Notes under the pieces: model-generated
Told to the model about the DNA's origin: nothing
The model's database searches: none
Seen by the model: only the letters and a program-made list of their open reading frames with translations
Program-made: the position numbers and the translations under genes
DNA from: Selaginella moellendorffii
Taxonomy: Eukaryota; Plantae; Lycopodiophyta
Length of the DNA stretch: 64,000 nt
Direction of reading: 5' to 3'
NCBI RefSeq assembly: GCF_000143415.4
Contig: NW_003314271.1
Location: 1,780,806 to 1,844,805 of the forward strand
Shown: positions 1-64,000 of the stretch, piece by piece
Position numbering within the stretch: position 1 is the stretch's first letter
Layout: each line of letters opens with the position of its first letter

Positions 1-1630
1 GAATCGGCTTCCCGTCCCACCCCATCGGCAGCTTCAACGGATTGTAAAACTGCTGCTCCTCTTCCTCGCTCTCACTTTCCGGTTGTACTTCCACTTGCTG
101 TGAAAGATAATGTTAGCCAAAGGCTCAAACGCAAAGAACACAAACTTACTTCTTCCCGCTCTTCTTCCATTTCCTCGTAGGTGAATGCCTGCTTCTTCTC
201 CACGTGGCCCTTCGTCTCCTCGATGGCCTGTACCAAAGCGTCAACGAAAGAATAAGGGTGCTAAACTCATACCTCATGAAGTAGCTCAGTCAAGCGACGT
301 ATCCGACATTCGTTCAATGCAATGTCCTTGATATTTGGAAGAGACTCGTCACCATTCTTTTTCGGTTTCATTCCTTTAGCGAAGTGCTTACTGTCAAGTT
401 GGTCCAGTGGTTGGAGCTTTGTAAGCCAGAGCCGCTCCGCGCGTTGCTGGACAGTTCCTCCGCTTTTCAGGCCCAAAAATGCCAGTGACTGCAAAGAGTT
501 GATGCTTAGTTAAGTCACAGAGAAGAAGAAACTTACATACCTGTTTTAGCCTCTCTCCCCCAAGCTGCACAAGCTCTTCAGGAGAGTGATAGTTATCAAT
601 ATTGATCGGATTCAAATTCTTCACTCCTTTGTTTTCCCAGCCTTCTACCTTCCCGGCGAGCCATCGCTCCTCAAACTCTGCCTCGACCTGAAAAAACGCG
701 AAATCAAAGGATGAACAGACAACGCAATCAATGATGTTGTACCTTTGTGAGTTTTTTCTCAATGTCCTGTAGGGGCTGAGTTCTCTGGTAAAAAGACACA
801 AGATAATGCATCAGATCCTCCACGTATTCAGTGTACTGTCTGCATGATCGCTAAAAGTGTAAGATGCACAGAATAAAAGAAAAAAACTTGCCTTGAGAGC
901 TTGTGCATCTGAGGAATTTTGTGCAGTTGAAAGAAGGTCTCGATGTAGGCCGAGTACTCCAGCTGCTGCTCTTTATCCTTCTTCTTCACGAAGCTCAAAT
1001 TCACGTAGCGTTGATGCAACTCGTGCAGGTCGAGAAACCGCCCATACCCTTCCTGCAGAAAAGGTAGAGAGGATTCACCGCGAGAAAACAAAGAAAATAA
1101 AACTTTACCTCTCCACTGAACTCGATGTAAGGTTCTTCCTGGAAAACTTGTTCCAGATCATCGACTTCCATGGCTTGGAGTGATGGGTGTCGTCGATGGT
1201 ACTCGCGAATCTAAATAGAAAGAACACAATCGCGAAAGATGAGCTCAAAGAAAACAATCCATTTATCTTTCCTACGCACTACTCACCTCCTTGAGCCGAT
1301 CGTAGAAAGCGCTAAAGACATTATTCTGGCCGGGAGCGGTTTGGCCTCCAAGCGCAGCAATCTCATCACTCCTGGCACCATCAGCGTCTTCGTAGATATC
1401 CACCTACGATCAAAATCCACCCATGAAGAAACCGAAGAAATGGAGCTCACGCTTACCAGCTTAGAAGTCGCCAGCGTCATCGCTTCCAGCATCATCTTGA
1501 CGCGATGACTCTGGTACAATCGATCCTTGTGTGACTTGACCTCCTTCTGGAGCTCCTTGACCACCATTCGCTCCAAACGCTCGATGTCGTCATGCGCAGA
1601 TCGAGCTTGCTCCAGCAGCGTGGCCGACAT
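1..1630 (-). CDS. SF3A3: Splicing factor 3A subunit 3 (SAP61/PRP9/ATO homolog), multi-exon, 3' end runs off window
   Basis: Exon translations MSATLLEQARSAHDDIERLE, EGYGRFLDLHELHQRY and LGLKSGGTVQQRAERLWLTK match SF3A3; ATG at 1630; GT-AG introns. Confidence 0.93.
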
Positions 1631-1650
1631 CGTCTCCTTCCTCCTGCTCA

Positions 1651-1720
1651 AAACCCTAACCCTAGGAGCCCAATATCCTGCCACGTACGCCTTTTTGTTT
1701 CCCTTTGCCAAAAACCCTAA
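1651..1720. promoter_or_regulatory. Telo-boxes (AAACCCTAA x2) in the ~180 bp bidirectional promoter between SF3A3 and the TVP38-like gene
   Basis: AAACCCTAA at 1651 and 1712. Similar motifs lie just upstream of other ATGs (11073, 11433, 12789, ~17355, ~34863, 38693). Confidence 0.6.
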
Positions 1721-1809
1721 GCCTCTGTTTCAAAATTTCCTAACCCTAAAAATCCCGCCACGTAAGCCTCTTTTGTTTCAAAATTTCCCCTTCGAGTGAG
1801 GTTTTTGCT

Positions 1810-3236
1810 ATGGCGGCGCCGGTGTGCGTCCAGCATGCCTTCTCCAGCTCGCCACAGCAATGCGACATCCAAATGCGGGCTACCGGCGGCCAAGGCAGCG
1901 CTGGATTCTTGGCCGCGAGGAGCGCCAATCCAATCCACGATAGGGTTCGTCATCAGCAGCATCGCCAGGCCAGAGTCGCGCTGCTTGTCAAGGCGTCATC
2001 GTCGCTCAAGGACGGGGAGAGGTCCACGGCGGCTACTCCGGCGGACGATCGCAATGCGAGCCAGTCGAGCGGCGAGAATGTGGTGAGATCCGAGGAAATC
2101 AGGGAGGATGAGGAGGCCGTGTCTGGCGATGCGGCTGTCAAAGGGACTGTTCTTGCGGGATTGCTGCTTATCGGCACGGTGGGAGGATTTGCCGGGGCTG
2201 GATACTACTACCGGGATCAAATAAACGAATTTTTGCTCCAGTTCGCGGATGTCATCGAAGGTATGGAACTGTTCTATTCGATTCTCTTGCTTTTATCTGA
2301 GAACTTTTTTTTTTGGGAATTTTTTAGCATATGGACCTGCTGGTTATGCTATCTTCATCGCTGTGTATGCCGGTTTAGAGGTATGTCTTGCTTTTTTCAT
2401 AAGAAAACTAGAGATCTTCTCACTAGCCTACTCTTGATCGTTCAGGTTCTAGCGATTCCGGCCATTCCACTCACAATGTCAGCTGGATTGCTTTTTGGTA
2501 CGCTGACAGGAACAGTGATTGTATCGGTTTCTGGCACGGTAAGTGGTCATGCATGGAGCAATTTCTTTCTTTTCGTCGATCGTTCGAGCTGATTTTTTTT
2601 GTTTGGCTTTTTCTCGGATTGTTTTCTAGATTGCAGCAACACTCTCGTTTCTTATCGCTAGATATGTTGCTCGTGACAAGATTTTGAAGCTAGCCGAAGG
2701 CAACAAAAAGTATATGGCCATTGACAAGGCAATCGGTGAGAATGGTTTTCGAGTTGTTGCTCTTCTTCGGCTCAGTCCCCTTCTTCCCTTCTCCCTGGGG
2801 AATTATCTTTACGGTTTGACGTCCGTAAAGCTTGTTCCTTATGTATTGGGGAGGTATTTGATTCTTTTCCTTGGCAAAACCGTTGCAAATTTTACTTGTT
2901 TTTTCAGCTGGGTTGGCATGCTACCAGGAACTTGGGCTTATGTGAGCGCAGGAGCATTTGGTCGAGCTTTAATCGTATGTTTGCTTTCGTTTTTCCTCTA
3001 AAAATGCTTGTTTTTTTTTCCTTCCATAATTTTACAGCAAGAATCAGAATCGAAATTGCCGGGAGGTCCCCAGCAGCTCGCTACGCTTGGGTTAGGATTG
3101 CTGGCGACAGTAGTTGCTGCAGGATATGTTACGAGACTAGCCAAGGTTAAGGTTTTCACATCATTCGGCTATCGTGGTTCTAACTTCACTCATTTTTCTT
3201 CTCTTTTTCCAGGATTCTATAAAGGACATCGAGTAA
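1810..3236 (+). CDS. SNARE-associated Golgi protein / TVP38-TMEM64 (VTT/DedA) family, probably plastid-targeted
   Basis: Exons give LEVLAIPAIPLTMSAGLLFG and GFRVVALLRLSPLLPFSLGNYLYGLT; Ser/Ala/Arg-rich N-terminus; TAA at 3234-3236. Confidence 0.88.
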
Positions 3237-3369
3237 AGAGAGAGCGAGAGAGAGAGAGAGAGAGCGAAGACTGTATAGGTACTAATTTTGTACGTCTCTA
3301 ACTGTATTCAATTTGTATATAGGAGAAGTCACAAAATGGCTACCCTCATCCTAGAACATTTTGTTTGCA

Positions 3370-5150
3370 ATGGAGAAGAGAGAGTGTGAGTTTGAAAATT
3401 TGGAGTATCAAAGGGGATTTGGCAATCATTTTCGAAGCGAGGCTCTGCAAGGTGCTCTACCAAATGGACAGAACAGCCCTCTCCACTGCCCATATGGTTT
3501 GTATGCCGAACAACTTTCGGGAACGGCCTTCACTACTCCAAGGAAACAGAATTTCAGAAGGTACTCGCAATTCTAGGAGTGGATTTTGCCAATTTACTCT
3601 GTAATCATTTTGATTCAGCTGGCTGTATCGGATCAAGCCATCTGTTGGACACGAACCATTCCAGCTTTATTCTTCTCCATCTCTGAACTTCGCTGGCGTT
3701 ATTGATAAGGATCGTTTCCTCACAACGCCAACGCAGTTGCGGTGGAAGCCTCTGGAGTGTCCAGAACATCCAAGAGACTTTGTTCATGGCCTCTTTACAA
3801 TGTGTGGAGCCGGAAGCCCCTTTCTTCGACACGGTTACATGATCCATATGTAAGCAATCAGATCTTGTATTCTTGTTAGAAATTTCTCGTGTTGCAGCTA
3901 CGTGGCAAACAAATCCATGGAAGACTGTGCGTTGGCTAACGCTGACGGGGACTTCTTGATTGTTCCACAGCAAGGACGTAAGAACTAATTTTGCTCAACT
4001 CTTTTCGTTTTTATCTTCATTTGCTTTCAATAACAGGTCTTTGGATTAAAACTGAATTTGGGAAACTGCAAGTTTGCCCTGGTGAAATCGTTGTTCTTCA
4101 GCTAGGAATGCGGTTTGCTATCGAACTACCAGATGCAACCTCTCGTGGCTACATTCTAGAGGTTTTCAGCGGGCATTTTCAGCTTCCGGACCTTGGCCTT
4201 ATTGGTTAGTTTCAAGATAAAGAGGTTCTGACGTTATTGTTAGTTCGCCACAGGTGCTAATGGTCTTGCTGAAGTCGGAGAGTTTGAAACTCCTGTAGCG
4301 TGGTTTGAGAATAAGCACTGCGAAGCTGGTTTCACCATTTTCCACAAATTTGGAGGCCAGATGTTTTCAGCAAAACAAGAACATTCCCCGTTTAATGTCG
4401 TAGCTTGGCACGGCAACTATGCACCATACAAGGTGAACATTTGAAACTTAGCAGGAGGTCTCTAAAGTTCTTTCTTCTGTCTTTTCTATTTCATACAGTA
4501 TGACCTCAGGAAATTTTGTCCAGTTAACACGGTGTTGTTTGATCACGCGGACCCGTCTATAAACACAGGTACCAGCAGACCTTTTCAGATTTTGTGTGTG
4601 CTTCACCCGGGTTTCGTGTAACCTGTGCAGTTCTCACAGTCCCTTCGGAGAAGCCCGGCGTGGCGGTGGTCGACTTTGTGGTATTTCCACCTCGATGGTC
4701 AGTGGCGGAGCACACATTCCGACCGCCATACTTCCACAGAAACTGCATGAGCGAGTTCATGGGGCTTATCTCCGGCTCTTACGAGGTAGACAATTCCTGT
4801 TTTCTCTCCAAAATGGTTCATCCTTGTGGTTCTTAGGCCAAGGCGGGCGGATTCCTTCCGGGAGGTGCGAGCTTGCATTGCTGCATGACACCCCATGGCG
4901 TGGATGCTACAACTTACGAGGTATTCTCGATCCTTTGTCTAGTTCTCACGCTATTTCCATGTTCTTCTAGAACACGATCAGCGCAACATCACAGGAACCT
5001 GTCAAGGTGTCGACCAACGCTCTAGCTTTCATGTTTGAATCGTCGCTCACTCCCCAAGTAGCGATCTCGGCGTATAACTCACAGCAGCGAGACGCTGAGT
5101 ATCACCAGTGCTGGAGTGGCCTGAACTCTCATTTTGCTCTTGAAAGCTAG
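3370..5150 (+). CDS. HGO: Homogentisate 1,2-dioxygenase
   Basis: [74 protein letters not shown]; TAG ends at 5150. Confidence 0.95.
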
Positions 5151-5428
5151 CCAAATCGCGACCGTTAGATCGGACGGATCACAGCCCGCCACATGGCTCG
5201 GAAAATCGCTACCGTCAATATCACATGGCTTGATCCAGGATCTCTTAACTTTAGGGTTTATTATCTTGCTCGCCTCTCTCCAAATTCACGCTAGGAGCGT
5301 GTTCTCCATGGATTGCGAATGGATGCAGTGAGAAAATGTGATGCTTCACTGGCCATTGCTGCTTCTCTGGCAATCTGATAGAATGCGTGTTGAAATTTCC
5401 TTGTTTTCCAGCGAAATCTCGGGCATGA

Positions 5429-7507
5429 ATGGCCCTTGCGGATCGATGCGAGCAGATCCACGCCCTGCTATCCGCGTTGAAATCATGCCACAAGTCGCGC
5501 AATCTCGAGAAAGGCCAGAGGCTTCACAGTGATGCGATCCAAGACGGGGATGAATCGAACCAGTATTTTGGCAACGGTCTTCTCAGCATGTATGGAAAAT
5601 GCGGTTCCATGGTGGACGCCCAACAGGTTTTTGATGCAATGCCTTCTCGAGATGTGGTCTCATGGAACGCTTTGATCGCAGGCTATGCCGAGAATGGGGA
5701 TGAAAGGCTGGGACTGGAAGTTTTTTCCTCCATGCAACGAGAGGGATACAAGCCAGATGCTCGAAGCTTTGTTGCTGTGCTCAAGGCCTTGGCGAGCTTG
5801 GCAGCCGCGGAAGAAGGGCGAGAGATAGAAGGCAAGCTCGTCAAAGAGGAGTGTCTCAAGCAAGGGAGAATTCTTCACTCGCAAGCTCGAATAAGTGGCT
5901 ACGAATCCAACGTTTTCCTTGCCAACACTCTGGTGGATATGTACGCGAAGTGTGGAAGCCTGGTGGATGCCCGGCGAGCTTTTGCTAGCATGCCTCGCCG
6001 GAGCGTTGTCTCTTGGAACGCGATGCTGCTGGGCTGTGCGGACAATGGCGAGGCCGAGGAGGGGATGAGGCTGTTCGAAAGCATGCAAATCGGTGGAAGC
6101 TGCGAACCGGATGCGAGAACTTTTGTGGCCGCGCTGAAGAACTGCTCGATCCAGTCGGTGAAGGAAGAAGCCCGGCTGGTTGACGGGATGTTGCTGAAGC
6201 TGGAGAGCTTGAAACGAGGGATGGCTATTCACGCGGAAGCGGCGAGAAGGAAGCATGACTTAGACGGATACGTGACGAGCAGCTTGGTGGATATGTATGC
6301 CAAGTGTGGGAGCTTGGGTGACGCGAGGAAAGTTTTCGAAGGCATGCCGTACAGAAGCGTGGTAGCGTGGAACGCATTGCTGCTAGGCTGCGTTGAGAAC
6401 AGGGAAGCGGAGATGGCCTTGGAGCTGTTTTCTTCCATGCAAAGTCCGGATGCTCTCAGTTTTGTTGCTGCTCTGAAAGCATGCATTCTCCTGGCTACTA
6501 CTGATGGAGACGCTGGCCGGGTTTCTCTCGAACGAGGCATGGCTATCCATACTCGAGCTGCAAAGTTGGGCTACGACTCCGAGACCAATGTGTTAGGTAC
6601 GTTGGCCGACTTGTATTCCAAGTGTGGAAGTTTCACAGATGCGATGAGGGTGTTTCACAGGAGTTCTCGTCGGCATCGAGTGCTGTGGAACACGCTGATA
6701 CTTAGTTATGTGGACAGCGGCGAACCAGAGCTGGCTCTCGAGATTTTCCTTCGCTTGCGAGCCAACGACCCTGAGAGGTGTGCTCCGGACGCTCGAACGT
6801 TCGCAGCGGCGCTCAAGGCGTGTGGCAGTGTTGTCTCTATGGAGATCTCTGCGGTGATCCACGCTGATATTCTTCGACGGGGCCTTGAGAAGGACGGAGT
6901 TCTGGTCACTTGTTTGGTGGACGCTTGCTGCCGATGCGGAAGAATGGTCGCTGCTCAGCACGTAGTTGATGCTCTGGTCTCGGAGGACTTGATAGCCTGG
7001 AACGCGCTGCTAACGGGATACAGTCGTCATGGAGACCATGAAAGGGTCTTGGAACTGTTCGAGAGAATGCGGGGTGAAGGCTTGGAACCGGACTCCATCA
7101 CTTTTATGGCCGTTCTCAGCGCGTGTGGTCACTGCGGCCTGGTCGAGAGAGGCAAGAGGTTCTTCAAGGCAATGGTTTCAAACTTTAGGATTCAGGCCGA
7201 GATAGAGCACTACCACTGCATGGTGGATATCTTTGGTCGTGCCAATCGGCTGGGTGATGCTTTGGAGACCGTGAGAAGCATGCCATTCAGACCGACTGCT
7301 GTGACATGGACGATTGTTCTCGGGGCTTGTCGCAAGTGGAAGGATGTGGTGGTCGGACGGCTCGCGTTTGAATCACTGCTAGCTATGAATGAAGCGGACA
7401 CGGCAGCGTATATGTTGATGGGAAACATTTATGCGAGCAGAAATATGTGGACCGAGAAAGCGGAGAACGTCCAACACAAGTTTCTAAAAGGTACGTTTAT
7501 GGGATAG
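5429..7507 (+). CDS. PLS-class pentatricopeptide repeat protein with E-type C-terminus and no DYW domain (organellar RNA-editing factor type), intronless
   Basis: Repeated LVDMYAKCGSL..A..VF..M..R.VVSWNA motifs; HYHCMVDIFGRA and YMLMGNIYA E-domain-like ending. Confidence 0.92.
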   Translation: MALADRCEQIHALLSALKSCHKSRNLEKGQRLHSDAIQDGDESNQYFGNGLLSMYGKCGSMVDAQQVFDAMPSRDVVSWNALIAGYAENGDERLGLEVFSSMQREGYKPDARSFVAVLKALASLAAAEEGREIEGKLVKEECLKQGRILHSQARISGYESNVFLANTLVDMYAKCGSLVDARRAFASMPRRSVVSWNAMLLGCADNGEAEEGMRLFESMQIGGSCEPDARTFVAALKNCSIQSVKEEARLVDGMLLKLESLKRGMAIHAEAARRKHDLDGYVTSSLVDMYAKCGSLGDARKVFEGMPYRSVVAWNALLLGCVENREAEMALELFSSMQSPDALSFVAALKACILLATTDGDAGRVSLERGMAIHTRAAKLGYDSETNVLGTLADLYSKCGSFTDAMRVFHRSSRRHRVLWNTLILSYVDSGEPELALEIFLRLRANDPERCAPDARTFAAALKACGSVVSMEISAVIHADILRRGLEKDGVLVTCLVDACCRCGRMVAAQHVVDALVSEDLIAWNALLTGYSRHGDHERVLELFERMRGEGLEPDSITFMAVLSACGHCGLVERGKRFFKAMVSNFRIQAEIEHYHCMVDIFGRANRLGDALETVRSMPFRPTAVTWTIVLGACRKWKDVVVGRLAFESLLAMNEADTAAYMLMGNIYASRNMWTEKAENVQHKFLKGTFMG

Positions 7508-7692
7508 AGTAGAGAAGAAAAAGGAACTTTGTGATCTTACCTCTAACTTATTCTTTTCTCGCAGTTTGATCACCTTTAATTCCCTTTTCCTAAAAACGAA
7601 GATCATCTGAAGTTACTTTTACGACGGATAAGGTGGAGTCCCAGCTGTTATAAAATGATCCCAAGCTCTCGAGAAAATCTCAAGGAGCAAGG

Positions 7693-10600
7693 ATGAGGCT
7701 TGCGAGTTTGCTCCTCGTCTCCGCTCTGTTCGTTGCATGCTCCGCGATCAGTGGGGATCCGCCGGTTCAGATATGTATCAACGACGTGACGGTGAACATC
7801 TCGAACTATCTCCGCTACACGCACAGCATCGATCCTCGGCTCGACACTTACAACTACACGGAGGACTACACAGCGCCGATGTCGGATCCTCCTCCAGCTA
7901 TTGTTCCAGCCAGCTTTGCTGCAGCGGCTAGCAAGATTCACCTGCTGGAAGGATCTTCGCTCCACAAAGTCCGGATCGACGCCGACTCGCTACAAGGCAA
8001 GGGCCAGCAGACGAATCTCGAGTACCTTCTCATGCTGGACGTGGATAGTCTGGCCTATAGCTTCCGCAACAATTCGGGATTGCCGACAAAGGGTGTTCCT
8101 TACGGAGGATGGGAGGCTCCAGACCAAGAGCTCAGAGGACACTTCGTTGGTAAGCTAAACTACATTGGAGTTTTCTACGTGCTTAGTTACAGTATTGTTT
8201 TTGTGATCCAGGGCACTACTTGAGTGCCACTGCAAAGATGTGGGCAAGTACACACAATGAGGAGCTGAAGCGGAGGATGGATCATCTCGTGGATATACTA
8301 GATGAGTGCCAGCAAAAGATTGGGACTGGTTACTTGTCAGCGTTTCCTCTCAACTTGTTCACTCGTTTTGAGACGTATCGTCCAGTATGGGCTCCGTATT
8401 ACACCATCCACAAGGTGAGTGAGTGTGTCATGAAAGCCGTGTGTTTACTGATCAAACCTTTCCTTTTTAGATAATGGCTGGACTTTTGGATCAGTACACC
8501 GAGGCAGGCAATATGAAGGCTCTCCGAATGGTCATTTGGATGGCACAGTATTTCTCAAAACGTGTGGAAAACTACATCGAGAAGTACAGCATTCAAGCTC
8601 ACTTCCAAGCGCTAAATGAAGAAACTGGTGGCATGAATGATGTTCTCTATGACCTCTATAAGATCACGGTACGTTGTTTTAAGTTGGCATGATCGTTACC
8701 AGATTTCTTACAATGCTTTGTCTTGCTTCGCAGGGTGATCCACAACACTTGAAGCTTGCTCATCTCTTTGACAAGCCATGCTTCCTTGGTCCATTGGCTC
8801 TGCAGCAAGACACACTGTCGGGTTTCCATGCTAACACTCATATCCCAATTCTGATAGGTGCACAGAAGCGATACGAGCTAACCGGAGACCAAGTTTCCAA
8901 GGTAACTACCAGGATTGAACTACTTTCAAGCTCACACTGTCGTGTAGGAGCTGGTCACCTTTTTCATGGATGCTGTCAACTCGTCGCACCGCTTCGTCAC
9001 CGGAGGAACCAGCGACAATGAGTTTTGGAAGGATCCCAACAGGATGGCTTCCTCGCTTGGGAAAGATGTGGAGGAGTCGTGCTCGAGCTACAACATGCTC
9101 AAGATCGCCAGAAACTTGTTCCGGTGGACGAAGGACGCCAGCTACATGGATTACTATGAGCGGCTTATACTCAACGGCGTTCTCACCATCCAGAGAGGAG
9201 AACCCGGAGTGATGATTTACATGCTTCCTATGGGCCCTGGAATGGCTAAAACTTCCAGCACTATGGGATGGGGAGATCCATTTGATTCGTTCTGGTGCTG
9301 CTATGGAACTGGTGCGTATTTTCTTGTAAGCTTCTCGTTCACTGACTTGGAGAAAGTTTTCCTTCATCTCAGGCATTGAGTCGTTCTCAAAGTTTGGAGA
9401 CTCGATCTATTTTGAGGACTATGGTGTGAGGGACGAGAATCCAGGAGCACAGCGTCCAATCCCAGCACTTTATGTTGCGCAATTCGTTCCAAGCACACTC
9501 GAATGGGACTCGGCCGGTCTCATACTTAAGCAGACAGTAAAACCACTGACCTCGTTTGATCCGGTCATGGAGGTCACCATTCATCTGCACGAGGTAATTC
9601 TTTCTCGTTTATTTACTTCCTCTACTTTCGAAGTTACTAACTCATACACAACTTTGGTCAGAATCCAAAAGCAACTATTGAAGAAACAAGCCCGTACCAC
9701 AAGCTGATCAACACCTTGTACGTTAGAATTCCGTCGTGGGTGGCAAGCGGCTACGAAGCGTATTTCAACGACGAGCCACAAGATATCACGCCGGGATCGT
9801 TCTTGGCGATCCAGAGAGAGTGGAAGGCCGGCGACAAACTGACATTCAAGTTCCCAGCAGAAGTGAGACTAGAACACATCCAAGGTATGGAAAATACTCT
9901 CTTTGCAAATCTGCAAATCTTCTAACTTTCGTGGTGGTGGTGTGCTTTTCTTTTCTTCCAGATGATCGGGAGGAACACCAGAGCTTGAACGGGATCATGT
10001 TTGGACCATTCGTGCTGGCCGGTTTAAGCCACGGTGAATTCGACTTGGGCCCCGTCGACACCTCGTCCCCAAGCGACTGGATCACTCCGGTGAATCCCAG
10101 CGACAACGATCTCTTGTACACTTTCCGGATGGGAGACTACCAGCTGGGACACAAGCACCGCACCGTGACGCTCGACTCGGCCAGCACCAACGGCACAGAC
10201 TGGGACTTCGAGGCCACTTTCAAGGTGATATCTTCTTCGTCTCCATCGCTCGCTGCTAGCAAGCATTCCGGACTGGTGGGAAGAGTGGTCTCTCTGGAAC
10301 TCCTGGATCAGCCAGGAAGGATCATCGCCCACTCCGGGATCAACAAGAACTTGGTGGTGGTGGACACTTCCCAGTTCGCGGACAGCACGAACTACTTGTC
10401 TCAGGCGAACTTGGGATTCAAGGTGGTTCCAGGGCTGGCGAGCGATAGATTGGTGTCGTTTGAGTCGCAAGATCTCCCAGGCTGCTACATCTACGTCGAC
10501 GATTGGAGAGTTCCGGCGCAGCTCAAGTGTAGAAGCAAAGAGAACGATGGATTTGATGCCAAGGCGAGCTTCAAGGCGAGCCAGGGATTGAGGAGCTATC

Positions 10601-10707
10601 ATCCGTTGAGCTTCGTCGCGACGAGCCAAGGCTTGAGGAATTTCTTGCTCTTCCCGCAGCTGGCTTACAGGGACGAGCACTACGCTATCTATTTTGATAT
10701 GGTATAG
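7693..10707 (+). CDS. Secreted GH127 (DUF1680) beta-L-arabinofuranosidase-like protein with C-terminal AbfB-like domain
   Basis: Signal peptide; YGGWEAPDQELRGHFVGHYLSA, WAPYYTIHKIMAGL, NEETGGMND, HANTHIP, ESCSSYNMLK, FWCCYGTG. Confidence 0.9.
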
Positions 10708-10773
10708 TCGTATTGTATAGTTTGAGAGAGATGTAAAGGTTTTGAGAGATCGATCTTGGGCTATGGTTGTTAA

Positions 10774-11061
10774 CTAGAAATCATAGCATCTTCCAGCTTT
10801 CTCCCAGTCGCCATAGCGCGTTGGCTCGAGGCCTTGGGGTCCTCCCACCTCCTCACGCTCTACTCCTTTGCCATTCTCGTTCTCGTTCTTATTACTCTCA
10901 GCCCTAGTGCTACTCGGTTCTTCCTTTGGATCTTCCTTGGAATCGCGCGCATTCTTTTGGTTCTTGGGCGCCGGCTGCTCGATCCGCGCTGCGCCAGACG
11001 ACCAAAGCCTCGATTGATTGATCGCCAGGCCGACCCATCGACGACGCAACGCCATGGCCAT
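10774..11061 (-). CDS. SDHAF4: Succinate dehydrogenase assembly factor 4 (DUF1674), mitochondrial
   Basis: C-terminal EVGGPQGLEPTRYGDWEKAGRCYDF signature; Arg-rich presequence. Confidence 0.92.
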   Translation of the reverse strand: MAMALRRRWVGLAINQSRLWSSGAARIEQPAPKNQKNARDSKEDPKEEPSSTRAESNKNENENGKGVEREEVGGPQGLEPTRYGDWEKAGRCYDF

Positions 11062-11126
11062 GGAAGATCACAAACCCTAAATTCCGGAGAGGCTCTTTGC
11101 TACGCAAGAATGTTCTTACATTTTGA

Positions 11127-11423
11127 TCACGATGGTGGCGCTGCTGCTTGCGAGGATGCTGGCGATGGCGCTGGAATTCCCAGGTATTTTGGAGGAGGAG
11201 GGCCTTTGCAAGCCTTGATAATCGCTTCGACCTAGAAGACAAGAAAGCCCCAATTTCATCTAGTGAAGAAGAGAAGAAGATTTCTCTCTCGCGATACCTG
11301 GTGAATGCGGATTAATCGCCTCCTCCTGTTGGCTTTCCTCGTATCATTCATCTTCCATTTCTTCCACACCAGCCCGCCAGTGATCTTCTTGACGATCTGC
11401 AGCACATTCGTGAACTGGACCAT
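11127..11423 (-). CDS. Putative mitochondrial ribosomal protein mL60-like, 76 aa, exons 11423-11298 and 11231-11127
   Basis: Spliced product MVQFTNVLQIVKKITGGLVWKKWKMNDTRKANRRRRLIRIHQ/VEAIIKACKG... via a GT-AG intron. The GGL.WK..W..T.K.R.RRRL pattern resembles mL60/MRPL31. Telo-box-like motif just upstream. Confidence 0.7.
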
Positions 11424-11470
11424 CCTCGCTAGAACCCTAAACCCCCGCGGAACTTGGAATGTGGTCAGCT

Positions 11471-12625
11471 CTAATCAACGTCGGTCAATTCCTGGTCAAT
11501 CCAGATTCTCATCTTCTCCCACCTCTTGCGATCTGTGTAGAAGTCCCGGAAATCCCACGACTCATCGATCCATCCCCTGGAGATGGCGTGCAGCCTCGCC
11601 TGGCGCGCGTGAAAATTGAGTGCCTCGCGCAGTGGCCGGTGATTCGTGATGAATTTGAGCCTCGCCCCATCGATCGCCGCGAAAGAGAGCGCGGCGAGCT
11701 CTGGATCGTCGCTGCCGCTCCAATTCCCTCTCGACTCCGCCACCGAGACGAGCAGCCTGTCCCGGATCGATGGATCCAGCACGCGGCACACGATTTGATC
11801 GCGGCCGCCATCGCTGCTCTCCGGATCAACCAGGAAGCACAGATGGAGGCGATCGAAGCAGCACTCGATCGGCGAGAACAGCATCAGGCCATTGGCTGGA
11901 TCGTCGATGTCCTCCAATCCCATCACTGCCTGGGCGACGCGCGCCCACTCGTGCTTGAAGAGATGGGCGGCGATGAGGCTCCTAGCCGGGACGAGGCGAT
12001 CGACCGCTGGGCAGTAGAGCTTCTTATCGATCGTTGATCCACGCGAAAATCTCTTGTAGCCATAGGCCTCCAGCAGCCGGGCCCGGAAGCTCCGATTTCT
12101 TGGGGTTGCGATGAGCTTGCCCGATCCATAGGAGAGATTGACGCGATTGATCTTCATCTGGACCTCTGTGACATGAGAGATTGCTTCCAGCTTCGTGGCC
12201 AGTCGCTGGATCTTGTCCTCCATCTCCTGGATCTTGGCAATGGTGTCCCCTTGCTGTGATTCGAGCGTGCGGTGGAGCAATCCTCTCGTTTTGATCGATG
12301 GATTTGGGTCCTTGATGCTGCTGCTCTCGAGTGGAAATCCCAGCCCAATTGGGATAGAAACCGGCTCGATCTCAATCTCCTCGTGATTTCTCCGGATGGC
12401 ACTGGGGATCCCCTCGTGCTGAATTGGATGTTTGCGGTGGAATTCGATAGATTTGAAGCTCCTGGTAACTGGGAGGGAAGAAGATCGCGCGGGGCCCCTG
12501 TTTCTAGGGCTAGAACAGAGAACTGACGATTGAGCTCTCGATCTGGCGCTGCCGATTGCGAACGCGATCGCTGCTGGAGCTGGAAGGAATCGGGAATCCA
12601 GCGCCATGAGCTTGATCCACCGCAT
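11471..12625 (-). CDS. Intronless HNH endonuclease-domain protein (HNH_2/Crinkler-associated type) with a coiled-coil and a transit-peptide-like N-terminus
   Basis: C(P)AVD...AAHLFK...IDDPANGLMLFSPIECCFD...RPLREALNFHA; heptad segment IAKIQEMEDKIQRLATKLEAI; first ATG at 12625. Confidence 0.75.
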   Translation of the reverse strand: MRWIKLMALDSRFLPAPAAIAFAIGSARSRAQSSVLCSSPRNRGPARSSSLPVTRSFKSIEFHRKHPIQHEGIPSAIRRNHEEIEIEPVSIPIGLGFPLESSSIKDPNPSIKTRGLLHRTLESQQGDTIAKIQEMEDKIQRLATKLEAISHVTEVQMKINRVNLSYGSGKLIATPRNRSFRARLLEAYGYKRFSRGSTIDKKLYCPAVDRLVPARSLIAAHLFKHEWARVAQAVMGLEDIDDPANGLMLFSPIECCFDRLHLCFLVDPESSDGGRDQIVCRVLDPSIRDRLLVSVAESRGNWSGSDDPELAALSFAAIDGARLKFITNHRPLREALNFHARQARLHAISRGWIDESWDFRDFYTDRKRWEKMRIWIDQELTDVD

Positions 12626-12809
12626 TGTCACCTAGAGAGCCATCCTTTGATTCCTTCTCTTCTCTCTTCCGCGCGAATTGGAAGAAGCTTGAAGCATTCG
12701 AGATCCCAAGAGCTTTCATCTCAAGCTGCCACGTGTACGGTGGAAATTTTTAAAAATCCTTGCGAGGATATTCCGTCCTTCCAACGGGTAGGGTTTTAGG
12801 GCAGGAGCG

Positions 12810-13907
12810 ATGGAGGAAGAGCTCTGGAGCTCGCAAAGGGATGTCATCGCCAAGGTTTTTGTGCTCCTGCCGCTCGAAGACATCATCCGCATTCGATCCG
12901 TGTGTAAGTCTTGGCACTCGCTCGTCGGATCGGGCGAGTTTCTCGAGCTCTGGAAGCGCAAATCCGCCAGGCGGTCGCAGCCGCCGTGGATTTGCGTCCG
13001 GGCGTGGCGAGAATCCCTGCAGCAGCAACGAGCGCCGCCGAAATCCGAGGTTTGGAGTCCCGTCGGAGGCCCCAGAGTAGCGTTCCCCTTCACGTTTCGT
13101 CCGCCAGGAACATCGCAGCTCCAGATTATGGCGTCCTCGCGTGGCCTGGTGTGCGGCCAGGGATTCAATGGGGCGCTCTACGTGGGAAATCCTTTGAAGG
13201 GTCTGTGGCACCAGCTGCCATTGCCACCTACAAGCATTGGCAGCCACCAGGCGACCATGGCCGTGGCCGCCACTGGGAATTCGTACAAGGTCGGTTTCTT
13301 TGGAGCATTGCCATTTCTCATCTATGATTCCAGACTGGAAACTTGGGTGACCGACGCTAGCTACTACAGGCCAGGGACTTGCATTACCAGGGATCTCCGA
13401 GGCTCGCTCTACATGAGCAATCTTCCCGGCAGCGTTATATGCTACGATATGAGCTCGAGATCATGGTCGGAGGTGGAAGTTTGTGGCTTCCCGGATAAAA
13501 GCCATCAAAGGCTGGATATCATGGTTTGCAGCTCCATGATCAATCACAGGGGGAGACACATCCAAGTTTCGGCATTGCTGAGTGACGACAAGAAGCTCTG
13601 GTACGAGATATGGGAGCTTGTACCTGGGAATCAGTCGTTACCCAGGGGCTGTAAAATGGCCTGGAGGATCTTATCTACGAGCCTGACACTGAATGAGATT
13701 ACGCTGGAGGGAAGCTTTATCTTCGTCCAGGCAGGAGACATGCTGGTGGTGTACCCCCGGCTGCTGCGAGGTTCTCACTCAGTTTCGGAAGAGTGGCGCT
13801 CCAATTTTCCTCCAGCAGTGGCTTTCAACGTTGAGCTGAGCTCCTGGCACGTCTTAGAAGAATCGTTTGAGGGGATTTTTGTGCCGAGCTTAACGACACA
13901 GCCTTGA
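12810..13907 (+). CDS. F-box protein with beta-propeller/kelch-like C-terminus, intronless
   Basis: N-terminal F-box DVIAKVFVLLPLEDIIRIRSVCKSWHSLV; ASSRGLVC...VGNPL..LWHQLP typical of plant F-box proteins. Confidence 0.88.
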   Translation: MEEELWSSQRDVIAKVFVLLPLEDIIRIRSVCKSWHSLVGSGEFLELWKRKSARRSQPPWICVRAWRESLQQQRAPPKSEVWSPVGGPRVAFPFTFRPPGTSQLQIMASSRGLVCGQGFNGALYVGNPLKGLWHQLPLPPTSIGSHQATMAVAATGNSYKVGFFGALPFLIYDSRLETWVTDASYYRPGTCITRDLRGSLYMSNLPGSVICYDMSSRSWSEVEVCGFPDKSHQRLDIMVCSSMINHRGRHIQVSALLSDDKKLWYEIWELVPGNQSLPRGCKMAWRILSTSLTLNEITLEGSFIFVQAGDMLVVYPRLLRGSHSVSEEWRSNFPPAVAFNVELSSWHVLEESFEGIFVPSLTTQP

Positions 13908-14202
13908 GGTACAGAAAGTTCCAGTCTCTTCTTTCTTTATATATGTTTTGATGTGATGGAACTATAGAATATTACGTACGTGAGATGGGCATGATATACC
14001 TCCTGATAATCGGGACAAACGTTACGTGTCCTTTTGGAGGTTGTTCGTGGCAGAAATTCAGCAATCCAGCACAGCACACGGGTCTTCTTTATTCGAGTGT
14101 ATCATTGACCCCGTTGAGTGCGCAGCAACTCCAAAACCTTGAGGTGATTTCAAGTTTCTTGGACTTGACGATCTTAATTCAGGCGGTGACAAGAGGAGCT
14201 TA

Positions 14203-17200
14203 ATGGCGGCTGAAGAATCGGCTCGCATTGCGCCTCCGCAAGGGCTCCGGTCTCAATCTTCAGTTGCCAAGCAGCATCACAGGCACCTCCGTCGGCATGG
14301 CAGTCATGAACTGGAGGACGAAGAGCTGGAAAATGAGGCAGATCTAGAAACTGTTGAGGAAGAAAAATCAAATCTTTTGCTCTACGGCAAGCTCGAGGTA
14401 GGAATTGGGGATTGCAAGAACTTGGTGTTCAGGGGGCCGCTCACAGACTGCGTCCGCATGCGAATTCCGATGTCCTGCAATCCCAAAGTATCCAAGAAGA
14501 CGCGATATCCAAAACGGGGGCTCTACGTTGTTTTGAGCATTGGGGGAGCAAGGCTTGGTCGAACCCGGATATCAAAAAAACCATCCTGGAACGAACAATT
14601 ATCCATCCATGTAAGTCATTTTGCGACGGAAGTTGTGCTGACCGTGAAAGACGACGGGCTTTTATTTGGGCCTCACGTCCTCGGCAGGGTCCGAATACCA
14701 GCGGAGGAAGTTCTTTCGAAGAAGCCCATCGAGGGGTGGTTTCCGCTGTTAAGCAGAGGAAGGCAGAAACAGGATACGCAGCTCAACCTTTTTATCAAGT
14801 ACACTCCTGTCGAGGAAGATCGGAATTACATTGAAGGTGTTGGTCCGGGGATTGGTGTGGAGAAGGTGTACTTTCCTCTTAGAACAGGATGCCGAGTGAG
14901 GCTGTATCAAGACGCTCACGCGGAGGTGCCTCCTCTCAAGCCGATAAGTCTCGACAATGGCCAGGAATTCGTGAGGCAATGCTGCTGGGAGGATCTCTGC
15001 CGGGCAATTGTCGATGCTCACCACATCGTGTATATTATCGGATGGGCAGTCTTTCATAGAACCAGGCTGGTGAGAACTGGTCACAAGGACTTGCCGGACT
15101 TAACACTGGGTGAGCTTCTTAAGCAAAAGTCTGCAGAGGGTGTGAGAGTTCTCTTGCTTGTTTGGGATGACAAGACGTCTCACAGGACAAGGTTCTTCAA
15201 AATCGTAAGATACTTTCTTTGCTTGTAAGTTATTACATTAACTTTTAACTTGCTTTCCAGGATGGTGTTATGGGGACTCACGACGAGGACACAAAGAAAT
15301 ATTTTAAGCATTCTGCAGTGAAGTGTGTCCTTTCTCCTCGCTATGGAGACAACAAGCTCAGCTGGTTTAGACAAAAGGTAAGTTTATCATAACTCTTACA
15401 AAAATCATTGTTGTCTGTGCAGATTGTGGGAACCTTGTATACTCATCATCAGAAGCTGGTAATAGCTGATACTCAGGGCCCGGGACAAACTCGAAAGATC
15501 ACCTCATTTTTGGGAGGTCTAGACCTTTGCGATGGTCGTTATGATACTCAAAAGCACTCTCTTTTCAACACTTTAACCACAATTCACAAAGATGACTGCT
15601 ACAACGCCATGTTTTCGGTAAGTTGTCAGTGAAATTTGAGACCTTTTGATTGACTTTGTTATGCAGGCAACTGCCGAGAGTGGAGGGCCAAGGCAACCTT
15701 GGCATGATCAGCATTGCATGCTTGAAGGTCCAGCTGCGTACGACTGTCTCAAAAATTTTGAGCAGCGATGGTTGAAATCCTCGAACTGGCACGACGATGA
15801 GCTGGTTCAGATCTCACGAATTTCGTGGATACTTGGTCCAATCAAGGAGCATCCGGAGGAGGATAAAGCGCTTCTAGTATCACAGCATGATGATCCAGAG
15901 ACATGGCATGCGCAAGTGCGTTGCAAGTTTTCTCCTTTCATCCTGACTGAAATAGCCTGCAGGTGTTTCGTTCGATTGATTCCGGTTCTGTGAAAGGGTT
16001 TCCAAAGAGTGCTCTGGGTGCCGAAGTCGAGGTAATTTTTGTAGCTGTAGAATGGGGTTTTATACAAGCTGTTGTTTGAGCAGCATTTGATTTGCGGAAA
16101 GAACATTGCTATCGACAAAAGTATACATGCCGCATACGTGGAGAGGATAAGGTCTGCTCGGCATTTTATCTACATTGAAAATCAGTATTTTCTGGGTTCT
16201 TCGTATGCTTGGCCTGACTATAAAAATGCTGGTAATAATCTCAAGGCTTCATGTTTTAGTTGCTAACATTCGCGATACTCTCAGGTGCAACGCATTTAAT
16301 TCCGATGGAGATTGCTCTGAAAATTGACGCTAATATCCGAAAACGCAAAAGGTTCGCTGTGTATGTGCTTGTACCCATGTGGCCGGAAGGCGCTCCCGAC
16401 AGTGCTTCTGGACAAGAAATCTTATATTTCCAGGCCAGTATTCTTCCGTTTTTTAAGTGCATAGAAGTATTGACACTTTGTATTCTCATCTAAACCAGGC
16501 ACAAACCATGGAGACGATGTATCGTGTGGTTGCAAAAGCTCTAGCAGACACCGGACTTGACAAAGAGTATCATCCCAGAGACTACTTAAACTTCTACTGC
16601 CTTGGCAATCGCGAGAAACGGAATCACGAGCCCGAGAAGCCACCACCTGAGAAGTCGAAACAGGTACTATTGCACTCGGGGCTTTTTAAGATCTTTTAGT
16701 TTTTAATTTGTGACAGCATACTGTACAAGAAAATGGCCGTTTTCTTATCTATGTTCATGCCAAAAGCATGATTGTAGACGATGAATACGTGATCATAGGC
16801 TCTGCAAACATCAACCAGAGATCGATGGATGGTTGCCGAGACACTGAAATAGCAATGGGAGCGTTCCAGCCAAACTACACGTGGAAGCAACAGCAGAAAC
16901 ATCCCAGAGGCCAGGCAAGCTCAGTTCCTCGCTCGTAGCAACTTAAAACTCACCTTCGTTTCTACAGGTCTATGGCCATAGAATTTCGCTGTGGGCCGAG
17001 CATCTGGCTTGCGTGGAAGATTGTTTCGAAGATCCAGAAAGCGTGGAAACAGTCCGCCGTGTGAATCACCTGGCGGAGGAGAACTGGAAGCAGTATGTCG
17101 GCGAGGAAGTGGTCGATATGCAAGGCCATCTCATGCCTTACCCGGTGGAGGTCACCCCGGAAGGAAAGCTCGAGCCACTCCAAGGTTTCGAGAACTTCCC

Positions 17201-17264
17201 CGATCTTGGAGGCAAGGTACTGGGAACTCCTCACGCGCAACTTCCAGACCAGCTGACCTCGTGA
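14203..17264 (+). CDS. PLD: C2-domain phospholipase D (beta/gamma/delta type)
   Basis: C2 domain; two HKD motifs ([23 protein letters not shown]); [13 protein letters not shown]; C-terminal [10 protein letters not shown]...LTS. Confidence 0.95.
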
Positions 17265-17385
17265 TTTTGTACGGAATGTCTAACCCCGTACACGTATGAT
17301 TTGTACGAAATAACGGTTTTAACTCTCCGTACGAGAACCCAGGGTTTTAACGAATTAGGGTTCTTCGGCAATTTAGGGCTCTTGA

Positions 17386-19706
17386 ATGGAGAAGCTGCGG
17401 GGATGGCTCACGCGAGGCGCCGATCGTGGCGCCGGCGATTGCAGCTGCAAGGGTGAGTGCAATAGCAACGATGATGGAGTAGGAGGCGGCGGGGCTGTCA
17501 AGCTGAAGCTGCTGTTCGCGTCGGAGACGGGCACTTCGGCCGCATTGGCGAAGCGCCTGGCTGGGAAGCTGGGTGAGAGGGGGATTCCAGTGGAGCTGGT
17601 CGATCCCAGCGGGTACGAGCCCGAGGAATTTCTCAAGGAGAGGCTGGTGGTGATGGTCGTGTCGACATGGGAGGACGGGAATCCTCCCAAGCACGCGGCT
17701 TTCTTCGTGAACTGGCTCGCCGAGAGCTCCACGGACTTTCGAGTTGGATCAAAGGCGCTGGCCGAGTGCCGGTTTGCGGTGTTTGGCGTTGGAAGCCGCG
17801 AGTATGGTTCCAAGTTTAATGCCGTTGGAAGAGCCGTGGAGAAGTACATGGCGGACCTGGGAGCGCAAAGATTGGTGGAGAGGGGCGAGGGAGACGTCGA
17901 TGGAGGCAGGCTAGATGCTACTTTCGATGGCTGGTCGGCAAGGCTCGTTCGCAAAGTGAAAGAGTTTCTCGAGAGAGATTCCATCGCAGTGGAACCGGCT
18001 GCTGCGGTTGAAGGAGATGAGAGTGACGACGATGGCGAGTTTGATGACAGTAAGGAGGATTTCGACTTGGAAGATTTGGCTGGCAAGTATCCTCGAGCGA
18101 CGAATGGAAAGCCCGTTAGCGATGGAGAGGCGAAGGAGATGGTGACGCCCGTTATCAGGTCCAGCTTAGAGAAACAGGTATCTGTTTCTCAGATTTAAGT
18201 TGAGATGGCCACTTCTTATCTTTGTTTCTTCTCTTTCGTTCCTTGCAGGGGTACAAGGTAATTGGATCTCACAGCGGTGTGAAGTTATGTAGATGGACAA
18301 AGTCTCAACTACGCGGTCGTGGTGGCTGCTACAAGCATACCTTTTATGGAATTGAGAGCCACAGGTGGGAAAATTTCTGCTTTTTCTACGATGATTCATG
18401 ATGTTATTAAGTACTTTTCAGATGTATGGAGGCAACGCCGAGCCTTGCGTGCGCAAACAAATGCGTCTTCTGCTGGAGGCACCATACAAATCCCGTTGGA
18501 AAGTCGTGGAAGTGGAAGATGGATGATCCTTTGGATATAGTGACGACTGCTCTGGATCATCATAAGAAGATGATCAAGCAAATGAAAGGCGTCCCTGGTA
18601 AGTACTTTCCTAGCAAGTAGCTCAACTCACGGCTTTGCTGTGATATTGGCTCAGGTGTGAAAGATGATCGTCTGGAAGAAGGCCTTCGTCCAAGGCATTG
18701 TGCTCTGTCACTTGTTGGAGAACCCATCATGTATCCGGAGATTAACACTCTGGTCGACGAGCTGCATAAGAGACATATATCTACGTTTCTGGTGACTAAT
18801 GCCCAGTTCCCCGACAAAATTGCATCTTTACATCCCGTCACACAGGTAGGCTTCTTAAATTCTGTCTGTGTCCCTGTGTCTGAAAACGGTTATGCAGCTA
18901 TACGTGAGCGTTGATGCTGCAACAAAGGAGAGGCTAAAAGCCATAGACAGGCCTCTTTTCAGCGACTATTGGGAGCGTTTCATCGTAAGTCGTTTGCATT
19001 CAAAGCTCCTTTTGCGAAGCTAAGCTTCCTTTTCTCTTTTCTCTAGGATTCTTTGAAGGCGCTTTTAGATAAGCAACAGAGGACGGTGTATCGCTTGACT
19101 TTAGTTAAAGGATGGAATACCGCCGAAATTACGGCATACGCAGAGCTTTTGAAACTGGGAAGGCCGGACTTTATTGAGATCAAGGGAGTTACCTACTGTG
19201 GCTCGTAAGTCTCTTTCGGTTTTTGCTCCTCTCATAAAGACCCGTTTCTCTGGTTTTCAAGGTCTAAGACATCAACGTTGACCATGGAGAACGTTCCTTG
19301 GCACGAGGATGTGCGAGAGTTTTCGGAGGCGTTATCTGCAGAGACCCGAGGAGAGTACGAGCTGGCGTGTGAGCACGTCCACTCGTGCTGTGTTCTCCTG
19401 GCTAATGTCTCCAAGTTCAAAGCCGATGGACAGTGGCATACATGGATCGACTATGACAAGTTCCAGGAGCTGGTAAGCGGGCAGAGCAGACAGGAGTAAT
19501 GCACTTTGCTTCCTTGCTTCTAAAGAACTTCGCTTTTCTTGCACCAGGTGACAAGTGGGGAATCCTTCAGCAGTGAGGACTACATGGCAACCACCCCGGC
19601 CTGGGCTGTGTATGGTGCTGTCGAAGGTGGCTTTGATCCCACTGAAACGAGAGTTAGAAAGGAGAGACGGCATGGCGGTGGCGGTGTTAGCGGTGGCTGT
19701 ACTTAA
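17386..19706 (+). CDS. TYW1: tRNA wybutosine-synthesizing protein 1 (flavodoxin + radical SAM)
   Basis: Flavodoxin ASETGTS...STWEDG...FAVFGVGS; TPSLACANKCVFCWRH (CxxxCxxC); HCALSLVGEP; CEHVHSCC; TAA ends at 19706. Confidence 0.95.
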
Positions 19707-19780
19707 GGGAAGAAGCCTCATCTCTTCTACTTGCCAGTTAAGTTTTTCGTTTTATTTCGTCATTCGCTCACAGAGATTGT

Positions 19781-20221
19781 TTACATGTGGACGCCGCAGA
19801 ATTCCAGATACCCATTATTGTTTCCAAAGTAGTGATTGAGGTCCGTTTCCGTGGTGATATTGTTGCCCTTCCCGTCGGGGCACGCCGCACGCATCAAGTT
19901 GCTGTGGAGCTCGACGTCGCAGCTATCAAAAATGCCACTGCCGGAGATGATACGACCATTGTAGTTTCCCAAGTTCTCCTGCAAGTTGAAGAACTGGTGC
20001 TCCCACCTTGGCTCGCACTTGGCATATAACCAGTACTTGACGAGCGCAACGGGACGGCAGGAGAATGCGAATTGATCGCAAGCCTGTGGAAGAAGGATCA
20101 ATGGAAACTGGAAGAGGTGAGTGTTCTTCTTTTCTTTTCTCTCACTCTCTTCGGTTCTTACCTGGGTGTTTATGAGCAGAGAAGCCGTAGCTGTCACGAG
20201 CAGGAGCAAGTGTTTCTTCAT
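19781..20221 (-). CDS. Secreted cyanovirin-N homolog (CVNH) lectin, exons 20221-20162 and 20083-19781
   Basis: Signal peptide, then two internal repeats F..SC...L.A.C......NL...LGN.NG.I and F.SC...L..A.C.DGKG....DLNHYFGNNNGYLEF; 78-nt GT-AG intron. Confidence 0.8.
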   Translation of the reverse strand: MKKHLLLLVTATASLLINTQVRTEESERKEKKNTHLFQFPLILLPQACDQFAFSCRPVALVKYWLYAKCEPRWEHQFFNLQENLGNYNGRIISGSGIFDSCDVELHSNLMRAACPDGKGNNITTETDLNHYFGNNNGYLEFCGVHM

Positions 20222-21774
20222 TGGGAACTTGTGAAGAGTTGCCGTCGCTACACTTCCCGTTATCGAGTTGGATTAAAAGGAATGATCTTTCGTCTTGGTG
20301 TAGGACCAAAAGAACGTCCGGACAAAGGAGACGTCTTCTAGCCGAGGCAAGCCAGCTTTGTTTCGTTTCTAAAGTGTATCTAGTGTAATCCCTGTTGCCG
20401 GATCATCGATTCCATGATGACATATTGGAAGACAATCAAAACAGTATAAATGAGAAAATCCGGAGGAAATGGTTTCTTTGCGCTGATTGTTTAAATAATT
20501 GTACTATAGTGTTTTTACGTCCTGAAAGTCTTTGGAGTTGCAGGAGAGTAGCTTTCTCTCTTGAGTACCTAGGAAACTGGATCTGTAGCGTACTCCACTG
20601 GTCCCTCTTATTCAATCCAATCCAAATCCTTTTGCTCGCTGGATCATCCACTGGATCAAACGGAATCGCCCAAGGAATCCCCAGATCCCTCCTTCAAAGC
20701 ACACCCAGTGATTGCTCCTTGAGTGGTGGAAAACTTCCAAGCAATGCTTTCTCCCCCTCCAAATCCATTCTTTTCTTACTTGAAGTGAATGCTTCCACAT
20801 GAGGATCATGTTCTCCAGTGTGGGTTTTGCTTTTCTACCTGGCTTGCTTTGACCGGTAGGTTCGGGGGGGACTTTGGCTCGGTACGGTCATGCCAGACCT
20901 AACGCTGCAGGTTGGGTGCTCCTTTACACCAAGTCCTTGGCAAAGACAGTGTCCTTACTAGCTCTTCCAGCTTTTGTGCTACATATATCCTGCGAGAAAA
21001 CGGAATGGAGGACTGCGAAAGAGCACCAACATTCTCTTTGGCTTTCGCCTCGAGAAAATCGAAATCCGCGAACGGGGCATTGAACTCCAAACTAAAACCG
21101 CCGTTAAACCCGGCTAAAGCCCCACTAAACCTGGCTTGATCCTGACAGGAACATGGAATCCACCTTGACTGGACCAGGCCTTTTGTCCATGCATTGGGTG
21201 GTGTTAGGGCAAAGGTCACCATCTTTGCAATCATCTCTCTCTTAAGAAAACAATTGAAAAGAAATAAAGGATGGCAAAGTCTTCTGCAATTTGACCCTAA
21301 ACCCCACTGTAATCCCAAATCACCTGATAGGATAAAGTTCTCCCTGCATTTTGTGCTTTGGTTGAAACTTTCAAAAGGAAAAACAAGAGATTTAATCTAC
21401 CTTTTTTTCTTAAAAAATAGAAAAACTTCTCTTTCTCTCTTTTGGCCTTGCCTTTGCATTGCATCTGCTGCTGCTGCTGGCTGCTATCCTGCTGCAGCAC
21501 ACACTGGCACAGGCCACACAAGTCAGGCCAAAAAAAAAAAAAAAAGAAAGGGGGAACAACAACTGGAAGGAAAGGAGGCCTCCAAGCAAAATCCAAGGCA
21601 AGTAAAACCAGGCTAAAAATCTCTTCCAGCCCAAAATCCAAGCACACAAGCAAAGCAAAGCACAAAGATGGCTGGCTGGCTGGCTGCTCTGCATTGCCCA
21701 CATGCTCCATGATCATCTCCTCTCACAACAACATGGAATCTCCAGGGGCATCTCTGGAGCATCTCTCCATGGCA

Positions 21775-21895
21775 TGACTCTCTCTCTCTCTTCTCTCTCC
21801 CTCTCTTTCTCTTTCTCTCTCTTCCTGCCATGGAAGACAGGAGAAGAGAGAACACACAAAAGAAGCGTAGGAACAAAATGGTTTTTCTTCTCTCC

Positions 21896-21935
<40 letters not shown>
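21775..21935. repeat. (CT)n microsatellite-rich tract upstream of the BPP-like gene
   Basis: Two CT-rich runs including a pure (CT)n run at ~21899-21935. Confidence 0.9.
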
Positions 21936-21940
<5 letters not shown>

Positions 21941-22214
21941 CTCTTGGAGCAGCAATGCCACCAATGGAATCAGACGATCTAAGACGCCGATGCTGATGAT
22001 GGAGCCAAAATCGACACACTCGGTGCTGGATTCTTCGTCTTCCTCCTCCTAAGCAGCTTCTAAAGCGCGCTCTGCGATATCGGCAGCTATGGTGGAAGGA
22101 GAGCTCAATGGATGACGATCAGGGGTGGCAGAGTAGGAGGCATGGATTCTCGTGGACGCTCCAGCTCCTGCATTGGAAGCACGGGCCTGGAATGAGGAAG
22201 AGGTGAAAGAGTGA

Positions 22215-22250
22215 AAGAGAGAGAGAGTGTGTGTGTGTGTGTGTGTGTGT
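22215..22250. repeat. Compound (GA)n(GT)n microsatellite
   Basis: agagagagagagtgtgtgtgtgtg... seen directly. Confidence 0.9.
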
Positions 22251-22459
22251 GAAAGTGTGAGAGGCGAGAGGAGGAAGAAGAAGATCGGGGATGTGGGTCT
22301 AGCCAGGACTGGCGACCCACGAGAGGATTTGGATCGCGAGCAAGTGGGTTGCTCCCGGAATGTAGCTGCGCGGAAGGGATTGGATCGATCGATCGAATGA
22401 GCGCCGGAGGAATAGAAGGAGCGCAGCATCGGAGGGGACACAGCACAGGGTCGAGCGCC

Positions 22460-25400
22460 ATGGCTGTGGTCGGCAAGGAGCGCGAGGAGGATCTGGCGCT
22501 CTTCCACGAGATGAAGGCGCGGGAGAGGATCCACTTCCTCCATCCCAGCACCGAGGAGGACATCGAAGCGTCGCTCCGTGAGTTTCTTCGACCCCATTGT
22601 CTGTGTTCTTCGTGTTCTTGCGTGTTTCTTGGCTGGAATGATTGGAATCATGATGGGTTGTCCGCTAAGTTTGGGGATTTCGCGCTCCAGGGTATCGGAT
22701 GGTGGCGACGGCTCCGCCATTGCAGCACAAGAGCCCTAACGATCTGCTAGGCTTGGAGCCGGAGAAGAACGACTATGACTGGTAAGCTTCCATAGCCAGG
22801 ACGAGCAAAGCTTGCAAGAATTCTCACACTTTCCTCGCGTGGTATAGGCTGCTAACTCCGCCAGGAACGCCACTCTTTCCATCGCTGGATCGCGACCTCC
22901 CCAGCGAGGCACAGCTCGAGGCCGCCAGCGTTCGTGCCACCACCAGATCAAGAGTAAGTTCTCAGCGATCACACTCCATCTCTAATCTTCGTCTTCCTTC
23001 CATTCCAGCCGAGTAGAATCTCCAGAGGAAGCTCCAGTCCTTCGCGCAGGCCGAGCTCGCCATCTCCATCCTCCACCTCGAGCTTGAGCCGGCGACCATC
23101 GTTTGGAAACTCGAGCCCGTCCAGGCCAGGATCATCGAGCAGCCGCCCAGTCACTCCAACCGGCGCTCGCCCCTCCACTCCAGGAAGATCCTCCACCCCG
23201 ACCAGGAGAACGCTCACCACCTCCGCCAGCTTCAACAAGATCACCACCACCTCCAACAATGTGGGAAGAACCGCGCGTAGCAGCTCGCCATCGTCGCGAA
23301 AGCCGAGAACTCCCGTCCATCCAGCAATGCCCGCGGGATTCGCGAGTGAGCCACCGCCAAACCTCCGGACGAGCATGCCGGATCGACCATCCTCGTCCAA
23401 CACTCGCGGAGCTTCCTTGTCTCCCCGGCTCGTTGGAGGAGGATCCTCCTCGTTCAAGAGCTCGGATCATCGCCGCGCCGTGTCGCCGAGCTTGTCCCGG
23501 AGCTACAGCTCCTCGGCCAGCTCCAGCAAAGGATCGGTCGTCTCCTCGTCGCAAAACTCGGGCATCGAGGTGAATCGTCCCAGCCCGCGGGTGGTGATCA
23601 CCACCACCACCACGGACAGCGGTGGAAAGCGGCCGATCTCGGGCTGCGAGGAGACCTCTCCGGTGAAGCCCGTGACCAAGAAGCCGGTTCGAACGGGCGG
23701 GACGAGCTCCTTCTCGGCGATCAACTCGCAAAGGAAGCCTTTCGACACGAGTTCTTCGCGACAAATGGTGACGAGCTTTGCAAACTCTTAAGAGTTCTCT
23801 CCTCTCTGATCATCAAAATCGCTTTTTTTCTTGCAGGACTTTAGGAGGAACTCGAGCGGTGGATTCCGGCCGCTCATGTCAAACAGCCACATCTCGTCCT
23901 TCTACACGCGAGCCAGCAACTCGCTCCAGCAGCGCTCCATGACGGACTCGTCGATCAACAGCAGCAGCGCGGCGAGTGTGGAGCACGACCAGGACGAGGA
24001 GGTTGCGTCCAGGCTGAGCCGGGACGAGCGCGACGAGTTTGCGTCGCTCGACGCCATGATCGACGACAGGAAGGCCGAGGAGCTCCTGGAGGATCACTCC
24101 CTGGAGCTGGCGAGGAGCTGCGAGGAGACGAGAGTCCTGGAGATCGTCGAGGAGCTGGAGCCGATGGTGGAACAAGCTCGAGCTCAAACTCAAGTTCAGG
24201 TCGAGGAGGAGATGGTGATCGAGAAGTCCGACCACCATGAGCTCCTGGTGCTCACGCCAACTTCCTCGGATCACTCTCCACCCTTTCAGGACGAAGTCGA
24301 CATGGAGATCGACGAGAGCCATCCGCTCGACGAAGACACCGGAGCCAGCATGAGAAGCTTGCTCGAGCTCGTCATCAGCAAAGCCGTGGATCTGGCCGAA
24401 AACCAGGAGAGGCAATCAGCGAGAGCTCCTCATCCGAGCTCCAAGGTCCCTGGAGGAGCTGTCAAGCCGGACGAAGCACAACAAGAGCAGAACTCCTCGC
24501 CGCCATCTTCCACAAAGGATCCATCCCTCCACTGCTTCACTCAGCTCATCGATCTAAAGTACAGCTCCAGCTCCCTGGAAGTCTACCAGTTCGATCAGGA
24601 GCTCCACACAACCGGCTCGGAAGTGCTCGGACTCGCGAACGATCCTGCTCCAAAGCCCAGAGACTGCCGCTCCTCGATCTCTCCCAGCACTTCCACCACG
24701 ACAATCTCGGACAAGAAAGCCTCCACTTCGTCGTCCAGCGCCTCCCAGCTCTCGGAAACTTTCGCCACTCGATCGTCCAACGACCGGGGAGATCATCCAA
24801 AGACGAGCTCGACCAACACCGACGTCCATAGATTGTCGTCCCGGATCACCACCAAGCTCCGAGACCCTCCAAACTTCGGCGCATTCTTGAGCGCGTCCAG
24901 GCACTACAAGAGGAGAGACTCGAGGGAATCGTCGCTCTTCTCGATCCAGATAAGCTCCTCCAAAGGTGGCGAGAGCATTTCATCCGGAGGACGTCCCGCT
25001 AGCACCACCGACGATAGCGTCGACGATATAACCCCGCGGAGGATCCACCACCTCGATCTAGCATGCAACGGCGACGCGTCCAGCAACGGGACGTATACGT
25101 ACAAGGTCTCGGACGAGTACGACACCAAATCCGAGGAGAGCTGCGTCGACTACTACATCGATTCCATGGATCCACCGCAAAAGTTCGTGGACAAGACGAC
25201 GAGCGAGCGAGGAGGCAGGACGACGAGCTTAAACTCTAGCAAGGAGTGTGAGATCCTGGCGAGCGAGGATGTTCTTCCCGGTGGCTTTGACAACGACGAG
25301 GACGGATACGTCGACTACTACATCGATGATTTCTCGTCGCGGCAAAAGATGGCGGGGAGCGACGATCGTGAGTTCTCAGAGCCAGCAGCGAAGAAATCGA

Positions 25401-26236
25401 TCGCGGCGATCGCGGGTCACCGGCAGGACGCCATGGACATTGTCCTGGAGGAGGAGAGATCGCTGCTCGTGGATGATACACACATAGAAGTGTGTAGCAT
25501 GGAGGAGTCTTCCTCCTCCGAGTGTGGAGATCATCATCCTGGGGGATCTGGCGAGGATCCTCGCGATCGAGGCGACGAGGAGATCGACACCATGACCGAG
25601 TGCTGGAAGCAATTGGAAGAGGCCGAGCAACATCACCAGCATCACGAAAAACTTCCAGGTAAGTTTCTTCGCTGCTAGAGAGAGCTCTTGTTTCGATCGA
25701 TCGATGACGAGCTTGCTTCATTCTCTTCGATGGCAGGGAGCATCAATGGTGCTGGCAAGGATCCAAGCACCACCAATACCATCGGGATCTCCTCCAGCGA
25801 GAGCACCCGCGAGAGCATCCTCTTCTGCAGCTCCATCGTCCACGACCTCGTCTACCGGGCCGCGAGCCTGGGGATCGAGAAGGAGGATCTCAAGGCGGCG
25901 TCGGCGGACGAGCTCGTCACCTTCCTGGGGCTGTCCAAGACGCACCACATCCCCCCAAAGTTCGTGGATCTGGATCCCACCAAGTGGAAAGCCAGCGAGG
26001 AATCCACCGTGCGGAGAACGCTCACTTACTTGCAGAACCAGAAGCTGATGCCAAAGACCACCGTGGCCTTCATGCACAGCCCGCCCCTGGGAAGAGTTGA
26101 GGAGGACGTCAAAGATCACATCATCCCAGAGCACCACTTCATCGATCGATCGCTCGAGAGGGGGGGCGACGCCGCGAGCGCCGAGTCGCTGCGGCGCCGG
26201 CGATCGCAGTCCAAATGCCGCTGCGTGATCCTGTGA
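22460..26236 (+). CDS. Basic proline-rich (BPP)-family microtubule-associated protein with C-terminal CaaX
   Basis: EEDLALFHEM, EKNDYDW/LLTPPGTPLFPSLD, GFASEPPPNLRTSMPDRP, ILFCSSIVHDLVY; ends CRCVIL*. Confidence 0.8.
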
Positions 26237-26746
26237 GGAATCAGCGAGGGGCTGTGGCTTGTAAGAATTTTACTCGTGTACTGCAGTAAACTAAAGAAGA
26301 AAAGAGATTTTTAGGGTTCTTGGGAAACTTGGTGACGTGTCAAGGAATGTTTAATGTCGTTTTGACGTGTACCTGTCGCGCCATTAATGACGGGCACGCG
26401 ACGCCGCCTCGCCCGTCAAAACCGTTTCCGCGGCATAATAATGCGCACATCCAACGACTGCTATGCAAGGTGGGCTTAGATCCATCGGTGGAGATCTTCT
26501 CGCCCTTCTGGCACGTAATAAACAAGTGAAGTGGAATAACAAGGGAGGGAGATTAGTATACGCAGCAGTGCCACAAAGGGAGGAGTGAAAGCACTCGAAT
26601 CTCCTCTCACCCACCACCGAAACTCTCGCATTCATTCAATCGATCGCTTATCTCTCTCTCTTCTTCCTCTTTTCCTTCGGTTGCTCCGATCGATGGCGAA
26701 TAATCGATTTGCGGGGCGCGCGATCGATCGGCCGCGCGAGAGAGCA

Positions 26747-28126
26747 ATGCTGGCATTGCTCTTGTTTTTTCTATCCCTGGATCTCTCGCTGGGGCAGTAT
26801 GATCACGCCAATGCCTATGGCGTTCCCGCGATTCTAATCTTCGGCGATTCCACCGTGGACGCAGGCAACAACAATGTGTTTAGCACGATCATGCACAGCA
26901 ATCACGCGCCCTATGGCCGCGATTTTGGATTCCCCACCGGGAGATTCAGCAATGGTCTGCTCGCGCCGGACATCGTCGGTGAGTTGACTATTCGTTGATT
27001 ATCGTGGACTGGCTCTTGACTGTGCTTGTTCTTGGAGAGATCTCGCAGCCCAGAAGCTCAATCTCCCATTCCCGCTCGCGTTCACTAGTCCGAATGCCAC
27101 CGGAGACAATCTCATCTTTGGAGCGAATTTCGCGTCGGCAGCGTCGGGGCTGGTCGATTCCACGGCTTCGTTGTTTGTAAGCTCGATCTCTCTCTTGTTT
27201 GCTATTGAAGCCATGGATCTTCCTTTTGCTAGAATGTGGCTTCGTCCACGCAGCAGCTCAAGTGGTTTGCGAGTTATCGGCAGCAATTGGAGCGGATAGC
27301 CGGGCCGGATCGCGCGCAATCGATCCTCTCCAGGGCGCTCTACGTGATAAGCTCCGGGAGCAACGATTATATCTACTATCGCCTCAACACTCGCCTCTCC
27401 TCGCAGTACAATAACGAGCAATTCCGGGAGCTCCTCATCAAGCAGACCTCGCAATTCATCCAGGTACGCGACTTCACTCCGATCCGGGCTAGTTTTCCAT
27501 TGCATTTCTCTTGGATTCTCGCAAATCTTCCATCAATCAATCTCTTTTTCTTCCCCCGCTTGGAATTTCACACGTTCCAAGAACAGCCTCACACAAATTT
27601 GCTCTTTGGAATCTCTCCAGGAGCTTTACAATGTCGGTGGGCGCCGATTTGCGGTAGTCTCAGTGCCTCCGCTGGGATGCTTGCCATCGGAGATCACAAC
27701 CGCGGGCAAACGCGATAGAAGCTGCGTGGAAGATCTCAATTCCAAGGCCGTCGCCCACAATGTCGCGCTCCAGCAGCTGCTCACGCGAACCAAGGCCTCA
27801 CTGCCGGGAACCAAGGTCGCATACCTCGACTGCTACAGCGTCCTCTTCGATGCCATCCACAATCCTGCGAAATACGGCAAGAATTCCACCCTTCTTTGCT
27901 CAAGAAGACTCAATCCCCTGTTTTTCTTCTTGCAGGGTTTAGCGAGACGAATCGAGGCTGCTGCGGCTCCGGATTGATCGAAGTGGGCGATCTCTGCAAT
28001 GGATTGTCGATGGGGACGTGCTCCGACTCCTCCAAATTCGTCTTCTGGGACAGCTTCCACCCGACGCAGGCAATGTATGGAATCATCGCCGAGGTGTTTT
28101 ACAACCAGGCCGCCGCGGTGCTCTAG
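26747..28126 (+). CDS. GDSL esterase/lipase
   Basis: Signal peptide; IFGDSTVDAGNNN, TGRFSNG, GANFASAASG, GSNDY, FVFWDSFHPT. Confidence 0.95.
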
Positions 28127-28425
28127 TGAGCGCAAATCGAGAACTCTAGACAAGGAAAAGAAAGCCCTCTCCCATCTTCCAAATCCAATCCCAAAAGAGA
28201 AAAGAGCTCGAGACACTGTAAATTTGGTCACTGAGATTCGGGCAGTAAGCATAAAAGCGCTTAATCCTTCGATCGCTTCCTTCCTCCTCGCTGCGCGCAT
28301 CGCATCGCAGAGACGACGACGTACACAATTCCTACATACATTAAAACATACGTATTGTTTATTACGGAGGGTTTATTTCGTACTTTGTACGAAGAGACTC
28401 TCCTTGTACGGATGCCACTTTGATC

Positions 28426-28827
28426 TTAGGGTTCTTCTTCGGGGTAGCAGTTGTCGGTCTCGCAGACGCTGCAAATGGGCCCGTAGAGGAGGAGGGTGGA
28501 GCACTCGCCGCAGAGCTTGCCCGGGACGCGCAGGATGTGGGCGAGCGTGACGGTCTCCCAGAAATCGAGCTTGCGGTTGTGATCGGCGTCGAGGGCGTCG
28601 AAGCACGAGAGGGCGACCGCTTTGACGGCGGGGTCGCTGTAGCGTTCCACCTCCGTTCGCGTCACTCCCCTACTCGCATTTTGATCCATGCCTTTGAAGA
28701 GGCGCAGCGCCTGGGATCGCTGTTCCAGGGGGAGCTTGTGGTACGCGGCCTTGGCCTCCTGGTGGAGGCGGCGGATTGGATCGTTGCAGATGGAGTGATC
28801 ATGGGCCGGGAGAGTGCACTGAGCCAT
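28426..28827 (-). CDS. Small EF-hand calcium-binding protein with C-terminal CxxC..CxxC motif
   Basis: FKGMDQNASRGVTRTE and FDALDADHNRKLDFWE EF-hands followed by CGEC...CSVC; intronless. Confidence 0.75.
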   Translation of the reverse strand: MAQCTLPAHDHSICNDPIRRLHQEAKAAYHKLPLEQRSQALRLFKGMDQNASRGVTRTEVERYSDPAVKAVALSCFDALDADHNRKLDFWETVTLAHILRVPGKLCGECSTLLLYGPICSVCETDNCYPEEEP

Positions 28828-29977
28828 GGGAGAGAGATCTAGAGGTGGATTGGAGTGCGAGGAAACTGGAGACTGGATGCTAGTTTGTGATGAATTCCAT
28901 GGCGGGATGGTCGTTTATATAGTGAGATTGCTGCGCCCACCACTACCGCCCTTGAATCGAATCAAACGTACGCGGGAGATGCTCAGCGATTCATGGATGA
29001 TAGAGCTGCCGACCATGGCTAAGATCAGATCGTATAGGCGCGATAAGTGTTTAGTCTACACACGATTCTCCTTCTTCTTTGGTTTTCCTGCGCGGACACC
29101 ATGAGAAGGAAGAGAGGAATCACAACACTCGCACAGCATGTAGTACACCTCACATAGAAAGCACTTGGAATTATTATGAGATAGAACAACACACATAGAT
29201 TTAATAGAGTATGGTACCACCACAGAGAGAGAGTGAGAGATTTTATAAAAACTTCCATCAATCATGTGTCTGGAGAGCTCGTGGAAGCATGAGTTTGGCT
29301 TCGTACACCAGCGCGAGCTTAAAAAATCTAGAGGTTTTTTTTATCAAGGCTCGAGCTTTTAATCCCCCACTTAAACTAGAGATCTTTTTACCACGTAATT
29401 GGCATGCAAAATCACTTTTTTCTCGACCATATTCGTGATTTCTCGCTAACAATTCTTTGAGTTTTGGGGGATAGCGATGGAGACTGGACACACGGACAAG
29501 TTCTTTGACCACGGCTTCCATTAACCTTTGGTTTTGGAGCGATTAGTTTTGGTGGCTGGGCTTGTATTTTTTGTTTCTCTCTTTTTCCCTTTGCTTGGAG
29601 GCCATTTTGTTTTGCAGAGGCATCGGTGGTTGCGGCTGCCTGGCAGGGAAATGTGGGAAAGCTCGAGCTCTCCGGTGGTGGGTTTTGTGGATCTCACTTA
29701 GATCTGCGGGAGCTCCACCCAGAGATTGCCGAGCTATGGCGGAGTTTGGCGGACAAAGCTCGAGGTAATGAAGAGGCGCTTGCACTGTTCCTTTGCTTGC
29801 ATGATGTGCTTTCGAGGTTTTTCCTCGTTGTCTTGCTAGTAGCGGCTTGCGGATCTTTGATCTTGGTTGTTTGGTGGTCTGGTTTTTTTTTTTTTCTTCT
29901 TTTTTTTTCAGCTATGCTCAAAGTTTGTGTGATGGATCAATGTAGCTCGGGGTGAAGGCTGGTTGAGGAGATGAGCC

Positions 29978-32607
29978 ATGGAAAGTCCTCAAAAGTGTAG
30001 CTCCTTCAAGAACTTGGTCGGGACCATCGAATCACTGCTGGGATCCAAGAGCGATCTTACAGTCACTTGGGCTCAGTCCGTCAAGCTTATCATCGAGGAT
30101 TTGTCCAACAGCTGCCCTTCAACTCCTTGTACACCATCTTTTCCAGAAGGGGCCATCTACAACAACACCGAAAAATCAAGCCTCCAAGGTAGAGAAGAAT
30201 CTCTCTTTTATTTTTTTTGTGTGTGTTTTTCGTTGATTCTTTTTCTTTTCGTTTTTTTCCAGGAGAGCTCATACTTCTAAAGGCTGCCTATGCCTTGTCG
30301 AATGTTAACAGGAAGCTCGCTTTAAACAAGCTCCTCGATCTCAAAGGTCTGCAAGTTTCTAAGATTTCTCTGAAAAATCAAAACTTTGTGCAGGGAACAT
30401 ACGAGTTTTTTGTAGAGTTCGGCCTCTCCTTTCCTCCGAGCAACAGGGAAGAGTCGGCATTGTAGCCACGGATGTTCCAAATCAAGTCCAAGTATCCTCC
30501 TCTGGTGGCAAAGCCAGGAACTATCTATTTGATAAGGTTTTCCACGCGGCATCCTTACAAGGTACGAAACCATTCAAATGGTGGCGACAAGAGCTTAAGA
30601 TTCTTTGTTTCTTCCAGATGATGTTTTCTCAGAAGTGGAGCCAATTATCAGGTCCGCCATGGATGGAAGTAACGTTTGTATCTTTGCCTATGGACAAACC
30701 GGCACTGGAAAGACGTTCACAATGGTTGGTTTCGTGATTTTCTCGTTTTTTCGTCCTCGTCTCAGACTTTCAAGTTCTCAGGAAGGTAGTCAGGATTGTC
30801 CAGGAATAGTTCCTCGCACTTTGCAGCAGCTCTTCTTCGACGCTTCGCTCGACACAACTGTCGAGTACTCATTCAAGCTGAGCATGCTCGAAGTGTACCG
30901 TGGGTGTTTGCGCGACTTATTGGCTCCTCGGCAAAAGCAGCAGTCGAGCAGCAAGAGGCAAGAAATCCTTGTTCGTTATCTCTTGAAACACGTGATTTTT
31001 TCTTCTCCAGCCTTTGCATCCAGATGGCTGGATCTGGTAGCACAGAGATAGAAAACTTGACAGAGATTCCGATTAAAAGCGCGAGCCAGGCGAGATATCT
31101 ATATCGCAAGGGGGTCCGTTCGAGGTCTACGTGTTGGACGACTGCAAACGAGACATCGAGTAGATCACACTGGTGAGAGTCCAAAACTTTTCTTTTTTTG
31201 TTCCATCTTTTCTCCGACCGCCATAAATTCTTCTTTGCTCGATCAGCTTGGTTCGAATCAACATCACTTGCAACTATGGAAAGCAGAGCCACGCAAGCAA
31301 ACTTTGGCTGGTGGATTTGGGAGGGAGCGAGAGGTTCTTTAAGACGCAAGCGCAGGGACAAACTCTGGAAGAAGGCAAAGCCATCAATGCATCCTTGTCC
31401 GCATTGGGGGATGTTATCAGTGCTCTACAACGAAAGCAACCACACATACCTTACAGGTAAGAATCTTTGTTTCTTTCTTTTCATGGAACGAGCGAGAGTT
31501 AACTGGTTTTTTGGTTGGTGTTCTTCAACTTGTGACGAGCAGGAATAGCAAGCTGACACAGATTCTTCGCGATTGTTTAGGTACTTTGAAAAGTTTTGCT
31601 TGGTGCCTCAGAGAAAAAATGGTTTTTTCCAGGGAAGGATTCGAAAGCTTTGATGCTTGTTCACGTTAGTCCAAAGGAGGAAGACCTTGGAGAGACGACG
31701 TGCTCGCTAGGATTTGCTTCCAGGGCCAGGGCGATTCATCTTGGAAGAGATATATCTCCTGTAAGATCCTATAGTTTGTTCTCTCCCTTCATAGTCTTGA
31801 ACTCTTTTCTCTTATGGATTCTAGAGCGCAAGGGACGAGAGAACAGCTACCATGGCCAACGTTTTGGCGAAGATGAAGCTCTACGAGACCGAGTGCCAGA
31901 AGCTCAACGAGAACATCCAAATGGTGGAGTCTCTCATCCGCCGCGGCATTGAAAACCAAGACTTGGACGAGCTGCAAGCCAAGTTACTCTCGGCGAGCGC
32001 AAAGAAGGAGCTCACCACCACCACCGCCGGACGTTCTTCATCCTCTTCATCGTCGTCCTCCTCCATTCCCAGATTCATGACACCCACAGTGAGCAGCCAG
32101 CGCAAGAAACGCAGCAGCACGATCCACCTCGAGAGCGTGGTCTCGGTGATGATGGAGACGACCACCGAGAAGAGAGTGGTGAGATCCGGGACGCCGGAGT
32201 CTCGCCAGGTGCGAAGAACTCTCAACTTCCAAGTCCATCGCCAAGAGGTTGTCCGCCATCACCAAGTTGACGATCCTCCGCCACCTAGAGTTCACGAAGT
32301 TGGAGCTCAAGAGGACGAGCTGCTGGTTGATCGCAAAGCTACCGCTGCTACCGCTGCTACTGCTGCTACTGCGAGGAATGGTTTCACGACGGAGAATTCA
32401 GCTCCATCGCCATCGCCTCCACTCCCGGTGGCTGTGGCGGCAAAGTCCGAGAGAAGATTGATGAGGACGAGCGCCACCTCCACTCAAGCTGGCAAGGAGC
32501 GGGGTGGAAGATGTGGGTGGGAGTACTTAGGCAAGAAGAGCTCCAAGTACCGGAGGAGATGGACGCTCGAGTGCTCAAGCAGGATTTCTATCACCGAGAG
32601 GTTGTGA
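29978..32607 (+). CDS. Kinesin-14 family motor protein
   Basis: Neck [19 protein letters not shown]; P-loop [11 protein letters not shown]; NETSSRSH; LVDLGGSER; HIPYRNSKLT. Confidence 0.92.
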
Positions 32608-32827
32608 CGAGAGATCCTACCTTTTGTAAACTAACTTGCTAGCTTGAGGGTGATGATCTCCAAAACATAGAAGAAGATTTGTTCCCAAGTGTTCTTGTCA
32701 TTTACACGATCATCTTGCGATTTGTAGCTGTAGGCCTACTCTCGAGAAAATCACACAAACAACTATATGTAGGCCTACTCTCGAGAAAATCACACCAAAC
32801 AACTACAAGCAAAGAATGGATCACGAC

Positions 32828-34742
<1,915 letters not shown>

Positions 34743-34880
34743 TCTTAGCCTCTCCGAAGCATAGCTTCAAACTATCCCTAGAAATATATTTCACTCGTCA
34801 GCGCCTACGTGTCAATCCTCATGGATAGAACAGAATATACCCATTTAAGAATATGCTTGTTTCTAGGGTTCTACGCGGCA

Positions 34881-35348
34881 ATGGGGGAGAATGTCCACGA
34901 TCTCGTGGAAATCGTGGAATGTAAGCTCGACACAGCGAAATACATGGATTCCGTCAGGAGCCCAGCCGCCGGAGCGATCGCGAGCTTTGGCGGCACGACG
35001 CGGGATAGATTCCAGGGCAAACAGGTTCTAGAGCTTCGCTACGAGGCATACGTGCCAATGGCGAGCTCGCAGCTGCGCAAGATCTGCCAGGCGGCCCGGG
35101 AGAGGTGGGAATTGATCGGCGTGGCCGTGGCGCACAGGATTGGCGTGGTGCCCGTGGGGGAGGAGAGCGTCTTTGTGGCCGCCTCGTCGATCCACAGGAA
35201 AGAGGCGCTCGCCGCTTGCCAGTTCTTGATTGACGAGATCAAGGCCTCGGTGGCGATCTGGAAGAAGGAGATCTACGCGGATGGGGAGGCCTGGAAGGAG
35301 AATGCCGAATTCGAGAGCACTAGGAGGAGCTGTTCCTGTGGTCATTGA
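34881..35348 (+). CDS. CNX6: Molybdopterin synthase catalytic (large) subunit, MoaE/MOCS2B
   Basis: AGAIASFGGTTRD, LRYEAY, HRIGVVPVGEESV, IDEIKASVAIWKKE. Confidence 0.93.
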   Translation: MGENVHDLVEIVECKLDTAKYMDSVRSPAAGAIASFGGTTRDRFQGKQVLELRYEAYVPMASSQLRKICQAARERWELIGVAVAHRIGVVPVGEESVFVAASSIHRKEALAACQFLIDEIKASVAIWKKEIYADGEAWKENAEFESTRRSCSCGH

Positions 35349-35490
35349 TAGAGAAGAAAAGTCCACTCGTATAAGCGGTGGAGATTTGGCCTTGGAAGAG
35401 CCCTAAATAACGGTCAGTCCCAATGCCAGGAACACTACTCTTCTTGGACTGATCTCACTCTACTCGACTCCAGCGCCGAGAGGGAAGAAA

Positions 35491-37163
35491 ATGTATACTT
35501 GCAAGAAAACCAGGAGCAGCAGCAGCACTGGGATCGATCGAAAGCCGGCGGCCAAAGTTTCCAATACCAATAGCTCGAGCACGAGAAATCCTTCCCTCGA
35601 GCAAGGCTATGCTTCTAAGAGGTCTGCTTCTTTGTCTGGCGTCACCACAGATCTTCGAAGAACCAGCCTCGAGAGCAAGCCCAGCAGCACCATTTCCACC
35701 GGAGTTTTCAAGCCAGCGCCTCCACTTCCAGCTCTAGGAAGGCCCCGAGATTCCAGAGTTCGTCCCAAGTTCGACCTCCGGCTAAACGAACCTCCACCAC
35801 ACTCGAGCATGATGGAGCCGGATCAGCCATCTTCATCGGCTTCTTTCAAGCGAGAGGCCACCACTCCCCCATTCGCTTGCGAGACTGTTCCTTGCAAGAA
35901 CCCCGCTTGCCACCCCGGCTCATCCGACTTCCAGGCCCCAGTGAACGACTTCTTCTTGCAGAAGAGCTGGATCAAGGGACCCTCCGATCCGTCCGGTACC
36001 GTCGTGAGCCTCTCGGACCGCCCCAGCCTGTGCATGAGCGTCCACGGCTCGGAGCTGGCCGTTGGATCCTCCGACCATGCCATCTACACCATCGACGTTG
36101 GAACTTGCGGGCTCACCAGGATCATGCACGGGAAATCTTACGGCCACACCGACTGGGTCACTTGCCTGGATCATCTGCCAGACGGAAGAATCGTTAGCGG
36201 CGGAATGGACAACAAGCTATGCCTGTGGGACAAACGAGGTGTTCGAAGCAGGGACCTCAAAGGACACACTGCGTCTGTGTCGGGAGTTAAAGCCGGTGTT
36301 TTCAACCAAGGGAGTATAGCAGTCAGTGCGAGCTATGACAGGACTTTAATCCTCTGGGATCTGGGAGGACCTTCGGGGAGAGAGGTAGCAAAGCTGGCAG
36401 GACACAAGGCACCAGTCATGGAATTCGCAGGAACGCCGAGAGGGAGGCTTGTGAGTGGCTGCAGGGACGGGACTGTGATACTCTGGGACGTGGACGGGAG
36501 GTCTCCCGTCTTGCAGTGCAAGAACGCTCATAAAGGCCACGTTACAGCGTTAAAGGCAGTAGAGGAGGAGGCAGGGGACGTGTTTCTCTCAGGAGGGCAG
36601 GATGGCTTACTTCAAGTCTGGGACTCTCGATGCAGGCAGCCAGTCCACACTGCTTGTCTCCACAGGCACTCCCTGAAAGATTTTCTTGTTAGAAAAGCAC
36701 TAAAGAATGTCTACTTTTACTTTCCAGATCTGCAAAAGGCGTTGGAGCACTCACCTGCATTGCAGTGGCGAAGAACACAACCTGTGGATGTCCCCTGGTC
36801 ACAACAGCAGGCGCGGACAGAGTACTGAAGGTCCTTGACGTAAGAGCGTCCTTTAATGCGGTCTTTACTCTGGAAGATCACCAGGATTTTATATACAGCC
36901 TCTACATGAATGGTACGTAAGCCAAAAGAGAAAACGAAAAGAAACTAGGAGAACTTACAGAGAAAAATGGAACAGGCTCGCTGGCTTGGAGCGGTGGAGG
37001 CGACGGATCTCTTCTGGTGCACGACGTTGAGCGCGGTAAGTGCCTCTATGGCTTGGGAGCGATCAAAAACGGTGCCGTGAGAGGAATCTCTCTCGCTGGT
37101 GACGCGCAAGAGAAGCTTGTTGTCACTGGAGACGATGGTAACGTGATGCTGTACTCTCTTTAG
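35491..37163 (+). CDS. WD40-repeat protein with Ser-rich N-terminus
   Basis: GHTDWVTCL..SGGMDNKLCLWD, GHTASV..SASYDRTLILWD, GHKAPV..SGCRDGTVILWD; two introns; TAG ends at 37163. Confidence 0.88.
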
Positions 37164-37292
37164 TTTTCACAGAGGACCTGTGTATATACAAAAGATTAGC
37201 AAGGAGAAAGCGAAGTATATAAACCTGTGATGAATGTTCTCCCAATGTACAAAAAATTTCTGTAAGTAACAAAAAATGACAAGGGAGATTAT

Positions 37293-38668
37293 TCAAAACG
37301 CGATCAGATCATCCGCGGGCTTTTTCTTCTTGTCGTTGCTGGCCTCTTCTTCTGCCTTATTCCCGAATATCATCTTGTCCAGATCTGCCAAAGGATCCTC
37401 GCTGGGAGATGGACGAGCTCCAGCCTTGGAAGATTTGTTGCGAACTAGAGGGTCGTCCAGCTCGGGCTCCTCGTCGACGATCACAAACGCCGAGTCGTCG
37501 GATTTAGGGAGCTCTGATGGTGGAGGCAGTGGTGCTACTGCGCTGGACATCTCCTCATACTTGTCGAGGGCTTTCTGGAGCTCATCGTTGACGTTGAGAG
37601 CTTCGAACAACAGGGCCTCGTTCTCGCCAACTCTTTCGATAATTCTTTGTATGTTAAACTGGGACTGCCGGCACTGCTCCACTAGCGCGATGGTAAGCTC
37701 TTCCTGGAAAGATAAACACAGAAGAAACACTTGTTAAAGCAATTTACGAGAGAATGAGCGAACCACACCTTTAAAACTTCCTGCTGGGGAGACGATGTAA
37801 GAACAGTGGAGAGAAGCTCGATACTGTTACGCGCTACGTCAAAAATCTCCTTCTCGTGATCACTGTTGTCCTCGCGAGTAGGGTGGCTGCCAACTACGTC
37901 TCTGAGCGTCAGCCTCGAGATGCCAGAGCGCACGGGAGCCGTCTCAACAGTCTGGGGTGGAGTGAAAATGGGAGCCAAGCTCTCGGCATCTCTTCCAGGG
38001 AACTTGACACCCCGAGATTTCAAGCTCTGATCAAACAAACAAAGAATCCAAAGTTAAGAAAAGCATGAAAGAGAAGAACCACTCTTTTCACACAAAACAA
38101 AAAGCAAAGAAACAAAGAGAAAAGAAAGAGAGAGTTCTGTTACCTTGTAAGTCTCCTCAAACACTGGAAGATATCGAAGCTCCTCTGTGGCCTCACCCCA
38201 CGACTCGATGAGCTTGAGCGCCTTGTCACGATTCTCGGGCGACGATCGCGGATCGTCCACCAGCCTCACCATCTCGTCCAGGATCCTCTCCGACGCGACC
38301 TCCGCGAACATCTTGTCGCAGTTCTTGACAACTGCCTCGAGCAGCAGCAGCACGAGCGTGATGCCGCGCGATTCCTTGCAGCTCCCCATGCGCTTCTTGA
38401 TCGCCCGCGCCAGATCCTGGCCCGTGATCTTGTCCGCGTTCACCATGTCGCAGATTTCCATGAACTGGCCCCAATCCGGATCGAAGCCCTGCAATCCCGT
38501 CGCCTCCTCCACCAGGCGATCCACAGCCGCATTGGACGCCTGGAACATCTCCCGCACCCGCTCGCTCACATTTCCCATCCTCTCCGAGACCTTGCGCCCT
38601 ACCTCGGCGCCGCCGATCTTGAGGCGCTCGCCCAGCGCCGTGAACTTCTCCTTGAGATTGTCCGCCAT
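37293..38668 (-). CDS. TOM1-like (TOL) VHS-GAT domain protein
   Basis: VHS PDWGQFMEICD...LEAVVKNC...LIESWG; GAT LVEQCRQSQ...LFEALNVNDELQKAL; ends DDLIAF. Confidence 0.92.
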
Positions 38669-38870
38669 AGCTAATGAATGACGAACGAATCAAAACCCTA
38701 GCTAAATAAGGTCATTTGTGCACGTCAGCGCCAGCGCATTTGCCATCTCAGGCAGTAAATTTGCCACCCAGTCGACACGGTGGCTCTTATAATTGAATAA
38801 ATCAAATTTAAATTTTGGATTAAAATTTGTATATATAAAATTACAAGTTCAGGTATATTAATATTAACAT

Positions 38871-40164
38871 TGTGAGGGCCAAGTATACAGCTACAATGCC
38901 GTATACTAATATTAACATAATTATCAGATTGGTTTCAATTCGGACCACTTGTTTCTATATATAATTTAGGGTTTTTGGATTAATTTATATGCACATTTTC
39001 TAAATTCCCTTTCCATATTTCATGTCCGCACGAAGCAAGAGGCTTCAGAAATGAACACCAAATTGCATCACTGACTCAAATGGCCTTTGACAAAGACAAT
39101 GCAATTGTTGGAAGACATTATCACAATCGTCAATATATCCGAATGTGCATTTGAAAATGTCTGGAAAAACACTCTAATCCCTACGAATGGCTACACTCAA
39201 ACCATTGTACCATTGCAACACCGTCTCTTGGAGACACGTGGAAAACTCATGCAAACATCAAGCATCATCCCAAGAATAATATGTGGCAATCACCGTGAAG
39301 TGATCGAACTAATGGTACACATCATCCCCAAGGTTCCCAAGAAAGAACTCCGGCTGAACGTGAGGATTGGCACCAAGAGTAAGAAGAGTTGGACCATGTG
39401 CCATGAATGCCATCAACTGAGTTTGGTTGTTCAATTGCAAGCACATAGCATCAAACAATTGTACCAATTGCTACTCCAGAGTCAAAAGAAGAGATTGTTG
39501 ATCTGCCATGAAGATGAACAAAAAGGAAAGAGCAAAAAAAGAGAAATGACAAAAGCTAGAAGGAAAGGGAGATTTAGACAATGCAAAAAGCTATATCAAA
39601 ACCAAACTCTTGAAAAGAAAGAATAAAAGAAAGGAAATGGAAAAAGTTAAATCTAGACAATACAAAAGTTAAATCTAAACCAAAATCCCGAATCCAAGCA
39701 CTCCTCAGGGACAATCAAAAGTTGCCTCTCATCTCCACCAATATGAGTGCCGTATTAAGTGTTGCGGCAAATTGAACCACAAGTTTATGAGGTTTGGCAT
39801 GACATCTAGCAAGTCGATCCTCCAGAGATTATGCATGTGCAATGGTTAAAACATTTCATACCAAGGGATCAGGAGCAATTAATACCACCTATAGATCCGC
39901 TGATGCCTCCTCCTGATGTTCCTCTTGATCCCGGCCCATCTACAAAAGAACCTTGATAGTCTTCCATTATTCCGAGAGGAGGGAATGATGTGAGGGCCAA
40001 CTGTACAGCTATAATGCCATATATTAATATTAGCGTAGTGGGATTTTGGTAGCTATTGGATTGGTTTCAATCTAAACCACCCGCTCTTGTATATAAGTTA
40101 GGGTTTTTGGGTTAATTGATATGCACATTTTCTGAATTCCCTGTCCATATTCCATGCACTCACA
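38871..40164 (+). mobile_element. Short-LTR retrotransposon remnant: LTR-like (38871-~39030), ~950 bp internal region, PPT (39974-39988), LTR (39989-40164)
   Basis: Diverged direct repeats both starting TGTGAGGGCCAA; purine tract GAGAGGAGGGAATGA before the second copy, which ends CA; no TSD found. Confidence 0.65.
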
Positions 40165-41019
40165 GCATGGCTATAATGCCATATACTAATATTAGCATAG
40201 TGGGATAGATTAATTTCAATTCAGTGTATATAAGTTAAGATTTTTAGACTTATTGATATGCACATTTTTGTATTTCAATTCTATATTCCATACATTTACA
40301 TTGGTGGAGGTGAGGGGCAATTTTGATTGTCTCTAAGAAGTGCTTGGATTTAGGATTTTACTTTAAATCTAGCTTTCATATTATCCAGATTTCCTATTCC
40401 TTATAGCTAATTTCTTCTCTTTTATGTTTTTCCTTTTTGTTCATTTTCATAGTAGAGTAATAACATCTTCCTCTTTTGACTTTAGAGTAGTAATTAGTGC
40501 AATTGCTCGATGCTATACAATTATAGTTGAATAATCAAACTTAGTTAATGGTGGCATTCATGACATATGGTACAACTTTTCCTGCTTTTATTACCAATCC
40601 TCACATTTGGCCGGAGTTCTTCTGTGGGAATCCTAGGGATGATATATATCTTTAGTTTGATCACTTTACAATGAATGCCACATATCATTCTTGGGATGAT
40701 GCTTAGTGTTTGTGTGAGTGTCTTTAGGGGACAATGCTACAGTGGTATAATAGTTTGAGGGCAGCCATTCATGAGGATTAGAGCATTCTCCTAGATGTGT
40801 TCAAACATGCATTTGGACATACTGATAATTGTGATGATGCCTTTCAACAATTGTATCATCTTCGTCAAGGTCCATCTGAGTTAGTAATGCAATTTAGCAT
40901 TTGTTTCTGAAACCTCTTGCTTTGTGCAGAGACAAATATGTCAAAGCGGATCAAGTTGGCGTGATTTGTTATTTTAGCATTTACATTCTTAATATCGTTT
41001 TGAAAACAATCTTTTTTAT

Positions 41020-42075
41020 ACCGAGACCGAGACCAAGTCCAAGTTCGAATCCAAGTCCAAGTCCGAGTCCAAATACTAATACAGGCTATTGGGTGAAAGC
41101 CCAAAGTGATCATCCCCCAGGGGGGGATATAAGGGGTTCCAAAAGTATAGTAGGGAGAGTGTGGGGGTTTGACCCCCAGTGAAGCCAGTTTGGCCAGAAA
41201 AGTCTAGTTTGGCACAGAAAGGCCATATTCAGCTATTGGGTGACGGGATGACTACTGGGAAGTCCAAGACTAGAGTGAATACGGACCAGCAAGCGGGGTA
41301 GTTTGGTGAAGTGTTCAAGAGCCGGTTTTAGTTCCCTCGAGAGATCGAATGGTAGTCCAAGCGTGCGTGGCATTACCTACTTGGATACCTAGTGTGGCTC
41401 AATGGAACCTCACTCTAAGCCCATGGCTATAACACCCAAAGGCGGAAGGCGGGAAGAGTACCCACGAGGCTCGCACAGGGCCAACAGTGTTCCAAAATGT
41501 TGTCCCGGATGGTGGAAAGGAAGAGGAGTAGTCCTCTGGTATGGTGACCAAAGATGCAATTATATGACAAGGAAGTCCTAGAGAACTAGGGGCTTAGAGG
41601 TCAGGCTTGTGGGCCTTGATCCAATGGCAATGTTGGCAAACATGGTCATGAACAGAAAGGGACTTGGTAGGGACCGGAAAAGAGATATTGAGGAAGGTTA
41701 TTCCCTATGTCTGTAAGCATCCTAAGGATGCTAAGGAATGGATCTAGGATGATTACTCATGGATGGATGGCCTAGTCTTTGAGAGGCAAGACTGTGATGT
41801 AGGTGGTGTTAGACCACCAGTGTAACCAAGGTGAATAAGCATGGCTTTAGTGTAACGGGCTGATATGTTAGTGGTACCTTGGGGTGTTGACCATGGGATC
41901 GGACACATATAGCACTTGGACCAAGTGCAAAGGTTGAGTGGCATGGATGCCATTCTTGGGGATAGCAAGCCCCAAGTCCAGAATAGGACTTATGGAGGTT
42001 GTGAGTGAGACTCCTCCAAGTGGTCGGAGGTGTGGTTAAGTGACTAAAGTAGAATGAAAAATTTAGTTGCTTACA
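41020..42075 (+). mobile_element. Truncated, diverged LTR of the element C family in opposite orientation
   Basis: Ends GTTGCTTACA and aligns as reverse complement to the LTR starting at 48194; begins inside the GAGTCC/GAGACC repeat zone. Confidence 0.75.
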
Positions 42076-45000
42076 CCACCCTTGCTACTCTGTGTATCAC
42101 TCGGCTTCAAAGGAATGATATATCCCTACCCGTAAGGACATAAGGAGAGGGCTAGAGGCCCAACTACCCCTAAACAAGAAATCAACCCCGTCAGGAAGAT
42201 TTAAACAACTATTATAAACTAGTAGATGAAGTTGTTTACACGACCATGCCCCTTTTCAAAAATGAGTCAACGAAAGAGAGGTGGAGACTATCTATAATAG
42301 TTATCCCCATAATTATGGATTAGACCCATGCACCAAAGTGCAACCTGCCAAAACTGACCCAAGTTCTAATAAATGAGAGGAGCAAAACTTTGATTTATAG
42401 AAAATATATTACTTTATTGATTTCCAAGATTTATTACAAGATTTACAAAAGTTAGTCTTTATTATGATTCTCATACTCTGTGACAAGCTCACGAGCATGT
42501 GCAAGATTCCTAAGAGGCTCCCAAATTGATAACGTTTCCACTTAACTAGATACTCTCGACGTTTAGAACATTGAGTCCAACCACTATCCAGAATAGCTTC
42601 AACTTCATACTCAAGTTCACCATCAATGAGCATTGGTGGAGGACAAATGTCTATAGAGCATTCCCCAGTAGCATGATATGGTGCCAGTAAACTGATATAA
42701 AACACATTATGTACATGGGACAACTCATCCAGAAGATCCAACTTGTAGGATACATCACCAACTCGTTACAACACCTGATAGGGTCTAACATATCTTAGTA
42801 ATAGCTTCTGAGATAAAAAGCCCTTGACATTCAAGTTCTGGGAAAATAGCCACACCTGATTTCCCACTTGATAGGATACATCCTGATGATGTTGATCTTT
42901 ATCACATCAATACTTATCCTGAGCTTTGCCCATTGCCTCAGTAGCTCTAGACCAACCTTGGTGTAGTTGCTCCGCATAAGTCTCAACGGCCTGGACCAAC
43001 ACTCCGGACATTGGTTTCAGAACAACAATCTGTTGAGGAACCCCACGAGCATTCCCTTGCAGCATCTCCCATAGAGAACAGCTAATAGCACTGTGAAATG
43101 TGTTGTTATAACAGATTTCTATTGTGTCCAAATGCTCAACCTAGTCGCATTGGTCTGTTGCAACATAGTACCATAGATAATCCTCAACTTGAGCATTCAC
43201 ACATTTGGTCTACCCATCAGTTTGAGAATGATAAGCTGTACTAAATTTCAACTTGGTACCAAACAACTCGAACAGTGTGCCCCAAAACTTCCCCGTAAAT
43301 CTCAAATCTCTATCTGAGATCATCTCTTCGGGAAGACCACGAACCCGCACTACTTCATGGAAAAAGAACTTTGTTGCTTATTTCACATTCACTGTTTCCA
43401 CAGTTGGAATGAAGCATGCAATCTTCGACAACCGATCCACAACCACCATCAAAGTATCATAACCCTTAGACTTCAGTAAGCAAGTGATAAAATCAAGTGT
43501 CACACTCTGAAATGGTTATGTCGGTACTAGAATGCACTACAACTTTCCAGCCTTTTTCTCAATTTTGCACTTACATTGCTAGCATATAGAGCAAGAACGG
43601 ATATAATCCGCTACATCACCTTCCATACCAGACCAAAAAAATCCCTTTTTCAATTAAGCAAGAGTCTTTCATTTTCCACCATGTCCTACTGCTAGAACAT
43701 CATGATGTTCCTGTAGAAACAACTATTGCAAATCCTTAAAGGGAAGATACAACCTTTCTTGCTTATAGAATATAAGCCCATCCTAAACTGAGAAGTGAAG
43801 CTTTGCATTAGTACAACTAACAACTTTCATTGCTTCACTACTAGGGTTCTACTTCGACAACTCCACATGGTGCAAGATTGCCTTTGCCAATGGATCACTT
43901 CCATATAAAGCCCATACGTCTTCCAACCAATCTGAACTGATTGCTGATATTGCCCGAAACTAAGCTTGACGACTCAATGCATTCGGAATAATATTGTCTT
44001 TACTAGGTTTATAGATGATTTCAATATTAAATCTAGCAAACTTCTCTTGCCAATGAGCCTGCTTCGGCATAAACTTAGGCTGCATAGCAAAGTAGCTCAG
44101 TGTGTTATTATTTATATAAACCTTGGTATGTCCACCCAAATAGTATCTCCAATAATGCCAACACTATAACAAACATCTCTTTCTCACGTGTTGGCCATCT
44201 TCGTTGGGTTTCATCCAATTTCTTGGAATAAAATGTAACAGGACAACCATGTCGCCTTAGTATAACACCAACCGCTTTGTCACAATCTTGCTGCAACACA
44301 GCACCAATAGCATAGCCAGATGCATCACAATGCACTTCAAAAGGTTTATCAAGATTTGAAATCTTGAGAACAGGAACCATAGTTAAAATCTCCTTCAACC
44401 ATACAAAAGCATGCTAACAAGTTGGTGTCTAATGAAATAGTATACTACTCTTCATTAACTCAGTCAACAAAAGAGCAATTCTTGCAAAATTGCGGCAAAC
44501 TTGCAATAGTATCCCACCAAACTAAGAAAAGAACAAATATCTGATACAATAGTTAGGACTTCCCAAGACTTCACCACTTCCATTTTTTTTGGATCCACCT
44601 CAATTACGCCACCACCAACTATATATCCAAGAAAGTTCATGTGCAATTGCATTTACTTTTCTTACTATATAGTTTGTGTTCATACAATTTCTGAAACACC
44701 AGCTCCAAGTGTTTTAAATGATCCTCCAATGTTTCACTAAAGACTAGAATATTGTTGATATATAGGATAACAAATGTGTTCAAATAATCTCTAAATATTC
44801 TATCCATTATAGTGTTGAACATTGCTAAAACATTGCATAACCCAAATGGCATAACAAGGAACTTAAAAGATCCATACCAAGTATTAAAGGCTATCTTCTC
44901 CACATCCTGATCTGCCACAAGTATTTGATGATACTCGGACCGTAAATCAAGTCATATAAAATACTTAGCCTTTAAGAGTTGGTCAAACAAGTCATCAATG

Positions 45001-47670
45001 CGAGGCAAAGGATAACTATTTTTGACCATGATCTTATTAAGTGCCCGATAGTGAATACACATCCTCATAGTTCTATCCTTTTTCATAAAAAAATAGACCG
45101 ACACTTTATAGTGACTTGCATGGTCGGATATAACCTTTTTCAAGAAGCTTTGTGAGTTGCTTCTTGAGTTTAGCCATTTCCTTGATGTTCAAACAATACG
45201 AAGTTTTTGTAGGTGGTTTAGAACCCAAAATAACCTCAATCCGATGATCAACCTCACAGCTAGGAGGTAGCTCTGGTGACAATCCTTCGGAAAGATAAAT
45301 TAATTCCTCACCAACAACTTCGATATCTTCTTTGGTACAGAATCAATCCTATCACCAATTCGAACTAAGTCACCATCACCCTCAGCTTCCATTATTTAAA
45401 CCCAAAAGGTTCGACATCCCTTCTTAACTACATTTTGAGTGGCTCTTGCAGCCAAGAATTTAGCATCCCAATCCTTTGAGGAGTGCTTTTGCAATTGGAA
45501 GGACACATCAAGACATCCCTTTGACTTCAATGTGAACCATAAATCCTTTTAATATATTTGTTGAAGAAATCTATACCAAACACTATTTGAAAATCTGGTA
45601 TCTTCAACACTACTAAGTCCACTCTTTCTTTCCAGTTAAATATTTTTATTGGAACATCACTCACAAATTCTCTAGCTACTTGCCCACCTTCTGCAAACCA
45701 AAAGTGTATGGGTGACATCTACTCAGCTTTCAATCCGAACCACTTAACTAAGTCTTTGGATATGATGCTATGCATAGCTCCCATGTCAATCATCCCTCGG
45801 ATTCGGTGTTTGTGGACAAAGCCTACCAAATACATCAAAAGATCAATTTTTGCACTAACTGCAAGAAAAGCTTGAGGAAAGTAATGAAAGTAACTAACCT
45901 CCTCTTCCTCATAGTCTGCATTGATCAACTCGTCAACCCCTTCAACTTCACCACCATCGCCTTCCCTCATGACAGTAATACAAGACCTTGTATTATGCTT
46001 GTTGGGACATTCCGAAGACCTATGTTTTGATTCTTCATAATGGAAGCAATAACCCACACTACCCGTTCCACTAGGAGCAAGTTTCACAAGTTGTTGCTAC
46101 TTGTACCCACCAGGAGAAGGAATAGAGGGCCTAGGACCAGAAGAAGTTACTAGTGGTCACCAACCACCACCACCTTTATTAACCATTGCTTGTGACCCTT
46201 TAGGGCAAAACTTTCCTTCCACCCTTTGTTTCCGATCACCTTGTTTATTCCCAAAATTCTTATTCTTGTCCAAGGTACTAGCATATGGCTATTGATATTG
46301 TTCCATGAGCGAATGACTAAAGGCAACTTGCTGTGCTGCCTCCTTACACTCTATATACGTTTTTGGCTTAAATTTCAAAATCTCATTACGAGAAAGTTAA
46401 CTTAAACCTTCTAGAAAATAATTTCAAACATCTTTGTCACTCATATTTGCAATCATAATGTGATTCTAAGCAAATGCATTAACATAATGTATAAGGTCCC
46501 CTCGCTACTTTAATTGCCAAAACTCCATGCAAAGTCTCAGACCAAGATCATCCTATAAGTATTCCTTATGGATACAAGACCACATCTTGGTCCAACTTCT
46601 AGTCTGCCCTTTTTCAGCACACACTTGGTGCTACTAAGTTTTGGCATGATCGGTGAGAAAGGATTGCACACAGGCAACTTTCGTACGATCATCTACGTTT
46701 GCCGCTATAAAATAGTTTTCCATATCATAAACTCAATTTTCCAAAACCTGATAGTCCCGCATGCCTTTGGGTGGTTTTGAAGGCTTGAATTTTGAAACTC
46801 GTGCAATTGGGGGCGATTGCAAAACTTCATTGTCCTCAAAACTTGAAGAGAAGTTTGGTTGCTTAGGTTTAGCTACCTTAGCTTCTTTCTTCTTCTTTTT
46901 GTTCTCCTTTTTCAATCTATGAACTTCCCTTCACAAATTCTCAATCTCAACTTCTTGGGCTATACGCTGTAATGTTGTAGCATTTGGCTCTTCCTCTTCT
47001 GACTTAGCCTCAGCCTCTTCCATAGCATCTCTAGCAAGAGTTTCCTCCTCTTGATTCACCTATCTAGAGGTTTCAACGTCATCAACATGGTTCCTTTTCA
47101 CTATCTTACTAGTTACATGCATGCCTCTATTAGTAATTGAATATGCATACAACATTCTTACCGAATGTTTCAATCCAACTAGTCCTACACAAGTCACTTT
47201 GGATCTACTAGAAGAGTCTCTGCCTATGCAACTTGAGTAAAAAAATTTGACAAAAGTTGGATAGGAATCGTTGAGATAATTTTTTTGATACCAAATATAA
47301 TGCATCTAAATTTGAAGCTGAACTCCAAGCCCGTTGCACTACGAAACAAGGGTTCCGGCACAATCCCACGAGCACCAGCTTTCTATATGCAGCACTTGCA
47401 CGCAAAATGGTGTCAAACGGTGTCTGGCATAATTTTGGCATACTGGTCACCTAACATGAGGAGGAGGGTACCCCACCGACTAAAGTGGCATGGAGCTTAG
47501 GCTTAAACCCAAGTCGGATGTAAAACAAGGAGCAATATAACTCAATGGGAGCCAAATTAATATTTCAAGTGGTCGGACATGCATTCTAACCATTATCCTT
47601 ACTATACATTTGGAACCCCCCATATCCCCCCCGCCCCCCTCTTGAGGAACACATGTTTTAGGCTTTTACC
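42076..47670 (-). mobile_element. Element A: decayed chromovirus-type Ty3/gypsy retrotransposon (pseudogenised gag-pol)
   Basis: PBS remnant TGGTATCA at ~47286-47293; fragments of protease (MIDMGA), RT ([19 protein letters not shown]), RNase H (CDASGYAIGAVL), integrase and chromodomain ([15 protein letters not shown]), with many stops and frameshifts; partial 5' LTR ~47296-47670. Confidence 0.88.
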
Positions 47671-49196
47671 TTAAGCTTCCCTTAATACCAAGAGTTAATC
47701 ATTAAGATAAGCTTGAAACTTATTAAATATGGAATGTCCATAGATTGCGAATTTGGACACGGAACAAACACCATTGTGTTCAAGATAATCTCTATATTCT
47801 ATAAATATGCCAAATGAGCAAATCTAGATAGGGACTAGAATGAGATTAACACAAAGGGCATGATAGCGAGGGTGTTTGGCAAACATGGTAAGCTATGATC
47901 TAGTGATATTGAGGGATTAGTCTCAATACACAAGGGTTCTTGCCAAGCAAGTGCAAGACAAAGCAAAAAAAAATTAAAAGCCAGGTAGAAACACTTAGGA
48001 GTTCCTACCTTATGATCATCTGATTAAGTACAGATGCTAACCCCAATTTATTAACATTTGGACAAGAGGGGCTAATGATGGGAACCAGCAGTACCAATCT
48101 CTTGCCGTCATGGTAGTAAGGAAAGAGTATCCATAAGGACTGACCAACAAGTATCTTTTGATACCCAAAGTCACATTTGCGACACCTAGTATATGTAAGC
48201 GACTAATTTTTCCGTTCTACTTTAGTCACCTAACCACACCTCCAACCACTTAGAGGAGTCTCATTCACAACCTCCATAAGTCCAATTTAGGACTTGGGAC
48301 TTGCTAGCCCCAAGAATGGCATCCATGCCACTCCACACTTGCACCTGGTCCAAGTGCTCCACGTGTCTGGTCCCAAGACCGACACCCAAAGGTACCACTG
48401 ACATCTCGGCCCGTTACGCTAAGGCCATGCCCATTCACCTTTGCTGCACTAGTGATCCAATACCACTTGCATCACCATCCCGTCTCTCCAAGACTGGGCC
48501 ATCTGTCCACGAGTGGTCATCCTGGATCCACTCCTTAGCATCCTTAGGATGCCCACAGACCTGGGGAATTGCCTTCCCGAAAGTTCCTTTGTCAGTTCCT
48601 ACCAAGTCCCTTTCTGCCCCTAGCCGTGTTTGCCAACACTGCCATTGGATCGAGGCCCACAGGCCCGACCACTAAGTCCCATGGTCCTCTGGGACTTCTT
48701 CACCACACGACTGTGTCCTTGGTCACTACCCCAGAGGACTGCTCCTCTTCCTTTCCACAGTCTAGGCCTTTGGGACAACATTTCGGAACACCGTGGCCTT
48801 ACGCGAGCCACCTGGGTACTCTCCCCGCCTTTCGCCTTTAGGTGCTCTAGCCATGGGCTTAGAGCGAGGTTCCGTTGAGCCACGCCTGGTATCCAAGTAG
48901 GTAGTGCCACCCACACTTGGACTGGGAGCATCGGCCAGTCGATCTCCCGGGGGAACTAGAGCCGGCTCTTGAACACTTCACCAAGCTACCCCGCTTGTCG
49001 GTCCGTATTCACTCTAGTCTTGGACTTCCCAGTGGTCAGTTCATCACCCAACACTGGGTCTGGCCTTCCTGGGCCAAACTGGCCTTTCCTGGCCAAACTG
49101 GCTCCACTGCAGTCCTCCCCCTACTATACTTTTGGAGCTCACCAAACCCCCCAGGGTCTGGGAGACGAACGCTTTGGGCTTTCACCCTCTCAGGCT

Positions 49197-49735
49197 CCGG
49201 ACTCGGACTCGGACTCGGACTCGGACTCGGACTCGGGCTCGGACTCGGATTCGGACTCGGACTCGGTCTCGGTCTCGGTCCCGATCTCGGTCTCGCTCTC
49301 GGTCTCGGTCTCGGTCCCGGTCTCGGTCTCGACTTCGGACTCCATCTCGGACTCCATCTCGGACTCCATCTCGGACTCCATCTCGGGTCCATCTCGGACT
49401 CCATCTTGGACTCCATCTCGGGTCCATCTCGGACTCCATTTCGGGTCCATCTCGGACTCCATCTCGGGTCCATCTCGGACTCCACCTCAGACTCCAACTC
49501 GGGTCCATCTCGGGTCCACCTCGGACTCCACTTCGGACTCTATCTCGGGTCCATCTCGGGTCCACCTCGGACTCCACTTCGGACTCCATCTCGAACTCCA
49601 TCTCGGGTCCATCTCGGACTCCACTTCGGACTTCAACTCGGGTCCATCTCGGACTCCACTTCGGACTCCAACTCGGGTCCATCTCGGACTCCAACTCGGG
49701 TCCATCTCGGACTCCAACTCGAGTCCATCTCGGAC
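49197..49735. repeat. Tandem array in element C 3' LTR: (GGACTC/GGTCTC)n grading into (GGACTCCATCTC)n
   Basis: Seen directly; source of the spurious SDSD/GLGL/RTRT ORFs. Confidence 0.92.
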
Positions 49736-52700
49736 ACTCCCACGTGTCATGTGTTGGTCCTTTTGGGTCCCTTTTTGGAGCCTCGCTTTTTGCTCGCTTC
49801 GTGCTCGTTCCTCGAGCCCTTCTTTGGGAGTTCCACTCCCGCTCTTGACTTTTCAAGTCGGAGCTTTTGGTCCAACCGTGTTACGCTCGTTTGGCTCTCG
49901 CTTCAGCCACTACCACGTGGCACCCTTTCCGGCTCCACTTTGGGGGCTAGGGATTTTGTGTCTCACAACTCCACCACCCATAGACGAAGTTCGATGTCCT
50001 CATCGAACGGTAAACCCTTTCATAAAGTAACACCCACACGTGTTACCATTTCCATCCTTGGCACCTAGTCAATCTTTGTCTATGGTTTGACACCAAAGGC
50101 TCACCATGCCTTGTCCATCCTTTAAGGAGCGTAGTCTTTCCAACTTAGAGACTGATTGGACCACATGTAATGGTTCTCTCCTTTTATTGGTTTAGTGCTC
50201 GCTAAACCTCTTAGAGACCCTTCTCTAAGTCAATCCCACTACTCCTTCTCGAGTAGTCTCAATTTCCATCGATATAACCTCCGCACTTTGGAACTTTGAA
50301 GTTTGACTCCTTGGAGTCAATTTCCTAGGTGTCTCCGACACCTTGCCTTGCACCTTTTGTGCAACTCCACTTCCCTTCCTAGAAAGTTCTCTACTCGAGG
50401 GCACCATCATCCTCTCTTCTATTTCGTGCCAAAGTTCCAGTTATCATACTTTGTGCTAGGGCTGTTCATGGCCCTATCATTTGGCTACCTTACCGCTCCC
50501 TCCCTTGGAGCTTCCACTTTTGCCAAACCGGAGCATTTCGGAATCCCTCCTTGGAAACACACTTCCTTTCCCGCAACTTGTTAGCGTCCAACACATTAGT
50601 GTTCCTCGCCTAACTTTGTCACTTGGATTCCCCCCAAGGGATTCCACGGCCCTATCTTGGCCACTCATCTTTTGCTCCTATCCATTGATTGTTGCACCAA
50701 GCAACATCGAATCTCTACCTCCCTCCTTGAGGTATTGTTTCGGTTCCATAGCAAAGACTCTTCTTTGCCAAGTCCGGAGGATGTTCACCCCTAGTACGTC
50801 TCTTTAGCATCTTCTGCTATGGGCTCTATCCACGGCACAACTTCGTGACCCTCCCATGGGTCTTTTATAGAGACTACTTTCCTCGGACTCACTATGCCAT
50901 CTCACGGACATAGTTTATTCCCCTTAGGTGCTCTTCCCACTTGGTTATCACGACCAAGCCACATCACCTTAAACAGTTCAATTTCAACATTTTGAACCAG
51001 GAACTTCATTCCTTAGCCAACCAAGGACCTTGTCCTTATCTGGCCATAAGATCACCTAGTGATCTCACCTTGGCACCTTAACAGAGTTGCCAAGAGGTAC
51101 TTGGTCTTCTAGACCTCCAAGTTGTTGACTATAACCCCGGGGGCATCCCCCACACTTGGCGGTGCACCCAAGCTAGCCCTTACGGCCAAGGGTTCATAGC
51201 AACTGAGATTAGGTGTCCCCATCTCACTCACCACGACCTTGGTGCCACTTGCACCAAAGCGTTCAAGTTAGATATGCTGAGCTTTCACACTAAGCAATCT
51301 AAACGTGCATCACGACTCCGAGGCATCCCTCGCTTGGCGGTGTGCCCAAACCAGTCTCCCCACTGAGAGTCCATGACCACCGAAATATGAGTGTCCTCAT
51401 ATTCCAAACCATCACCACGCCCTAGTGATTTGGGACTCGAACCCAAGCACTAGAGGGTCGGGACTCGAACCCAACCTCCGTATATGCATCTACAGACGGC
51501 ATCACACTAGATGCCTGGCGTGACTCCCCACGCCGGTGCACCAACCTATTTTTAAAGTGCGCTACAGATCACAGCTTAGGAACCTAGTTCCTCCACACTG
51601 CCAAGTCCTCTCACTTGACATGTCTGTGATCATGCATGGACTCCTCCATGCTCGGCCCCATGGCCCACCCCTTTTGAAGTTATCACCTTCAACTAGGGTC
51701 TTTGTTCCCCCGACGTGCCAATCTCACTTGGCAAGTCCTCCGACCATTGTAACATGGTTCCTGCATAAGCGTGAAAGTCCTTGACCATCGACTTTTGTTC
51801 AAAGCCCTCTCTTTGAACACTCGGGAACTACTTCCCTAACCTTGATAACCTTGCCTCATGGCAAGCTTCAAGACCACGCTTCTGCTGCGCCACTCTGATT
51901 TCGCGCGTTCCATAAACCATTTACACTTGGCCTTTCTAGGTACTACGCTACCTAGAATCGTCTTTGGGAACCTTGAAGGAACTCTGTCCCTCAGCTTGCT
52001 AAGGCCTCCCCTTTCGCAAGCTTTATAGTTGCCATATAGTCTAACATGGACAATTCCATATTTTAGACTCTCCATGGCATCACGGTTGCTAGCAACAACA
52101 TCCTCGAGCACCCTCTTGCTTCTCCACTCCCAACTTTCATAACCACTGTTGGATATGTCCTTTGATTTCTATGGTTCAATTCCATCCCAATACTACTTGC
52201 CTTTGGCTTCACACCTTTCCTTCGGTCATTCTCCTCCAGACCAGGAGGATAGCTTTGCACTTTCTATCATGCCTTAGCAAGTATTCTTAGGGATGAACCT
52301 ACCCAATAGCCCAGGGAGTGGTTCCTCAATCCGGGTATGCTCAGCTTATAATCCCACACACTGGGATTACATTGTTGCTTATGGGCCTTTACATGCCCAT
52401 CACTAGCCTTGCCAAAATTCCATTTTTGGCTTTGTCCAACTCGGGTAGACAGTCCTCTCCTGTCTCCGCAACCTTGGACATTTGGATAGCACCTTCTATC
52501 CATCATTCGCTAGGGACTTAGTCCCTTGGGCTTTATCCATTGCCCTCGCGACATTAAACACCACCTTCTGGTGTTCTAGAGTGTTCGGGTGTCCCAATGA
52601 TGGCTTTCTTGACAATGAGTATTTCCTTTTATGACATTGACTTACTATATCGCAACATAAGCAGCTTATCCCCCGTAAGGGTATATCCGACTTCCCTATA

Positions 52701-55020
52701 TTAGAAGTCTTGGGTAGCTACCTTCTACCCGTTTAACCAGTTATTTTGCACCTCTTGCTTAGTTGCCTCATAGTTGTCAAGTCCTACAACTCATTGCTTG
52801 GTGCTTGCACACCTCCATCATTATCTGGGTCACCGCACTCCAACTGCATGCTCTGCCGCTTAGGCTATGCCATTCCCATTTCCATTGGAATTCCTTTGGC
52901 AAGGGGTTCTTATGAACCCACCAACATAGCCTCAAGGTATCACACCTTGGCACATTTGGTGTCTCCACACCATCAACTCCACGAGCCTACCTCTATGACA
53001 CTTCCCCTTCGTGTTTAAGTCTTTGCCAAGACCAACACCGCTCTTTCTCATGCCAACCATCCGTTAGCACTACACCATAGAGGTCACACACAACTTTGTG
53101 TCAAAGTTGTTTTCTTCTGGGAACACCTTTCCCATAACTTTAGCATGGCACATTTTGCCATTGATGAGATACTCTTTGTTCTCATCCTTGGATTCTATGA
53201 TCCCCCCCCATCCTTTGTGGGGTACAACTCACCTCAGTCCAAATGCTTCTATCAGTCCTTTTAGGACCATCCCTTGACTCTACTTGAGTCATCTAGCAGT
53301 TTTGGACTTGGTTAATCCACCGACCCGTAAGGTCCTACTTGTGAGGCACTAGCTCACCGGAATACAATTCTTGCATTCCTGTCCTACTCAAAAGGACTAT
53401 TTTCACAAGTGTTACTCTGACACTTGATTTTGTTCTCTGGGGCCAAACTTTGCCCCTTAGGACTACTTGTCCATGTGATGAGAATACCAACTCATCCACT
53501 TAATACACCCCCAACTCCTTGGGTTGTTCCAGGATTTATTAGAGGTAGCCCCGGCTACCATTTCGAGGACTCGTGTCCTCATCCATACTTGACCTCTCAC
53601 GGTCATCCATTCCGGTCTCACCTTCATGAGCACCAGCCTCCACCATGTGAGGATAAACTTGTGACTCCTTTATTGTTTTTGGAGTCTCTATCTTCCCCGT
53701 GATCCCAACTATAGTTGTTTACCCCAACTACATTAGCCCGTTTGCTGAGTCAAACGCTCATCTGGATCACCTCCTCAACTCAATGAGGAAAACCTTGCAC
53801 TGTTCCCAAGATCCCAAAGTCGTTCCATTATTGGCCCCTTTTCTATCCACCACCTTGTCTACAAGTTCACACATGAACTGTAATGGAGAGCCATGTCTTC
53901 CCGACCTGCTACTCCTCAAGGATAGGCCCACTTCTCGGACCTTCCATTACCAACACCAGTGGTGATATACTTGAGCACCAATAAAAGTCGGACGAAGGAA
54001 TAGCTCCGATACCAAGTTGTAAGCGACTAATTTTTCCGTTCTACTTTAGTCACCTAACCACACCTCCAACCACTTAGAGGAGTCTCATTCACAACCTCCA
54101 TAAGTCCAATTTAGGACTTGGGACTTGCTAGCCCCAAGAATGGCATCCATGCCACTCCACACTTGCACCTGGTCCAAGTGCTCCACGTGTCTGGTCCCAA
54201 GACCGACACCCAAAGGTACCACTGACATCTCGGCCCGTTACGCTAAGGCCATGCCCATTCACCTTTGCTGCACTAGTGATCCAATACCACTTGCATCACC
54301 ATCCCGTCTCTCCAAGACTGGGCCATCTGTCCACGAGTGGTCATCCTGGATCCACTCCTTAGCATCCTTAGGATGCCCACAGACCTGGGGAATTGCCTTC
54401 CCGAAAGTTCCTTTGTCAGTTCCTACCAAGTCCCTTTCTGCCCCTAGCCGTGTTTGCCAACACTGCCATTGGATCGAGGCCCACAGGCCCGACCACTAAG
54501 TCCCATGGTCCTCTGGGACTTCTTCACCACACGACTGTGTCCTTGGTCACTACCCCAGAGGACTGCTCCTCTTCCTTTCCACAGTCTAGGCCTTTGGGAC
54601 AACATTTCGGAACACCGTGGCCTTACGCGAGCCACCTGGGTACTCTCCCCGCCTTTCGCCTTTAGGTGCTCTAGCCATGGGCTTAGAGCGAGGTTCCGTT
54701 GAGCCACGCCTGGTATCCAAGTAGGTAGTGCCACCCACACTTGGACTGGGAGCATCGGCCAGTCGATCTCCCGGGGGAACTAGAGCCGGCTCTTGAACAC
54801 TTCACCAAGCTACCCCGCTTGTCGGTCCGTATTCACTCTAGTCTTGGACTTCCCAGTGGTCAGTTCATCACCCAACACTGGGTCTGGCCTTCCTGGGCCA
54901 AACTGGCCTTTCCTGGCCAAACTGGCTCCACTGCAGTCCTCCCCCTACTATACTTTTGGAGCTCACCAAACCCCCCAGGGTCTGGGAGACGAACGCTTTG
55001 GGCTTTCACCCTCTCAGGCT

Positions 55021-55588
55021 CCGGACTCGGACTCGGACTCGGACTCGGACTCGGACTCGGACTCGGACTCGGATTCGGACTCGGACTCGGGCTCGGGCTC
55101 GGTCTCGGCCTCGGCCTCGGTCTCGGTCTCGGTCCCGATCTCGGTCTCGCTCTCGGTCTCGGTCTCGGTCCCGGTCTCGGTCTCGACTTCGGACTCCATC
55201 TCGGACTCCATCTCGGACTCCATCTTGGACTCCATCTCGGGTCCATCTCGGACTCCATTTCGGGTCCATCTCGGGTCCATCTCGGACTCCATCTCGGACT
55301 CCATCTCGGACTCCATCTCGGGTCCATCTCGGACTCCATCTCGGACTCCATCTCGGGTCCATCTCGGACTCCACCTCAGACTCCAACTCGGGTCCATCTC
55401 GGGTCCACCTCGGACTCCACTTCGGACTCTATCTCGGGTCCATCTCGGGTCCACCTCGGACTCCACTTCGGACTCCACTTCGGACTTCAACTCGGGTCCA
55501 TCTCGGACTCCACTTCGGACTTCAACTCGGGTCCATCTCGGACTCCAACTCGGGTCCATCTCGGACTCCAACTCGAGTCCATCTCGGA
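55021..55588. repeat. Same tandem array in element C 5' LTR with different unit counts
   Basis: Seen directly; LTR lengths are 1804 vs 1774 bp. Confidence 0.92.
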
Positions 55589-57811
55589 CACTCCCACGTG
55601 TCATGTGTTGGTCCTTTTGGGTCCCTTTTTGGAGCCTCGCTTTTTGCTCGCTTCGTGCTCGTTCCTCGAGCCCTTCTTTGGGAGTTCCACTCCCGCTCTT
55701 GACTTTTCAAGTCGGAGCTTTTGGTCCAACCGTGTTACGCTCGTTTGGCTCTCGCTTCAGCCACTACCACGTGGCACCCTTTCCGGCTCCACTTTGGGGG
55801 CTAGGGATTTTGTGTCTCACAGTATATATACAATTGCATTTGGTGTGAAACTCATAATACTCCCCCTCATGCTGCGGAAAGACGGTTAGAGTTAATTGCA
55901 ATTGCTTATTCATTTGAGTTGGTGATGTTTGATTTAATAAGGCCTTTTTCACAGTTGACTATTAGCAATGAGTATGTAATTATTGCTTTTGACTACTTGA
56001 CTCATTGGGTGGAAGTTGATGCTCTTACTAGTGCATCTACAACTGCTATTAGATACTTCCTCCTCAATTGAGTAGTGTTTTAGCATTCATGTGCGGAATG
56101 AATTCTTTCGGATAATAGTCCCACATTTATGGCTAAGGCTTTTCACATTTTAACATCTCTGTTGGGGATACGTCACACTTTCATAAGTACTTATCATCCA
56201 CAATTAGATAGTTTGGTGGAATAGCTCATTCAAACCTTCAAAGGGATGATTGCAAAGTATTGTAAGCCACAAATTTTTCCTTTCCAATTTGCCAGCTTAC
56301 CTCGCCTATCCGACCAACTCCGCCTTGGCTTGTGCTAAGTTCCCTCGCCAAGGTTCTCGCCTATGGTGCCAGCTCCTACTTGGTTTCAACTACTTACTGC
56401 ACGAGCAACGGAGTGTTAGCCATCCATCTACGGATTCCCAAATCTCTCCCAATCCCCCTCCCCGGGTTAGACTGGACTTAAGGTTCGGCTACACTCCCCG
56501 CAGGCACAAGCAGCCAAGCACACCAAGCCTCCAGATTCCTAACACCCCAAGGTATCACAAGGCTTGATCATGGGACCCTCTAAATCCCAAGCCTTGGGTG
56601 CAGCACTTGCTTCGGGACGTCGGGGTGAAACACCGTGGCCTAACGGCCCGGTATGGGTACCTCTACCCCCCCTCTTCCATCCCGAAGGAAAGGCCCAAGC
56701 CCCCGGAAGGGCGAGGACCAATGAGCCACAAGGTACTCAAGTGGGGCACCACTCCACCTGAGCCGGGAGCACCGCAATCGGTTTCCCTTTCGGGAGTGGG
56801 AGCTGCTCTTGAGCACTTCCTTGGATGGCCCCTCCGGCACCAGCCAAGTCCATGCTCACTCCCACCCAAGGCCCCTCGGTCCCAGTCCCAACCTCAAGTC
56901 GGTTTGGAAGCCCAACTGGAGAGTCCCTTCTAAACTGGTTCCTGGACCTCACTATCCCTACTATACTTTTGGAACCCCCTGCAGCCCCCCCCCCCTGGGA
57001 GACGCACGCTTTGGGCTTTCACCCCTTGACCCGTATTAGTATTTGGACTTAGTCTCTGGCTCGATCTCGGACCCGATTTCGGATCCGACTTCGGATTCGG
57101 GTTCGGACTCGATCACGGACTTGATCTCGGACCCGATCTCGGACCCGACCTCGGACTCGACCTCGGACTCGGTCTCGGACCCGATTTCGGATCCGGACTC
57201 CGTCTCGAACTCGGTCTCGAACTCGGACTCGAACTCGGTCCCCGAGTCGGTCTCGGATTCGATTCCGGACTCTACCTCGAACTCGGTCCTAGAGTCGGTC
57301 TTGGACTCGATCCTCGACTTGGTCCCATCCGATGAACTCTTTGTCACTTCGGTCAAGCTTTTGGGGATCCTTTAGCCTACGACATCTCGGGGAGTCGGTT
57401 CCTTACAACTCCACCACCCATAGAAGAAGTTCGATGCCCACATCGAACGTCTCGTTTTATCCTACAACTTGTTGTCCATGTCTCCGGGGGCATCCCCCCA
57501 CTTAGCGGTGTGCCTAAGTTAGCCTCCCCGGCCAAGAGCCCATGACAACGGAATATAGGTGTCCCTATATTCCTCACCTCACCACGCCCTAGTATAGGGT
57601 CGGGACTTGAACCCAGCCTTGCTTTACTAGGGGGTTGGGACTCGAACCCAACCTCCGTAGAATACGTCTACGGATTCGACATCCCCGCAGGGAGTCGGGC
57701 GTAGTGCCCTACGCCTGGTCGACCTATCCAACCCATGCTAATTAGCTTACCTTTGGCGCGCCTTCGGGTCCCAACATATGCCATTTGCTCAACTTTGCAA
57801 ATTGATATTTT

Positions 57812-60800
57812 TTAATTGAATTTTGCATAAGTACATAAAGTTCTGCCTTGCAGAAATTCCTCCACTAGATCTCGTGCGTTCGCTAGGTTCTCCTCCGGTT
57901 CCCATGTTGCTTCGCAGTGTGGAAATCCTTTCCACTTCACATGGAACTCTCTCACCTCGCGTCCTTGTCGCTTGCTCTTGCGCGCATTGAGGATGGCCTC
58001 GACTTCGTATTCCTCTTCCCCTTGGATAACCTCAGGTAAAGGTCTCACTTGGTCCTTGCGAAGCGGATCCTCAAAGTACGGCTTGAGTAAGTTCACGTGG
58101 AACACTGGGTGCATCTTCCCCATCTCTCGAGGAAGTCGGAGTCGGTAAGCCACTTTACCGATTCGTGCCTCAATTTCATAAGGCCCCGCGAACCTGCTTA
58201 AGGAACTCAAGATCAATTCATTTACAGGAATACATGCGTCTTTACCTTTGGGTCAACTTTCGGCTGATCCAGCTTGGTAGTCTGAGGTTCTTGGTGTTCA
58301 GCCACACCTTCTCCCCAGCTTGGAACTCCACATCCCGACGCTTTTGGTTCGCGTACTTAGTTTGCCTTTGTTGAGCCCGTTCCAAGGAATCCCTCACTAG
58401 ATTCCAAATGTTGAGTCTTTCCGCCGTGAATGCCTCCACTGCGGGTAACTCTCCATGATACTCGGCCACGCCGAGTTCCACAGGACCTTCAATAGCTCGC
58501 CCATTGATGACTTCCCATGGACTCACCCCGATGCTTGAGTGTGGTGAGTTGTTATAACACATTTCCGCAAGTCCCAAATGACTTACCCAGTCGGTCTGGT
58601 CTCCCGAGACATAGCATCGCAAATAATCCTCCAGCTGCCTATTCACCCTTTCCGTTTGTCCGTCTGTCAAGAAGTGTTAGTGCCATCAATCTTGACTTAA
58701 TACCCATTACCTGTCTGTGGGTGATAGGCTGTGCTGAATTTCAATTTGGTGCGATACTGTTCTAGGAGTGTCCTCCAGAACCTACTAGTGAAGATCTTAT
58801 CTCGATCTGAGATAATCTCTTCCGGCCTTCCCCGCACTCGAACCACTTGTTCAAAGAACAGCTTCGCCACACCTTCCGCATCCACGTCCGTTGTGGTGGG
58901 TATGAAATGTGCCATCTTTGAAAATCGGTCCACCACCACGAATATCGCATCAAACCCCTCGCTTGGGGGTAGTCCCGTGATGAAGTCCATCGTAAGACAT
59001 TTCCACGGGCGATCTGGAATTGGGATGCTTTGCAACAAGCCCCCACTAGCCTTAGTCACGGCTTTGACCTGCTGACATGTTGGACATGTCTTTACATAGT
59101 CTTTGACGTCCTTAGCCATATCTGGCCAATGGTACTTCCTCTTGAGTAAGCCCATCGTCTTGGGCACTCCGCCGTGTCCCGCAAGAGGTCCGTCATGACA
59201 CTCTTCTAAGGCCACCTTCCTTAGTTCCCCTTCTGGAACATACACCCTCGTTTGCTTGTAATAAATGAGTCCGTTGCGTTCCGCATAGCCCGTTTTCTCT
59301 TCCGTTGGCAGCTCACCTCTCTGGTGAGCTTCCCGCGCCTCTAGATTCCTCAGCAACACTTCTTGTGCTAGACCATCGTTCTCATATGCTGTCCGCACAT
59401 CGTCCCAGAAGGTTGCTGTTGCGCTGGATATTGCCAACTTCAAGCTCGCTTTTCGACTTAGCGCATCCGCCACGATGTTGCTCTTCCCAGGCTTGTACAG
59501 AATTTCGCAATCAAACTCGGCCAAGGCATTGGCCCACCGACCTTGTTTCCCTCTTAGGTCGGGCTGTGACAAGAAGTGTTTCGTTGCCACATTGTCCGTG
59601 TAAACCTTGAAGTGTCTCCCAAGGTAGTGTCGCCACTCCTTGAGTGCCTTGACCACCGCAAACAATTCCTTCTCATGGGCAGGCCACTTCCGTTGAGCCT
59701 TGTCCAGCTTCTTCGAGAAGAACGCTACCGGATGGTTGTCTTGCTTCAGAACTGCGCCCAACGCAAAGTCCGAAGCATCCGTTTCTACCTCAAAGTCCTT
59801 ACCAAAGTCTGGCAATGCCAATACGGGAGCCTTCCTCAACTTCCCTTTGAGGTGGACGAATGCCGCCTCGCATTCTGCTGTCCATACCATCTTCCCTTTT
59901 CCTGTTTGGTCCGTTAAGGGCAGGGCTACTCTCGAATAGTGTCTGATAAACTTTCGATAGTAGTTGCATAGCCCCAGGAACGCCCTCAACTCATGTACAT
60001 TCGATGGTCGCTCCCATTCCTGGATCGCTTGGACCTTCTCCGGGTCCACCTTGAGCCCGTCTTGGCCCACCACATGCCCGAGAAACTTTACCTCTTGTTG
60101 AGCAAAGTCACATTTGCTCTCTTTAGCATATAGCTTGTGTTCCCTTAGTTTCTCAAACACCTTCGCCAAGTGTTCGGCATGCTCTTCTAGCGTCTCGCTA
60201 TAGATCAGGATGTCGTCGATATAGACGACCACGAAGTGATCCAGATAGGGTACAAAGACGTGGTTCATTAGCGCCGAAAACGTTGCCGGCGCATTACATA
60301 GCCCGAAGGGCATCACCAGAAACTCAAAGCTCCCATACCTCGTTCGACAGGTTGTCTTCTCGACATCTTCCTCGGCTACCCTGATCTGGTAGTATCCTGA
60401 CCTTAGGTCAATCCTCGAGAAGTATTTTGCCTTTCCCAACCTATCGAACAGGTCCTCAATCCTAGGCAAAGGGTACTTGTTCTTCTTTGTATACTTGTTG
60501 AGCAAGCGGTAGTCTATGCACATGCGCATAGATCCATCTTTCTTTTTCACAAATAACACGGGCGCCCCATACGGCGACTTGCTCAACCTAACATACCCTT
60601 TGTCCACCAACTCCTCTAGTTGGCACTTGAGCTCCTTGAGTTCTTTTTCGTTCAAACGATAAGGGGGACGAACCACTGCCTCAGCACCCTCGACCAGCTC
60701 AATCTTATGTTCTATTGGTCGTGCTGGGGGCAGCCCCGCCGGTAGCTCCTCCGGCATGGTATCCTGGAATTGGTCCAACACCCGCTGGATCACTAAAGGC

Positions 60801-62584
60801 ACTTCTTCCGTTCTTGTCTTTTTGTCACTCTTCACCGAGAGTAAGCACAAAAAGGCTGCCTTAGTTCCTTTAGTGAGTTGTCCTCTCGTGGACACCAGGT
60901 TTAAGCAGGATTCTTTGGCCTTGCTTTGCCCTACCTTTAGATCCTGGGCTTCCACCCTAGATCTTCTTCCTTGGGCATTCGCCAGTACCACAAGGTTCCT
61001 ACCTTGTCCATGTAGGGCTACCACGAACCGATTGAACCAATCCATTCCGAAGATCACGTCAAATCCCGCCATGTCCAACACGGTGAAATCCATGTCTACC
61101 TTCCATGTCCCTACTTCGACTTTCGCTTGTCGAAGTACCTCATCGGTGCTTTGGCTACCTTGAACAAACTCTATAGTCCTTGGTTCGCCTAGCCGCTGCA
61201 CCGTTAGTCCGGCTTGCCGGACTATGTCTGCAGCCACAAAATTATCCGAAGCACCCGTGTCAATAAGGATCTTAACAAAGCTACCTCCGAGCTTCCCTCG
61301 GAGGGCTAGTAGATGTCGCGAACGACTCTCTACCAAAGTTGCTCGTGTAATGAGTAACTTTGAGTTAGGGACTGGATCACATACCTCATTTTGGACTTCG
61401 CCCGACTTGATGGCCATATTGGCTCTGGCCTTCTTCGGGTAGGGACATTCCCTCGAAAAGTGTCCCGCTTCACCGCAGTTATAGCATACGTTGTTTCCCA
61501 CGCTGCTATATGACTTGACCTTCTTATCCGTGGGTTTGTCTCTTTTCGCTTGACTCCCCCACGTACTTGCTCGCTGGCCACCGGATTTGCCTTTCCGAAA
61601 TCCCGAGGACTCATTCTTAGAGAAACTCTTCCTGAATTTCCCCCTGCTATATGTTCCCCTCGGTTTGGCCCCTTTGTGAAACGTGGATCCCGACCCCGTC
61701 GTGTTCCCCTTTCGCAGGTTATCGTTGAAATGCACCTTGATGGCCGCATCCAACGCTTCCTTGTAGTTGGTCGGGTTCCAGCGCATCACCTCACCGCGAG
61801 CCCAGGTTTGCAAACCTGATATAAAGGCATGGAACGCATCCATATCCCCCATGTCCGTGACAAGTATCCTCTTTGCCATGAACCCATTCACATATTCCTG
61901 GATGGTTCCAGTCTGCTTCAGCCTACTCAGCTCATCTCTCAGATGCAGAGTGGCATTCGGAGGAACGTATGTCGCGCGGATCCTCGCCTTCATCATGTCC
62001 CAGGTGGCCACCGGTCCTTCGTTGGCCTCCGTTGTTCTCCACCAAGACTTGGCATTATCTGCCAAGTATGGTTTTGCACATGGGACCTTCTCCGAGCTCG
62101 GTAACCGTAACGCTCGGAAGTAGTCCTCCATATCGTAAAACCAATCCTCCACAACCTTATAGTCGTTCACTCCCTTGAACACCGGTGGGGGCTTTGGTTT
62201 GTACTTGGGAACTGCCTGAGGGACTGATTCCACTTCGGTCTGTTCGACCTTGTCTGGTTTTGCCTCAGTCCCTGCCGAAGGGTCCGCACCTTCTGCGCTG
62301 CCAGCATCCGCAGTCTTTCGCCTTTTCTTCCGTTTCTCGTCACGCTTTAGCTTGCGTACGAGAGTCTCCAGCAGGGCATTGGTCTGCGCCAATTGACCTT
62401 CTAGAACGTCCAATCGAGCCTTGGACGACCGAACCTCGCCACCGGACTCCTGTTTGGAAGTTTCCTCACTAGAGTCCTCCTCATGCAAGGATTCCTCATC
62501 CATAGCCTCTTGTTCGACCGGAGGCTCCAGCTCTGGCGGAGGTTCTGTCTCCGCCTGGGTTCGCTTACGCCCTGCCCTTGCCAT
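57812..62584 (-). CDS. Element B Gag-PR-RT-RH-IN-chromodomain polyprotein, predicted spliced (exons 62584-58711, 58663-58246, 58193-57812)
   Basis: [14 protein letters not shown] knuckle, [44 protein letters not shown]|[13 protein letters not shown]|FAGPY, chromodomain [22 protein letters not shown]. Confidence 0.9.
58194..58245 (-). other. 52-nt GT-AG intron immediately upstream of the integrase GPY/F motif of element B
   Basis: CAAAG|GTAAAG...TAAGCAG|GTTCGCG; removal restores [12 protein letters not shown]; carries an in-frame TAA. Confidence 0.85.
58664..58710 (-). other. 47-nt GT-AG intron in the integrase catalytic core of element B
   Basis: ACAG|GTAATG...CACTAAC...TTGACAG|ACGGA; removal restores [12 protein letters not shown]; carries an in-frame TAA. 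Confidence 0.85.
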
Positions 62585-64000
62585 CTCCCAGCAATCCGCC
62601 TCTATCCTTCGCTAGAACTGAGGAGAAGGCTCCGATACCAAATTGTAAGCCACAAATTTTTCCTTTCCAATTTGCCAGCTTACCTCGCCTATCCGACCAA
62701 CTCCGCCTTGGCTTGTGCTAAGTTCCCTCGCCAAGGTTCTCGCCTATGGTGCCAGCTCCTACTTGGTTTCAACTACTTACTGCACGAGCAACGGAGTGTT
62801 AGCCATCCATCTACGGATTCCCAAATCTCTCCCAATCCCCCTCCCCGGGTTAGACTGGACTTAAGGTTCGGCTACACTCCCCGCAGGCACAAGCAGCCAA
62901 GCACACCAAGCCTCCAGATTCCTAACACCCCAAGGTATCACAAGGCTTGATCATGGGACCCTCTAAATCCCAAGCCTTGGGTGCAGCACTTGCTTCGGGA
63001 CGTCGGGGCGAAACACCGTGGCCTAACGGCCCGGTATGGGTACCTCTACCCCCCCTCTTCCATCCCGAAGGAAAGGCCCAAGCCCCCGGAAGGGCGAGGA
63101 CCAATGAGCCACAAGGTACTCAAGTGGGGCACCACTCCACCTGAGCCGGGAGCACCGCAATCGGTTTCCCTTTCGGGAGTGGGAGCTGCTCTTGAGCACT
63201 TCCTTGGATGGCCCCTCCGGCACCAGCCAAGTCCATGCTCACTCCCACCCAAGGCCCCTCGGTCCCAGTCCCAACCTCAAGTCGGTTTGGAAGCCCAACT
63301 GGAGAGTCCCTTCTAAACTGGTTCCTGGACCTCACTATCCCTACTATACTTTTGGAACCCCCTGCAGCCCCCCCCCCCCTGGGAGACGCACGCTTTGGGC
63401 TTTCACCCCTTGACCCGTATTAGTATTTGGACTTAGTCTCTGGCTCGATCTCGGACCCGATTTCGGATCCGACTTCGGATTCGGGTTCGGACTCGATCAC
63501 GGACTTGATCTCGGACCCGATCTCGGACCCGACCTCGGACTCGACCTCGGACTCGGTCTCGGACCCGATTTCGGATCCGGACTCCGTCTCGAACTCGGTC
63601 TCGAACTCGGACTCGAACTCGGTCCCCGAGTCGGTCTCGGATTCGATTCCGGACTCTACCTCGAACTCGGTCCTAGAGTCGGTCTTGGACTCGATCCTCG
63701 ACTTGGTCCCATCCGATGAACTCTTTGTCACTTCGGTCAAGCTTTTGGGGATCCTTTAGCCTACGACATCTCGGGGAGTCGGTTCCTTACAAGTATATGG
63801 ACTTTCAACATTTAGATTAGGATGGTTATTTGCCTTTTCTTCGGTATATGTATGTCACAAGGGTGTAAAGTTTTGTTAATGCTTCACCATATAAACTCCT
63901 ATATGGTTATAATTCAATATTACTAATGGAATTAAGTTTACCTTTGCAATTGCCACAAGCTACCGATGCTAAATCTTAGAATTAATATTTGACAAGCATT

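Follow-up and report, generated by a model that had tools for sequence, protein, structure and literature searches.

In a stretch of 64,000 nucleotides from Selaginella moellendorffii, here called the window, we have analyzed a copy of the chromovirus family SM1-Galahad, termed element B, in which the integrase is split by two spliceosomal introns. These introns have likely been kept because the spliced messages also lose their primer-binding site (PBS), so that only unspliced RNA would be copied. SM1-Galahad itself is known; its expression scheme with four introns, of which the leader intron is likely, is real and had not been read before.

Architecture of element B and sequence of its integrase introns

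Element B spans positions 63792-56259 on the minus strand, 7534 nt in total (Table 1), and is a Ty3/gypsy chromovirus by its Gag-PR-RT-RH-INT order, its C-terminal chromodomain, its LTRs, PBS and polypurine tract and its target site duplication (TSD) of 5 bp. The earlier note had described near-identical LTRs and an intact TSD, and this holds: the LTRs of 1151 and 1150 nt differ by one mismatch and one indel, with G tracts of G12 and G11, the TSD is ATACT, and both PBS and polypurine tract were found. Past the HPQT motif ORF1 runs four codons into integrase intron 1 and then stops, and the SH3-like domain and the chromodomain are encoded downstream of it in another frame, the middle ORF having 318 nt and the chromodomain ORF 309 nt (103 aa). 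The LTRs hold tandem arrays of 6- and 12-nt units of the GAGTCC and GAGACC type (57014-57357 and 63398-63740). Note also that the 5' LTR has one more possible short intron, a GTAAGT..CATAG stretch of about 37 nt (62742-62778, minus strand) whose last 9 nt repeat the exon end before the leader donor.

Table 1. Features of element B, with the predicted counterpart of the protease intron in element A (positions in the window)
Feature	Position	Strand	Remarks
5' LTR	62642..63792	-	1151 nt, TG..CA, G12 tract; leader-intron donor inside
Likely leader intron, 66 nt	62618..62683	-	GTAAGC..CCTCAG; one contig
Primer-binding site, tRNA-Met type	62627..62641	-	tRNA type as in PMC3350952
ORF1, 1295 aa, 3885 nt	58697..62584	-	Gag, zinc knuckle, protease, RT, RNase H, integrase to HPQT
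Alternative protease intron, 157 nt	61228..61384	-	GTATGT..CTGCAG; covers protease active site
Integrase intron 1, 47 nt	58664..58710	-	GTAATG..GACAG, CTAAC motif; between second catalytic Asp and Glu
Integrase exon 2, 418 nt	58246..58663	-	bears catalytic Glu
Integrase intron 2, 52 nt	58194..58245	-	GTAAAG..AAGCAG; immediately before GPY/F motif
Integrase exon 3	57812..58193	-	SH3-like domain, group I chromodomain, final stop
Polypurine tract	57409..57425	-	
3' LTR	56259..57408	-	1150 nt; TSD ATACT adjoins
Element A, predicted counterpart of protease intron	45754..45898	-	145 nt, phase-0 GT donor

The assignment to SM1-Galahad is a match to the published description of the family rather than to its consensus sequence. 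PMC3350952 describes an element of 7.5 kb with LTRs of more than 1 kb, G tracts of 11-25, a tRNA-Met PBS and an ORF of 3885 bp (1295 aa) followed by two short ORFs of 316 and 309 bp, the latter with a group I chromodomain given as 113 aa; the family has hundreds of copies, several of which went into the consensus, and the authors found no intact one. Introns and splicing are not mentioned in the main text of that paper, nor are introns in its supplement. Since the published consensus has the same broken three-ORF layout, this layout is family-wide and has previously not been read as splicing, so that the family described as having no intact copy presents itself here as one whose three ORFs are exons of a single gene.

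The earlier note had placed inserts of 47 and 52 nt with GT-AG ends on the minus strand, and we could confirm both at the positions listed in Table 1. Their removal yields one frame of 1557 codons with a single terminal stop, in which D1260..E1296 has the canonical 35-residue spacing of D,D(35)E and the chromodomain is intact. The region contains 360 GT..AG segments of 30-120 nt, none of which opens the frame when removed singly, and among the 66 pairs of removals that do open it only the pair proposed in the earlier note restores both conserved motifs. With GT..AG ends, a branch-like motif and a GC content of 0.38 (intron 1) and 0.37 (intron 2) against about 0.50 in the flanking exons, both inserts fit what would be expected of U2-type spliceosomal introns. 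Their size had also been said to match that of host introns, and this stands in part: a GDSL gene in the window has four introns of 56-157 nt and an open frame, whereas the 47- and 52-nt introns of a kinesin gene are candidates only, its gene model not being closed. The U content of the element B introns is 0.30-0.33 versus 0.34-0.41 in the GDSL introns. The GDSL lipase gene has a GC-AG intron of 59 nt (27877-27935, plus strand) whose removal leaves the frame open. Elsewhere, amid plant genes, an open frame of 386 codons encodes an HNH_2 endonuclease domain (11471-12631, minus strand).

Boundary repeats of 5 and 4 nt at the two integrase introns resemble a TSD but follow largely from the AG/GT context; they may hint at duplication upon insertion and prove nothing. 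None of the repeat families found within the window falls in either intron. A hairpin in intron 1 that might dampen splicing was considered and rejected, as it is not significant by itself (z of -1.26, and -2.11 with flanks), and the copy in run X7, which alters one stem base with no compensation, counts against it as well; intron 2 showed no hairpin (z of 0.70 and -0.19).

Splicing in RNA-like contigs and retention in DNA contigs

Eight of 24 listed sequencing runs were compared, all of them as contigs rather than reads and with the type, RNA or DNA, guessed for each. The number of contigs aligned per run was 1-16 in the RNA-like runs and 10,778-65,356 in the DNA runs. Record 17 of X3, with a length of 2500 nt, and record 15 of X4 each skip both integrase introns exactly within one contig, and the expressed copies differ from the locus in the window by 6 letters in 2500. 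As X3 and X4 are two samples of one study, the splicing of intron 2 is evidenced by that study only, while intron 1 is also skipped in a contig from X19, a second study, with 30 letters on the short side of the joint; intron-1 skipping is thus seen in two studies and intron-2 skipping in one. In X18 the alignment of record 11 ends at 58711. Unspliced forms are found as well: X19 also yielded a more diverged contig that keeps intron 1 and a contig of depth 2 that keeps intron 2, and a contig from X6, a third study, retains intron 1.

In the DNA run X2, none of 10,778 contigs on 58110-58800 skips either integrase intron, with all 7 joints listed, and depth is high across both; in X7 one contig of 656 nt reads through both introns, and neither intron is affected by the 15 listed of at least 89 joints in X1. 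Note that contigs drop rare variants, so that they speak for presence and not for absence, and rare intronless copies are possible. Both inserts are therefore introns: RNA-like runs have forms that lack them, and genomic copies retain them. With run types guessed, the contigs show exact removal from RNA and presence in DNA. The earlier note had asked for spliced junctions, for inserts not private to one copy and for a family not mostly intronless, and all three were found, the second through the published consensus as well as through the X2 depth and the X7 contig. Its claim that active integrase depends on splicing is likewise supported, as the catalytic Glu and the chromodomain can be encoded only once both introns have been spliced from the RNA. 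Frameshifting or read-through as a route to repair the integrase was rejected, as the inserts are absent from RNA-like contigs.

The reading frame that is created by splicing is under selection, as judged from sequence variants. The set analyzed comprises the best-supported 40 of 144 rows, of which 27 lie in exons 2-3, past the stop of ORF1. In the spliced frame 19 of these 27 are synonymous against 8.5 expected (p 4e-5, a guide only, as the variants share ancestry), while the other two frames give 4 and 6. In the X7 copy, changes affect 8 of 99 intron bases versus 10 of 554 exon bases (p 0.0025), and nine of the ten exon changes are synonymous, with GT, AG and CTAAC kept. Intron changes across the variants mostly spare the same three motifs, and common variants shift the donor of intron 1 toward GTATG or GTAAG. 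One variant class at 58195, which accounts for about 16% of the X2 depth there, changes the AG at the end of intron 2. A second AG lies 3 nt upstream of it in frame (AAG, a tandem acceptor), and copies with this change might still splice, with one extra codon.

A second kind of splicing affects the protease. Record 18 of X3 skips 61384-61228 exactly and the alignment of X6 record 26 ends at 61227; no X3 contig covers the protease intron. Its removal shifts the frame and leads to a stop at 401 aa, just past the zinc knuckle, so that the spliced RNA holds a 401-codon frame for Gag only. In element A, as in B, a GT and an AG have the same phases, and the AG lies 34 nt past the catalytic Asp codon and is followed by a stop at the second codon; the acceptor-plus-stop layout was present in 0 of the 11 loci, among 83 distant relatives, where the motif was found. 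The integrase introns had been proposed to tune the stoichiometry of a single-frame gag-pol, a role that is not needed, since the 157-nt protease intron explains an excess of Gag more simply. Of the proposal that splicing gates the integrase, the splicing of the introns and their family-wide presence stand, and the role in stoichiometry is not supported.

The likely leader intron contains the entire PBS together with the final 42 nt of the LTR, and its acceptor is present only at the 5' LTR. Record 19 of X3 shows no differences to element B up to 62619 and then continues in a loose end of 110 nt, the product expected from removing 62683-62618; its first 30 letters, compared by eye, match LTR positions 62686-62715 at 25 of 30, and the contig comes from a copy with a slightly different LTR (5 of 30 letters differ). 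Seen once, the 66-nt joint likely removes LTR end and PBS. All four joints, leader, protease and the two in the integrase, fall on GT..AG. The integrase joints share no contig with the leader joint or with a protease intron that is kept, and the message for the 1557-aa Gag-Pol was not seen as one contig. In standard LTR replication, an RNA that lacks the PBS and the end of U5 cannot be primed, and leader-spliced RNA would for this reason serve as message only. The earlier note, which had missed this likely intron, had invoked selective packaging of unspliced RNA, which it also supposed would be translated into a truncated integrase; the leader joint likely provides an alternative to such packaging.

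Relatives and origin of the introns

Element A, at about 47600-42300 on the minus strand, is decayed, with many stops and frameshifts, and both integrase sites are uninterrupted in it, in agreement with the earlier note. In a tree of integrase alone, with 56 rows that carry no clade labels and comprise both elements, 26 selected proteins and roughly one third of 83 loci, element A is the sister of element B with a support of 98/95, on a long branch, and the two form a branch of their own at an open fork. In the 83 related loci, with identities of 42-54%, an intron-sized insert was found in 0 of 76 measurable cases at site 1 and in 0 of 40 at site 2. Three of four gaps between HSPs in these loci were inspected, and proved to be two simple linker frameshifts and one degraded stretch. 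An unbroken site-1 motif is present in 112 of 120 homologous proteins, to which we give little weight as many are gene models that would hide introns. PMC3350952 places the SM1-Galahad family with Galadriel elements and describes the sister family SM2-Galahad with a single unbroken ORF of 1577 aa. With element A, SM2-Galahad and the other relatives lacking the inserts, the simplest reading is that the introns were probably gained on the SM1 branch.

Further repeats lie in this part of the window. Element C (48194-55821, minus strand) has LTRs of about 1.8 kb that are 96% alike and a PBS and polypurine tract like those of B; no match to the element B ORFs was obtained by tblastn, and it looks like a large non-coding partner element. 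Its LTR end has GT donors and its PBS is followed by an AG (54053 to 53970), which possibly mark the same leader intron, and its LTRs hold tandem arrays of the GAGTCC and GAGACC type (49162-49735 and 54980-55599) whose length differs between the two. An inverted copy of a C-type LTR, 82% identical, adjoins element A at 41020-42075. An inverted repeat of about 2 kb (39006-40950), with arms of about 560 nt that are 75% alike, lies upstream of a VHS/TOM1-like gene and is possibly an old foldback element.

Retention of the introns and comparison with known systems

That LTR elements move through RNA is classically proven by their loss of introns. For a family that nonetheless keeps its introns, we propose three classes of RNA. 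Unspliced RNA would be the template for reverse transcription, a Gag message would have leader and protease introns removed, and a Gag-Pol message would retain the protease intron and lose both integrase introns, to encode 1557 aa. Splicing would have to be near all-or-none for each molecule, or the template would come from a separate pool, because an RNA with the PBS but lacking an integrase intron would seed intronless copies, of which none was seen. The integrase introns were probably gained on the SM1-Galahad branch and tolerated since this split of RNA roles was already in place. In its full form, the proposal is of a four-intron LTR retrotransposon in which splicing sets the fate of the RNA and each message destroys its own copyability, so that host-type introns could invade and become fixed in the integrase core of a high-copy family, and we favor this by a modest measure.

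The introns could also be real with the template drawn from a separate RNA pool, set apart by another start site or processing, unspliced, R-containing and packaged, and with the leader joint incidental. BARE1 is such a case, with distinct pools for translation and replication (PMC3735527), and a separate pool would explain the all-or-none retention without coupling between introns and agrees with the unspliced contigs in X6 and X19; we nonetheless regard it as unlikely, as the leader joint has consensus-like ends and cuts out exactly the LTR end and the PBS, and note that the two mechanisms can coexist. If, instead, selection acted on copies and not on the choice of template, intronless copies would arise and be lost or silenced, because a pol message with introns would be better exported, better translated or less exposed to RNA silencing. 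In plants, introns are known to lessen such silencing, and the conserved splice signals, together with the common variants that push the intron-1 donor toward GTATG or GTAAG, speak for such an effect. Silenced intronless insertions should still be visible in DNA, however, and their absence from 10,778 contigs makes this explanation improbable.

Two further readings carry even less weight. The family might be integrase-dead and moved in trans by SM2-Galahad or another relative, with the splicing cryptic and functionless. A related family with an unbroken ORF and hundreds of copies is reported from the same genome in PMC3350952, and the full Gag-Pol message was not observed. The synonymous excess past the stop in exactly the spliced frame, the exact restoration of D,D(35)E and the intact chromodomain render this very improbable. 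That the skipping contigs stem not from RNA but from an intronless, processed copy in the DNA of those samples is hardly credible: the run type is a guess, but the skipping runs have 1-16 contigs against 10,778-65,356 in the DNA runs, all four joints fall on GT..AG, and X2 shows neither integrase joint.

If true, the four-intron reading would be a natural case of intron gain and of retention through reverse transcription, with splicing all-or-none per molecule. In a high-copy family whose integrase can be built only after the removal of two introns that are nonetheless inherited, the choice of template becomes directly testable: a single long read can phase all four junctions. The intron gain is datable, and the same genome has a sister family that lacks the introns. 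A family filed as lacking an intact copy can be intact, so that ORF-based surveys may miss such elements, and the control of Gag through a protease intron is extended from Copia to a chromovirus.

The comparison with known systems draws on the accessible portions of the papers cited. A review from 2025 (PMC12786077) describes plant LTR elements as generally free of introns and names only Ogre and EVADE as notable exceptions. In the literature searched, which does not extend to most subscription journals or Repbase, no intron inside the integrase core of an LTR element is reported, and the four-intron layout is not described in the accessible parts of PMC2864245, PMC12130899, PMC9804982, PMC12477816, PMC8226300, PMC10085805, PMC7175516 and PMC10309623. 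Ogre, BARE1 and Penelope may nevertheless be taken as precedents for the logic of intron retention and of a split in RNA roles.

Similar in its working is the legume Ty3/gypsy element Ogre, where translation of the whole polyprotein requires that a subset of the transcripts first lose an intron by splicing (PMC6317226). Like element B, Ogre is a Gypsy element that retains an intron whose removal completes the polyprotein, but it belongs to the non-chromovirus OTA clade and has one intron between protease and RT, while element B has two short introns in the integrase core and C-terminus. With PR and RT in one frame and a chromodomain present, element B is not an Ogre member and is similar in its working only. 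BARE1 and EVADE, both Ty1/copia elements, resemble element B in an alternative intron at the start of the protease that shifts the frame and gives a Gag-only message, and in BARE1 the spliced forms are absent from genomic DNA (PMC3735527). There spliced RNA is barred by a second promoter and the R region, whereas for element B we predict removal of the PBS, and in neither copia element is the removal of an intron needed to complete the integrase. In Arabidopsis Gypsy elements, such conserved splicing was not seen in PMC5580714. Penelope-like elements (PMC8557442) also keep spliceosomal introns after retrotransposition, but they have no LTR-type replication and no DDE integrase, and the mechanism of retention is described as unknown. 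In the foamy virus, which makes Pol from a spliced message (PMC7828637), and in the cerv gene of Cer1 (PMC10309623), a spliced message yields a needed protein and the unspliced RNA is the genome, as we suggest for element B; these are, however, large subgenomic splices or accessory genes, with no short intron in the integrase domain.
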